From NCBI GenBank assembly GCA_964016885.1, contig OZ024756.1, positions 28,458,001 through 28,522,000 on the forward strand: a stretch of DNA of 64,000 nucleotides, written 5' to 3'. The position numbers and the translations under genes are program-made. Positions 1-64,000 of this stretch are shown piece by piece. How positions within the stretch are numbered: position 1 is the stretch's first letter; every line of letters begins with the position of its first letter. Under the pieces are notes generated by a model. The model worked only from the letters and a program-made list of their open reading frames with translations. It did no database searches and was not told the origin of the DNA. The DNA comes from Eledone cirrhosa (lineage: Eukaryota).

Positions 1-441
1 CTACCTGGAGTGACTCTCTGATCTCTGAGCTGCACATTCCATGGAGCAATGTTACTCCAAAAACCCTTCAGAGGAACCTCATTTTGGCCACTTGTATTTG
101 CGATGGTATTCTTTTGGTCATTCCCCAAGATTCATGACCATAGGTAAGATACTATACTATTACTTTTAGACTGTTGTCATAATTGGAATGTGGCATAAAG
201 GGAAGACTATACAGTGGGATTTTGGCAAAATTTCATTGAATTTCTGTTGTCAGGCAATATATTATTTGTTTGTTTGATAGTAACACATATGTCAAAGTGA
301 TATTGGAATATATATATAAAATTACTATTTACACACACACATGTAAATATATATATATATATATATATACACACACCTATATGTGTGTAAATAGATAGAT
401 ATATATGTATACATATGTATATATATACACACCTATGTGTG

Positions 442-476
<35 letters not shown>

Positions 477-1085
477 AACTGAATTCATTCGCCTGATGTA
501 GGGGCTCCCTTGCCGATCCCCATGTGGGGTCAGCAATAGTCAGTCCTTGTATTAACATTGAACTAAAACCTGTTGAGAAAGTGGCTTCCTTGTTCAATCA
601 TCTTACTAGAAGCCTAACATTATTTATGTAAGCGGACAGTAATTGATTTAGGAGCCGCAGAAACCCATATACTGGATTTTACCAACCTTCCAGGGGTCCG
701 GATAAATTTTCATTCACAGATATTTTTTATTTGTTTGACCCGAATTACTTGATCGTTTTTTTTTGGCTATACGAATGATTGTTTAACCATCGTCTCAGTG
801 TGTTTGGCCGTTAACGTTTGTTACAGCTCTGGTTCATCTGAATCATTGAGCACTTGCCACACATCTCGGAGGTTGTTTTTCATTATTTCGTGGGCCGAAA
901 TGCGATTCTCGATAATTTATATTTGTATATATATATATATATGTATACATATATATATGTTTACATATATATACATACATGTATATATACACATGTATAT
1001 ATATGTACACACACATATATATATATATAAACATACACATGTATGTATATATATATATATATATATAAATATACATACACACACG

Positions 1086-1127
<42 letters not shown>

Positions 1128-1302
1128 CAAACAAACACATATAAGTGTATACATATGTAAATATATACATGTATATATAATAAAGACATTTAACGTTTGT
1201 TTTCCCTGCTAGCAAGGGTTGGATATGTTGTCACAGACTGTCACTACTACTCACCTCTCAGATGTCATCTGCATCTTGCTTGCTTATGTTCTATTACTAA
1301 AT

Positions 1303-1808
1303 ATAGTGTAGCCTTCTATCACCATAGTGTGGTCTTCTAACACTATATAGTGTGGCCTTCTATCACTATATAGTGTGGTCTTCTAACACTATATATAGTG
1401 TGGACTTCTAACACGATATAGTGTGGCCTTCTATCACTATAGTGTGGTCTTCTATCACTATAGTGTGGTCTTGTACCACTATATAGTGTGGTCTTCTATC
1501 ACTATATATAGTGTATTCTTCTATCACTATATATAGTGTGGTCTTCTATCACTATATATAGTGTGGTCTTCTATCACTATATATAGTGTGGTCTTCTATC
1601 ACTATATATAGTGTGGTCTTCTATCACTATATATAGTGTGGCCTTCTATCACTATATAAAGTGTGGCCCACTATCACTGTAGTGTGGTCTTCTACGACTA
1701 TATATAGTGTATTCTTCTATCACTATATATAGTGTGGCCCTTTACCACTATAGTGTGGTCTTTTACCACTATAGTGTGATCTTCTATTACTATATATAGT
1801 ATGGCCTT
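1303..1808. repeat. 25-29-bp minisatellite with an internal palindrome CACTA(TA)nGTG
   Basis: Unit ctatcactatatatagtgtggtctt, about 18 copies. Confidence 0.92.
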
Positions 1809-2452
1809 CGATTCATGTTGCAACAAAACCATTTTATTGTCGCAGTCATCAGCCTGGATCAGTATTTGTATTTCTGCTGCGGTCCCTTAGACAGCTATTC
1901 AGTCCCAACTTTAACTGGAATTTTTTTTTATTTGGTAGATGCACTATGGAGTTTGGACAAATACACCATCAACAGGGGCTGCATACTTGTGCATTTGACT
2001 AACATGGGTTTATCGTACATGTGTTTATATTTAGATATATAAGACAGCAGTGCTCAGGTATGGCTGATGTAACAAATAAGTAATGATTTAAATGTGAAGT
2101 TAAAAGACACACACACCTGAGAATAAGTAATGATTTAAATGTGGAGTTAAAAGACACATACAGACACACATCTGAGAATAAGTAATGATTTAATGTGAGG
2201 TTAAAAGACACAAACACACAATTAAACACACCTGAGAATAGAGAATAAGTAACGATATAGGTATAAAGTGAAAAGACAAAGCTATTCTGGGCTGTGGAAA
2301 ACACAGGACAGTTGATTTTCCTCAAAGACAAAATATATTGTTCAAATCTTTCAAAATTTACCTTTATTTCATTAATATTTTTGCTTTTAAGTTAAGAAAC
2401 TCATTAGAAGTTTGTCAAAATGAGACGGTGAACTTAAAAAATACACACACAT

Positions 2453-2483
<31 letters not shown>

Positions 2484-2665
2484 AACACACATTGCAGTAT
2501 CCTTATCTTGTTTTCTACTATATTATTATTTACACATATACATAGCTTATATAAACATACATACACACATTGAAATATGTGTGTGCGTGCATATATATAT
2601 ATATACATACACAAACACGCACATACATATATGCTCACATGCATATACATATAGATATATGTACA

Positions 2666-2698
<33 letters not shown>

Positions 2699-3161
2699 TA
2701 TATATATATAAGTTTATGCCTCTCATTTTTAATTTTGCTCATGAATATATATATATTATATCACCATCATAATCTCTGTTTAATATCCATTTTTCCAAGC
2801 TGGCATGGGTTAGACAAGTTATCCTGTTGTGAGCAATGCCAGGTCAGGTGACCATATCTTGGTCGTACAGAACATATATATATATATACATATATATATA
2901 TTAATATATATTATAATATACATATATATATTATATTTATATATATTATAATATACATACATATATATATATATTGTATTTATATATATATATATATTAT
3001 AATATACATACATATATATATATATGATTTATATATGATATATATGATTCCAGTTCCTCGGAGGACTAACAACACAGCCAGGAGCTGGACATATCGATGT
3101 ATTGACAGAGTGGAACACACTTCAACAACATGTGTACCTGTCTTTTCCACACCAATTTGGA

Positions 3162-3216
3162 CTGCCTGAAGAGGTCACAGCCAATGATGGCTGTCACCGA
3201 AATATATATATAGCAG
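3162..3216 (+). ncRNA. Type I minimal hammerhead ribozyme (Penelope-type)
   Basis: ctgc CTGAAGA ggtcacagcca-atga-tggctgtcacc GAAA tatatata TA gcag; all core nucleotides and three stems are present. Confidence 0.75.
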
Positions 3217-3268
3217 AAAATCTATAATTTATAATAAACGAAGCCATATTTTACATATTTGACTTACT

Positions 3269-3333
<65 letters not shown>

Positions 3334-3634
3334 GTCTGATAATTCTTGACTGAGATGAAACTAGCCAATCTCTGTGAGGAATAATCATATCATCAATTCC
3401 CCCAATAAAAATATATATACTCTACACATGTATCGAGTTCACTTTATTCTAGAGATAGCCATCTCTAGTATTATATGTATGTGTGTGTATGTGAGTGGGT
3501 GTGCATTCACATATATATATATATATATTTAGAGAGAGAGAGGGAGAGAGAGAGAAAGAGAGATAGAGAGTGACTAGTTACTAGTTATTAAATCATATAA
3601 ATATTGCAATAATAATAATAATAATAATAATAAT

Positions 3635-4306
3635 AGTTTCTGATTTAGGCGCAACGCCAGCAATTTTGGAGGGAGGGGAAAGTTGATTAAATCAACCCCA
3701 GTACATTACTGGTACTTTATTTTATCGACTCTGTAAGGATGAAAGGCAAAGCTAACCTCGGCGGGATTTGAACTCAGAAAAAAAGAACCGTAACTCTATG
3801 CCACAAAGCATGTTGTTCGATGCTCTACTGACTGTCAATCCACTGCCCTAATAATAATAATAATAGTTTCTACATTTGCCGCAAGTCCTGCAAGGGGAAG
3901 GGAAAGTGGATTAAATCGACCCTAGCACTTCACTGGTATTTTATTTCATTGACCTCAGTAGGAGGAAAGGCAGAGTTCACCTTAGCAGAGTTTGAACTCA
4001 GAACATAAAGTGCTGTAACCAAATACTACAAAGCATTTTAATCGACACTCTACTGATTCTGCCAAACCACCTCCCTCAATAATAATAATTGTTTCTACTA
4101 TAGGAACAAGGCCACCAATTTTTGGGCAAAGGGAAAGTCGAATAAATTGACACCAGTGCTAAATTGATGTCAATTTAATCGACCCCGTAAGGATGAAAGG
4201 CAAAGCTAACCTCTGCGGGATTTGAACTCAGAATGCAAAGGGACGTAACTCTACGCCGCAAAGCATGTTTTCCTACGCTTTGCCAATTCTGCCAATTCAC
4301 CACCCT

Positions 4307-4345
<39 letters not shown>

Positions 4346-4440
4346 TGTTTCTACATTTGGCACAAGGCCAGCAATTACCCAGTACATTACTGGTACTTTA
4401 TTTTATCGACCCCGTAAGGATGAAAGGCAAAGTCAACCAA
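3635..4440 (-). mobile_element. Cluster of tRNA-derived SINEs (family A). Further copies at about 10780-10940, 27310-27425, 27790-27965, 29028-29244, 32894-33205, 43085-43268, 43568-43860, 52120-52505, 57945-58160
   Basis: A-box tggcagaatt/gtcgg, B-box gagttcaaatccc, core actttgcctttcatccttacggggtcgataaaataaagtaccag, (att)n tail. Confidence 0.85.
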
Positions 4441-4521
4441 TAATAATAATAATAATGATAATAATACTGATAAATTTATATAGGTTTCTGTCAGTGATAA
4501 AATGGTGAAGACGTGGTGCCG

Positions 4522-4797
4522 TTAACTTTGCACAATCTCTTGGAGTACCTCCGTACTGGCAGTGATGTCCTGTAACTCTGCACTTTGTACATCCAACGTG
4601 GTCTCTCCAGCGGCAATCTGTGTTGTCTCTTGAGGGGTAACATACTGAATAACAAACTGGTTTCCAGCAAGTTCCTGATTTGCATCTGACACAAGCACTT
4701 CTTGGCCTTCTTCCTGTACGATGATGGTGTCGGGGTTCACAGTGACCATCTGACCACTCTCTGACTGAACAGTAATCTGTTGTTGACCAAAGGCTCC
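4522..4797 (-). CDS. ZFAT: ZFAT last coding exon (GAFGQQQITVQSESGQMVTVNPD...EIVQS*)
   Basis: ttttaacag acceptor; Q/V/T-rich tail; ORF 4522..4749. Confidence 0.8.
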   Translation of the reverse strand, partial: GAFGQQQITVQSESGQMVTVNPDTIIVQEEGQEVLVSDANQELAGNQFVIQYVTPQETTQIAAGETTLDVQSAELQDITASTEVLQEIVQS

Positions 4798-7700
4798 CTG
4801 TTAAAAGAAAAAAGACAGAAACCTATCTTAACCCTTTAGCATTTAAACCGGCCATATCTGGCCAGAATTCTCTCACCTCTTTCTGTTCAAACCAGCCATA
4901 ACTAGCCGCTCATACTTAGGTTAAGATATTGTTCTCAAAATAAATGACATCAAAATCTCATAGATTTGATATTATGTGAGATAATTATGTGAAATAAAGT
5001 GTTTAACCATCGTCACCACCACTACCACCACTATAGGAAATATAGAAAGAGAGTGAGAGAGTGTGGTAAAGATATATACATAAAATACAGAGAGAGACAG
5101 TTAGATATATATAGGGAGAGTTATTCTGACAGCTGTGGATTCTAATGATATTCAATATTGACAATCTTGAAATTGATTTAAATATCAATAAAAGTTACAT
5201 ATTTTTATAACTAACAACCCTAAAAAATTCTCATTGGGAAACAGATTTCGAAAATGAAAAATGTTTTTCTCTAGAATGTACCGTTTCGAAGCCTTTGGGA
5301 GACATACACTTATACACACATACACTCTCATTTATAGTGTGTCTTAAGCCAGAAGGCTCATTTGGGCGATGCTTATCTCGGTTTCATGGCATGAAGCGAC
5401 TTCCCCCCTGGACAGGACGCCAATCCATCACAGGGTTAAACCCCCAGCAATTGCTGGTACCCATTTTCAGCTGATTATACTGGAAATGAAGTGTTTTGCT
5501 TAAGAACACAACATGCACCCAGGATATTATGATCATAAGTCCAACACCCTTACCACTAGGCCACATGCCTCCATCATTTATATATATATACACACACGAG
5601 GGTTTGACTGAAACGTTGAAAGGCTGACTATAAAGGAGTGATGTGAGAGTTGTGAAATCTTGTATGCATTAATTTAAACTCTTCTGATTAATAACTGCAT
5701 TGTTTCTTTCAAAGGACAATGTTGAAAAATAAACCTTATTTCGTCATTCCATGAGAGTATCTTGGTCAGCCTATCAACTTTTCAGCTAACCCTTTATGTC
5801 AGGTAACCCAGTACAACCTGTTGCATGGTCGGGTCGTTGGTGACTAAACTAGCAACCCCACCAAGTTTACTTGGTGAGGAGAGTGATTTTGAACACCCTG
5901 CAGGGCAAAAAACAAAACCTGACAAAGGGTGGAAGAACTCATAGACGTCAACGGCCATCTAAAAACAAAAAATCCTGCCAAATCAATGGGTGGCAGTAGT
6001 TCCAGCTGCACTCATCGAAAGACTGGTGCAGTGGTTCTGAGAACAATGCGTTTTGCAGATGATCAATGCAAATTGACAATGGAAAGGCGCTCCCTCTCGA
6101 GTTAGAAGAGAACTATTGACCTTCAGGAGAAGCAGTGACCCCTGATTGTATTCAGCAACTGAAACAAATATGAAGTACACCAAATCTAATGCTCCTAGGG
6201 GTGGCCCTGGTTCTTCTTATTTGCGAGTTTAAACTCAGCCAGATTAGATTAGATCATATGTTCACACTCACACACATGAATGCGCATGTGTGTCTGTGTG
6301 TGCGTGTGAGAATGATTAATCAATGTGAACCAAATAAAATGTATACCTGTTGTGACATGTCGATAATATGTTGTAGAATGTTCACAGCCGAAGCAGTTTT
6401 TTCGTCCAACTCTTGAGGGGCAGGTACTACAACAACAATTAATTGACAAGAAATTAAAATTACATCTACAAATTCTTGAGGTGTAGGTACCACAGCAATA
6501 ACATCTATATAACAATAACATCTATATGTAAATTTGAGTGACTTCCGTCTATCTGTCACACTTTAGAGATGACTGGGGAAGGAAGGGGTGATGACGTCAC
6601 ACACTAGAGATGACTGAGGAAGGAAGGGGTGATGACGTCACACACTAGAGATGACTGAGAAAGGAAGGGGTGATGACGTCACACACTAGAGATGATTGAG
6701 GAAGGAAGGGGTGATGACGTCACCCACTAGAGATGATTGAGGAAGGAAGGGTGATGACGTCACACACTAGAGATGATTGAGGAAGGAAGGGGTGATGACG
6801 TCACACACTAGAGATGATTGAGGAAAGAAGGAGTGATGACGTCACGCACTAGAGATGACTGAGGAAGGAAGGGGTGATGACGTCACACACTAGAGATGAT
6901 TGAGGAAGGAAGGGGTGATGACATCATACACTAGAGATGATTGAGGAAGGAAGGAGTGATGACGTCACGCACTAGAGATGATTGAGGAAGGAAGGGGTGA
7001 TGACATCACACACTAGAGATGACTGAGGAAGGGGTGATGACGTCACACACTAGAGATGACTGAGGAAGGGGTGATGGCGTCACACACTAGAGATGATTGA
7101 GGAAGGAAGGGGTGATGACATCACACACTAGAGATGACTGAGGAAGGGGTGATGACGTCACACACTAGAGATGACTGAGAAAGGAAGGGGTGATGACGTC
7201 ACACACTAGAGATGCTTGAGGAAGGAAGGGGTGATGACGTCACACACTAGAGATGATTGAGGAAGGAAGGGGTGATGACGTCACCCACTAGAGATGATTG
7301 AGGAAGGAAGGGTGATGACGTCACACACTAGAGATGATTGAGGAAGGAAGGGGTGATGACATCACACACTAGAGATGATTGAGGAAAGAAGGAGTGATGA
7401 CGTCACGCACTAGAGATGACTGAGGAAGGAAGGGGTGATGACGTCACACACTAGAGATGATTGAGGAAGGAAGGGGTGATGACATCATACACTAGAGATG
7501 ATTGAGGAAGGAAGGAGTGATGACGTCACGCACTAGAGATGATTGAGGAAGGAAGGGGTGATGACATCACACACTAGAGATGACTGAGGAAGGGGTGATG
7601 ACGTCACACACTAGAGATGACTGAGGAAGGGGTGATGACGTCACACACTAGAGATGATTGAGGAAGGAAGGGGTGATGACATCACACACTAGAGATGACT

Positions 7701-10700
7701 GAGGAAGGGGTGATGACGTCACACACTAGAGATGACTGAGAAAGGAAGGGGTGATGACGTCACACACTAGAGATGATTGAGGAAGGAAGGGGTGATGACG
7801 TCACACACTAGAGATGACTGAGGAAGGAAGGGGTGATGACGTCACACACTAGAGATGACTGAGGAAGGAAGGGGTGATGACGTCACACACTAGAGATGAC
7901 TGAGAAAGGAAGGGGTGATGACGTCACACACTAGAGATGATTGAGGAAGGAAGGGGTGATGACGTCACACACTAGAGATGACTGAGGAAGGAAGGGGTGA
8001 TGACGTCACACACTAGAGATGACTGAGAAAGGAAGGGGTGATGACGTCACACACTAGAGATGATTGAGGAAGGAAGGGGTGATGACATCATACACTAGAG
8101 ATGACTGAGAAAGGAAGGGGTGATGACGTCACACACTAGAGATGATTGAGGAAGGAAGGGGTGATGACGTCACACACTAGAGATGACTGAGGAAGGAAGG
8201 GGTGATGACGTCACACACTAGAGATGATTGAGAAAGGAAGGGTTAAATGTACAGATTCATAGTCAGAAACAAAGATTATTTCAAGTTAAAACCATAATAT
8301 ATATAGAAATAGACTAAAGTTTGTATATTCATATTTATGCCAGATTAATATTCTAGTTACCAATAATTCGTCTCAGACGTTACGGTTAGGGTTTATTTTA
8401 TAATTACCTGAATTTGTTTCCTCAGAATATAGAGGCGGTTCATCACTAACTTGGAAAACCTAAAGCAAAAAAAAAACAAAAAAAAACAATCACATTTGAG
8501 AAATAAAGTAAAATGCTGCGATGTTTGGTAAAAATCATCCTGATGATTTACCGTCCATTTTTTCCCTCCTAGCAAGGGTTGGATGGGTCGTCACAGAATA
8601 AGTCAGTATTTAATCAGTGCTACTCACCTCTTCCATGGGCTAGGGGAAGGTGCATTTTGTTCTCTACAGAGTGTACTGGGTACATTTTATTGACACCAGC
8701 ATTCCCGAGGCTGTCAGATCATTGACACAACTGAAGAGTCCTTTCAAACCTTTGTTTGGCAAGTTTCCTATCACCAACCACTTTACACCAATACACACCA
8801 ACTAGCATGCACAGACAAGCACAATAACCCCCACCACCCCACCAACAACAAGGCAACTCACACAAGCACACTGTCCACCAGACCTCCAACTACACACACA
8901 TACACACTAACACGCACAATAACAAGCCGCCCTACACACACCGACAATCCCGCAAACACACATCAAGCCCCCACCCCTTCACATACACGCACGCCTGCCA
9001 CACACACACAATAACCTGCTCACTAAGCCCCCTACACAGACACACATACAGACTAAAAAACACGAACAAGCCAATTAATTGGACATAAAACCTTCCCAGC
9101 TCCCCACAAAAAAACCCCCAGAACTTACAAGTTCAGAAGCTGTTATATTCTCCAATGTTTGAATGTCTTGGACCTGGACATGGTGCCGTACTTTGAGATG
9201 ACGCTTCAGGTCAGACAGGTTACCAAACAGATAATCACAGCTGAGACATCGGTAGACACGAGAGTCAGAAGAAGAAGCAGAGCTGTTTGGCTTCTCAACA
9301 GGGCTGTTACTGCTGGTGTATTGTAGCCCCTTATGGTTGCGTGTGTAGTGAACCTTCATATAACCGAGGGTGTTTGCTGAGTAATCACAGTGCTGGCACA
9401 CAAACCGTTTCACTATGTCGTGAGTTTCCATGTGTCGTTTTAAGTGACTCCTCTGCGTTGCTTCATAAGGACACCTGTCAAAGAAAACAAAACACTGAAA
9501 TAAAATACATTTAATCGTTTTGGTAGCAACCTCGCCAAAACCAGCTCTGGTTCCATGAAAGAAAACCACCCATTTTAAAGGGTTCCTATTTAACCCTTTA
9601 GCATTTAAACCGGTCATATCTGGCCAGAATTCTCTCACCTCTTTCTGTTCAAACCAGCCACTCATTATGTTAAGGTATTGTTTTTAAAATAAATAATATC
9701 AAAATCTCGTAGACTCGATATTATGTGAGATAATTATGTGCAGTAAAGCCTTTACCATGAAAATACAATAGTAAATATAGAGTAATGTAAATGCTAAAGG
9801 GTTAAATTCAAATTCCCCAACAAAATTTTATATAAGGACCATAAGTTAAGTTATCTTAGTATCATCATCATCATCACCATTTAACATCTATTTTCCATGC
9901 TTGTACGGGTTAGATGGGTTGTCACATTCTGAGGTGAGACAGCTCAGAGGACCATGTTCATACATTCCTTCTTTGGCATTCTTAGTAATGAAACCATTAA
10001 TAATCATAGTAAATCCCTTAAGATTCTTTATTAATTAATTAGAAATATGGTCACAAAAGGGTTAAAGGAACCAAAAAGGGAACCTCTACATCAGAAGTGG
10101 AAAAACCTTTCAGTACCTTGGCATGATTTACAGGTACATACGGACCTTTCAGTACCATGGCGTCATTTACAGGTACGTACGAACCTTTCAGTACCATGGC
10201 GTGATTTACAGGTACATACAAACCAGTTGAAGGCAATGGTTTGGTAGAGTCCTTAGAATGTCAAATGCACATGGATAATCACACACAAACACACTGGGGG
10301 TTGATTTAATAAACTACGCTTTCCAAAATGATGCTGTAGTATGGCCAGGGCTGAACGACTGAAACTAGGAAGGCAGTAAAAGAACAAAAGGAAGAATGAA
10401 CTAGAAAGCTAACAAACACTTACTTGTCACACTTGAACAGTTTTCCGTCCTTGTGGGAACGGACATGCCACCTCAAGGCAGTCTTTGACTTGTATGCTTT
10501 GCCACAGTCGTTACACATGAATGGCTTCTCGTTAGAATGGCGCAACATGTGTGCTTGCAGGTTATTCTTACTGCGACAGGCATGTGGACAAAGAGGACAC
10601 CTGAAAGGCTTGATGCCCTCATGTATCCAAATATGTTTTCTCAGTTCAGAGTTGGCGCGAATAAATACTCGTTCACAGTATGGACATTTATAAGAACGAC

Positions 10701-13700
10701 GACCTATAAAAGAATGTTTTAGTATTTAAGCAAATATACCAGCAAATTAGTTTAAATAATGTCTACATTGATATTATAAGGCGGTGAATTGGCAGAGTCG
10801 TTAGAACGTCAGATAGAATGCTTTATGGTATTAGTTCCAGCTTTCTACTTTCTCAGTACAAATCCTGCCAAGATCAACTTTGCTTTTCATCCTTTTGAGG
10901 TTGATAGAAAAGTACTAATTTTAGAACTGGGGTCGATTCTTCCTCTCTCTGGAAGAAATCTGCTGCACTCAGGCCTGAAGCGGGATGGGCTCCGCCAGGT
11001 TTAAAATGCCCAAGAAACACTGTATGTCAACATGGCGCCGCTGCAACTCTATCAGGAGTTACAGGACCATAGCAAACCATACCATATATTGATATTATAG
11101 TGTGGCAAATTAGCAGAATTATTAGAACGATAGATGAAATGCTTTACAGTATTCATTCTGAGTTCAACTTTGCCCTTCATCCTTTCAATGTTGATAAGAA
11201 AAAAAAAGGTACCAGTTCAATACTAGGATTGATTCTCCCTCTTTACCACTCCCTCTCTCACATTTTCCTTGGAAGAAATCAGCTGTGTTCAAACCTGGAG
11301 AAGGATGGGCTCTGCCAGGTTTGATAATGTCCTAAACATATTGTATGTCACAATGGCTCCACATATTTGACAAAAAGCAACCAAATAAACAAACAATGAA
11401 ACTCACCCATTTTTCTTTGAATTCGGTGCCCCAGTCCTGTTATCCGTTGGACCTCTTCTTTGCTCATCTTTGGATGTTTTATAAGAATATGGTTGCGTAA
11501 TCTCTTCAAACTTTAACAATAAAAATAACATTATATATTTATTATATATACGTTAATAACACAAATAACATTATATCATCATCACCAAATAATGCACTCG
11601 GAAAACAGAGCCAACAGTAAACAAAGCATCTAGTGCAGTGATTCCCAACGTGGGTGCACATTACTGTCAGAAATTCCTGACTCACCACCTCCATATGTTA
11701 TTATGCATTTGGCACCACATATGCCATGTGAAGGTGTGTGGCTGAGTGGTAAGAGAATTGGATTCGAAATTGTAAGTTTGTGAGTTCAGTTACTGGACCG
11801 GGTGATGCGTTATGTCCTCGAGCAAGACACTTTATTTCACGTTGCTCCTTCTACCTGGAGTTGCGACTGATAGATAGTACTAGCAATTGGAAAAACCAAT
11901 GGAAATATTATTTCCTTGGTCCGATTTGATGAAAGTCAATCGACTGTCTATACAATTTGTTTACACTTTGCAGTTGATCATTGCTGTTTTCATGTCAAAG
12001 GAGGACATAACAATTTTTTAGATGTTGAGGTGGAGCATGGTGCACAAAGGTTTGGGAACCACTGATCAAGTGGATGTTAAGTTATTTTATTAAATCCTCA
12101 AATAAAATTTTTAAAAAGCTAAAATCTAAAAAATTCAGGACCCGTTGGAAGGAGTGTTTGAGGACTTTGCCCTAACAACCCTCTCAGGAATAAGTGGGAG
12201 TAGGAGAAGAAGAAGATTACAGAGTGAGGTAGGAGTGGAGGGGAATATATATTCTAGGTATTCAAAAGAATCTGGGGAAACCGGCCTAATTGAATTCATA
12301 TATCTAATTCCTTTTAACATTTGTGTAGGTCCACGGCCTAGTAGTTAAGAGTGTGTTCAATGCACAATTGTAGGGTTGTAGATTCAATTCCTGGACCAGC
12401 CAGCAGATCAGGGTGTCACTCCAGGTAGAACTGTTATTTCACTGAATTGAGAGATCACAGCTCTGGTAGTATGGATATGTGGTCAGAATGTCTAAGGCAG
12501 TCATTGGCAAACTGCGGCGGCCTGTTTGGCATTCCTAATTTCAAAATTGCCTCAAAATTTTTAGTCTTGCTGCCCACCTTATGATGAACTACACCTATGC
12601 GGCCCACTGCTCGAAAAAGGCTATGTATGCCTGGCCTAAGGAAAGAATCATTGGACACTCAACACGAGCAAGATGGTTGGATAACATTCATAAGCTTGGT
12701 TGGTCTCGCTCAGAGAGATGGTTGCTTTTGATAAGACCCTCTGGAAGGCGTATCAGAAGACTCTGCTCCATGACCCTCCCAGAAGGAGAAGAGGAGGTTG
12801 TGGTGGAGGCAACATTGGTAGTAGTAGTAGTAGTAGTAGCAGTAGTTTGATAATATATATAGAATGTCTTTCTACTCACTTTTCAAACTTCTCGTGGCAC
12901 TGAGGACACTCCAAACCAGACACACCTCGGTGTTTAAGCTGGTGGTTCCAAAGTTGTGTTCGACTGGTGGCCAGAAACTTACATTCTTTACAAGGGAAGG
13001 TAACTTTGTCATGTTCTCGCTCAATGTGTCTCTTCAGGTTATCTCGAGTAATAGCTCGGTAGTCACACACTTGACACTGAAAAGGTCGGTCTCCTGTTAA
13101 CAGAAATATATTGAATGCATAACAATTTTTAACAAACCCAATCAACAAAAATAGATCATATATTAATTCTTAACCTTTTTGTTATCCTATTTTTAATGAA
13201 AGATACTCTTTATGGTTTTCAAATTAGCCGTGTTAAGGACATGGCAACTTTCCTAGTGTTTGTTGACTTACATGATAAACACACCCAGTACATGCTGTGG
13301 TGAGAGAGAGGAAAGGCACCATTTACAAGACACTAATTCATAGCTATTATTTGCTATTATTTACAAGGTACTAATTCATAGCTACTATTTACAAGGCACT
13401 GATACATAGCTGCTATTTACAAGGTCATGATTCAAAGCTGCTATTTACAAGGTCATGATTCAAAGCTGCTATTTACAAGGTCATGATTCAAAGCTGTTAT
13501 TTACAAGGTCATGATTCAAAGTTGCTATTTACAAGGTCATGATTCAAAATTGCTATTTACAAGGTTATGATTTTGTTATCAAATATCTTAGAGCAACACA
13601 TTACTTCTGTTAGGTCCAAATTAACAAGATCGAAAAAGTTATTTACCTGTGTGGGTGCGAACATGTGGATCATAATCAGCCCGATTGTAGAAGAGGCGTC

Positions 13701-15360
13701 CACAAAACTCACATTCTTCGTGACCAAATGTCTGTCGCATCTTCTGGAAGATCTCCAGGGAGAGTGGACGATAGCCAAGACGCTTTATGATGTCGGAAGC
13801 CTTCGAAGATTTGTCAGCATCTACATCTTCACTTGGTAGATCTTCTCCATTTTCATAGTTCTCTCCAGTTTCTGAACTGTTGTTAGGAAGTTTGATTCTC
13901 TCTGTTTCACAAGAAGATTTGTCTTCCAAGTAAGTTGAAGTAGATTTCTCCTGGACACTGTTGTCATCGCCTTCCTCCATGGCACTCTCTGACAACTTAT
14001 CAGCCGCAGTGCTGTTATTTGGAACACCATTGTTATCAGTGGTAGGGGAACCATCAGTATTACTGGCAGCATTTGCAGTAGACTTTGTTGGAGTCTCTAG
14101 AGAACTTTCATCAACTTGCATTTTTTCTTCAGACTTCACACTGCCGCTGGCTTTAGCACCTGAATCACTCGTTTCCGGGTCTTTCTCTTCTTCAATCATT
14201 TCAACATCAGCAGCTCCTTTTGATTCATTAGTAGTGGTTGTAGTTGCTACAGTACTGGCATCGGAATCTGCTTTTGTAACGAGATTGTCAGAAGCATCTG
14301 TCGTAATTTCTTCAGTATTGGCTGCTGCTAGAATGGTAGATGTGCTTAACACTTTCGTACTTGTGTTGTTGTGGTCTTTACCGTTGTTGATAGCAACGGC
14401 TGATAGCTCTGGCGGTAGGTTATCAAATTCCTTGTCCTGGTCTGGTAGGGCATCGTCAGGTTCCGGCAGGTAAAGCGATGCCGCAATACTTTGCTCAAAG
14501 AGATTCTCCTCCGTGCTTGGATGGACATTAGATATATGTTCCATCAGACGCACTGTGCTCAGGAACTTGTCCTGGCACACGGCACAACAGTAAATGACAC
14601 GATGCTTCAGAAAATGTTTCTCAAGGTAAATTCTTCGACTGGCAGAATAATCGCAGAGCTCACAATGTTGTACACTTGGAATATCGCGGATGTCATGCAC
14701 AAACAGATGTCGATCTCGGTCGATTTTCTTCTTGAACTTGCGATTGCACACGTGACACTGGTGAATAACGGTCGTGCCGCGGTCCTGTCGACCCTGCAAG
14801 AACTTTGCCAGATATTCTTTACCTTTGCGCGTGATGCTGTGATATTTGCGAATGTGGTTCACCAACGACTTGATGGTGTTATAATCCTTTCTGCACATCT
14901 CGCAGGCATGCCGTATGTTGCTGTGGGTCGCCTCATGTTCCAGCAGGTGACTTTTATTTACAGTTTTAAATGAACACTTACAGCAGATGTAGAACTGTCC
15001 CGTATGTTTACGCATGTGTGTGTATAAGTTGCCTGCAAAATATTGAACCAAAATTCACACTTAAATATATATACCACGTGTGCAGATGCAGATACATGTA
15101 TACATGAATACAGACACAGCATACATTTATATAAATGTACATGTATACATAAATATATATTCATACATTTTTATATATATATATTCAGAAGAGATTGTTT
15201 TGTTACAGCATATCACAGAATCGAATTTCATCTGAAGATACTGTTCTCATAACAACAACAAATGTATGAATTACATCTTGGATTGCATGGGAGAACCATT
15301 AAAATAATTATTTTGAATAAACAATTTATGTAACATCAGCATCTTTCTTAATGTTATTCT

Positions 15361-15393
<33 letters not shown>

Positions 15394-15550
15394 TGATACC
15401 GTATTTCCCGGGGTCGAAGACGCTACTTTTTTCCTAAAATAAGCCTAAAAAATCTACCATATGCCCAGGAGGCCGAAGGTTGTTTATTACTTTTTTTCAA
15501 ATTTAGGGTACGTCCTCAAGGATGAAGCATCTTCGGCGGCGGGAAATACA

Positions 15551-15589
<39 letters not shown>

Positions 15590-18500
15590 ATCATCATTTT
15601 ACGTCTGCTTTTCCTTGCTTGCTCGGGTGTATGTGTATATAATATATATAGGGTGGTGGTGGTGGTAATGATAATAGTGATGATGGTAGTCATGATAAGG
15701 GTATGATGGTATTGTTAGTGATGATGGTGGTGATGATGATAAAGATGGTGAGGATGATGGTGATAATAATGATGATGATAACATGACAACATGATAGCGA
15801 TGCTGATGATGATGATGGTGATAACATGATGACGATATTAGAGAAGAGAACTTGAAGGGCCCCTACCTTTAGAATTTGATGCATAGGAACATTTAGAACA
15901 CTTGAAGGGTTTCAGGTCAGTGTGTATAAGGCAGTGAAGTCGCATGTGGGACAACGTCTTGAAGACCTTATCACACGTATTGCAGGAGTAGAGCGACAGC
16001 CCAAAGGATCCCGTCCGGGGTGCTGAGGGTGCGTTCTCGTTAAGGTCCTGTTCAATGACATGGACACGAAACATGTGGTCCACCCCACTTAGATCCACGT
16101 TTAAACTCTGTTCAAAGGCCATCTTCTCTTCCTCTGTGTTGAACACGGGGATATCTTGAATGTGGTCTTTGGTTTTCTCAACAGCAGGGTCCACTTCTAA
16201 GTTGCTGGATGCTTGAACAGAGCAGGTTTGTGGCTGCTGGGGAGCAGCATCGGGGTTCATAGTGCTGCTCTCTTCTTCCTCTTCTGATAAATGAAGCTTG
16301 TAATCCTCTTCATCATCTTTTATGATAGTCACTTCAGCCTCTTCCTCACTTTCATCACCTAATATAAAATTCAAAAAAAAATTTATTTTCATCAACAAAT
16401 ACAAACAGCAGCCTATGAGTGAGCTTCTACATGGTAATTTAGCCTGCTAAAAACAGTAGCTAAACTCGCCTCATATCACACCTTACCATTATGAGCTGAA
16501 TGATCCTCTATATGGTCACACAACCTATCAGTAAAATAATAAAAGTATCTGGTGCTCCAGCATGACCACAGTTTAATGACTGAAATCAGTAAAAAAATAC
16601 AAAAGAATGTGTTGCCAAACAACTAACCTTCAATTTTAACAACATCTTTCTTGGATATATCAACATAGTCTGACGTTGCCAGACATTTGTGAGTGATGAA
16701 ATACCGTTCTTTGGGAAACGCACGCTTGCATCTGGCACAGTGGTATTTACCATCTTTCCCTAACAATGGAAAAGTAGAAGAAAGAAACATATATAAGAAG
16801 ACAAAGCTAAAATGAAGTTAACCCTTTGGCATTTACCCCTTTAGCATTCACATTACTCTATATATACTATTATATTTTCATCGTAAAGGCTTTACCTCGC
16901 ATAATTATCTCACATAATATTGAATCTATGAGATTTTGAAAGTATTTATTTTGAGAACAATACCTTAACATCAGTTTGAGTGACCAGTTACAGCCAGGTT
17001 CAACAGAAAGAGGTAGAGAATTCTAACCGACTTTGGCCGGTTTGAACATTAAAGGGTTAAACTGGCCATATCTGGCCAGAATTCTCTCACATCTTTCTGT
17101 TCAAACTGGTTGTAACCAGCCACTCATACTGATGTTAAGGTATTGTTCTCAAAATAAATAACATCAAAATCTCATAGCTTCGATATTATGTGAGATAAAG
17201 CTTTTATCACAAAAATACAATAGTAAATATAGAGTAATGGAAATGCTAAAGGGTTAAGATGGAAAAAAAACAAAACAAAAAAAACCATTCAAATTTAATC
17301 CTAATAAGAATAGGACATTTAGACATGGCCTGAGAAATTTAGAAGACAGAGGATGCCATCCCTGGTTTTACAATACAAAGCTGTTCTTAATTTTAACCCT
17401 TTAGCATTTAAACCGGCAGCATCTGGCCATAATTCTCTCACTTCTTTCTATTCAAACTGGCTGTAACCATCCACTCATACTGATATTAAAGTATCATTCT
17501 CAAAATAAATATTAAAATCTCATAGATTTGATATTATGTGAGATAAAGCCTTCACTGTGAAAATACAGTAGTATATATAGAATCATGTAAATGCTAAATG
17601 GTTAAAGTGTTTATACATTAGACATTGGCTAGAATGCTTTGTGGCGCTCTGTGTTCGAACCCTGCCGAGGTCAACTTTACCTTTTATGTTTTCGAGGTTG
17701 ATAATAAAAGATAGAACCACTCCAGTTCTGAGGTTGATTATTCTTGTATATTTCTGTCTCACTTCTTTGTTCTGACTCTCTTTCTCCGTCTCATGGGTTG
17801 ACCTAAGTGAGGTTATGGTAAAAGACACCTCCCCAAGTTGCCACACAGTGGGATCAAAGCTAGGACATAATGATTGTAAAGAGAAATTCTTAACCATTCA
17901 GTCATGCTGTGACCTGGACTATGAAGCCAGTTCCATACCTAATGATATGAAATGAACAGTCCCTTTCAGACAGTTGTCTAGCCAAATATGACCATCCAAG
18001 AAGAGTGTAGCCATCAATTAAGGAATATATAGATGTTGTTTGTTACCTTTCTCAGGAATTGGTAATCTTTGCGGTTCTTTAGGAACGGCATCCCTTTGAA
18101 CATTCTTCTCTTCTCCCTTCCTGGGTCTTCCACGACGACGACCTACACCAATATAGAAGAGATGATATTTTAGTTAACTGCAATCTGTAAAAATCCCATC
18201 AAATTTTTTTATCAACTTTTTTTTTATACCAAATTACTCTTGGTTCTTTGTTTTAAAGTGTTTATAATAATTTAAAAATATCAATCATACATTTATTTAA
18301 GAACGTTTGTTTCATTTATACTCCAAACATCAATTTAATAACATATATAGTGGGAACTCGGTTCATGAACTTAATTCATTCTTGGAGGCCATTCATCATC
18401 CGAAATGTTCATAAACTGAAACTATTTTTCCCATATGAAATGTTGAAAGAGAACGACTGTATGTGAAAGAGAGATAGTTATCACCATAGTAACTAACTAC

Positions 18501-18803
18501 ATGGCAAGTGACGCCGATACTCCAAACTTGTTACCAAATGTTGTTGCTGGCTTGTGGGTTTGTTACTTGAGACACTGTTTAGGAACCTGTGTTGGGAGCA
18601 GCATCCTCTCTCTCTCTCTCTCTCTCCTTCTAGCTGTCCCATCCTGTGTGTTACATTGGATCAAAAGAGGGAGGCTCAAGAGGGTACCTATGTCAGTTTG
18701 CAAAGTGCATGGGTAACTAAAACCCCTAGCAAAAGTATGATGTACACTACCAAAAGTTATACTCGATTGTGAGTGACAGCCATAGTTATATAAATATATA
18801 TAA

Positions 18804-18840
<37 letters not shown>

Positions 18841-18995
18841 GTGGTTGGTGTTAGGAAGGGCATCCAGCTGTAAAAACCTACCAGAAACACTTCCGTATGA
18901 GCGAGACACGATCTCCTGACTATTCTCGCATCAAATGGAACAAAACCGTCTAACTCATGCTAGCGTGGAAGATGGACGTTAAACGATGATGATGA

Positions 18996-19060
<65 letters not shown>

Positions 19061-21549
19061 AGAGAGATTTGAGATGGGATGGGCCCAACTAAGTTAAAAA
19101 TGCCCAAGGCATGCTGTATGTCACTACAACATCCATATGACTCCATGAGAAGTAATAGGTTCATAAACACATAGAATAGGTACAGTGTATCCCTGTGCAA
19201 GACTTGAAAATATAGTACTGGTGGGGATGTGCGTGTAGGGGGGCAGGTGTGTCAATATGATTGACTAAATCCCTTTATGGTTATGCCCCAGCATGACCGC
19301 TGTCTAATAGCTGAAACCAGTAAATAAATATGTAGTTTACTCACCAGATGTGCTGGGTGTGGTGACATGGGGCTGAGGAGGTGTAGTAGCAGCATCATCA
19401 GCAGCAACATCAGTAGCAGCAGTAGTAGTAGTAATTGGAGTTGGGGTTACAACCGGTGGTGGTGGTGGTGGTGGTGGTAGTAGTGGAGGTTCTGGTTGTG
19501 GCTGTAACTGTTCAACATTTACAGACTGATTGAGAGCATCCAAGATTGGCTGAACAGCTGCACTGCTGTTACTGTCCTGTGGTGAGGTGATGATCACAAC
19601 TGCCTTCGTATCAGAGGAGTTCTCTCCAGTTACCATGGCAGCCTGAGCCACCTGAGACAGTAAGTCACCTGATCCAACATTTACTGGTTCTTCTACTGCA
19701 AAAACAAGACAAGAACAATGGAAGAGGAAAGTAGATTTTACCCATTCTTTACTATATTTCTAATGGAATAAACTTCCTATGTCATTAACCCTTTCCTTAC
19801 CATATCTCTAATGAAATAAACTTCCTTTGTCATTAACCCTTTCCTTACCATATCTCTAATGGAATAAACTTCCTATGTCATTAACCCTTTCCTTACCATA
19901 TTTCTAATGGAATAAACTTCCTATGTCATTAACCCTTTCCTTACCATATTTCTAATGGAATAAACTTCCTATGTCATTAACCCTTTCCTTACCATATTTC
20001 TAATGGAATAAACTTCCTATGTCATTAACCCTTTCCTTACCATATTTCTAATGGAATAAACTTCCTATGTCATTAACCCTTTCCTTAACATATTTCTAAT
20101 GGAATAAACTTCCTATGTCATTAACCCTTTCCTTACCATATTTCTAATGAAATAAACTTCCTTTGTCATTAACCCTTTCCTTACCATATCTCTAATGAAA
20201 TAAACTTCCTATGTAGTTAACCCTTTCTTTACCATATTTCTAATGGAATAAACTTCCTATGTCATTAACCCTTTCCTTACCATATTTCTAATGGAATAAA
20301 CTTCCTATGTCATTAACCCTTTCCTTACCATATTCCTAATGAAATACATTTCCTATGTCTTTAACCCTTTAGCATTTAAACCGGCCATAATTCTCTCACC
20401 TCTTTCTGTTGAAACTGGCTGTAACTGGCCATTCATACTGATGTTAAGGTATTGTTCTCAAAATAACAAATATCAAAATCTCATAGATTCAATATTATAT
20501 GAGGTAAAGCCTTTACCACAAAAATACAATAGTAGATACAAGGTAATGTAAATGCCAAAGGGTTAACCCTTTCATTACCATATTCCTAATGAAATACACT
20601 TCCTATGTCATTAACCCCTTCCTTACTATATTCATAATGAAATATACTGTATTTGAATTAACAATTGAAGAATTTGGAGAGAATTACTAAAGTTATTTCA
20701 TTAAGAAGGTTTTTATATAAAAGATTTTTATATAAAATAATTGTTCTTGATTTAGGCACAAAGCCAACAATTTTTTTGGGGAAGAGAAAGTCAATTATAT
20801 CAACCCTAGTACTTGACTAGTGAGTAATTTTATTTACCTGATGAGGATGATAAAGATGATGATGGTGATGATGATAATGATGATAATGATAATGGTGGTG
20901 GTGGTGGTGATGATAATGATGATGGTGATGATAATTACGGTGGTGATGATGATGATGGTGATGGTGACGATAACGATAATGATGGTGGTGATGATAATGA
21001 TAATGATGGTGATGATAAAGATGATGATGACGGTGGTGATGATACAGATGATGATGGTGATGATACAGATGATGATGATGATACAGATGATGATGATGGT
21101 GATGATAATGATGGTGATGATAATGATGATGATGGTGGTGATAATGATGATGGTGGTGATGATAATGATGATGGTGGTGATGATGATGATGGTGATGATA
21201 ATGATGATGGTGATGATAAAGATGATGGTGGTGATGATAATGATGATGGTGGTGATGATGTTGAAGATGATGATAATGATGAGTGTATCTCATTAGAAAT
21301 ACAGCCATCACACACACACCAAAAAAAAAAAAAGAGTTAAAACAATTTACCTGTGGTACACTGCAAGGCATCGGCGAATTTAATGGAATCTTCAGAGTTC
21401 AATGTTATTGGAACTTCAACTGCTTGAGATGTGACACTAACTGTTGCTTCCTCACTTTCTGGTACACATTCTTTCTTATGAATAATGAACAGTTCAATAT
21501 CATTGAAATTACCCTGGCACTGGCCACAGATAAAAGTGTCCAAAGGCAT
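4522..21549 (-). CDS. ZFAT: ZFAT orthologue (zinc finger and AT-hook domain protein), 13 coding exons, ~1335 aa. Exons 5'->3': 21351-21549, 19345-19695, 18047-18142, 16628-16759, 15867-16358, 13647-15032, 12880-13093, 11407-11510, 10424-10703, 9129-9474, 8408-8459, 6347-6426, 4522-4797
   Basis: All introns are GT-AG with matching phases; total 4008 nt, one open frame to TAA at 4522-4524. AT-hook RRRGRPRK. Finger array with ZFAT-like segments, recalled from the vertebrate protein: CHVCNRKFKKKIDRDRHLFVH, KCPYC...SELRKHIWIHEGIKPFRC, and C-terminal VNILQHII. Confidence 0.9.
6347..6426 (-). CDS. ZFAT: ZFAT coding exon 12 (VPAPQELDEKTASAVNILQHIIDMSQQ)
   Basis: ttgtag acceptor, CAG|gtatac donor, phase 1->0. 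Confidence 0.75.
6563..8243. repeat. 41-bp minisatellite (~41 units, some 37 bp) containing TGACGTCA
   Basis: Unit ctagagatga(c/t)tgaggaaggaaggggtgatgacgtcacaca. Confidence 0.97.
8408..8459 (-). CDS. ZFAT: ZFAT small coding exon 11 (VFQVSDEPPLYSEETNS)
   Basis: Strong ttttgctttag acceptor and CAG|gtaatt donor; its 52 nt supply the phase 0->1 change needed between the neighbouring exons. Confidence 0.75.
9129..9474 (-). CDS. ZFAT: ZFAT coding exon 10 (last C2H2 fingers)
   Basis: ORF 9075..9665; ttgacag acceptor, CTT|gtaagt donor. Confidence 0.9.
9590..9804 (+). mobile_element. piggyBac-like MITE (~215 bp), reference copy. Other copies at about 4828-5005, 16818-17060 (inverted), 17060-17256, 17393-17605, 20361-20566, 21592-21870 (inverted), 47644-48076, 55893-56110, 56881-57274
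   Basis: TTAA|CCCTTTAGCATTTA ... TAAATGCTAAAGGG|TTAA termini; conserved internal sequence in about 11 copies. Confidence 0.85.
10424..10703 (-). CDS. ZFAT: ZFAT coding exon 9 (three C2H2 fingers plus start of a fourth)
   Basis: RRSYKCPYCERVF...HEGIKPFRCPLC...EKPFMCNDCGK...LFKCD; AA|gtaagt donor. Confidence 0.92.
11407..11510 (-). CDS. ZFAT: ZFAT coding exon 8 (NLKRLRNHILIKHPKMSKEEVQ...)
   Basis: Completes the finger begun in exon 7; AAG acceptor, G|gtgagt donor; absent from the ORF track. Confidence 0.82.
11636..12064. mobile_element. hAT (Charlie-like) MITE with a nested SINE fragment (11733-11870)
   Basis: TIR cagtgattcccaa / ttgggaaccactg; 8-bp TSD atctagtg / atcaagtg. Confidence 0.8.
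12430..12800 (+). mobile_element. RTE-clade LINE 3' fragment; related copy at 42130-42430, other RTE tails at 23750-24050 and 36850-37020
   Basis: RSQLW.G...RM...TRARWLDNIHKLGW-type C-terminal RT motifs; the two copies align. Confidence 0.55.
12880..13093 (-). CDS. ZFAT: ZFAT coding exon 7 (DRPFQCQVC...LECPQCHEKFE)
   Basis: The TGDRPF linker spans the junction; AA|gtgagt donor, phase 2. Confidence 0.9.
13320..13572. repeat. 28-bp minisatellite
   Basis: Unit ctatttacaaggtcatgattcaaagctg, about 8 copies. Confidence 0.9.
13647..15032 (-). CDS. ZFAT: ZFAT coding exon 6 (C2H2 cluster plus long acidic S/T-rich linker)
   Basis: ORF 13639..15051; ttttgcag acceptor, CAG|gtaaat donor, 1386 nt. Confidence 0.93.
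15399..15551 (+). mobile_element. Tc1/mariner (pogo-like) MITE; second copy inverted at 49154-49321
   Basis: TA|ccgtatttccc ... gggaaatacag|TA; homologous internal sequence in both copies. Confidence 0.8.
15867..16358 (-). CDS. ZFAT: ZFAT coding exon 5 (acidic region plus first C2H2 fingers)
   Basis: ORF 15838..16404; the finger FKCSKCSYASNSKG continues in frame into the next exon (NLYTHMRKH). Confidence 0.9.
16628..16759 (-). CDS. ZFAT: ZFAT coding exon 4 (KDGKYHCARCKRAFPKERYFITHKC...)
   Basis: ttgttag acceptor, AAG|gttagt donor, 132 nt, phase 1-1; absent from the ORF track. Confidence 0.83.
18047..18142 (-). CDS. ZFAT: ZFAT coding exon 3, AT-hook (GRRRGRPRKGEEKNVQ...)
   Basis: gtgtag acceptor, AAG|gtaac donor, 96 nt; canonical RGRP AT-hook; absent from the ORF track. 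Confidence 0.88.
19345..19695 (-). CDS. ZFAT: ZFAT coding exon 2 (Pro/Thr/Ala-rich low-complexity region)
   Basis: ttttgcag acceptor, G|gtgagt donor, 351 nt, phase 1-1; matches ORF 19337..19651. Confidence 0.8.
19737..20365. repeat. 48-bp minisatellite derived from a TTAA-CCCTTT transposon end
   Basis: Unit ttaaccctttccttaccatatttctaatggaataaacttcctatgtca, about 13 copies; resumes at 20563 after a MITE insertion. Confidence 0.92.
20845..21282. repeat. (GAT/GGT)n trinucleotide tract; similar tracts at 15650-15840, 42480-42830, 43280-43410 and 45420-45840
   Basis: Direct reading; produces poly-His, poly-Met and poly-Ser pseudo-ORFs. Confidence 0.95.
21351..21549 (-). CDS. ZFAT: ZFAT coding exon 1 (MPLDTFICGQCQGNF...; C2HC-like finger)
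   Basis: Acceptor ttcag just upstream (exon starts at 21556), ATG at 21549, donor CAG|gtaaa, phase 1. Confidence 0.8.
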
Positions 21550-24416
21550 TGTTTAGCTGAACAAAAACAAAAATGAAAATCACAAAATATATTAACCCTT
21601 TAGCATTTACCGTCTAACACATGCTAGCGTGGAAAATGGACGTTAAACGAAGATGATGATGATGATTACTCTATATTTACTATTGTATTTTCACAGTAAA
21701 GTTTTTATCTTGTATAATTATTTCACATAATATTGAATCTATGGGATTTTGATATAATTTATTTTGAGAACAATGCCATAACATCAGTATGAGGGACTGG
21801 TTACAGTCGGTTTGAACAGAAAGAGGTGAGAGAATTCTGGCTGGATATGGCCGGTTTAAATGCTAAACATTTAAAAGGCTTGAAAAAAAAAATAAACAGG
21901 AATTTCATGAGGAATTTTAGAGTTGCCTTTAAAAGGCTTGAAAAAAAATATAAACAGGAATTTCATGAGGAATATTAGAGTTGCTGAAGCATGGAACAAA
22001 CTACCTGTATCAGTTGTTAGCTGTCGAGACATAGCATCCTTTAAAACTTCCATGCTTCCTGAAATTCGCAAACATTACACCTGATATTCCCCCTCCATAC
22101 ACATGCACCTGTGTATAAACCATGATTCATACACTTCCTGACATTTGTACATTATTCTATGTACTATACATGTATCGTAACTGAGAACAGTACACAATCA
22201 TTTTCATTATTAATTTATTATCTTATAGGTGCATGCATGGCTGTGGGGTTAAGAGGTTCACTTCGCAATCATGTTTTCAGGTTCAGTCTAGCTGTGTGGC
22301 ACCTTGACCAATTGTCTACAACAGCCTTGAGTTGACCAAAACCTTGTAAGTGAAATATGGTAGATAGAAACAGTGTGGAAGCCCATCGTTTATATATATA
22401 TATATATATTATCATTTAACATGTGCTTTCTCTGTTAGCAAAGGTTGGAGAAGCCATCATCAGACTAGGTTAATAATCAAAGCAGTGTTACTGACTCCAT
22501 GGTAGGCCAGGAGCCTACAGTCCATTTACATTCCTGCACCCTACCGAGTGCATTTTATCATGACACCAAGACTAGGAAAGTTGTTACATCCTTACACAGT
22601 TGAAGAGTACTCCCAACCGTTTATTTGGTAGGTTTTCTATGGCTGGTTGCCCTTCCTACCTTCCTTTTACCAACTACTCTACCGAGTGTGTTTATCATGT
22701 AAATACATACAGCTTCAATGTAATACTTTAAAATTTTATATATATCCTCTATTACGCGGTAATACAATAGACCCAACTTCCCACGGGTACAAGCCAAAGC
22801 TGAAGCATATAAACAGCCCCCCCCCCCACTGTAAAGGGGTCGTGGAGGTGTCACAACAAAAAAGCACACAGTCCACAGTAAAGTGGTAGTGTAGGCGCCA
22901 CCGTAAAAAAGCACCCAGTACTTACTGTAAATGAGGTTGGTATTAGGAAGGGCATCCAGCTGTAGAAATCAAGCCCAAATCAGTTCTGTATGAGCAAAAT
23001 ATGGTCACCTGACCTGAAATTGCCCACAACAGGACAACCCATCTAACCCATGCTACCGTAGAAGAATTAACATAAAACGGTGATGATGATGATCCTGGTA
23101 GAGTGCTTCTGGCAGGGTCATTTTTTCAATTTGAACCAACACCAGTATATTTTTCATGTAAATGGTCAGGCCTGGCTTACCTTCTCTTTGATGTGACATC
23201 ACGCATCATTGAAAGTTGAGGATTACTACTACATTCACTTGTGTCCATCAATGCGGTGTATTAGCTTGCCATACGGATCTCTCCATTCCAGGGAGGCAAA
23301 CTCCCACTGAGGAAGTAGTTCCAGACAACTTAAATAATGTACACTAACAATACCTAATTTCTGCACATGGTGGTTCTATTTGGACCACTGCAGGCAGATC
23401 GGAATCATAGAAACTGGTGCATCAGTCCAGATAACTCAAATTTCCTACCCATACAATGTCATTTTCCTCACTGATTAACTCTAATCAGTTAGGTTTGTAT
23501 TTTAATAATACAGACTTAGTTTAATTATTAACCTTCATTCCATAATTATATATATATATATATATATATCATCATTAATGTCTATTTTCTATGTTTGCAT
23601 GGGTTAGATTGGCTGTTATGTTATGAAGCAAGACCGGTTAAGTGACCAAGTCTTGCTCATATGGACGGTATTTGGCTTAGTTTTCTACAGCTGGCTGTAC
23701 TTTCTAATGCCAACCACCTTACAGGGACACAATGTGTAGAAAACTTGTGTAGATTGGAAAGAAATGAAGTTTGCATGCTCTGATGGATGTGTAATAAACA
23801 GCAAAGTGTAAATGAACTGAGAGAGAAACAGAGCATAAGAGGAATCAGATGCAGTGTGAAGGAGAGTAGATTGCAGTGGTATGGACATACGATGCATACA
23901 AAGGAGCAGGGCACTCAAAGTTGATGGAAGCTATGGAGTAGGAAGACTTGGGATGACGTGATAAAAGCTGATCTCATACAATTGCACTTCTCAAAGTTGA
24001 TGACACAGGATCGAAATCTCTGGCGCAATGCAGTAATACAGAAGACCTGCCTTCCCATGGGCAGGGTTGAAGCATACATCTAGTATGCACCACAAGCCCA
24101 CATCCTAACAATCTACCCATCATCAGATAAATGGCTTGTCTCACAATGGGACAACTTGTCTAACTCCCGCAAGCAAGAAAAATGGACGTTAAACAGCGAT
24201 GATACATACACACATATATATATATCATCATCACCATCACAGTTTAGCATAAATTTTCCATGGAGTTAAACGGACTGTCCACGTCGGGAGACAAGTCTGG
24301 GCAGAATTGGCCACGCCGTACCTTGCCTGACAGGACTGTAAATTTGGCTGGCGATTTTACAGCCGGATACCCTTCCTAACACCAAACACATAGTGTGTAT
24401 ATGTATATATATATAT

Positions 24417-24782
24417 AGTATAAAAGAGAAAACACAGGTAAGCATTAAGAGAAGGATTTTATCCAGGTATTTACGACCATTTCATTGGTAAGTGCAACCT
24501 CATATTGCTATACTGCCATGGATGTTTTCAACGTACGGTTAGGGGTAACGCCACAAGTTTGTAAGAATTCCGTTCAATCTTGGAGTATAAAGTATAAAAG
24601 AGAAAACACAGGTATAGCAATATAGGGTTGCACTTACCAATGAAACGGTTGTAAATACCTGGATAAAATCATTCTCTTAATGCTTACCTGTGTTTTCTCT
24701 TTTATACTTTATACTCCAAGATTGAACGGAATTCTTACAAACTTGTGGAGTTACCCCTAACCGTACGTTGAAACCATCCATG
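24417..24782. repeat. Complex inverted duplication A-B-a-A'-B'
   Basis: A 24417-24512, B 24517-24590, partial A 24591-24614, revcomp A 24613-24708, revcomp B 24709-24782. Confidence 0.9.
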
Positions 24783-25088
24783 AAACTGGCTTTCTTAACC
24801 ACGAACTGGATCACAAAAAGCAATTTTCTGCTTCCCTAACTATATATATACACACACACACACAGAATGCTTAATGAGCTCTCTTTGGATTTTGGTCTTT
24901 GTAACTATTATTACTATATATATATGTTTTTTTCTTTTTCTATTAAACTGTATTTACATGATATATTCTATCAATAAAATTACCATTTCTTATATATATA
25001 TATATATATATATAACGAAGGAAATGTGGTAAGGAACCAGATGGACCATAACGCACCAAAGTACTCAGCCGTCGGGGTCCTACTCGTT

Positions 25089-25125
<37 letters not shown>

Positions 25126-25269
25126 AGTTTAATATAGAAATGGCTTCTGCAGGACTAGAATCGTTTCATTCAGAAGAAATTTACACTCTACTAATGTATT
25201 GAGTACATTAACTGTGGTTACCCTCGATTCAACCAGAGAATCTCACACACATATATATATGTATGTAGA

Positions 25270-25301
<32 letters not shown>

Positions 25302-27044
25302 AAGTAGTTCCACAACAGTTAATTCACCATTTCCGAGAACACTTATTTAATTTCGTTTCATCGTTTCTGTTTCGATCTTCGATTTTCCTACCTGCAAATT
25401 CCACTTTCACTATAATGAAACACTGAAATAGGTCTAAGCCTATATAGATGTCAGTTCAGAAAATTTATGACGAATTTGAATTTGACAAACAAAAGGCGGT
25501 TTTTTTTTTTTAATTTCATTTTTTAGTTGGATTCGTCAACTGTCATTTTATTCCATCGACTCCTTGAAAGGTGATGTTGATCTCAGTGGCCTTTGAGAGA
25601 AAGACGATGAAAGAAGAATTAGACCCAGGAGTGAAAATAATGTATGAAATTGAAAATTACAGCTCGCACCTGTAATAAGTTTAGGGAGCCTCTTACGAGG
25701 TAGGTTGCACCTTGGTTGGGTATTTTAAAATCAGAGCCCCACACCACTCCACAGTCAGTCCTTTCATAAGAAGCAATGTGGTGAAATGATGCGCTTTGCT
25801 CTATTGATCTAGAACACAACACGCCACCCGGGTCCAGGAATCGAACGAACCTACGACCTTTCTTCGGTCGCGAATCCAACAGCCCTAACCAAAACCACGC
25901 TCCTTCAGTAATTGTATAATAAACAACATTATGGGCAGACATAACTAATATTTATTTGAACCAAACTAATTACAGTGGCACGTGCACCAAGTCGAAAATG
26001 TAATGAATTAGAAAAAAAAAAGTAGATATTAGAAAGAGAAACGATAGAACACATGAAATAGAAAATAAGAAAAAATAAATTATATTAAATATTAATCAAG
26101 AAGCGATTTCCTCTGTTGATTTTATGTAAAACTGAATAAATTCAAATGCATATATACATATATATATGTATATCGTTCACTTATTCACTCGTTTCTCGCT
26201 TAATGAGATCATTTCAGGCGAAAGAAAGATGAAATATATAGATTACTACGTTTGTATATATACACACACATATATAATATATATATATATACACACACAT
26301 ACATATATATGATATATATGTATTTACGTACATGTATACATTCATAAGTAATTATATATATATATATAAACACGAAACTGTGGGCCCTTATTTAGGACAG
26401 ATTGTTTAGACTGCATCCATATACAGTGACGGTTTTAGAAGTAGGAAGCAATTAATTATCTTTTATCTATTAAGGGTAGGAAATAAAAACCATGTCTTTG
26501 GCTAACTAAATCTGTTAAATGGATGTTTTGTAGTCGTTATAAAATCCAACTGAATTCAATTCCGGGTTACACAACAATGAATTAGCGATGAGTAAATAAA
26601 TATAACACATCTATTTATGAAGAGATGAGCTATATACAAAGAGAGAGGGGAGACGAAAAGACAGTGAAGCTTGAAGTGAAATGAACATTTATAAATACTT
26701 CAAGTAGAGCTGGATACGTACACACAGTCATCCAAACATCACCATCGCTAGAAATCTCCCCCAGACCAAAGAAGAGAGCAATAACGAAAAAGACGTATTA
26801 ATTGACGATACGATCCAGTCGACAATTTCGATGAGAATAGCAAGACATTTTCTATAAATAAAAGATTTTTAGACGAGAATCCGAAACCGCCCGAATTTTA
26901 CACCAAAATTTACCAGCTCAGTTTTAAAATCGCGAGAGCTAGGCTCAGATCGTGCAAATATATACTCGTGGAACAATATTCCATATTGATTCTAAATCAG
27001 CACTAGGAAAAATTACGAAATACAATCATATCCTTGTCCCTTAC

Positions 27045-27185
27045 CTTAAATAATGTTTGCAACAAATGGGAATAAATAAATTAAAACACCATCGCTCCGT
27101 ATTCTTTCTAGATGCGGCTACAAAATGGCTTCCACTTTGTTCTCGACATGTAACGTAGCCAAGTCACGTGGTCTGTCTTGTCTTT
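27045..27185 (-). promoter_or_regulatory. Candidate ZFAT promoter and non-coding first exon
   Basis: Locally CpG-richer unique DNA; minus-strand AAG|gtaagg donor at 27045/27044; YY1-like CAAAATGGC at 27121 and E-box GTCACGTG at about 27163. Confidence 0.4.
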
Positions 27186-28493
27186 GCAATGAGGCAGGTT
27201 AGGAGTTCCAACCCACTTGTGGGGAGACCTACATAGTTATTACATGCATACACATATACAAATACATGCATATATATATATATAAATAAATATATATATA
27301 TATATAGTAATAATTGTTTCTACTTTTAGCACAAGGCCAGCAATCGCTCAGTACATTACGGGTACTTTATTTTATCGACCCCGTAAGGATGAAAGGCAAA
27401 GTTAACCTCGGCGGGATTTGAACTTATTATTATTATAACTATATATATTAGTAATAATAATAATAATCTGTTATTTTAATAAATATATATATATGTATAT
27501 AAATATATATATGTGTGTGTATAGATGAATTTATATATTTATATGTATGAATATATTGGTTTTAGTCATTGGACTGCGACCATGACGGCATCGTTTTTAG
27601 AAGCATTTAAAATCGATCATATTGACCCACGTGTATTTTTTTATCGATCTCTATTGAATGGATAATAGACACGACTCGCACTGTTTTACATCGCTAATAC
27701 ACGCGCACATGTACATATAAGCTATACTGTGTATGTGTGTACGTGTTCACACACACATACATACATAGTGGTGATGATGATAGTGATAATTGTTTCTACT
27801 TTTGGCACAAGGCTAGCAATCACCCAGTGTATTACTGGTACTTTATTTTATCGACCCTGTAAGGATGAAAGGCAAAGTTAACCTCGGCGGGATTTGAACT
27901 CAGATCGTAAAGGGACGTAACTACGCTGGAAAGCATGTCTGACTCTCTACCAACACTGCCAATTCACATGGTTGTGGTGGTGATCTGTCCACTAGTGAAA
28001 GATACTATAAACATTTGAATTACAAACCAATTTTTAGGCATTTTCTGCTCAATCATTACAGGATGTTAACAGTTAAAGGATCACAATTTATACAAATTTG
28101 TATAATTATCTTTTCAGTGTGTCTTTCATTTATTAAGACAGTATGGTACTATTCATAATATTACAAATAAGAAGAGAAAAAAAGAAAGAAAACGGAAAGG
28201 AAAAAAGAAAAAAACACACAAGGAGGTAATACACATCTAGGACCACATACAACAAAAGGCAGGTGAAAGGGGTTGGCGAGGCTGATGTGCTGGAACAGTC
28301 AAGCACCTTCATGAGCATCACCAGTTACCTCGGTTAGGCGAGCCGCCAGTGAAGATAAGAACCTCACAGTTAGTGGCCCAACTCCCCCAAACATCTCGAA
28401 TGCCACAGGCTGGAAAAGGTAATTAACTGTGATCAGCAAATAAACCGCTAAACAGCTTTGCTTTCTTCCATCAGTTTCGAAATATTTAAATAT

Positions 28494-28668
28494 CAGACCT
28501 GCCAACTTCTAAAAACCTAAATGAGGAGTACCATGAAAAAATGTCCCCCAAAATGGGGAGATTTTACATAATGAAAGCTATACCCATTTTCACAAGAGAC
28601 GACATCTCTCACCCACCATAAAGTGAGTGGGAGATCTCCTCATTGGACAGGGGGAGTTGACAGGTCTG
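28494..28668 (+). mobile_element. hAT-like MITE; second copy at 37751-37945
   Basis: TIR cagacctgccaac / gttgacaggtctg; the two copies share internal sequence. Confidence 0.72.
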
Positions 28669-29449
28669 AAGTATTTAAATAGGGGAGAGAATCATAATAT
28701 TTGGTGTGGGTGAGCGTGGACTGTGTAGTGGAAAATGCAGGCTTAGTAAGTGTGGGCAGATATACAGACATATACCAAAGCAATCCTCATTTTCAATCAC
28801 CAGAACCTAAATAACATCAACCATAAGCCATGTTAGCTATTCCAATGCATATTTATTTATTCATTAATTCACTTTTTCTATTATTTCCTATAGTATTTTG
28901 TGTTTAAAAAAATATTGTTGTACATCTGTAACCTGATCTCTGACCTGCTTCCTCTGGACTTCTTGGCAGTATTGGAGCAAGGGCTAGGTCACAGATGGGT
29001 AAAAAAGTAAAATTAAAATAATATAATGATTTCTACTATAGGCACAAGGCCAGCAATTTTAGGGAAGGGGAAAGTCAATTAAATCGACCCTCGTATGTTA
29101 CTGGTTCTTTATTTTATCGACCCCGTAAGGATGAAGGGCAAAGTTAACCTCGGCAGGATTTGAACTCAGAACGTAAAGGGCCATAACTCTGTGCTGAAAA
29201 GCATGGCGTTTAACGCTCTACCGATACTGCCAATCCACCACCCTTAATGATAATAATAACAATAATAATAAACAAATAGGGCTTGCAATATGGATGGAAC
29301 ACTTACAAAAAACAGCATTGCTTGGAACAGCTCGAATACTCTAAAGGGTACTCGAAAAGTAAGTGGTATTACCTCAGTTCACTGGTAGTGAACAGCTAAC
29401 ACTAATACATACATCTCCAGTATTAGAAGCTGAATGAAGAAACAATAAT

Positions 29450-30110
29450 CTCTTTATTGGCCACTAGAGCTTATTTATAGGGGACAATACAAAACAACAG
29501 GGACAGCAGGGGTTTACAATAAAATCAAGTAAAAACAAATTAACAAAAACAATTACCAATAAAATTACAATGATAAAATTCTCCAATGGGAGGAGAACCA
29601 CCTAGGGGTGACTCAGGTACCCCCACCACTCCACGCTTCAAGGGCACCTCTCTCTCCTCCTCAAATTAATCAGCCTACAGGTGCATGATCAGAGTAGGCC
29701 CACTCACAAGGGCCACTCTCGCCACATTCACCCACCTTTTAGCAAATGTACTGGGTGTGTGGTGGTGGGGACACTTCTTTATCCACCCTCACCTTCCTTT
29801 TTAAGTGAAACTTGAAAAAGCTGATGAGGGATTGACCAATGAGAAAAGTGTCTATCTTCAGTCCTTTCAACCTTGTCCATCACAACCTCTTTTGCTACCA
29901 TCACCAGACAGAGGAAAACTGCCTGCCCTTCCCAGCCAAAAGAAGGGGGATCTTCACTATGGACTCTTCGATATTGGATTTGTCCTACACTCGACAACAG
30001 CTGTTCGACATAACTCCACAAGTCAGTAATGCACGGATACTGGACAAGTGCATTCAGAACGCTTTGCCGATAAATTATCACCCAGAACAATCCTGTTAAG
30101 TGGTTGGGGA
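29450..30110 (-). mobile_element. 3' fragment of a Tx1/L1-clade LINE
   Basis: Degenerate C-terminal region (SVLNALVQYPCITDLWSYVEQLL...FLCLVMVAKEVV); 3' UTR ending in aataaa. Confidence 0.55.
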
Positions 30111-30849
30111 TAGGAAAGGCATTCAACCATGGAAAAACCTGCCACATATAAAATCAGGAAGATTCTTCAGCTATGCTGAGGAGATGACAACTTCACTAGT
30201 GCTGGTTTCATGGATAAACTGCTTACAGAAGAGCATGGAATCTTATGTTAGACCCAACCCACCTTGAGATCAGAGGTCCACTGAAGTATTAGACAATCTG
30301 TGACAACATGTCCAATCTTTGCCAGTATGTGGCTTGTGAATTACTCTTCAATAGTCTGCAGCAGAACAGCAGAACAATTTTCATGACTAATATTTTCCTA
30401 AAACTTGGTAATTTGTCCTTACAGCAGCAGTATTAAGCTTGATTTGCCAAACAGACAATCAATTTTAAGATCAGCCAGGGTCTGATCATGTTTCTTCCCA
30501 GAGAATGGTAGAATATATTTTATATTTCAGTAACTTTCACTTCAAGATCAAAAGCTGAGAAGTAGAAATATGTATCAAATTTCATAAACATTAAAAAACA
30601 AAACAAAAAGAAAACATTCTTATTAAGAACTTTAGTGAAATATACATTGGCTTGTTTCAAAGACCTATTGTAGTGGAGAGATGCCATGAAATCTAGCCTC
30701 CACCCCTCGACTCACTTTTAGCCCACTGTCTCTTTCCCAGGACTCAATTACCCTTTTCAGCTCTTGAGTTTGAGACACTTGGTTTAAGCCTTTCGTTACT
30801 ACAGTATTTATCAAAGCAAATGATTGTTCATAGGCACTCTAATCATTCA

Positions 30850-31590
30850 GCCATTTGTACAATGCCTTAGCCTCCCTTTCAATTGGCACACAGCCAGATA
30901 ATGATAGCCTGTGAATTGACGTTTCCCTGGGGTTCAGCCTCAGGATCTACAAGCAACACAAATGAGACTGTGGGTCCACCGTAGACTCTTTCAGCCTCCA
31001 CCTGCTGTCCTGTTGCTACAGTGCCGGCTGCCTTCAACGCGATGCTGCTCTTAATGAGGTCATAAAACATGGCTTGAATGCTGCAGGCATCCCCTCCCAG
31101 CTTGAGCTGGTAGGGCTAGACTGAGGGGACGGCAAAAGGCCAAACGGCATGACTATCTTCTGGTTCTGCGGTGGTAAACCCCTCATCTGGGATGCTACAT
31201 GCAGTGACAACCTGGTGCTCTCTACGAGTACCCCTGCGACTAACCCAGGCTCTGTGCACTTCGGGACGAGGAAGGTAAACTCTCCAAATATCTATCCTTT
31301 CTGACAGGTTTGTGGCCAAGCCCGTAGCAGTGGAGACATCTGGTATCCTTCGCCCTAGGACCACCTCCCTACTCACCATTGGATACCTGCATGTGTGAGC
31401 TTCGCGAGCTGGAATGCCTTTTCCAGCATGTCCCCCGCACCATCGTCCCTGGGAAACACCTCTATTCTGTCTGCTCGGGCCACGGGGCTGCCAACGCATA
31501 GGCTCCCATTTACTCATAACAGTGGAAGATGGGGAGAGCGGGAGAGATGGAAGCAGTGGCAGTTTGGTTCCTTTGTGTTCGGACCTAGTA
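30850..31590 (+). mobile_element. Fragment of an RLE-type (CRE-clade-like) non-LTR retrotransposon; related pieces at 28250-28430 (-) and 50262-50435 (-)
   Basis: Frameshifted [36 protein letters not shown]; 28299 ORF FQPVAFEMFGGVG. Confidence 0.7.
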
Positions 31591-34500
31591 TATATTTATC
31601 GCACTTCATGTTATATACATATACATTTGTATATATAACCATATGATTTTGAAAGCAAATCATTGGTGGTATTTCCTGAAAATGTGAGTCTTCAGATTTG
31701 ATCTGAAAGCTAACACAGTGAAAGGACCACAAATAAAAAAAAACAAAAACGTCCCTTACAATATGATCATACTAGAATGCGAAGCGAACCCTCGCCTTTT
31801 CGTTAATGATTGACTGCTGTATAGTACACAACGACAGCAGCAGCAACAGTAGTAGTAGTAGTAGTAGTAGTTGTCATCACTGTAGTGTTTCACGCTAATA
31901 TGTCGGTCGGGACTGGCTTATAGAATTTCCATATAATGCATACAAACCAGCAGCTGGCTGCATTTCTGCACTATGTACACCGTAAGTATAAAGAATCAAA
32001 ACTATTGCTTTTAATCGATAATATGCTTTTGAGATTAATAACACCATTTCAATATCTTATATTCGTCGTGTGAAGTTGTTTAGCCCCAAGCTCAATATGA
32101 ACGTGATGATTAAAGTTGTTCCAGTCATAACCATCCCGTTGTTTTTAACTATCCAAGACAATTATTGTTCCATGAATCCTTCTTCGCGATTATATATTTA
32201 TATATTTATTTATATATATATATATAAAGTCAATAGGGTGTAATTTGATTTTGTGCTTTGGTCTTTTGTTTCTAAACAGCTCGAGCGACCACGTCGTGAC
32301 TTTTTCGTTAGTCGGTATGAAGTTGTGTGTGATAGATATACCTAGTAATTCTCACTAAAGAAAAAAGTTAATAAATAAAATGAAAAGCCCTAAATATTTT
32401 TTTCAAGGGATCAAACCAATTATTATTTTAATTTACAAGGACAAAATATAAAGCTGGTACAAATGGAAAACATACATAGAAACAAACTCCGTGTTGTTGT
32501 CAAAGTACTGACACCAACAGATGTTCAACAACAAACACCTAGATTAAACAACCATAACAGATTTTACAAACACTGAAAATATGTATATACGAATTATTGC
32601 TATTATTAACTTAAAATTTTAAATAATGAGTTGAATTCCCTTCGAGGTCAACTTTGCCTGACATCTTTCGGGATGGTGGTGGGTCGATAAAATAAAGTAC
32701 AAGTTAAGTACTGGGTCGATATAATCCACTTTCTAGGCCCGCCTAAAATTGCTGGCCCTATACCTAGATTAGAAACCACTATTAACTTATAAATTTTACG
32801 TTCTGAGTTAAAATCTGTCGGTGGTCGTTATGATCTTTCATTTTTCTGAGGTCAATATAATTGCAGGCCCAGTGTCTTGGTTAAAAACCATATCCCGCCG
32901 AGGTTAACTTTGCCTTTCATCCTTACGGGGTCGATAAAATAAAGCACCTGTCACGCACTGGGGTCGATTTAATTGACTTTCGCCTCCCCCAAAATTGCTA
33001 ACCTTGTGCCTATATAAGAAACCATTATTGGCAATATCGGTAGAGGGTCGGACGCTATGCTTTGACGCATAGAGTTACGGCCCTTGCCATTCTGAGTTCG
33101 AATCCCGCCGAGGTTAACTTTGCCTTTCATCCTTACGGGGTCGATAAAATAAAGTACCAGTAATGCACTGGGTAATTGCAGGCCTTGTGCCAAAAAGTAG
33201 AAACAATTATTATTATTATCATCATCATCAGTATGTGGTCGTGCTTGTGTATTCGTTTTATTTAAATTTACCTGAATGCATGGCTGGTATTACACCCTCG
33301 ATCTCGAACATTGTCTAACAGTCCACTATAATTAGAATTTAGGGCCAGTTATGGTTGTTTATGAAGTAGTCAGTCATATATAATCAAAGGCGTCCCAGAT
33401 ATGACCATCCCGTTGTATTAGTTTTTTTTCTTGTCACTCATGATCTCTATGGTATATATGGATCACACGATGCGATGTGTGTTTTGTTTGTTTTGTTTCT
33501 AAAAGGTATGCTTTGAAGGAGATTTGGCTGCTATTTCTAGCAGGTTTGGGCGACCACAGCGAGGCTCCCCTGATCGCGTAGACCTATACAGTTTAAGACA
33601 TCCCAGTTGTGACCATCACGTCTTATAAGGGGCATCTAGGACAGAATTATTTAATGTGTCCCTTAAAAGAATGGTAGGATCTGATTTAAGGGAGCTTTGC
33701 GGCTTTCTTTGTCTTTCTAGGTCCCCTCTAAATATAATTGTATCTTCGATACATTTGCTTTGCTCTAAGACTATTAGTGGGAGGCTCCTGCACCACTTGT
33801 GGTGTGGGACCGATTGACACAATGTGGCGTACCCCCGGCATTCGCGGTCCCGGTTATTCGTGGAATTTTCCTTAGAACCTCACTAATAATTGTTCGTGAA
33901 AACCACCGCATATTCGAGGAATCGTAAATATCTTCCGCCTTTTTAAATGTTTTTTTTTTTCGTGGTAATAAAATTCACGCTTTTTAACGTTAAATTATTA
34001 ATAACAACATACCGTATTTGTACGTTATGTTTTGACGTTTATAGGCATTTTTATGGACTACGTCAAATATTCGCGGTTTTCAATTTTCGTGAGTACTATA
34101 AGAACTTAATCCCCGAGAAAACCGGAGGACAACAGTATTTGTTTCCGTTTTGATTCTATATGTTCATGTAAAATATTTATGCAATTAAGTAATAGAGAAG
34201 ATATGTGTGTATGTGTTGAATTTTGACATCTATGACATTTGTGTTTGTAATGTCAATCTCATATTGTCAACATATTTGAAAAATATTGAAACACTTTACT
34301 GTTATGTACTTTCATGGTAAATCGTTTATTTCGATATAATAAAAGAATATAAAAGTAAAATTTATAAAATAGAAATCCATATTACGAAGCTAATGTAAAC
34401 ACAGCCGGTTAGTTGCTTGCTATAAAGCAATGCGTCTCGGAGACCCAGGCCACATTCGTCACCTTTAAAATCTCAGGTTTCGTAAATTTCTTCTCATTTT

Positions 34501-36417
34501 AAATTGTCATCTAGTAATTTTTTCACATGAGCTCCATGATATGATACACATTTTCATAGTACCTAATAGGTTTAAATCTAAAGTAGCAGGTTTTTTTTTC
34601 TTTGTGAACTGTTAATTCGTAATCTCCCTAATGTGTGTGTGTGAGCATTATTAAACCTTTCGCCTGAAGACTGCAACCCTACTCTTACCCTAATATGTCG
34701 TCCGCTTCATAGTCCCAGCCAACAGATATTTGGATATATTCAAAAACAATAGACAGTAGTGATAAAACAACTACATTACAAGGATACACTTAAAGATATG
34801 TTGTCACGGTTGCTTTCAATCCTCAAAAGTGTGCTCAAACAAACTATATTAGACATATTGGTTTTTCATTTGATATATCTACAATGTACAGTATTCTTTT
34901 CCAGTTTGGATTGTTCCCCCCCCCCCCCCCCCTCACCGTCATTCTAATTCCTCTCTTGAGAGCCATACGCCTCCCGAAAGAGTTACTACTATAAAACATC
35001 CATTGTGACGGTCATATTATTTCAGTTAGAACCACGAAATAATTTGTGATTACATTTACAATTAATATAAGAAGAGCACGTTTATTTACTACCCAAGTAC
35101 ATCAAATGTTAGTCGTAGAGAGTTGGAGTAATTGACAGTAAATGCAGAAGACAGGATAACTTTTTTTCTCTTCAACAGACGACCTGGAAACTTAAAAACA
35201 TTAATTTCACTGCTGCTATTTCCAGCATACTTAACAACCACGCAGAGTCTCCCCATGCACGGGTGTGCTAACTGATGTATGTTGGCAAGTGTCAAATCAT
35301 GTATAAAACGACTACGAGTTAATTAAGAGGTGTTGACCTTCCTTCAGCGAACAGTTTTGGGGTCGACACCGCTTTATATACACACACATGCTGTGTTATC
35401 GCCTTATATTATATACATTAAGGTTTGCGTTAAGCAGACTGAAATATATAATTAAGTTATGTATGTGTGTGTATGCAAGCATTACCCCCACCCCCCTTCT
35501 CTAAATATATCATCAGCACCGTTTTACGTCCATTCTTCCACGCTAGCATGGGTTAGACGGGTTGTCCTCTTGTGGGCAATGCCAGGTCGGGTGACCATGT
35601 CTTACCCATACGTGAACTGAGTTTGGCTGGATGCCCTTCCTAACACCAATCTCATTTACACTGAGTACTGGGTGCTTTTTTACCGTGGCGCCTACACTAC
35701 CACTTTACAGTGGCGCCTACACTACCACTTTACAGTGTGGACTGGGTGCTTTTTTGTCTTGATACCTCCACGACTATTTTGCAGTGTGAGGGGGTGGGGG
35801 CATATTGTCTATATGCTTCAGCTTCGGCTTGTACCCGTGGGAAGTTGGGTCTTCTGTATTAAGCTTCGGCTTGTGCCCGCGGGAAGTCGGGTTTTCTGTA
35901 ATATATATATGTATATATATAATTCGTTTTTGAATTTGTTTTGCGAGATTTCTAATCTGAAAACGTGTGTTGAAACAGATATTGTTATACTTTGGGAAGG
36001 TCATGTCGCCAATAAAAACACACGCACCTGTGTGCGTGTATTTTTATTGGCAACATAACCCTCTTAAAGTATAACAATATATAAAATATATTTCATTTTT
36101 ATGCTTCTCATTAAAAAATCTCTATAGAGTTTGGCCAGAGCTATAATAATTCAAAAGTAAAAAGATATATTTATATACTACTAAAACTCTGTGATTGTTT
36201 GCTTGCCTGTGATTTAATACAGCCCAAACGGAACATAATAGGAAAATACTTTGGAAGGAAGTTGCTCCTGAAATGGGAATACAAATGGAATAAAACAAGT
36301 TTCGCGTAAATCCGAGCACGGATTCCCGAGATACAGGGTTTTTCCGGGTACCTTCATAAATAGAGAGAAAGATAAAGAGATAGAGGTTGCGAGAGGGTAG
36401 ATTGAAAGAGACATATG

Positions 36418-36452
<35 letters not shown>

Positions 36453-36459
36453 CGGCGCG

Positions 36460-36536
<77 letters not shown>

Positions 36537-36540
36537 TATC

Positions 36541-36597
<57 letters not shown>

Positions 36598-38536
36598 CCT
36601 TCCAATTTCATTATATATATACAGTATATATGATGGCTGCAAACTCTAGTATTGCAGGTTATAGAAAATGATGCACTTTTAGGCTGGCTACGGACAGCCA
36701 CACGAACCTGTAACAGATCCTGAACAAGCAATGCCTGTGCTTTGAAGGTTTTTTAAGTGGGGAAACGCCTTGCACTCAATCAATCCCACTCTCTGAGCAT
36801 CGAAAATACTACCCATGGAGGATGACCGGTGGGTAAAGCGGTGCTAAGAAATCCCAGTAGAAGGAAGACGCAATAGAAGACCACAGAAATCATAGGCGGA
36901 GGTGGTGAGAACTGACCTCAGAACGCTGAAGCTCACGGAGGATATGACGAAGAACCGCGACGAATGGAGAGATGCTGTGTTTGCAAGCAGGAAAAAGCGG
37001 GCGTAAAACGATGATGATGATGGTGTATGTGAGTGTGTGTACGCGCGCGCGTGTGGAATCAAGGGAGAAAACTCCAGTAAATTTGGATTTGTTCCCCTAC
37101 ACAGGAATCGACGAACAAAAATACAAAACATCATTTATTATAAAGTATATTTATATCTTATACTATATATGGATGTATCATCATCATCATCTTCTATTTC
37201 TGTTTTTACTCGAGTTGGATGGGTTAGAGACTAGACAGGTCAGGTAACCGTGTTGCTTATACTTTCCTTTTCTGACTTTGGATTTCAAAGGCTGGAAGCC
37301 TTTCTGAACTCCAACCACTTATATTTATCATGTCTGAGATAACTCGTCTAACCCACGCTAGCGTGGAAAATTGGATGTTAAAAGGTGATGATGTGTGTAT
37401 GTAAATAAGATCGTTATTGCTCCAATCAGTCTGCAAACACCCTAATCCGAATGCCAAACTGCACTCATGACTCCTGCCAAATTCGGCAAACCAAACGTAG
37501 ACCACCCACCTCCCTAAACTTTGCACACTGAACAGTACTGCAACAGCCACCAAATGGGGAAGATAGACAGTGTCCAGTTACAGCTGTCATATTACATAGT
37601 TTCTATATAATAAAGCTATTATTATTTGTAACGACTATGACCTCATTATCTAATAGGCGGTGCTCACCGTCTCCTGTCGTCTCTCAACTTTAAACTCTCC
37701 AAACTAACCACTTAAATGACGTGATGCAACCTATCGGGAAGTCTAGGTCGCCGACCTGCCAACCTCTAAAAACCCAAAAGGGAGAATCATGAAAAAAGGT
37801 GCCCCTAAACGGGGAGAAATGAGTCAAAATGGGGAGATTTTACATAAATGAAAGTTATACCCATTTTCACAAGAAAAGACATCTTTCACCCACCCCAAAG
37901 TGGGTGGGAGATCTGCCCGTCGGACGAGCACAGTTGACAGTTCTGAGATTGTACAACACATTCCAAAGAAACAAAAAATACCCAAGCCATTAAAGAAATA
38001 CATATAACTATAGGTTGTTAGTGTGTGTGTATTCACTCACATATTTGTACATTTTATTTTACATTAAAAATTTGCATTGTTGTGATTCAATGTATCGGAA
38101 TTAATATTTGATGGGGTTATTTAATACAATATGCCAATGAACTGATTGATAAACTATATTTTTTTACACTAAATAAATAATTAAAGTCAATAAACTACCC
38201 CCCCCCCCCAGTAAGCTGTTGTAAGTAAAATATGTTGTCACAATGACACGATATCACACACTCAATCTCACACATACACAGGCACTCTCACATTTACACC
38301 TACACTGATGCTCTTACTTTCACACATACTCTATCACACATGTAAACTATATCTATTACACTCACACACACATACACATACTATCACATATACACTCACT
38401 CACACGCACATACACATACTATCACATATACACTCACTCACACGCACATACCCAACCGTTCACTTTCTCTATCACAACACACAAACGCATATATCGCAAT
38501 CTGTCACACTGTTACACACATACATGTATGCTTACC

Positions 38537-38568
<32 letters not shown>

Positions 38569-38609
38569 TACACACACTCTCATTTTCTGTCACGTACATG
38601 CATGCTACC

Positions 38610-39830
38610 TCTGTTATACACATATGCCCCCTTTCTCTCATACACACACACACACTCTTTCTTCCACATACACATATGCCCCCTTTCTCTCATACACACA
38701 CACTCTTTCTTCCACATACACATATGCGCCCTTTCTCTCATACACACATACTCTTTCTTCCACATACACATATGCCCTCTCTCTCATACACACACACACT
38801 CTTTCTTCCACATACACATATGCCCCCTCTCTCTCATACACACACACACATTCTTCCACATACACATATGCCCTCTCTCTCATACACACACACACTCTTT
38901 CTTCTACATACACATATGCCCCCTCTCTCATACACACACACACTTTCTTTCACATACACATATGTCCCCTCTCTCTCATACACACACACACTCTTTCTTC
39001 CACATACACATATGCCCCCTCTCTCTCATACACACACACTCTTTCTTCCACATACACATATGCCCCCTCTCTCTCATACACACACACTCTTTCTTTCACA
39101 TACACATATGTCCCCTCTCTCTCATACACACACACACTCTTTCTTCCACATACACATATGTCCCCTCTCTCTCATACACACACACACTCTTTCTTCCACA
39201 TACACATATGCCCCCTCTCTCTCATACACACACACACACACTCTTTCTTCCACATACACATATGCCCCCTCTCTCTCATACACACACACACTTTCTTTCA
39301 CATACACATATTCCCCCTCTCTCTCATACACACACACACTCTTTCTTCCACATACACATATGTCCCCTCTCTCTCATACACACACACACTCTTTCTTCCA
39401 CATACACATATGCGCCCTCTCTCTCATACACACACACACACTCTTTCTTCCACATACACATATGCCCCCTCTCTCTCATACACACACACATTCTTTCTTC
39501 CACATACACATATGACCCCTCTCTCTCATACACACACACACACTCTTTCTTCCACATACACATATGCCCCCTCTCTCTCATACACACACACTTTCTTCCA
39601 CATACACATATGCCCTCTCTCTCTCATACACACACACTCTTTCTTCCACATACACATATGCCCCCTCTCCCATACACACACTCTTTCTTCCACATACACA
39701 TATGCCCCCTCTCTCATACACACACACACTCTTTCTTCCACATACACATATGCCCTCTCTCTCATACACACACACACACTCTTTCTTCCACATACACATA
39801 TGCCCTCTCTCTCATACACACATGCACTCT
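38610..39830. repeat. ~41-45-bp CA/CT-rich minisatellite
   Basis: Unit ctctttcttccacatacacatatgccccctctctctcata(ca)n; the source of the 583, 461 and 305 aa spurious ORFs. Confidence 0.93.
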
Positions 39831-40501
39831 TTCTCTCTTCCACACACACACACACTCTCTCTCTCTCTTCCACATACACACATTCATTATCACACATTCT
39901 CTTTCTCAGTTAGATGCTTACACACACACACACACATTGTCTCTCTCTTACACATACACACACATACTGAAGGAAACAATGTTTCGGTTGATCTTCCCAT
40001 TGGCAGTATCAATAGACACCATGCTTAGCAGCATAGAGTTATGGCCCTTAACGTTCTAAGTTAAAATCTCGCCGAGTTTAGCTTGGCCTTTCATCCTTAT
40101 GGGGTCGATAAAATAAAGGACCAGTAATACACTGGGGTAATTGCTGGCCTTGTGCCCAAAGTAGAAACATTATTATTATTGTTGTTATTAAATATGGTAA
40201 GAAAAGGGTTAAATCTGTCTAAAGTTTAGGTTGCATCTTGTACACAGAACACAAGACAATCAATTTTGTCAGGCAACAAGTCAACAAATATATTGAGACA
40301 GAAACCATTCCTTGTGATGGTTAGAAGACTGATAAAGCTTGTCTGATACAGTCATGGTCACGTCGTGGTATCCATAAAACCCTCCTTTGGGACACAGTTG
40401 AAGGAAGACAAAGTAGATCTTTGTCTGACAACAATCAAGAACTAGGCAGGTCACAACACTGCAACTTTTCTATTCTCTATGATGGAGTATCAAGCGATGA
40501 A

Positions 40502-40792
40502 TTGGCAGAGTCATTAGAACATCGGATAGAATGGCAGAGTCATTAGAACATCGGATAGAATGGCAGAGTTGTTAGAACATCGGATAGAATGGCAGAGTTG
40601 TTAGAACATCGGATAGAATGGCAGAGTTGTTAGAACATCGGATAGAATGGCAGAGTTGTTAGAACATCGGATAGAATGGCAGAGTCGTTAGAACATCGGA
40701 TAGAATGGCAGAGTCGTTAGAACATCGGATAGAATGGCAGAGTTGTTAGAACATCGGATAGAATGGCAGAGTCGTTAGAACATCGGATAGAA
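40502..40792 (+). repeat. 29-bp tandem repeat of a SINE 5' head (A-box region)
   Basis: Unit tggcagagt(c/t)gttagaacatcggatagaa, 10 copies, then the normal SINE body. Confidence 0.9.
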
Positions 40793-41596
40793 TGCTTTAT
40801 GGTATTCATTCTGGCTCTCTGCTCTCTGAGTTCAAATCCCACCAAGGTCAACATTGCCTTTCATCTTTTCAAAGTCGATAAAAAAAAAAGTACCAGTCTA
40901 GTACTGGGGTCGATTCTTCCTCTCTCTGGAAGAAATCTGCTGTACTCAGGCCTGGAGAGAGATGGGCTCCACCAGGCTTAAAATGTCCAAGAAATGCCTT
41001 ATGTCAATACAGCGCCCGTACAACGCTATCAGGATTTACAGGACCATACCCTACTATGATGGAGTATAGAGACCTATGGTAACCACTGATTGTGAGAGAA
41101 AATGTTGATAGTGGCATCCCAATGACTGATTGCACATGTTACCAGAATCTGATAATGATGAAATCCAGGTGTAATATGTACTGGTTGATATACTGTATAC
41201 AACAGTTAACACAATATTGTCTGAAACAAAGACATTTCACTATTGCGGTCACATACTACTACTTAGTTGTATAACCTGTTTAGAAATATAGGGTTAGGAA
41301 TTTAAAGAAAAAAACCAAAAAAAAATCCAATTTTGTTTCAACCAGACTTGCTTTCTTTCTTTCTTTCTTTTTCTTTCTTTCTTTCTTTTTTTCTCCACCT
41401 TCCAGCACTTCCTCCTCCCAACAAAAACATACACGTCAGACACAACACATACCTACCAATTCAAAGCTAACAATACTAGAGGAGTAGGAGGAGTAACAGG
41501 GACAGTCCTTTGCTTCACTCAGGAATATTGTAGCTGTTATTGAGAGCAGGGTGGGGTTAGAGGAAAGGAGAGAGGTTCAATGCTGACATCCATCTT

Positions 41597-42018
41597 TAAC
41601 CTCATCAGTGCCGTAGACGAAATAACTTGTCCTAACATGTATGCATTCCAATGCCATGGACGAGATGACTCGTCCTAACATATTTGAACTCTTTTCCAAC
41701 AGTTCATAACTTCAAAGGTATGAACTCTTTTCCAACAGTTCATAACTTCAAAGGTATGAACTCTTTTCCAACAGTTCATAACTTCAAAGTTATGAATTCT
41801 TTTCCAACAGTTCATAACTTCAAAGTTATGAACTCGTTTCCAACAGTTCATAACTTCAAAGGTATGAAGTCATTTCCAACAGTTCAGAACTCCAAAGTTA
41901 GATGGGGTCACTAGTTTATTGATGTGATGTTTGTCAATCAAAATGGTCATTTTACTGAAAAAAAACCTAGCACAGCTACTGTAGGTGTGTAAAATATACA
42001 CGGCAGTCAACAGGTTAA
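41597..42018. mobile_element. piggyBac-like MITE containing a 36-bp tandem repeat (about 6 copies, 41684-41900)
   Basis: Ends TTAAcctcatcagtgccgt ... acggcagtcaacaggTTAA (imperfect TIR, TTAA flanks). Confidence 0.55.
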
Positions 42019-45000
42019 TGCAGCATGAAAAACATTGTTTGTATAGGGCTTCAAGTTTCTATAACACTGATTTTCTTTTTTTTTAATAACAAATACGATC
42101 GTGAATACAAGAGGCTGAAATGGGGTTTCTCCGAAGGGTCTTTGGAGTAACGTTATTCGATAGAGTGCATAGCTTGGAGATTTGAGAGATCACAGCTCCG
42201 ATTCTATGGTATATGGTTTGAATGTTTCAGGAAAGAATTGTTGGACAGGTTATTCAGGCAAAACCAAATAGCAGGTGACCCAGGGGTAGACCTCGAGTAA
42301 GATGGTTCGATAACATCCATGAGCTTGGCTGGTCTTGCTTGGGGATCCAGCCGGATGAATTGGAGATGGTTGCTTCTGACAGGACCCACTGGAAGGAGTG
42401 TTTGAGGACTCTGCCCTCTCAGAAATAAATGGGGGAAGAAATCCAACCTATGCGAGCATAGAAAAAGGAACATAAAAGGTTGGTGATGGTGGTGATTGTG
42501 ATGATGATGATGGTGGTGGCAATGGTTGTGGTGATGGTGATGATGATTCTGAGCTGATGCTAGTGATGGTGATGATGATGATGATGGTGGTGGTGGCAAT
42601 GGTTGTGGTGATGGTGGTGATAGTGATGATGATGATGATGATAGTAATTGTGATGATAGTGGTGGTGATGATGATGATGGTAACGGTGATGATGGTGGTG
42701 GTGGTGGTGGTGGTGATGATGGGTTGATGGTAGTGGTGATGATGGTGGTGATGATGGTAGTTGTGATGACGATGATGGTGGTGGTGGAGGGTTGATTATG
42801 GTGGTGATGATGATGATGATGGTGATAGTAATTGTGTTTGTGCCAATGTATGAAACTTAACAATGATTTTTATTATTATTATTATTTATTTTATTTATTT
42901 TTATTTTTTCAAAGTCCTAATTTATTTATTTCTTCATGGCTTTCTTGATAACTTCAAAAGATTCTGAAAAAAACCCAAAACAAAACAAAAGAAGTATCTA
43001 GAAATGTGTGAATCATGTGTGTAGAAACTCAGAACAGCATGTGTGAAGACGTGTAGCTTTTATATACGCATGATGATAGTGATAATTGTTTCTACTTTTG
43101 GCACAAGGCCAGAAATTATCCCAGTACATTACTGGTACTTTATTTTATCGACCCCATAAGGATAAAGGGCAAAGTTAACCTCGGCGGGATTTGAACTCAG
43201 TCTGTAAAGGGACGTAACTATGCTAGAAAGCATGGCGTCCGACTCTCTACCGATACTGCCAATTCACTATAGAACATAATGATAGTGGTGATGATAAGAG
43301 TGATATTGATGGTGGTGGTGCTGATGATAGTTTGGTGGTGGTATTGGTGGTGATTGTGATGATAGTGATGGTAGTGATTGTGATGATGGTGATGATTGTG
43401 ATGATAATGGGGACCATGTAAATCTTTTATCTTGATAAATAACAGCAATACAACAACGGAAGTTATAATGTTTATATTAACAACTTAATACACCAACAAC
43501 TTCAGCTAATGAACAAATTGACTTAAGTGTCCATTGACAGACAAACAAGCAAACTAACACACGAGTCGGTTGGCAGTATCGGTAGAAGGTCGGACGCCAT
43601 GATTTGCAGCATAGAGTTACGGCCCTTTATGATCTGAGTTTAAATCCCGCCTAGGTTAACTTTGCCTTTCATCCTTACTGGGTCAATAAAATAAAGTACC
43701 AGTAATGCACTGTGGTAATTGCTGGCCTTGTGCCAAAAGTAGAAACAATTATTTAAGCTATGTTACTGGTACTTTATTTTATCCTTACTGGGTCGATAAA
43801 ATAAATTACCAGTAATGCACTGGGGGTAATTGCTGGCCTTGTGCCCAAAGTAGAAACAATTATTATTTGTGTTTATACTTATACACAGATCAATATTATT
43901 CCATGTTATATTTTAACAGAATTACAGATAATAAATCAATTCACTGTTGTATAAATAATTGTTCCTACTTTTCCAAAAGGGAGTAGACACTCAAAGCAAA
44001 AACACACAATTTTTTAGTCCACTCCCTTCCACCCAAAATTGCCTCAGAAATGTTACCTTTTAATCAATTTTTGCTGTCTGAAGAAATCACGATATCTATC
44101 GTCATTGAAATATTTATTATGGCTCAATTAATAAAGGACCCTAACATCTTCAACTTCACATTTTCCTCTTTATTAATATACTCTGTCATCCTTGTTTTTA
44201 GGAAGTAATATGACATTGAGTGCTAGAAGTGAACTGCATCCTTGTATACCGAATATATATATATATATAGTAATAATTGTTTCTACTTTAGGCACAAGGC
44301 CAGCAATTACCCAGTGCATTACTGGTACTTTATTTTATCGACCCCGTAAGGATGAAAGGCAAAGTCAACCTCGTAATAATAATAAATTTGAAGACTAAAA
44401 TTCAAAGAGGGCTCGATAAGGATAAATATGTATCAAATATATAAGAACCGTAGAGCAAATATTTATTAAAATAACAGATTTTAATAAATATATATATATA
44501 TATATATATTGTTATACTTTGGGAGAGTCATGTTGCCAATAAGAAACACACGCACCAGTTGCTTTCACTCCAATTTATTATAAATTAAATTATAAATTTA
44601 AAAATTTATAAATTTCCGGTTGGTTGGTTGGTTCCATAACCGGACGGTTGTTCATATATTGTCAAAGTTCTTTCGTCACACATTCTGTGACCTCTTTAGT
44701 GACTGGGGATTCTTTTCTTTGTTTTGTGCCTCTCCTTGGTGCATGTGTTTCTTATTGGCAACATGACCCTCCCAAAGTATAACAACATCGGTTTCAACAC
44801 ACAGATAAAGAATCTTGCTAAACAAATTCAGAAACGAAATATATATATATGTATATATATATATAAATATCAGCCTCCTCCTCCTCATCATCATCATCAT
44901 CATCATCGTTTTAATGTCTATCTTCCACGCTAGCATGGCTTAGACGGCAATTGTCCCACTTGAGGCAAGATTGATTGGGTGATCGTGTCTCACTTGTATA

Positions 45001-45854
45001 GGATTGTATCTGGCAGGTTTTCTACGGCTAGATGCCCTTCTTAACACCAACCACATTTACAGTGTGGACTGGGAGTCTTTTTACCGGGTCTCTTACACGA
45101 CCTCTTTACAGTGTGGACTGTGTGTTTTTTGTCGTGATACCTACATGACCTCTTTAGTTTGGACTGGACGTTGTGGTACTAACATAACTTTACAGAGAAA
45201 GGGTGGTGTTGGTGGGAGTGGGAGGATGGAGTAGGGGTTGGGGGTTGGGGTGTATATATACCGAATATATATATATATATATTGAGAGAAGGATGGTTTT
45301 CAAAATATATTTAAGATGGATCTGTACATCCCTGAAAGTTTAGAGTTGATCTTTAGATTCACTTTTTGAACTTTGCACTGATAATAAATGTACTGACACA
45401 AGGTATTCTTCCTGTATATCACTACCACCACCACACCTCCATCATCATCACCATCAGTTTCTTCATCATTATTGCCACCACCATCATCACTACCACCAAC
45501 ATCATCATCACCACCACTACCACCATCTTCATCACTACCACCATCTTCATCACCACCACCACCACCACCACCACTGCCACCACCACTCTCCACCATCATC
45601 ATCACCACTATCAATACCACCACTACCACCACCACCACCACCACCACCACCACCACCATCACTACTCCCCACCATCATTATCACCACTATCAATACCACC
45701 ACCACTCTCCACCACCACTACTCCCCACCACCACCACCATCACCACTCTCCACCACCACTCTCCACCACCACTACTCCCCACCACCACCACCACTCTCCA
45801 CCACCACTACTCCCCACCACCACCACCATCACCACTCTCTAATGACTTCAGCAG

Positions 45855-45930
45855 AGCTATCTATAAAACCAGTACCATTGCACTATTACTCTGTAGTTAC
45901 CAATATAGGAAGCTACCCAAACTACTGCAG
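45855..45930 (+). other. Probable 5'-UTR exon of SLC35C2
   Basis: Unique sequence between repeats; tandem cagcag acceptor after a C-rich tract; perfect CAG|gtaagt donor at 45930/45931; coding exon 1 has an acceptor 6 nt before its ATG, so an upstream exon is needed. Confidence 0.5.
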
Positions 45931-46602
45931 GTAAGTTTTTTTAAAAATACTTATCTCTATATGTAGTGTTCAGATGGTCATTTTAATCTTTTAGTGGTTT
46001 CATTCATTGGACTGTGGCCATACTGGGGTGCTGCCTTTAATTCATATGTACCCCAGTACCTCTATTTTTCTATACTTTTACATATTTCATTCATTGGACT
46101 GGGGCCATACTGGAGCGCTGCCTTTAATTCATATGTACCCCAGTACCTCTATTCTTGTATACTTTTACATATTTCATTCATTGGACTGTGGCCATGCTGG
46201 AGCGCTGCTGTGAAAGGCTTCACATGTATTCGAGTACTTTTATTTTGTAAACCATTACAGATTTCATGTCACTCATTATACTGGGGCCATACATAATTTC
46301 ATTATTATTATTATACTGGGGCAGTGCTGTGAAGGGATTCATATATAATTTTAAAAATTCATCAGTTATTGGACTGGTGTCATGCTGGGGCACGGCTTTG
46401 AAGAGATTTAGTAGATTATTTCAGCCCCAGTACTTGCATTTATTCTTTTACTGGTTTCAGTCATTGGAGCGGGCCCATGCTGGGGCACAGCATTGAAGTG
46501 ATTTAGTAGGTCATATTGACCTCAGTACTTTTTTTTACTGGTTTCAATCATTTAACTGGGCCAATCTGTCTAAAAATAGGATTACAAATTTATATACCTT
46601 AT

Positions 46603-46651
<49 letters not shown>

Positions 46652-47134
46652 ATGTTTGTGTGGAGTGTTTATATAGGTATTTAACAGCTGTCCTAAAATA
46701 CTTTTCTAACTTCTTGCTTTCATTTTATCATTCACACTCATTCATAACTGTTTATATCATCATCATCATCATCATCGTTTAACGTCCATCTTCCACGCTT
46801 GCATGGGTTTGGACGGGAGTTTCCCACTTGGGGCAAGATTTGTTGTCCTGCTCGTATAGGACTGTCTGGCAGGTTTTCTACGGCTGGATGCCCTTCCTAA
46901 CACCAACCACGTTTACAGTGTGGACTGGGAGATTTTACCGTGTTACCTACATGGCCACATTACAGCGTGGACTGTGTGTTTTTTTTGTTGTGACACCTAC
47001 ACGACCTCATTTGTTTCGGACTGGATGTTGTGGTACCAACATAATTTCACATTTAAGGGGGTGGTGTGGATGGGATGGGGGTAGTGGAACGGAGGTGTAT
47101 TTTGTTAGAGGTGCCTACTGACTGTAGGTTTCGC

Positions 47135-47262
<128 letters not shown>

Positions 47263-47286
47263 ACACACACATATATATATATATAT

Positions 47287-47333
<47 letters not shown>

Positions 47334-47338
47334 TATAA

Positions 47339-47377
<39 letters not shown>

Positions 47378-47476
47378 CAGAGAGTCATGGTTGGGATTTT
47401 ACATATCTCTATACCCACTCTGGATCTCATGCATTGAGTACTCCCATGATTAGTGGTCTCCCCTGTCTCAGCACCA

Positions 47477-47507
<31 letters not shown>

Positions 47508-48106
47508 CAATATATTTTCAATAGGCAACAACCATACTAATAATTTCTTTTAACAAACTAATTTCTTCAAAATTTTTGATTATTTTCAAAATGGTTTCAA
47601 AGTTGTAGGCAATATCTTTCATTTGAAATATGCTAATGAAAGGGTTAACCCTTTTGCATTTAAACCGTATCTGGCCAGAATTTTCTTACCCCTTTCTGTT
47701 GAAACCAGCTGTTCATACTGACTTTAACCCTTTAGCATTTAAACTGGCTGTATCCAGCCAAAATTCTCTCATCTCTTTCTGTTCAAACCAGCCATAACTG
47801 ACTACTCATACTTACGTTAAGGTATTGTTCTCAAAATAAATAATATCACAATCTTGTAGATTCAATATTATGTGAGATAAAGTGTTTGAAAATACAATAG
47901 TAAATAGAAAATACAATAGTAAATATAGAGTAATGTAAATGCTAAAGAGTTAAGGTATTGTTCTCAAAATAACATCATCAAAATCTTGATATTATGTGAG
48001 ATAATTATGTGAAGAAAAGCCTTTATCATGAAAATATAATGGTAAATATAGAGTAATGGAAATGCTAAAGGGTTTAATATATTTTTTATTGTCTTTTCAG
48101 TTGTAA

Positions 48107-50712
48107 ATGAGTGCCGTCCAGGATCTGGTAAAGAAGCCACCAAGGGCAGTGTGTGACCAAATGACTGCAGCAAGTTCTTCGAGTAAAGCTATGCCATCAA
48201 GATGTGGTTACCTGTGCTTTGTAAATGCCTTGAAACTAGTTGCTCTGGTTGCTTGTTATTACATCCTATCTATCACACTCACCTTCTACAACAAAATATT
48301 TGTAAAGGTACGTTGTAACTTTGAGATACCAACTACACGCCTGAAACTCTGATAAGTCTTAGAAGTATTGGAATTTGAAAAGGATTCCAAGTTATGTAAA
48401 AAACACCCATTAATTCCCACACTCACGCCCACCCCATAGACTGCCACCTCCAGTCTGAGTGTTTTCATCATCATCATCATCTTTACCACCATCACCACCA
48501 GCATCATCATCATCATTTTACGTTCGCCTTCCATGCTGGCATGGGTTGGACAGTTGCCACAGTCTGAGACAAGACAGGGTGGGTTGGATTGGGTTTGGCT
48601 AGGTTTCTACAGTTGGATGCCCTCCCTAATGGCAACCACTTTACAGACTGTAGCGGTTGCACTTTGTCATGGCTCCACCATTACCACTTTACAGAGTCAA
48701 CTTGGTGCATTTTATTGTGGCACCAACACTAGAGAGGTTTGTCATATGCTCTGCCAGACTAAAGAGTCCTTTCTTCCTTATGCTGTCTCTGCTCAATTGC
48801 CAGACATTTTACAGAGTGAACTTGGTGCATATTATTGTGGCACTGCTCCTACCACTATTAATATTATGTCTTATATAATGTGGAAAGTGATATAAGACTA
48901 AACAATGCACATGGACGGCAAGATGAAGGTAACGAAAAATTTAGTTACCTGGTAATCTTTGTTTGTTTTTGTTGCTGTTGTTTATTTTGTCTTTATATTT
49001 CAGGACTTAAAATTCCCTTCTTCAGAGTATAAGGAACTGTTTTCTCTGAGAGTTCCTTATATTCTGAAGAAGGGAATTTTAAGTCTTTAAATATTAGGAC
49101 AAAATACATAACAACAAAAAAAAACAAAACAAACAAAGATTACCAGGTAACTACCATATTTCCTGGTGCTGAGGGCGCTTCGTCCTTGAGGACACACCCT
49201 AATTTTGACGACCAAAAAAAAAAAAAAAATAATAAACAACCTTTGGCCTCCAGGACGCATGGTAGATTTTTTTATACTTAATTTAGGAAAAAAGTAGTGT
49301 CTTTGACACCATGAAATACGGTAACATTTTTGTTATCTTCATCTTATCATCCATTTGTGCATTGTTTAGCCTTATATTACTTTCTACATTATGTAATATA
49401 TTATAATAAATAATAATAATGAAATTATTGTGTACAGTGCTCAGGTGCTCTACAACTCATCAAAGGTGCATGTATAGTACATAGAATAATGTACAAATGT
49501 CAGGAAAATGAACAGTGTATGAGTCATGATATTTATGTGTGCGTGTGTATGGAGGGGGATATCAGGCGTATTGTTGGCGAATTTCAGGAAGCATGGAGGT
49601 TTTAAAGGATGCAGTGTCTCGATAGCTAACAACTGTTGCAGGTAGTTTGTTTCATGCTTCACCAACTCTGAGTGTGAAAAAATGTTTCCGAAAGTCATGT
49701 TTTCTGACTCTGTTGGCATGCCCACGTGTGTTAGACACATGGAAATCAAAAAGGTGCTCAGGGTTGTTGTTGGCAAGATGGTTAATCATTTTGTGGATGT
49801 TTACCAAGTCAGTTGCCAGGCATCGGAGCTTCAATGTATCAATATATAATACTTCAAGCAAAATAAACATTTAAAAAATATCATGTCTGTTTTTCCAGGC
49901 TTGTCAGGGTTGGACATATCTTTTTTAAAACAATGTCTTGTCACTGGAATTGGAACAAGAATTTGTTTCATATTTTTTCTTCAATCTTCTCTCTTTTTTT
50001 TTCAGCATTTCCACCTTCCATTATCTCTGACTCTCTTTCATCTAATTTTCAAATTTATAATGGCCTGGATTGTAAGGGCAATCTGGGAATGGAAGACCCA
50101 AACTCACCGGGTTGAAGTTTCATGGTCAAACTATATCAAACGATTGGCACCACCAGGTAATTAACTTAATAAATCTTTTTCTAAATTGTCACTTGTCAAA
50201 ATTGAATTGTTCCAGTCAATTTGAATGAATGACAAATAAATAGTTAAAATATACACATATCTACACCGGATCCAAACACAAAAGAACCAAATCCCCACTC
50301 TCACTGCCTCCATATCTCCTGCTCTCCCCATCTCTCACTATTGTGAGCAAAAGGGGTCCCACACGCTGGCTGCCCCGTGGTCCCAGCAGACAAAATAGAG
50401 AAGGTGTTTCTCCGAAAGATGGTGAGGGAGACACATCGTTATATATATATATATTTATGTGGTATTCATTTGTATATTGATTGATTCTGATGAGTCCCAC
50501 AAGTATGAAACAATTGTAAATTAAATTATATATATATCCATTATAATATGTTACCAAACACTAGTATTTATATCATAATCTAATTTACAATTGTTTCATC
50601 CTCGTGGGACTGATCAGAATCAATCAATATACAAATAAATACCTCAACAAGTTCATCTTTTCACCTTTCCAGTTTTTATATTTGAAAATGAATTTCTTTA
50701 TATGTGTGTATG

Positions 50713-50743
<31 letters not shown>

Positions 50744-50760
50744 TATACACATACACACAC

Positions 50761-50811
<51 letters not shown>

Positions 50812-50833
50812 TGCTAAATTTAGGTTTAATCAA

Positions 50834-50888
<55 letters not shown>

Positions 50889-51905
50889 ATAATGTTTCTC
50901 AGTACCAAGCCTCATGAACATCATAATCATCATCATCGTTGTTTTTATGTCTACGTTACCATGCTAGCGTGTATTGGACAGGATGGTTTGAGACAATGTT
51001 TTACAGCTGGATGCCCTTCTTAACATTAATCCTTTTTATTCCCCTCCTACGACAAACACACACAAAATACCAGAATATACAGCTACTTAAACCTGTTCTT
51101 TTTCTTCAGGTATTGTCAGTGCTCTGGACATAGGAATGTCTAACTGGAGTTTTGAGTACATTACTGTGTCATTGTAAGTATTGGTTCTGATAATCTTCAT
51201 TGTCATCTAACTCACTCGTATTGCAGTTTATACCACAAATTCGTAAGCCAATGGGTTTCACACCTAGAAAGCTCATTTCCAAGGCACTAGTCTGGGTAAT
51301 GTGTTTTAGTGGAAGACCAGCAGTGGAAGACATGGATACCAATCTCCCCTTCTCCAAGCCACTGATGTTGTCTAAGAGAAAGACAGAGACCTACACAGCT
51401 TGGCGCCAGTGTCATTGCAACACATATATACTCAATATAAACACTATAAATACACAAGATACACTATATATACATAATATACATTCTATGTGATGTTTAA
51501 GATAAAGGTAAAAACTGACACAACTTGGTACCAGTGATGTTGCAACTTGTTATTTCCAGCTGAGTGAATTGGAGTCATGTGAAATAAAGTGTCTTGCTCA
51601 AGGACACAATGCACCACCAGGACTGGGAATTGAACTTGAAACCTTGTGATTGTGATCTACATGATAAACGCACTCAGTACACACTGTAAAGTGGTTGGTA
51701 ATAGGAATGGTATCCAGCTGTAGAAAGCTGCTTCATTTTGTTCAGTCAATCTCGTTATAAAGAATTTCTAGTTACAAACAAATTTTTTTTTATACCCCGT
51801 GAATTTCATTATAACAGAATTTTACTGTATATATATATATGTATATGTATATGTTTGTGCATGTATATATATATATGTGTGTGTGTATATATATATATAT
51901 ATGTT

Positions 51906-51940
<35 letters not shown>

Positions 51941-52029
51941 GTTTGTGTGTGTATATATATATATATATATGTTTGTATATATATATATATATATGTATAT
52001 GTATATGTTTGTGCATGTATATATATATA

Positions 52030-52066
<37 letters not shown>

Positions 52067-52862
52067 GTTTGTGTATATATATATATATATATATATTTAT
52101 AATGAGGATGATGATGATAATTGTTTACTTTTGGCATAAGGCCAGGAAATACCCCAGTGCATTACTGGTACTTTATTTTATCGACCCCGTTAGGATGAAA
52201 GAAAAAGTTAACCTTGGTGGGATTAATAATAATAATTGTTTCTACTTTTGGCACAAGGCCAACAATTATTCCAGTATATTACTGGTACTTTATTTTATCG
52301 ACCCCTTAAGGATGAATGGCAAAGTGAACCTGGGCGGGATTTGAACTCAGACTATAAAGGGGCATAACTCTATGCTGCAAAGCATGGTGTCCGACCTTCT
52401 ACCAATAATAATTGGTTCTACTTTAGGCACAAGGCCAGCAATTACCCAGTGCATTACTGGTACTTTATTTTATCGACCCCGTAAGGATGAAAGGCAAAGT
52501 TAACCTTTAGGAATGAGGTGTGAAAATATCCTCATTATGTTTATTCATGTGTTATACGTATTTCATGATCAACACCCATGATACATCTGAACTCCCCACT
52601 TCGGCCCCCTCCTCCTGAATGCCAGACCTCCCACCTACTGCCTCCAGCCTTCTTAAAACTTTTCATTTTCAAAACCTCGATGTTCCACCCTTTTCTCTTT
52701 CTCTCTCTCCAAACTCTCCATTTCCTGAAGAAGGACATATGTCCGAAACATTGAACCCTTTCCCACTTCCATCTAAGCATGATATTAATAAGTCTTTGTG
52801 TTTTTACATCTCTGTGTTTGACTTGTCATTTCTTGAACTTTATATATATATATAAAGAAAGA

Positions 52863-52907
<45 letters not shown>

Positions 52908-53304
52908 CTCATCCTTTTCAATGGCTGATAATACCTTACCGGCGCCACTTGAATAAGGAAATTATTTAACCCATAAATGGGGCCCTAACATGTTCTGCTA
53001 CTCAGGACCAGAGTAGACCTGGGAGTGATAACAACTTAGGGGTAACTCCACATTCCCCACAGCTCTTGAACTCCCAAACTGGAGGCTTGTCACTGGATGC
53101 AGTTTTAATGTCATACCCAGGACAATATATATGTATGTTACCCCTCACTGTCCTCAACAGCATGAACTTTAACCATCGGAATAATATTACAATTGTTCTG
53201 AATTCCTAATGTGCTGAAGACTTTGAGTGTGCTTTGAGTTTTTCTCACCTTGCCAAAAGTAATAGTGGAATACACCATTATAATATCTTACACACACACA
53301 CATG

Positions 53305-53363
<59 letters not shown>

Positions 53364-53925
53364 CTGTGTGTGTATGTGTGTGTATATGTGTATGTATGTG
53401 TATATGTATGTATGTGTGTGTGTATATGTATGTGTGTATATATGTGTATGTGTGTGTATATATAGGTATATGTGTGTGTGTGTATATATATGTATGTGTG
53501 TGTGTGTGTATATATATATATGTGTGTGTATATATATGTGAATGTGTGTGTGTGTATATATATATATTGTATATATGTCACCAAAGTTCATCATCATCAT
53601 AGTTTAATGTCCCATATACGTTTATTTTTTTCTCTTCTCTTTCCAGATATACAATGTCAAAGTCTTCCACAGTCCTCTTTATATTGGCTTTCTCCCTCCT
53701 CTTTAGACTTGAGAAATTTGTAAGTGCTTCCATTTATTTATTCATTTTTTGTTTATTTCATAGAACAAGGGTAGTAGTCAATCTTGGCAGGATGAAAGAC
53801 AAAATTGACCAATCATAATGGTTTCTGATTTAGGCACAAGGCCAGCAATTTTGGGGGAAGGGAAAGGTGATCAATCAAATCGACCCCAGTGTGTTACTGG
53901 TACTTTATTTTATCGACCCCCGCTA

Positions 53926-53979
<54 letters not shown>

Positions 53980-54367
53980 ATGTGTATAATTGACAGACGT
54001 GAAAAAAAGTGCTCAATATATATATATATATATATAGTCTAACCCATGCTAGCGTGGAAGATGGACGTTAAACGAAGATGATGATGATGATATATATAGG
54101 AAAATGTTTGACCCCGATGGCAGAGCTCAAGCTGTTTCAACGGCTATTTCAGTTCAGAAATAGCCGTTGAAACGGCCTGAGCTCTGCTGTCGGGGTTAAA
54201 CATTTTCCTATTACCCACTCTATACCCTAAGTATTGAGTACTCTGGTGCGTTATGGTCCATCTGGTTCCTTACCACACCTCCTTTGTTATATATATATTT
54301 ATATATATATATATATATATGTCCCATCCTTGCAAGCAGGGAAAAAGTGGACGTAAAATGAAATGAA

Positions 54368-54398
<31 letters not shown>

Positions 54399-54751
54399 CA
54401 TCATCATCATCATCATCATTTCATTTTACGTCCGCTTTTTCCCTGCTTGCAAGGGTGGGACGGGAACTGATGCTGGCTTGATTTCTACAGCTGGATGCCC
54501 TTCCTAACACCAACCTCATTTACAGTGAGTGCTGGGTGCTTTTTTGCCGTGGCACCTCCACGACCACTTTGCAGTGGAATGATATGGACCCCAGTCCCTA
54601 TCATCTCATTTCTACAGCTGAGTAAACTGGAGCAATGTGAAATAAAGTGTCTTGCTCAAGGAAACAACACATCACCCGGTCTGAGAATTGAACTCACAAC
54701 CTTTCGATTGCAAGGCCAATGCTCTAACCATAAGCCATATGCCTCCATGTG

Positions 54752-54790
<39 letters not shown>

Positions 54791-57700
54791 CTTTGATAGG
54801 TTTCAACCAGTATTGGCCCAGGCCATGTCTAACTTAGTAGCACCACCTGGCGAAGTCTTTCACATCAGGATTTGGCCACCATGGCCCACTCGAGTAGAGA
54901 GTTATTGTTTACGGAGGCATCCCCATGTGTAGGATATATACACTCACACATATATATACATACAGAAATGTTTTCCAGAAATTCTCTTTTGTGTCTACAG
55001 CTAAGTTTTTAAAAAGATGTTTTACCATATATGGTAAAAAAATTATTGGATAGATAATCAAAATAGTAAATCACATGACTTAACATACTTCCTATTATAA
55101 AACTCACCTTCTCTATGTTATACCATAACAACAGTTATTTCTAGTCTATATTATAACACTGACCATTTCTACTTAATATCATAATATTGACCTTCTCTAC
55201 TCTATATTATAACTAACCATCTCTACTCTATCTTATAACAACAACCATTTCTACTCTATAACACTAAACTTCTCTATTCTATATTATAACTAACCTTCTC
55301 TACTTCATATTATAACACTAACCTTCTCTACTCTATTTCACAGCAACAACCATTTCTACTCTATAACACTAAACTTCTCTACTCTATTTTATAACACTGA
55401 CCATTTCTACTTAATATCATAATATTGACCTTCTCTACTCTATATTATAACTAACCATCTCTACTCTATATTATAACTAACCTTCTCTACTTCATATTAT
55501 AACACTAAGCTTCTCTACTCTATTTCACAGCAACAGCCATTTCTACTCTATAACACTAACTTTCTCTGTTCTATATTATAACAGTAACCCTTTCTACTTT
55601 ATATTATAACAGCGACCATCTCTGCTTGTGATAGTGTTCTTCATATCTGGAGGTTTGTTCCTATTCACCTATCATTCAACTGAATTCAACCTAATTGGCT
55701 TCATGCTGGTGATGACCGCAACATTTCTGTCTGGTCTTCGATGGACCCTAACACAACTAGTAGCACAAAAAGAGGGGTTAGGTTCGTACTTTCACACAAT
55801 ATTCTTTCATTCTTTTACTCGTTTACTGGTTTCAGTCATTAGAATCTGGCCATGCTGGAATGCAACCACCTTAAAAGTAATTGGCATTATCTGTTTAGCA
55901 TTTAGACCAGCCATTATCTGGCCAGAATTCTCTCACCTCTTTCTGTTCAAACCACCTGTAACCAGTTGCTGATACTGACATTGAGGTATTGTTCTCAAAA
56001 TAAATAACATCAAAATTTTGTAGGTTCGATATTATGTGAGATAAAGTTTTTACTGTGAAAATATAATAGTATATATAGATATATAGAGTAATATAAATAC
56101 TAAAGGGTTAAACTAAATTTTACAGTCCATTTCGTATTGTCTTAGCTTTCTTAAAACATATATTTTTCTACATTATACATGATACACAATGTTTCAAGCA
56201 AACTACAACATTCTATTAAAGTATGAAGTTTTGTATCATAAAATGAGTCTGGTTTTAGGTAGTTTGGTATCAAAAGAGTTAAATGATGATGATGATGATG
56301 ATGATAGATATTCTTGGGTTTCGAATAATTGTCCACACCTAGTCTTATTAAATTTTTAGACCCCCCCCCCCCCCCCCCCCCCCCGGTTATTACATTTTGC
56401 TAATCTCTCTGGCGAAATTTTATTTTAATTTTCTTTATACATTAAAAGATATTACAAGAAATCCCACACGTTATAAGATAAATAGGATAAGTTAGGGTCT
56501 CAATATGTAAACTAAACGAGTAATTCTGGTTTAAAAAAAAAAATATAAAGGGAGAAAACCTAGAAAAATTACTGAATTTTCCACCCACCCTGTTTATTCT
56601 AACCCTATCTGCTTATTCCAACCACCTCCACTTATTCCAACCACCCCCACTTATTCCAGCCATTCCTGCTTATTCCCCCCATCACTACTATTTGGGACCT
56701 GAGAATATTGTAAATGAAAAATCTATGACAAATGTGTTTCATATTTCAGGTCTAACTCATCCTCTTGATATAATGTACCATATTGAACCATGGATGATCC
56801 TGGGTCTTCTACCATTGTCTGCCTCATTTGAAGGTTTGGTCTTCTCATCTTTCTTACATTTCATCCTTTATATACACTGGTTTAACCTTTTAGCATTTAA
56901 ACTGGCTGTATCCGGCCAGAATTCTCTCACCTCTTTCAATTCAAACCAGCTTTAACTGGCTGCTCATACTGATTTTAACCCTTTAGCTTTTAAACCAGCC
57001 GTATCCATCCAGAATTCTCTCACCTCTTTCTGTTCAAATCAGCTGTAACTGGCTGCTCATACTGATTTTAACCCTTTAGCTTTTAAACCAGCCGTATCCA
57101 TCCAGAATTCTCTCACCTCTTTCTGTTCAAATCAGCTGTAACTGGCTGCTCATACTGATGTTAAGGTATTGTATCAAAATAAATTTCAAAATCTCATAGA
57201 TTCGATATTATGTGAGATAATTATCCTGAAAATACAATAGAAAATATAGAGTAATGCAAATGCTAAAGGGTTAATGTTTTTATATTTAACTAAAAACCTT
57301 ACATTATAATTTTATGTAAGAACCTTTGTTATGTTCTGTTATAATGGAGTGTTACACCTGTTAGTATATCTGTATGAATGAAGGTAAATACAGATGTAAT
57401 ATTCACCAGATGTAATTTTGAACTACCAACGAGATCACTACAATGAGACTCCATGTACGCAGTCTACTGACAGTTCACTTCAGTTATTATTTATAGACAT
57501 TTTGCCTAGTCCACTTTTAGTTACGCAGGGGTGTTCAGGGTTTTTCCCTACAATATGTTTCAAACACCAGAGAAAGTTAGTTATATTACTGAACCCAACA
57601 TGCTCTATGTCTTTGTTGTTGTGCTTGTTTAGCCCCAGGTCAACCACAATCCAGCAGACATATGATCAAAGGCATTTCAGTTGTGACCATCTCATGTTTT

Positions 57701-60700
57701 TGTATACTAGGGATTGCACTGTCCAGTATATCCTTGCTTATTTGAGAGAGTAGGGTGTAATTTGGGGGAGATTTGGCTTCTATTTCTAGCAGGTCAAGCA
57801 ACTGTGTAGAGATTCCCTTGAATTTTGGTTGTTATATAGAAGAAACCTGTAATGTATGTAACTTTGAAGTGAATCATAGGTGAAAGATGATTTACAAATA
57901 GAAATAGTTTTAACTATTTTCATTATTATTTTTTCCTCAGCAGGGCAGTGAATTGGTAGAATTGGTAGAGCGTCGGACACCATGCTTTGCAGCATAGAGT
58001 TACGGTCCTTTACAGTCTGAGTTCAAATCCTGCTGAGGTTAGCTTTGCTTTTCATCCTTACGGGGTCGATAAAATAATGCACCAGTAATGCACTGGGGTT
58101 GATTTAATCAACTTTCCCTCCCCTAAAAAATTGTTGGCCTTGTGCCTATATAAGAAATCATGATTTTTCCTCGGCAGGATTTGAACTCGGAGTGTAAAAA
58201 GTTATGTCCCTCTATGTTCCGAGTTCAAATCATGTCAAGGTTAGCTTTACCTTTCATCATTACAGGGACAATAAAATAAAGGTTTAATAATGCACCTGTC
58301 TGATGTCTGCATCCTAGGTGGCTGCCTAGCTGGGCTTAATGGTAGCGAAAGCCCTGGTTGTATGTGATCATGAATTGGTGTTGTCATATTGTCTATAAGC
58401 TGAAGCATATAGACAATATGCCCCCACACCCTCCCACTGCAAAAAAGCACCCAGCTCACACTGTAAAGTGGACGTGTAGGCGCCACGGAAAAAAAGCACC
58501 CAGCACTCACTGTAAATGAGGTTGGTGTTTGGAAGGGCATCCAGCTGTAGAAATCAAGCTAGAATCAGTTCCTGTATGAGCAAGACAAGGTCAGCCGACC
58601 AGACACTGCCCACAACAGGACAACCCGTCTAACCCATGCTAGCATGGAAGAACGGACGTAAAACGGTGATGATGATGATGATTACCAGTCTAGTAGTGGG
58701 GTCGATTCTTCCCCTGTGTCTCTTTGTCATTTCCATTTTTTCACTTTCAATCCTTCTGGAAGAAATCTACTGTATTCAAACCTAGAGAGGATTGCGCTCC
58801 GCCAGGTTTTAAAAATGCCCTACAAATGCTGTATGTCAATACAGTGCTCCTATGACTTCCCCCAAGAGTTACAAGACCAACGGGGCATGCATACCAGTTT
58901 CCTAATCTCATTTTAACTATTTCACTTTGGCTTGAAAGATTTTTTTTTGTTGAATTTTTCAGGGCTGAGAATTGTCAGCACAAAAAATTTTTTCCGGTGC
59001 GACAACATAACTCTTCTCCTACAGAATACCAGTTGGGCATTAATTGGTGCCATTATGGCTTTCTTTATGGAAATAGCCGAGTTTCTTCTCATCCGAAACA
59101 CCTCTAGCCTTACTCTATCAATTGCTGGAATTTTCAAGGTAAGTTTATTATTATTATTTTTTATTTTTTAAGAGGGACTCAATTATCATCATCGTCAGCA
59201 ACAGCATCACCTTCATAATCATCTCTTTCTTCTTCTTTTTCTTCTTCTTCCAATGATGGTGGTGATGGTTACAAAGATGTCAATAATGACAATGATGATG
59301 ATTAGTTCGGTATTCTGTTTCAGTGTTAATGATCTGACACTTAATCAATATGTAATCCATTGATTTATTTCAATTGAATTGTATATCATATCAATTAATT
59401 CTCTTGATTGTGTTGTTTTTTTTTAAATTTGCTCCCATCTCTTTTGCAGGAAATAATTGTATTATTTTTAGCTGCAGAGATCAACGGAGATCATATTTCT
59501 ACCATGAATGCTGTCGGGTTTATCATTTGTCTGTGTGGAATAACATTTCATGTGTTTTTAAAGAATATACAGAGTAAGTATAAAACATTTTATTTATGAA
59601 GATAAAAACATATTCAAACATTACAATCAATAACAACAACTGGCATTTTAAGGCCATCTTAAAAATAGGGCTTGACCATCTTAAAAAAGGGCCTGACCAT
59701 CTTAAAAAGAGGGCTTGCCCATCTTAAAAAGAGGGCTTGCCCATCTTAAAAAAAGGGCTTGGCCATCTTAAAAAAAGGACTCGGTCATCTTTGAAAAGGG
59801 CTTGGTCATCTTAAAAAAAGGACTCGATCATCTTAAAAAAAGGATTCAGTTGTCTTAAAAATTGGGCTTGGTCATTTTAAAAAAAGGGCACGGTCATCTT
59901 TAAGAAAAGGACCTGGTATTCTTAAAAAAAGGACCCAGTCATCTTAAAAAAAGGGCCCAGCCATCTTAAAAAATTGGGCTTGGTCATCTTAAAAAAAGGG
60001 CTTGACCATCTTAAAACTGGACCCAGCCATCTTATAAAGGGTTCAGCCATATTACCCACTATGAAACAGTATGTGAGCCTCAACATGGTCATTCTACTTG
60101 CTAGAAATAGCAGACAAATACAGTACTGCAATCCTAAAAAAGGAAGAACTCATTGGATAATGAAGCTTTAGACACACTAAAACACACTAACAAAAAGGAT
60201 GGGATGGTCATGGCAGGAATATTTTTGATCATAGGTCTGCTGGATTGAGGTTGACTATGGGCTAAATTTCTCCGTTCTTTTATTATCCTTATTCTCTTTC
60301 ATATCCATCAAATCCCACCAAAAGAATGTTTTACAACCACCTGAAGCAAGGATTATCCTTGTCAGACTCCAAGACAAGCTTCTCCATTTTGCCTTATCAA
60401 TCATCTGTAACGCCCCCCCCCCCCCCCCCCCCCACACACCTCACCAGTCTCATGACTTTCATTTCCTGTACCATCACCCTCAGCCAAGTCACTCTTGTTA
60501 TTTCCATTCTTCTTTTATCAACCTTACTCCCCCCTTTCTTACCCCTCACTCCCAACAAAAATGCTTTAAAGCCATCCTCCTTGCTAAGGCAGCAGTTAGC
60601 CTTGTAGGTCCCATGACAAACTTCTCCATTTTGCTCCAATCATCTGTAACCACCCCCCTATGAGAAATGTTCATTGTGCCTTTCTTTTTTCAGGGAATGA

Positions 60701-60812
60701 CAAGCCAAAAAGATGCAATGAATTAGATGAAGAAGTTATAGAAATGTTAAATGCCCATGGTGATGCTAACATAAGTTCTGATGAAGAAACGCATTTTTTA
60801 AGATTACATTGA
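48107..60812 (+). CDS. SLC35C2: SLC35C2 orthologue (nucleotide-sugar/TPT-family transporter), 9 coding exons, ~386 aa. Exons: 48107-48307, 50006-50156, 51110-51173, 53647-53719, 55613-55781, 56750-56833, 58963-59138, 59450-59573, 60694-60812
   Basis: GT-AG introns with consistent phases, 1161 nt. Family motifs: [84 protein letters not shown]. Confidence 0.92.
48860..49405. repeat. Inverted repeat (~180-bp arms) with the right arm interrupted by a MITE
   Basis: Centre at 49039-49050; pairing resumes after the insertion at 49154-49321. Confidence 0.88.
49420..49852 (-). mobile_element. 3' fragment of a CR1/L2-group LINE; second fragment on the plus strand at 21960-22170
   Basis: Translation NTRGH...[21 protein letters not shown]...SFK is typical of the CR1 ORF2 C-terminus. 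Confidence 0.78.
50483..50522 (+). ncRNA. Type I hammerhead ribozyme, one arm of an inverted pair (other copy on the minus strand at 50582-50621)
   Basis: gatt CTGATGA gtcc-cacaa-gtat GAAA caattg TA aatt; the inverted copy reads CTGATCA gtcc-cacga-ggat GAAA caattg TA. Confidence 0.65.
52722..52755 (+). ncRNA. Degenerate minimal hammerhead of Penelope pLTR type
   Basis: ttc CTGAAGA A ggac-atat-gtcc GAAA catt gaa, in a ~300 bp unique insert ending at (TA)n. Confidence 0.5.
54096..54211. repeat. Inverted repeat, 55-bp arms, 6-nt loop
   Basis: ataggaaaatgttt...gctatttc agttca gaaatagc...aaacattttcctat. Confidence 0.95.
55085..55612 (+). repeat. Degenerate ~25-28-bp tandem repeat abutting the SLC35C2 exon 5 acceptor
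   Basis: Unit ctaaccttctctactctatattataaca. Confidence 0.85.
58385..58682 (+). mobile_element. RTE-associated SINE-like repeat (family C). Copies at about 18845-18995, 22770-23092, 35515-35885, 44885-45175, 46757-47040, 48500-48650, 54400-54575
   Basis: ggaagggcatccagctgtagaaa ... acccatgctagcgtggaagatggacgttaaacg(atg)n. Confidence 0.75.
59650..60052. repeat. 21-22-bp minisatellite
   Basis: Unit ccatcttaaaaaaagggcttg. Confidence 0.88.
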
Positions 60813-61183
60813 AGTGATCTAGGGAGTTTGTGTGTTCAAACACATATATTTATGTTTATATATATATATATATATATACATATATGTATATTTATAGATA
60901 TATATTTATATATCTATATATCTTTGCTGTATATATACATACATATATGTATATTTATAGATATATATTTATATATCTATATATCTTTGCTGTGCAAATG
61001 TGAGAAACATGGGATATTTTACTAAAGCTGTATATCTATCTATCTATATATACATATATACATATATAACAGATTTGCTGTTAGTGTTACCCTCTCAGCA
61101 TGAAGTCCATGTAAACATCTTCCATATTGTTAAATTCCTTCAAAGAAGCCAAATTGGTTTCTTTTAAAAACAACCACACACAC

Positions 61184-61226
<43 letters not shown>

Positions 61227-61230
<4 letters not shown>

Positions 61231-61520
61231 GATTCGCACCTAAGAAGTTGCCCTCCCAGGCACAAGTCCAGGCATGGTTGTTTGTGGAAGATCAGCAGTT
61301 GCCTATGCATACCAGCCACGCCACCGATGTTGTCCAAGGAAAAGTCTAAGGCCGATACAGCTTGGCGCCAGTGATGTCGTAACTCATTTCTACAGCTGAA
61401 TAAACTGGAGCAACGTGAAATAAAGTGTCTTGCTCAAGAACACAACACTCAGGCTGGTCCAGGACTCGTACTCAGAGCCTCACGGTTTTAAGCTTGATGC
61501 TCTAACCACTAAGCCATGTG
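61227..61520 (-). mobile_element. tRNA-derived SINE (family D), minus copy
   Basis: Reverse complement of the 61524-61845 copy; A and B boxes, ttgagcaagacactt core. Confidence 0.85.
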
Positions 61521-61523
61521 TAG

Positions 61524-61845
61524 GCATATGGCTTATTGGTTAGAGCATTGGGCTTGCAATTGTGAGGTTGTGAGTTCGATTCTCAGACTAGGTGATGTGT
61601 TGCATCCTTAAGCAAGACACTTTATTTTGCTTTGCTCCAGTTTACTCAGCTGTAGAAATGAGTTGTGATGTCACTGGTGCCAAGCTGTATCGGCGTTTAC
61701 CTTTCCCTTGGACAACATCGGTGGCGTGGAGAGGGAAGACTGGTACACATGGGTGGCTGCTGGTCTTCTACAAACAACCTTGTCTGGACTCATGCCTCGG
61801 AGGAGAGCTTTCTAGGTGCAAATCCCATGGTCATTCGTGACAAAA
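61524..61845 (+). mobile_element. tRNA-derived SINE (family D), plus copy. Others at 51240-51655, 54600-54750 and 11733-11870
   Basis: A-box tggcttattggttagagc, B-box gagttcgattc. Confidence 0.85.
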
Positions 61846-61852
61846 CAGGATC

Positions 61853-61883
<31 letters not shown>

Positions 61884-62097
61884 AAAAATATGAACTGAAT
61901 TTCATTATTTTGACATTCAAATAGAAAAAACAAAATCAAAGACAACTTTGAAGATATTGTTATTTTTATGCTGTCTTTTTATCTAGAAGATGTATTTATT
62001 TTTATTTTTAATTTCGTATTTTCAAAATATTCTTTTCTAGATCTGTCTTTTAGATCTGATTCATCAGAATTTTTTTTATGGGTCTATATTTTGAGAA

Positions 62098-62151
<54 letters not shown>

Positions 62152-62362
62152 TTTTAAAGAAAAAAAATCAATAAAAAAACAAAACAGACTTTAAACATTT
62201 TAATCAAACCACCCCCAGAAACCTCCTCTCAGATATATCTCATTCGAGTCCTAAATAAAACTACATATGTATGAGCTGTAAAAGAATATGTAAATTTTAT
62301 ATTTTTTATTCAAAAATATAAAGATGTAAAAAAAAAAATTTATTTTTGATGAATATTAAATA

Positions 62363-62420
<58 letters not shown>

Positions 62421-62424
62421 TATA

Positions 62425-62758
62425 TTATAAAGAAAACGAAAAATCAGTGATGCATCTGGACTTAATTTATGCGTGTTACAATTGTTTCTCCGGCAGGTAG
62501 CTTGAGACGTGGTCCTTGTATGGATCTGGCTGATTCTACTTTTGCAGGTTCATTCAGTCACGAGTATTTCGTTAGGAGCAAATTTTATCAGTCATAAAAT
62601 TTGCTCCTAACGAAATACTCGTGTCTGAAAGAACCCGCAGAAGTAGAATCAGCCGGATCCATACAAGGACCACGTCTCGAGCTACCTGCCGGAGAAACAA
62701 TTGTAACACGCAATAAATTAAGTCCAGATGCATCACTGATTTTTCGTTTTCTTTATAA
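62425..62758. repeat. Long inverted repeat, 164/165-bp arms, 5-nt loop
   Basis: 62425-62588 is the reverse complement of 62594-62758 with about 7 differences. Confidence 0.97.
62620..62710 (+). ncRNA. Hammerhead-like motif with 8-nt core and long stem II
   Basis: cgtgt CTGAAAGA [61 nt; ccgcag..gtag pairs with ctacctgccgg] GAAA caattg TA acacg. Confidence 0.5.
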
Positions 62759-62840
62759 CATCTACACTCTACTCTGATGAATATCGAGTGCTAATTTTGG
62801 CATACCGCCTATGGAAGCACCTTAGCTACCATTATACACA

Positions 62841-62883
<43 letters not shown>

Positions 62884-62975
62884 CCAAATATTAATATGGT
62901 TCGTTGATTAATCAACGAATACAATTTTACAATAGATTAGAAGCACTCGACAAGAGATTTTCATGGAGTATTTAA

Positions 62976-63138
62976 TATTATTCAAAATGTTAATAAATGA
63001 AAAATATTCTCATAATCAAATATATATTTTATTATACATATTATGAAAACATACACCATTGTACCTTTGGAATATGTATAATAAAATATATATTTTGATG
63101 ATGAGAATATTTTTCATTTATTAACATTTTGAATAATA
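62976..63138. repeat. AT-rich inverted repeat, ~67-bp arms, 28-nt loop
   Basis: tattattcaaaatgttaataaatg... / ...catttattaacattttgaataata. Confidence 0.9.
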
Positions 63139-63258
63139 TATATATATATATGTATATATATAGCATTTTTATTCATAACAGTATATCTATCTATGTATCT
63201 CTATATATATACATATGTGTGTATATATATGTATGATATATATGTATGATATATATGT

Positions 63259-63795
63259 CACTCAGTTTAACACCACCTCCTGGTCTTTGGGTAATAGAAT
63301 TAATATATCACCCAGTTTAACATTAGCACCAGGTCCTTGGGTGGTAGACTTAATGTATCACCCAGTTTAACACCACCACTTGGTCCTTGGGTGGTAGACT
63401 TAATGTGTCACCCAGTTTAACACCACCACTTGGTCCTTGGGTGGTAGACTTAATGTATCACCCAGTTTAACACCACCACTTGGTCCTTGGGTGGTAGACT
63501 TAATGTGTCACCCAGTTTAACACCACCACCTGGTCCTTGGGTGGTAGACTTAATCTGTCACCCAGTTTAACACCACCACTTGGTCCTTGGGTGGTAGACT
63601 TAATGTGTCACCCAGTTTGACACCACCACTTGGTCCTTGGGTGGTAGACTTAATGTATCACCCAGTTTAACACCACCACTTGGTCCTTGGGTGGTAGACT
63701 TAATGTGTCACCCAGTTTAACACCACCACTTGGTCCTTGGGTGGTAGACTTAATGTGTCACCCAGTTTTGCACCACCACTTGGTCCTTGGGTGGG
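63259..63795. repeat. 49-bp minisatellite (~11 copies)
   Basis: Unit cacccagtttaacaccaccacttggtccttgggtggtagacttaatgtgt. Confidence 0.93.
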
Positions 63796-64000
63796 TGGTC
63801 TCAGGGTCGCCATCACCCGGCCCTTGGGTGCTAGATGTGATATGATGATCCATTTAATACCACCATCTGGTCCTTGGATGGATGGCGACAGGTAATCAGA
63901 ATCTTCCACCCAGTTTATCACAACCACCTGGCCCATGTGCTTCTGCTATTGCAGAGTAATAAGGTGCTGAGTTCAAGTCCCCCATTTTCTGCTCTCCTGT

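Follow-up and report, generated by a model that had tools for sequence, protein, structure and literature searches.

The Hydra clade of Penelope-like retroelements (Craig et al. 2021, PMC8557442) is marked by an endonuclease of the GIY-YIG type at the C terminus, a DKT motif, a CxCx5C linker, and the CxxC and CxH motifs. An octopus member, Hydra-1_Obim, has been described. Insertions of these elements into (TA)n targets usually take the form of an inverted, 5'-truncated copy with a tail of 30–40 bp on one side only. A type I hammerhead ribozyme is found near the 3' end, often with a mismatch at the base of stem II. In File S2 of that report, 26 of 26 Hydra rows have the core CUGANGA and a short stem II, and many Hydra rows have U.U at position 10.1-11.1.

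For the Poseidon element of Anolis (PAc), which belongs to another clade, the element protein nicks AT-rich DNA, and the tail is defined by two start sites of reverse transcription (Frangieh et al. 2024, PMC11167929). The pLTR hammerhead of PAc has a canonical core and cut only with the element protein, and it was dispensable for insertion in vitro. The minimal hammerheads of metazoan Penelope-like elements (Cervera and De la Pena 2014, PMC4209133) belong to type I and have a helix I of 4–5 bp, an enlarged helix II, an unpaired base after A9, and a palindromic helix III by which two motifs can assemble into a dimer that is active at a low rate. They occur as dual copies on opposite strands, 100–700 bp apart. 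A natural insertion of one base after A6 (A6a) has been reported as a rare single example from a bacterium or phage, which was slow when tested, and U4C is known from the same report as a slow viroid variant (Perreault et al. 2011, PMC3088659).

Here we analyze a hairpin in a window of 64,000 nucleotides from Eledone cirrhosa (contig OZ024756.1, positions 28,458,001 to 28,522,000 of the forward strand). This hairpin comes from the 3' end of a Penelope-like retroelement of the Hydra clade, which entered (TA)n as a short fold-back, and it shares with the described members of that clade the protein motifs, the target, the form of the insertion, and the type I hammerhead with a mismatched stem II base. 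It differs from them in having a CYGAANGA core with a 61-nt stem II and a tail of about 87 bp, in a 3' region rich in microsatellites, and in the long insert that separates thumb from linker. With PAc it shares the AT-rich target and the pLTR hammerhead, and it would also share the two start sites of reverse transcription; the protein-assisted cutting shown in vitro for PAc is here presumed. The locus resembles these minimal hammerheads in the structural properties listed above, including a palindromic helix III that would need a dimer. The helix II of those motifs is 6–8 bp with a G10.1-C11.1 pair, however, and no 8-nt core is described in the available portion of PMC4209133. The position of the extra base after A6 and the strain expected on the U4-phosphate contact are as in A6a, but in this genome the insertion is fixed in a large animal retroelement lineage.

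Results and Discussion

Hairpin and Hammerhead Motif

The preliminary description had reported a hairpin with arms of about 164 bp and, within the right arm, a 5-bp stem I, an 8-nt core, a 61-nt stem II, and the string GAAA-CAATTG-TA, each of which was located by position (Table 1). The left arm is 164 bp and the right arm 165 bp in length, with 6 substitutions and 1 indel between them, and the element extends beyond the right arm as a tail of ~87 bp.

Table 1. Features of the fold-back insertion and its flanks, in window positions
Feature	Positions	Strand	Remarks
(TA)n target tract, left flank	62361..62424	.	basis: sequence
Inverted copy of element 3' end (pLTR fragment)	62425..62588	-	runs straight into (TA)n, without tail
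Left-arm hammerhead motif	62472..62562	-	core CTGAATGA at 62550-62557; stem I pair beside core broken at 62558
Fold-back center	62589..62593	+	family pile-up of 5' ends (62589-62596 equivalent); likely RNA start
Sense copy of element 3' end (pLTR fragment)	62594..62758	+	
Stem I, 5' strand (CGTGT)	62620..62624	+	pairs with 62706-62710
Right-arm core, CTGAAAGA	62625..62632	+	8 nt
Same core, as CUGAAAGA	62625..62632	+	C3 U4 G5 A6, extra base, N7 G8 A9
Stem II, 61 nt	62633..62693	+	A.A mismatch at base; fold covaries across subfamilies
GAAA; palindromic helix III CAATTG; TA (U16.1 and A17)	62694..62697; 62698..62703; 62704..62705	+	
Predicted cut	after 62705	+	basis: numbering from established hammerhead consensus
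Stem I, 3' strand (ACACG)	62706..62710	+	
Element tail, one end only	62759..62845 (end approximate)	+	basis: genome search, 1520 first-look candidates
(TA)n target tract, right flank	62846..62882	.	basis: sequence

Helices I, II, and III surround the core in the order of a type I hammerhead, helix III being one pair plus the palindrome, and the GAAA, A15.1-U16.1, and H17 that this type requires are all present. The consensus core CUGANGA is found in sister subfamilies; in the lineage of the window copy the core is 8 nt. Base pair 10.1-11.1, usually G-C, is replaced by A.A (as in the window copy) or A.C in the 8-nt lineage, and a mismatch at this pair also occurs in the 7-nt families B and H of the same genome. 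The preliminary description did not include the A.A mismatch. The minimum-energy fold of nucleotides 62615-62715 (101 nt) is the hammerhead, at -19.0 kcal/mol. Control searches with the patterns read backward gave 0–7 matches versus hundreds to thousands for the real patterns, and the motif is therefore not a product of chance. Rfam returned no gathering-threshold hammerhead match within the window. In 62380-62900 there were 19 Rfam matches at E up to 10, none of a hammerhead family; they comprised only matches in which the hairpin mimics a microRNA precursor, far below gathering. Rfam also misses the canonical-core motif at 50487.

The CAATTG helix III was previously noted to be common to the ribozyme at 50487, and GAAA-CAATTG-TA is indeed identical in both. 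The fold-back at 50470-50620 belongs to a different family and carries a short-stem hammerhead with the core CTGATGA on the plus strand and CTGATCA in the minus-strand copy.

The core of the left arm is also 8 nt, and thus the extra base is older than the inversion, as had been proposed. Three CpG-type changes had been assigned to the left arm. The change at 62503 is clear CpG decay and that at 62527 is either decay or an older family allele, but the third was misattributed: at 62546 the left-arm letter matches 35 of 36 CTGAATGA copies, so that the right arm is the odd one. Two right-arm letters, at 62630 and 62636, are those of the preceding subfamily, in a background otherwise belonging to the youngest one; the two arms may stem from different templates or may have undergone conversion.

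Directly after the right (TA)n tract there is a different high-copy repeat (62875-63140), which resembles locus L014:2370-2600. Tandem arrays are found at 63243-63800 (~11 copies of a 50-bp unit) and at about 59650-60040 (32–33-bp unit).

Identity of the Element

The Penelope-like element and its tail were absent from the preliminary description. The genome (3.0 Gb, 1,796 contigs) was searched with the arm sequence, which gave 2,511 first-look candidates, and with a 20-mer just 3' of the ribozyme, which gave 2,267 exact matches versus 0 in the control. Short opposite-strand pairs account for 30 of the first 100 listed 20-mer matches (hand count). The motif is a feature of a dispersed family and is not specific to this locus.

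Longer copies contain, upstream of the same pLTR and on the strand of the ribozyme, pieces of RT, thumb, linker, and C-terminal GIY-YIG. The RT (YRDD), thumb (SNHP), WFNAP linker, and YKC..YIG are broken but in order in L321, L326, L327, L032, and L033. These coding pieces were identified by motif, the Hydra motifs being distributed across loci L321, L324, L326, L327, L032, and L033; Pfam gave no match for four of four coding pieces. The endonuclease is C-terminal in the coding copies. A CxCx5C linker (CNCRAGTRC), together with CxxC (CRLC) and CxH (CRH) in the endonuclease and no CCHH, was found in L033 and others. The DKT and RWR motifs are present in L324, a 7-nt A0 relative of the same lineage; the 8-nt copies examined had truncated N-termini, and these two motifs were not seen in them. 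The (TA)n insertion, the inverted 5'-truncated copy, and the one-sided tail were all observed.

A Naiad Penelope-like element was considered and rejected, its domain order being wrong for these copies, in which the endonuclease is C-terminal and not N-terminal. A non-LTR retrozyme was also rejected: the pair is arranged head-to-head and not as head-to-tail tandem monomers, and the motif is attached to coding elements elsewhere.

Of the 97 anchored copies, 25 have their 5' end 105–121 bases ahead of the cut site, in most cases at the position corresponding to 62589-62596. The pile-up is sharp, about 30–36 bases before the core, at a CAGT motif. Because 5' ends pile up there and both arms of the window copy begin there, this position is likely the 5' end of the RNA, and the window appears to hold a minimal copy, from RNA start to tail, plus its inverted partner.

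No second, canonical hammerhead was found elsewhere in the element in the three stretches scanned. In a metagenome scan, 0 of 16 matches continue as this element. The family was seen, without indel rows, in four sequencing runs (DNA or undeclared type), which have no bearing on expression.

In L032:2780-4700 and L034 the endonuclease and the pLTR of the element are separated by ~2 kb of sequence rich in (CA)/(TA), and a long low-complexity insert lies from thumb to linker. Within L031:1453-8161, a complete fold-back copy together with 1.9 kb of its flank has an inverted duplicate 4 kb away. Near-identical copies in L035, L036, and L016-L021 lie beside more intact Hydra-type ORFs of another family, and this unit is repeated several times on C4 at 204.1-204.6 Mb, likely by segmental duplication.

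Origin of the 8-nt Core

Searching with the exact family flanks gave 853 matches, and all of the first 100 listed have an 8-nt core (76 AA, 18 AG, 4 AT, and 2 other, hand count). Since the flank pattern includes core bases, a second sample was anchored by the 20-mer outside the ribozyme; it comprised 97 copies from the first 100 listed matches, all on contig C1. Of these copies, 33 are truncated and 64 cover the core, which is 8 nt in 50, 7 nt in 11, and aberrant in 3. An earlier pass of the same sampling gave 8 nt in 40 of 51. Scaling this sample to the 2,267 matches leads to an estimate of ~1,100–1,200 copies with the 8-nt core. Other genomic copies keep both the 8-nt core length and the stems.

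Sister family B has the core CTGAGGA, the same architecture, and 920 anchor matches. In a tree of 74 of the 147 copies, from which the core columns were left out, 48 of 48 8-nt rows fall on one side of a 100/99 branch, with the 7-nt CCGACGA and CCGAAGA copies and family B outside. The direction of change is from 7 to 8 nt because the more distant long-stem families C, E, and G have 7-nt cores. The extra core base has a single origin, its source being 7-nt sisters with the same long stem II. The order along the lineage is CCGAAGGA, CTGAAGGA, CTGAAAGA, and then CTGAATGA, with several weak inner branches. The window copy falls in the last group, apart from the two right-arm letters mentioned above, which typify the subfamily before it. 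Doubling of a G after N7 (CCGAAGA to CCGAAGGA) may have been the founding change; it yields an 8-nt string of the same class.

Both the long stem II and its basal mismatch predate the core insertion, and the 7-nt ancestors already had U4C together with this mismatch. The long stem II, one of the two features given for calling the hammerhead atypical, is common to the 7-nt sister and cousin families in the same genome. The proposal that the motif is an undescribed hammerhead variant is likewise not sustained, since the A6a insertion has already been published as a natural variant of low activity (PMC3088659).

Hammerheads with a 55–85-nt stem II also occur in families C (L045, L182), E (L096, L111, L116), and G (L118-L143). 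Family C copies have CTGATGT (A9U), and family E has CCGAAGA or CTGGAGA with a UU cut site. Family H (e.g., L394-L413) carries a short-stem hammerhead with 5,368 exact matches. Among the first 100 listed, almost every one combines C at position 4 (CCGAAGA) with a mismatched stem II base, and U4C is thus fixed in this very large family. The 8-nt matches in family H are sporadic among the 5,368 mostly 7-nt matches and do not represent another origin.

Family D gave 389 matches, the first 100 listed being 54 8-nt, 45 7-nt, and 1 9-nt (hand count), and the AU test rejected a single 8-nt clade (p = 5e-9), although two of its rows (L215, L216) carried wrong labels. Family D was rejected as a second origin of CUGAAUGA. 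Of 27 copies, 24 contain an inner 7-nt core of the CCGATGA type that has a stem I of its own and a short stem II, an arrangement that resembles family H, and therefore the upstream motif is not the working core of D. The core-like motif lies ~50 bases upstream of the working core (L102:1490-1600, L196, L374) and is possibly a decayed duplicate that gained the extra base in one subfamily. Several copies have a deletion form in which the upstream motif is fused to GAAA. A core-like 8-nt motif arose in this spare D motif, and such insertions can therefore arise without constraint. A loose 8-nt pattern (1,124 matches) overcounts because it includes family D and family E stems.

Conservation of the Fold

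A shared change was defined as a letter found in at least 10% of the 50 8-nt copies. By structural class, such changes affect 8 of the 26 positions that are unpaired, 12 of the 41 in the flanks, 4 of the 52 that are paired, and 1 of the 13 in the core. The difference between paired positions and unpaired plus flank positions (4/52 vs 20/67) gave p = 0.003, that between unpaired and paired plus core positions gave p = 0.008, and the core alone (1/13 vs 20/67) was not significant at p = 0.17; these Fisher tests count sites, which are not independent trials given few events in one lineage, with the structure taken from one copy. Because the shared changes avoided paired positions, the fold was kept after the insertion. 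The conservation of the core alone is not significant, and the kept fold may therefore serve protein binding instead. In the core, the sole shared change restores the consensus U4 from C4, and G, A, and U alternate freely at position 7.

Among 27 chosen copies, 8 of 24 pairs have changed on both sides and 93.5% of the cells pair, versus 24–42% in the slid controls. RNAalifold, unaided, recovered the same stem II but not stem I. The G62655-C62673 pair swaps with A-U inside the lineage, and a Watson-Crick pair is kept in 71 of 82 copies. Private changes, which are rare, have about the same frequency in every structural class, and thus the inserted copies decay neutrally and the constraint acted in the source elements.

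The largest subfamily has a divergence of 3.4% from the column majority. In the young subfamily with the most copies (23 of 64), CATTTG replaces the palindrome and one stem II pair is broken; with the extra base and the A.A or A.C at the stem II base, these departures from the consensus accumulate and count against catalysis. Folded in a 172-nt context, 8-nt copies have the hammerhead 4–7 kcal/mol above the minimum, versus 0.9–6.4 kcal/mol for the 7-nt relatives. No accumulation of 5' ends is seen at the cut site (3/97 in A, the family of the window copy, and 1/30 in the 7-nt sister B), a result that is uninformative.

Possible Activity of the 8-nt Hammerhead

We favor, with a probability of roughly 0.55, the reading that the 8-nt motif would act in the source elements as a slow ribozyme, assisted by a dimer or by protein, and that at this locus it would be locked by the hairpin. 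In the proposed mechanism, the element protein would nick (TA)n and reverse-transcribe from two start sites, with and without the tail. Reverse transcription would run to the 5' end of the RNA at about 62589, and two short cDNAs would join head to head to give the fold-back. Helix III would form by the pairing of two motifs via CAAUUG, with slow cutting after A62705, and this cutting would be helpful at most and not required for insertion. The two start sites, the protein-assisted cutting, and its dispensability are taken by analogy from PAc (PMC11167929), and the low-rate dimer through a palindromic helix III from the metazoan minimal hammerheads (PMC4209133). For the full hairpin RNA, the computed fold is -285 kcal/mol with a hammerhead pair probability of 0.0, and in a read-through RNA across both arms the hairpin is predicted to sequester both ribozyme copies.

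It is possible, at perhaps one chance in three, that the extra base killed catalysis and that the fold was kept only to bind or position the element protein, the lineage spreading without cutting. Against such a dead core stand the absence, among 50 copies of four subfamilies, of any shared change at C3, G5, A6, G8, A9, G12-A15, U16.1, or A17, and the variation at position 7 only, as in working hammerheads. The reversion of C4 to U4 points in the same direction; it is weak evidence because C4-to-U is the commonest CpG mutation. On the other side, the significant bias is at paired positions only and not at core bases, the commonest young subfamily has lost the helix III palindrome, and the ancestors already had U4C and the mismatch at the stem II base. 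In vitro, insertion persists in cleavage-dead mutants of PAc (PMC11167929), canonical hammerheads are missing from Naiad elements (PMC8557442), and core mutants are low-scoring in deep mutagenesis (PMC9901934), all of which agree with this reading.

That the lineage fixed an efficiently cutting 8-nt core, with the 61-nt stem II or its own protein accommodating the extra base, is unlikely, and that the core is fully active because contacts from the long stem II or the element protein bulge the extra base out is very unlikely. The conservation of the long stem II with compensatory changes, and the continued amplification of the lineage after the insertion into low-divergence subfamilies, speak for full activity. 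However, the long stem II predates the insertion and in families B, C, E, and G accompanies a 7-nt core, the analysis identified no tertiary contact, and the published A6a ribozyme is slow (PMC3088659). If an efficient 8-nt core were nonetheless present, it would be the first lineage-wide working one, with its 7-nt ancestors and each intermediate in one genome.

Upstream Gene

The hairpin had been described as sense to a transporter gene and just past its likely poly(A) signals, and this setting holds. A nucleotide-sugar-transporter-like gene on the plus strand, for which the name SLC35C2 would fit, has its stop at 60811-60813, 1.6 kb before the hairpin, and AATAAA/ATTAAA hexamers are found at 61399-62355. 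Single exons of this gene gave no Pfam match, and the sole match in a PDB search was weak (a translocator, E = 0.6). The location looks incidental because thousands of dispersed copies land in (TA)n, and no link between the hairpin and the gene was found. Co-option of this copy by the gene, to cut read-through RNA or to yield small RNAs from the hairpin, is scarcely credible: the sense orientation just beyond several poly(A)-like hexamers and a 164-bp hairpin that would be a Dicer or ADAR substrate if transcribed are outweighed by the dispersal and (TA)n targeting of the family, the predicted blocking of the ribozyme fold by the hairpin, the ordinary divergence of both arms, and the damage to stem I of the left copy. 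A protein kinase first exon, presumably SNRK-like, is found on the plus strand at L037:9143-9499, about 9 kb past the end of the window.

Conclusions

Fold-back insertions, pLTR hammerheads, and the 8-nt core as a rare variant are already known. In the literature searched and in File S2 of PMC8557442, we found no report of an 8-nt core fixed in a Penelope-like lineage, nor of a 55–85-nt stem II in Hydra-clade hammerheads; the Penelope hammerhead variants of Lunse et al. may include such cores.

The hairpin itself is routine. Its value lies in a natural allelic series in one genome on a nearly constant scaffold, consisting of a 7-nt canonical form, a 7-nt U4C form, an 8-nt U4C form, and three 8-nt U4 forms, one with a broken palindrome. 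With this series, one can ask directly if cutting by the hammerhead is of consequence to Penelope-like elements. Were the 8-nt forms dead, the fold by itself would have sufficed for the lineage to spread over several subfamilies. Should they cut, an insertion in the hammerhead core is tolerated much more broadly than a single rare example had indicated, and whole families escape CUGANGA descriptors.
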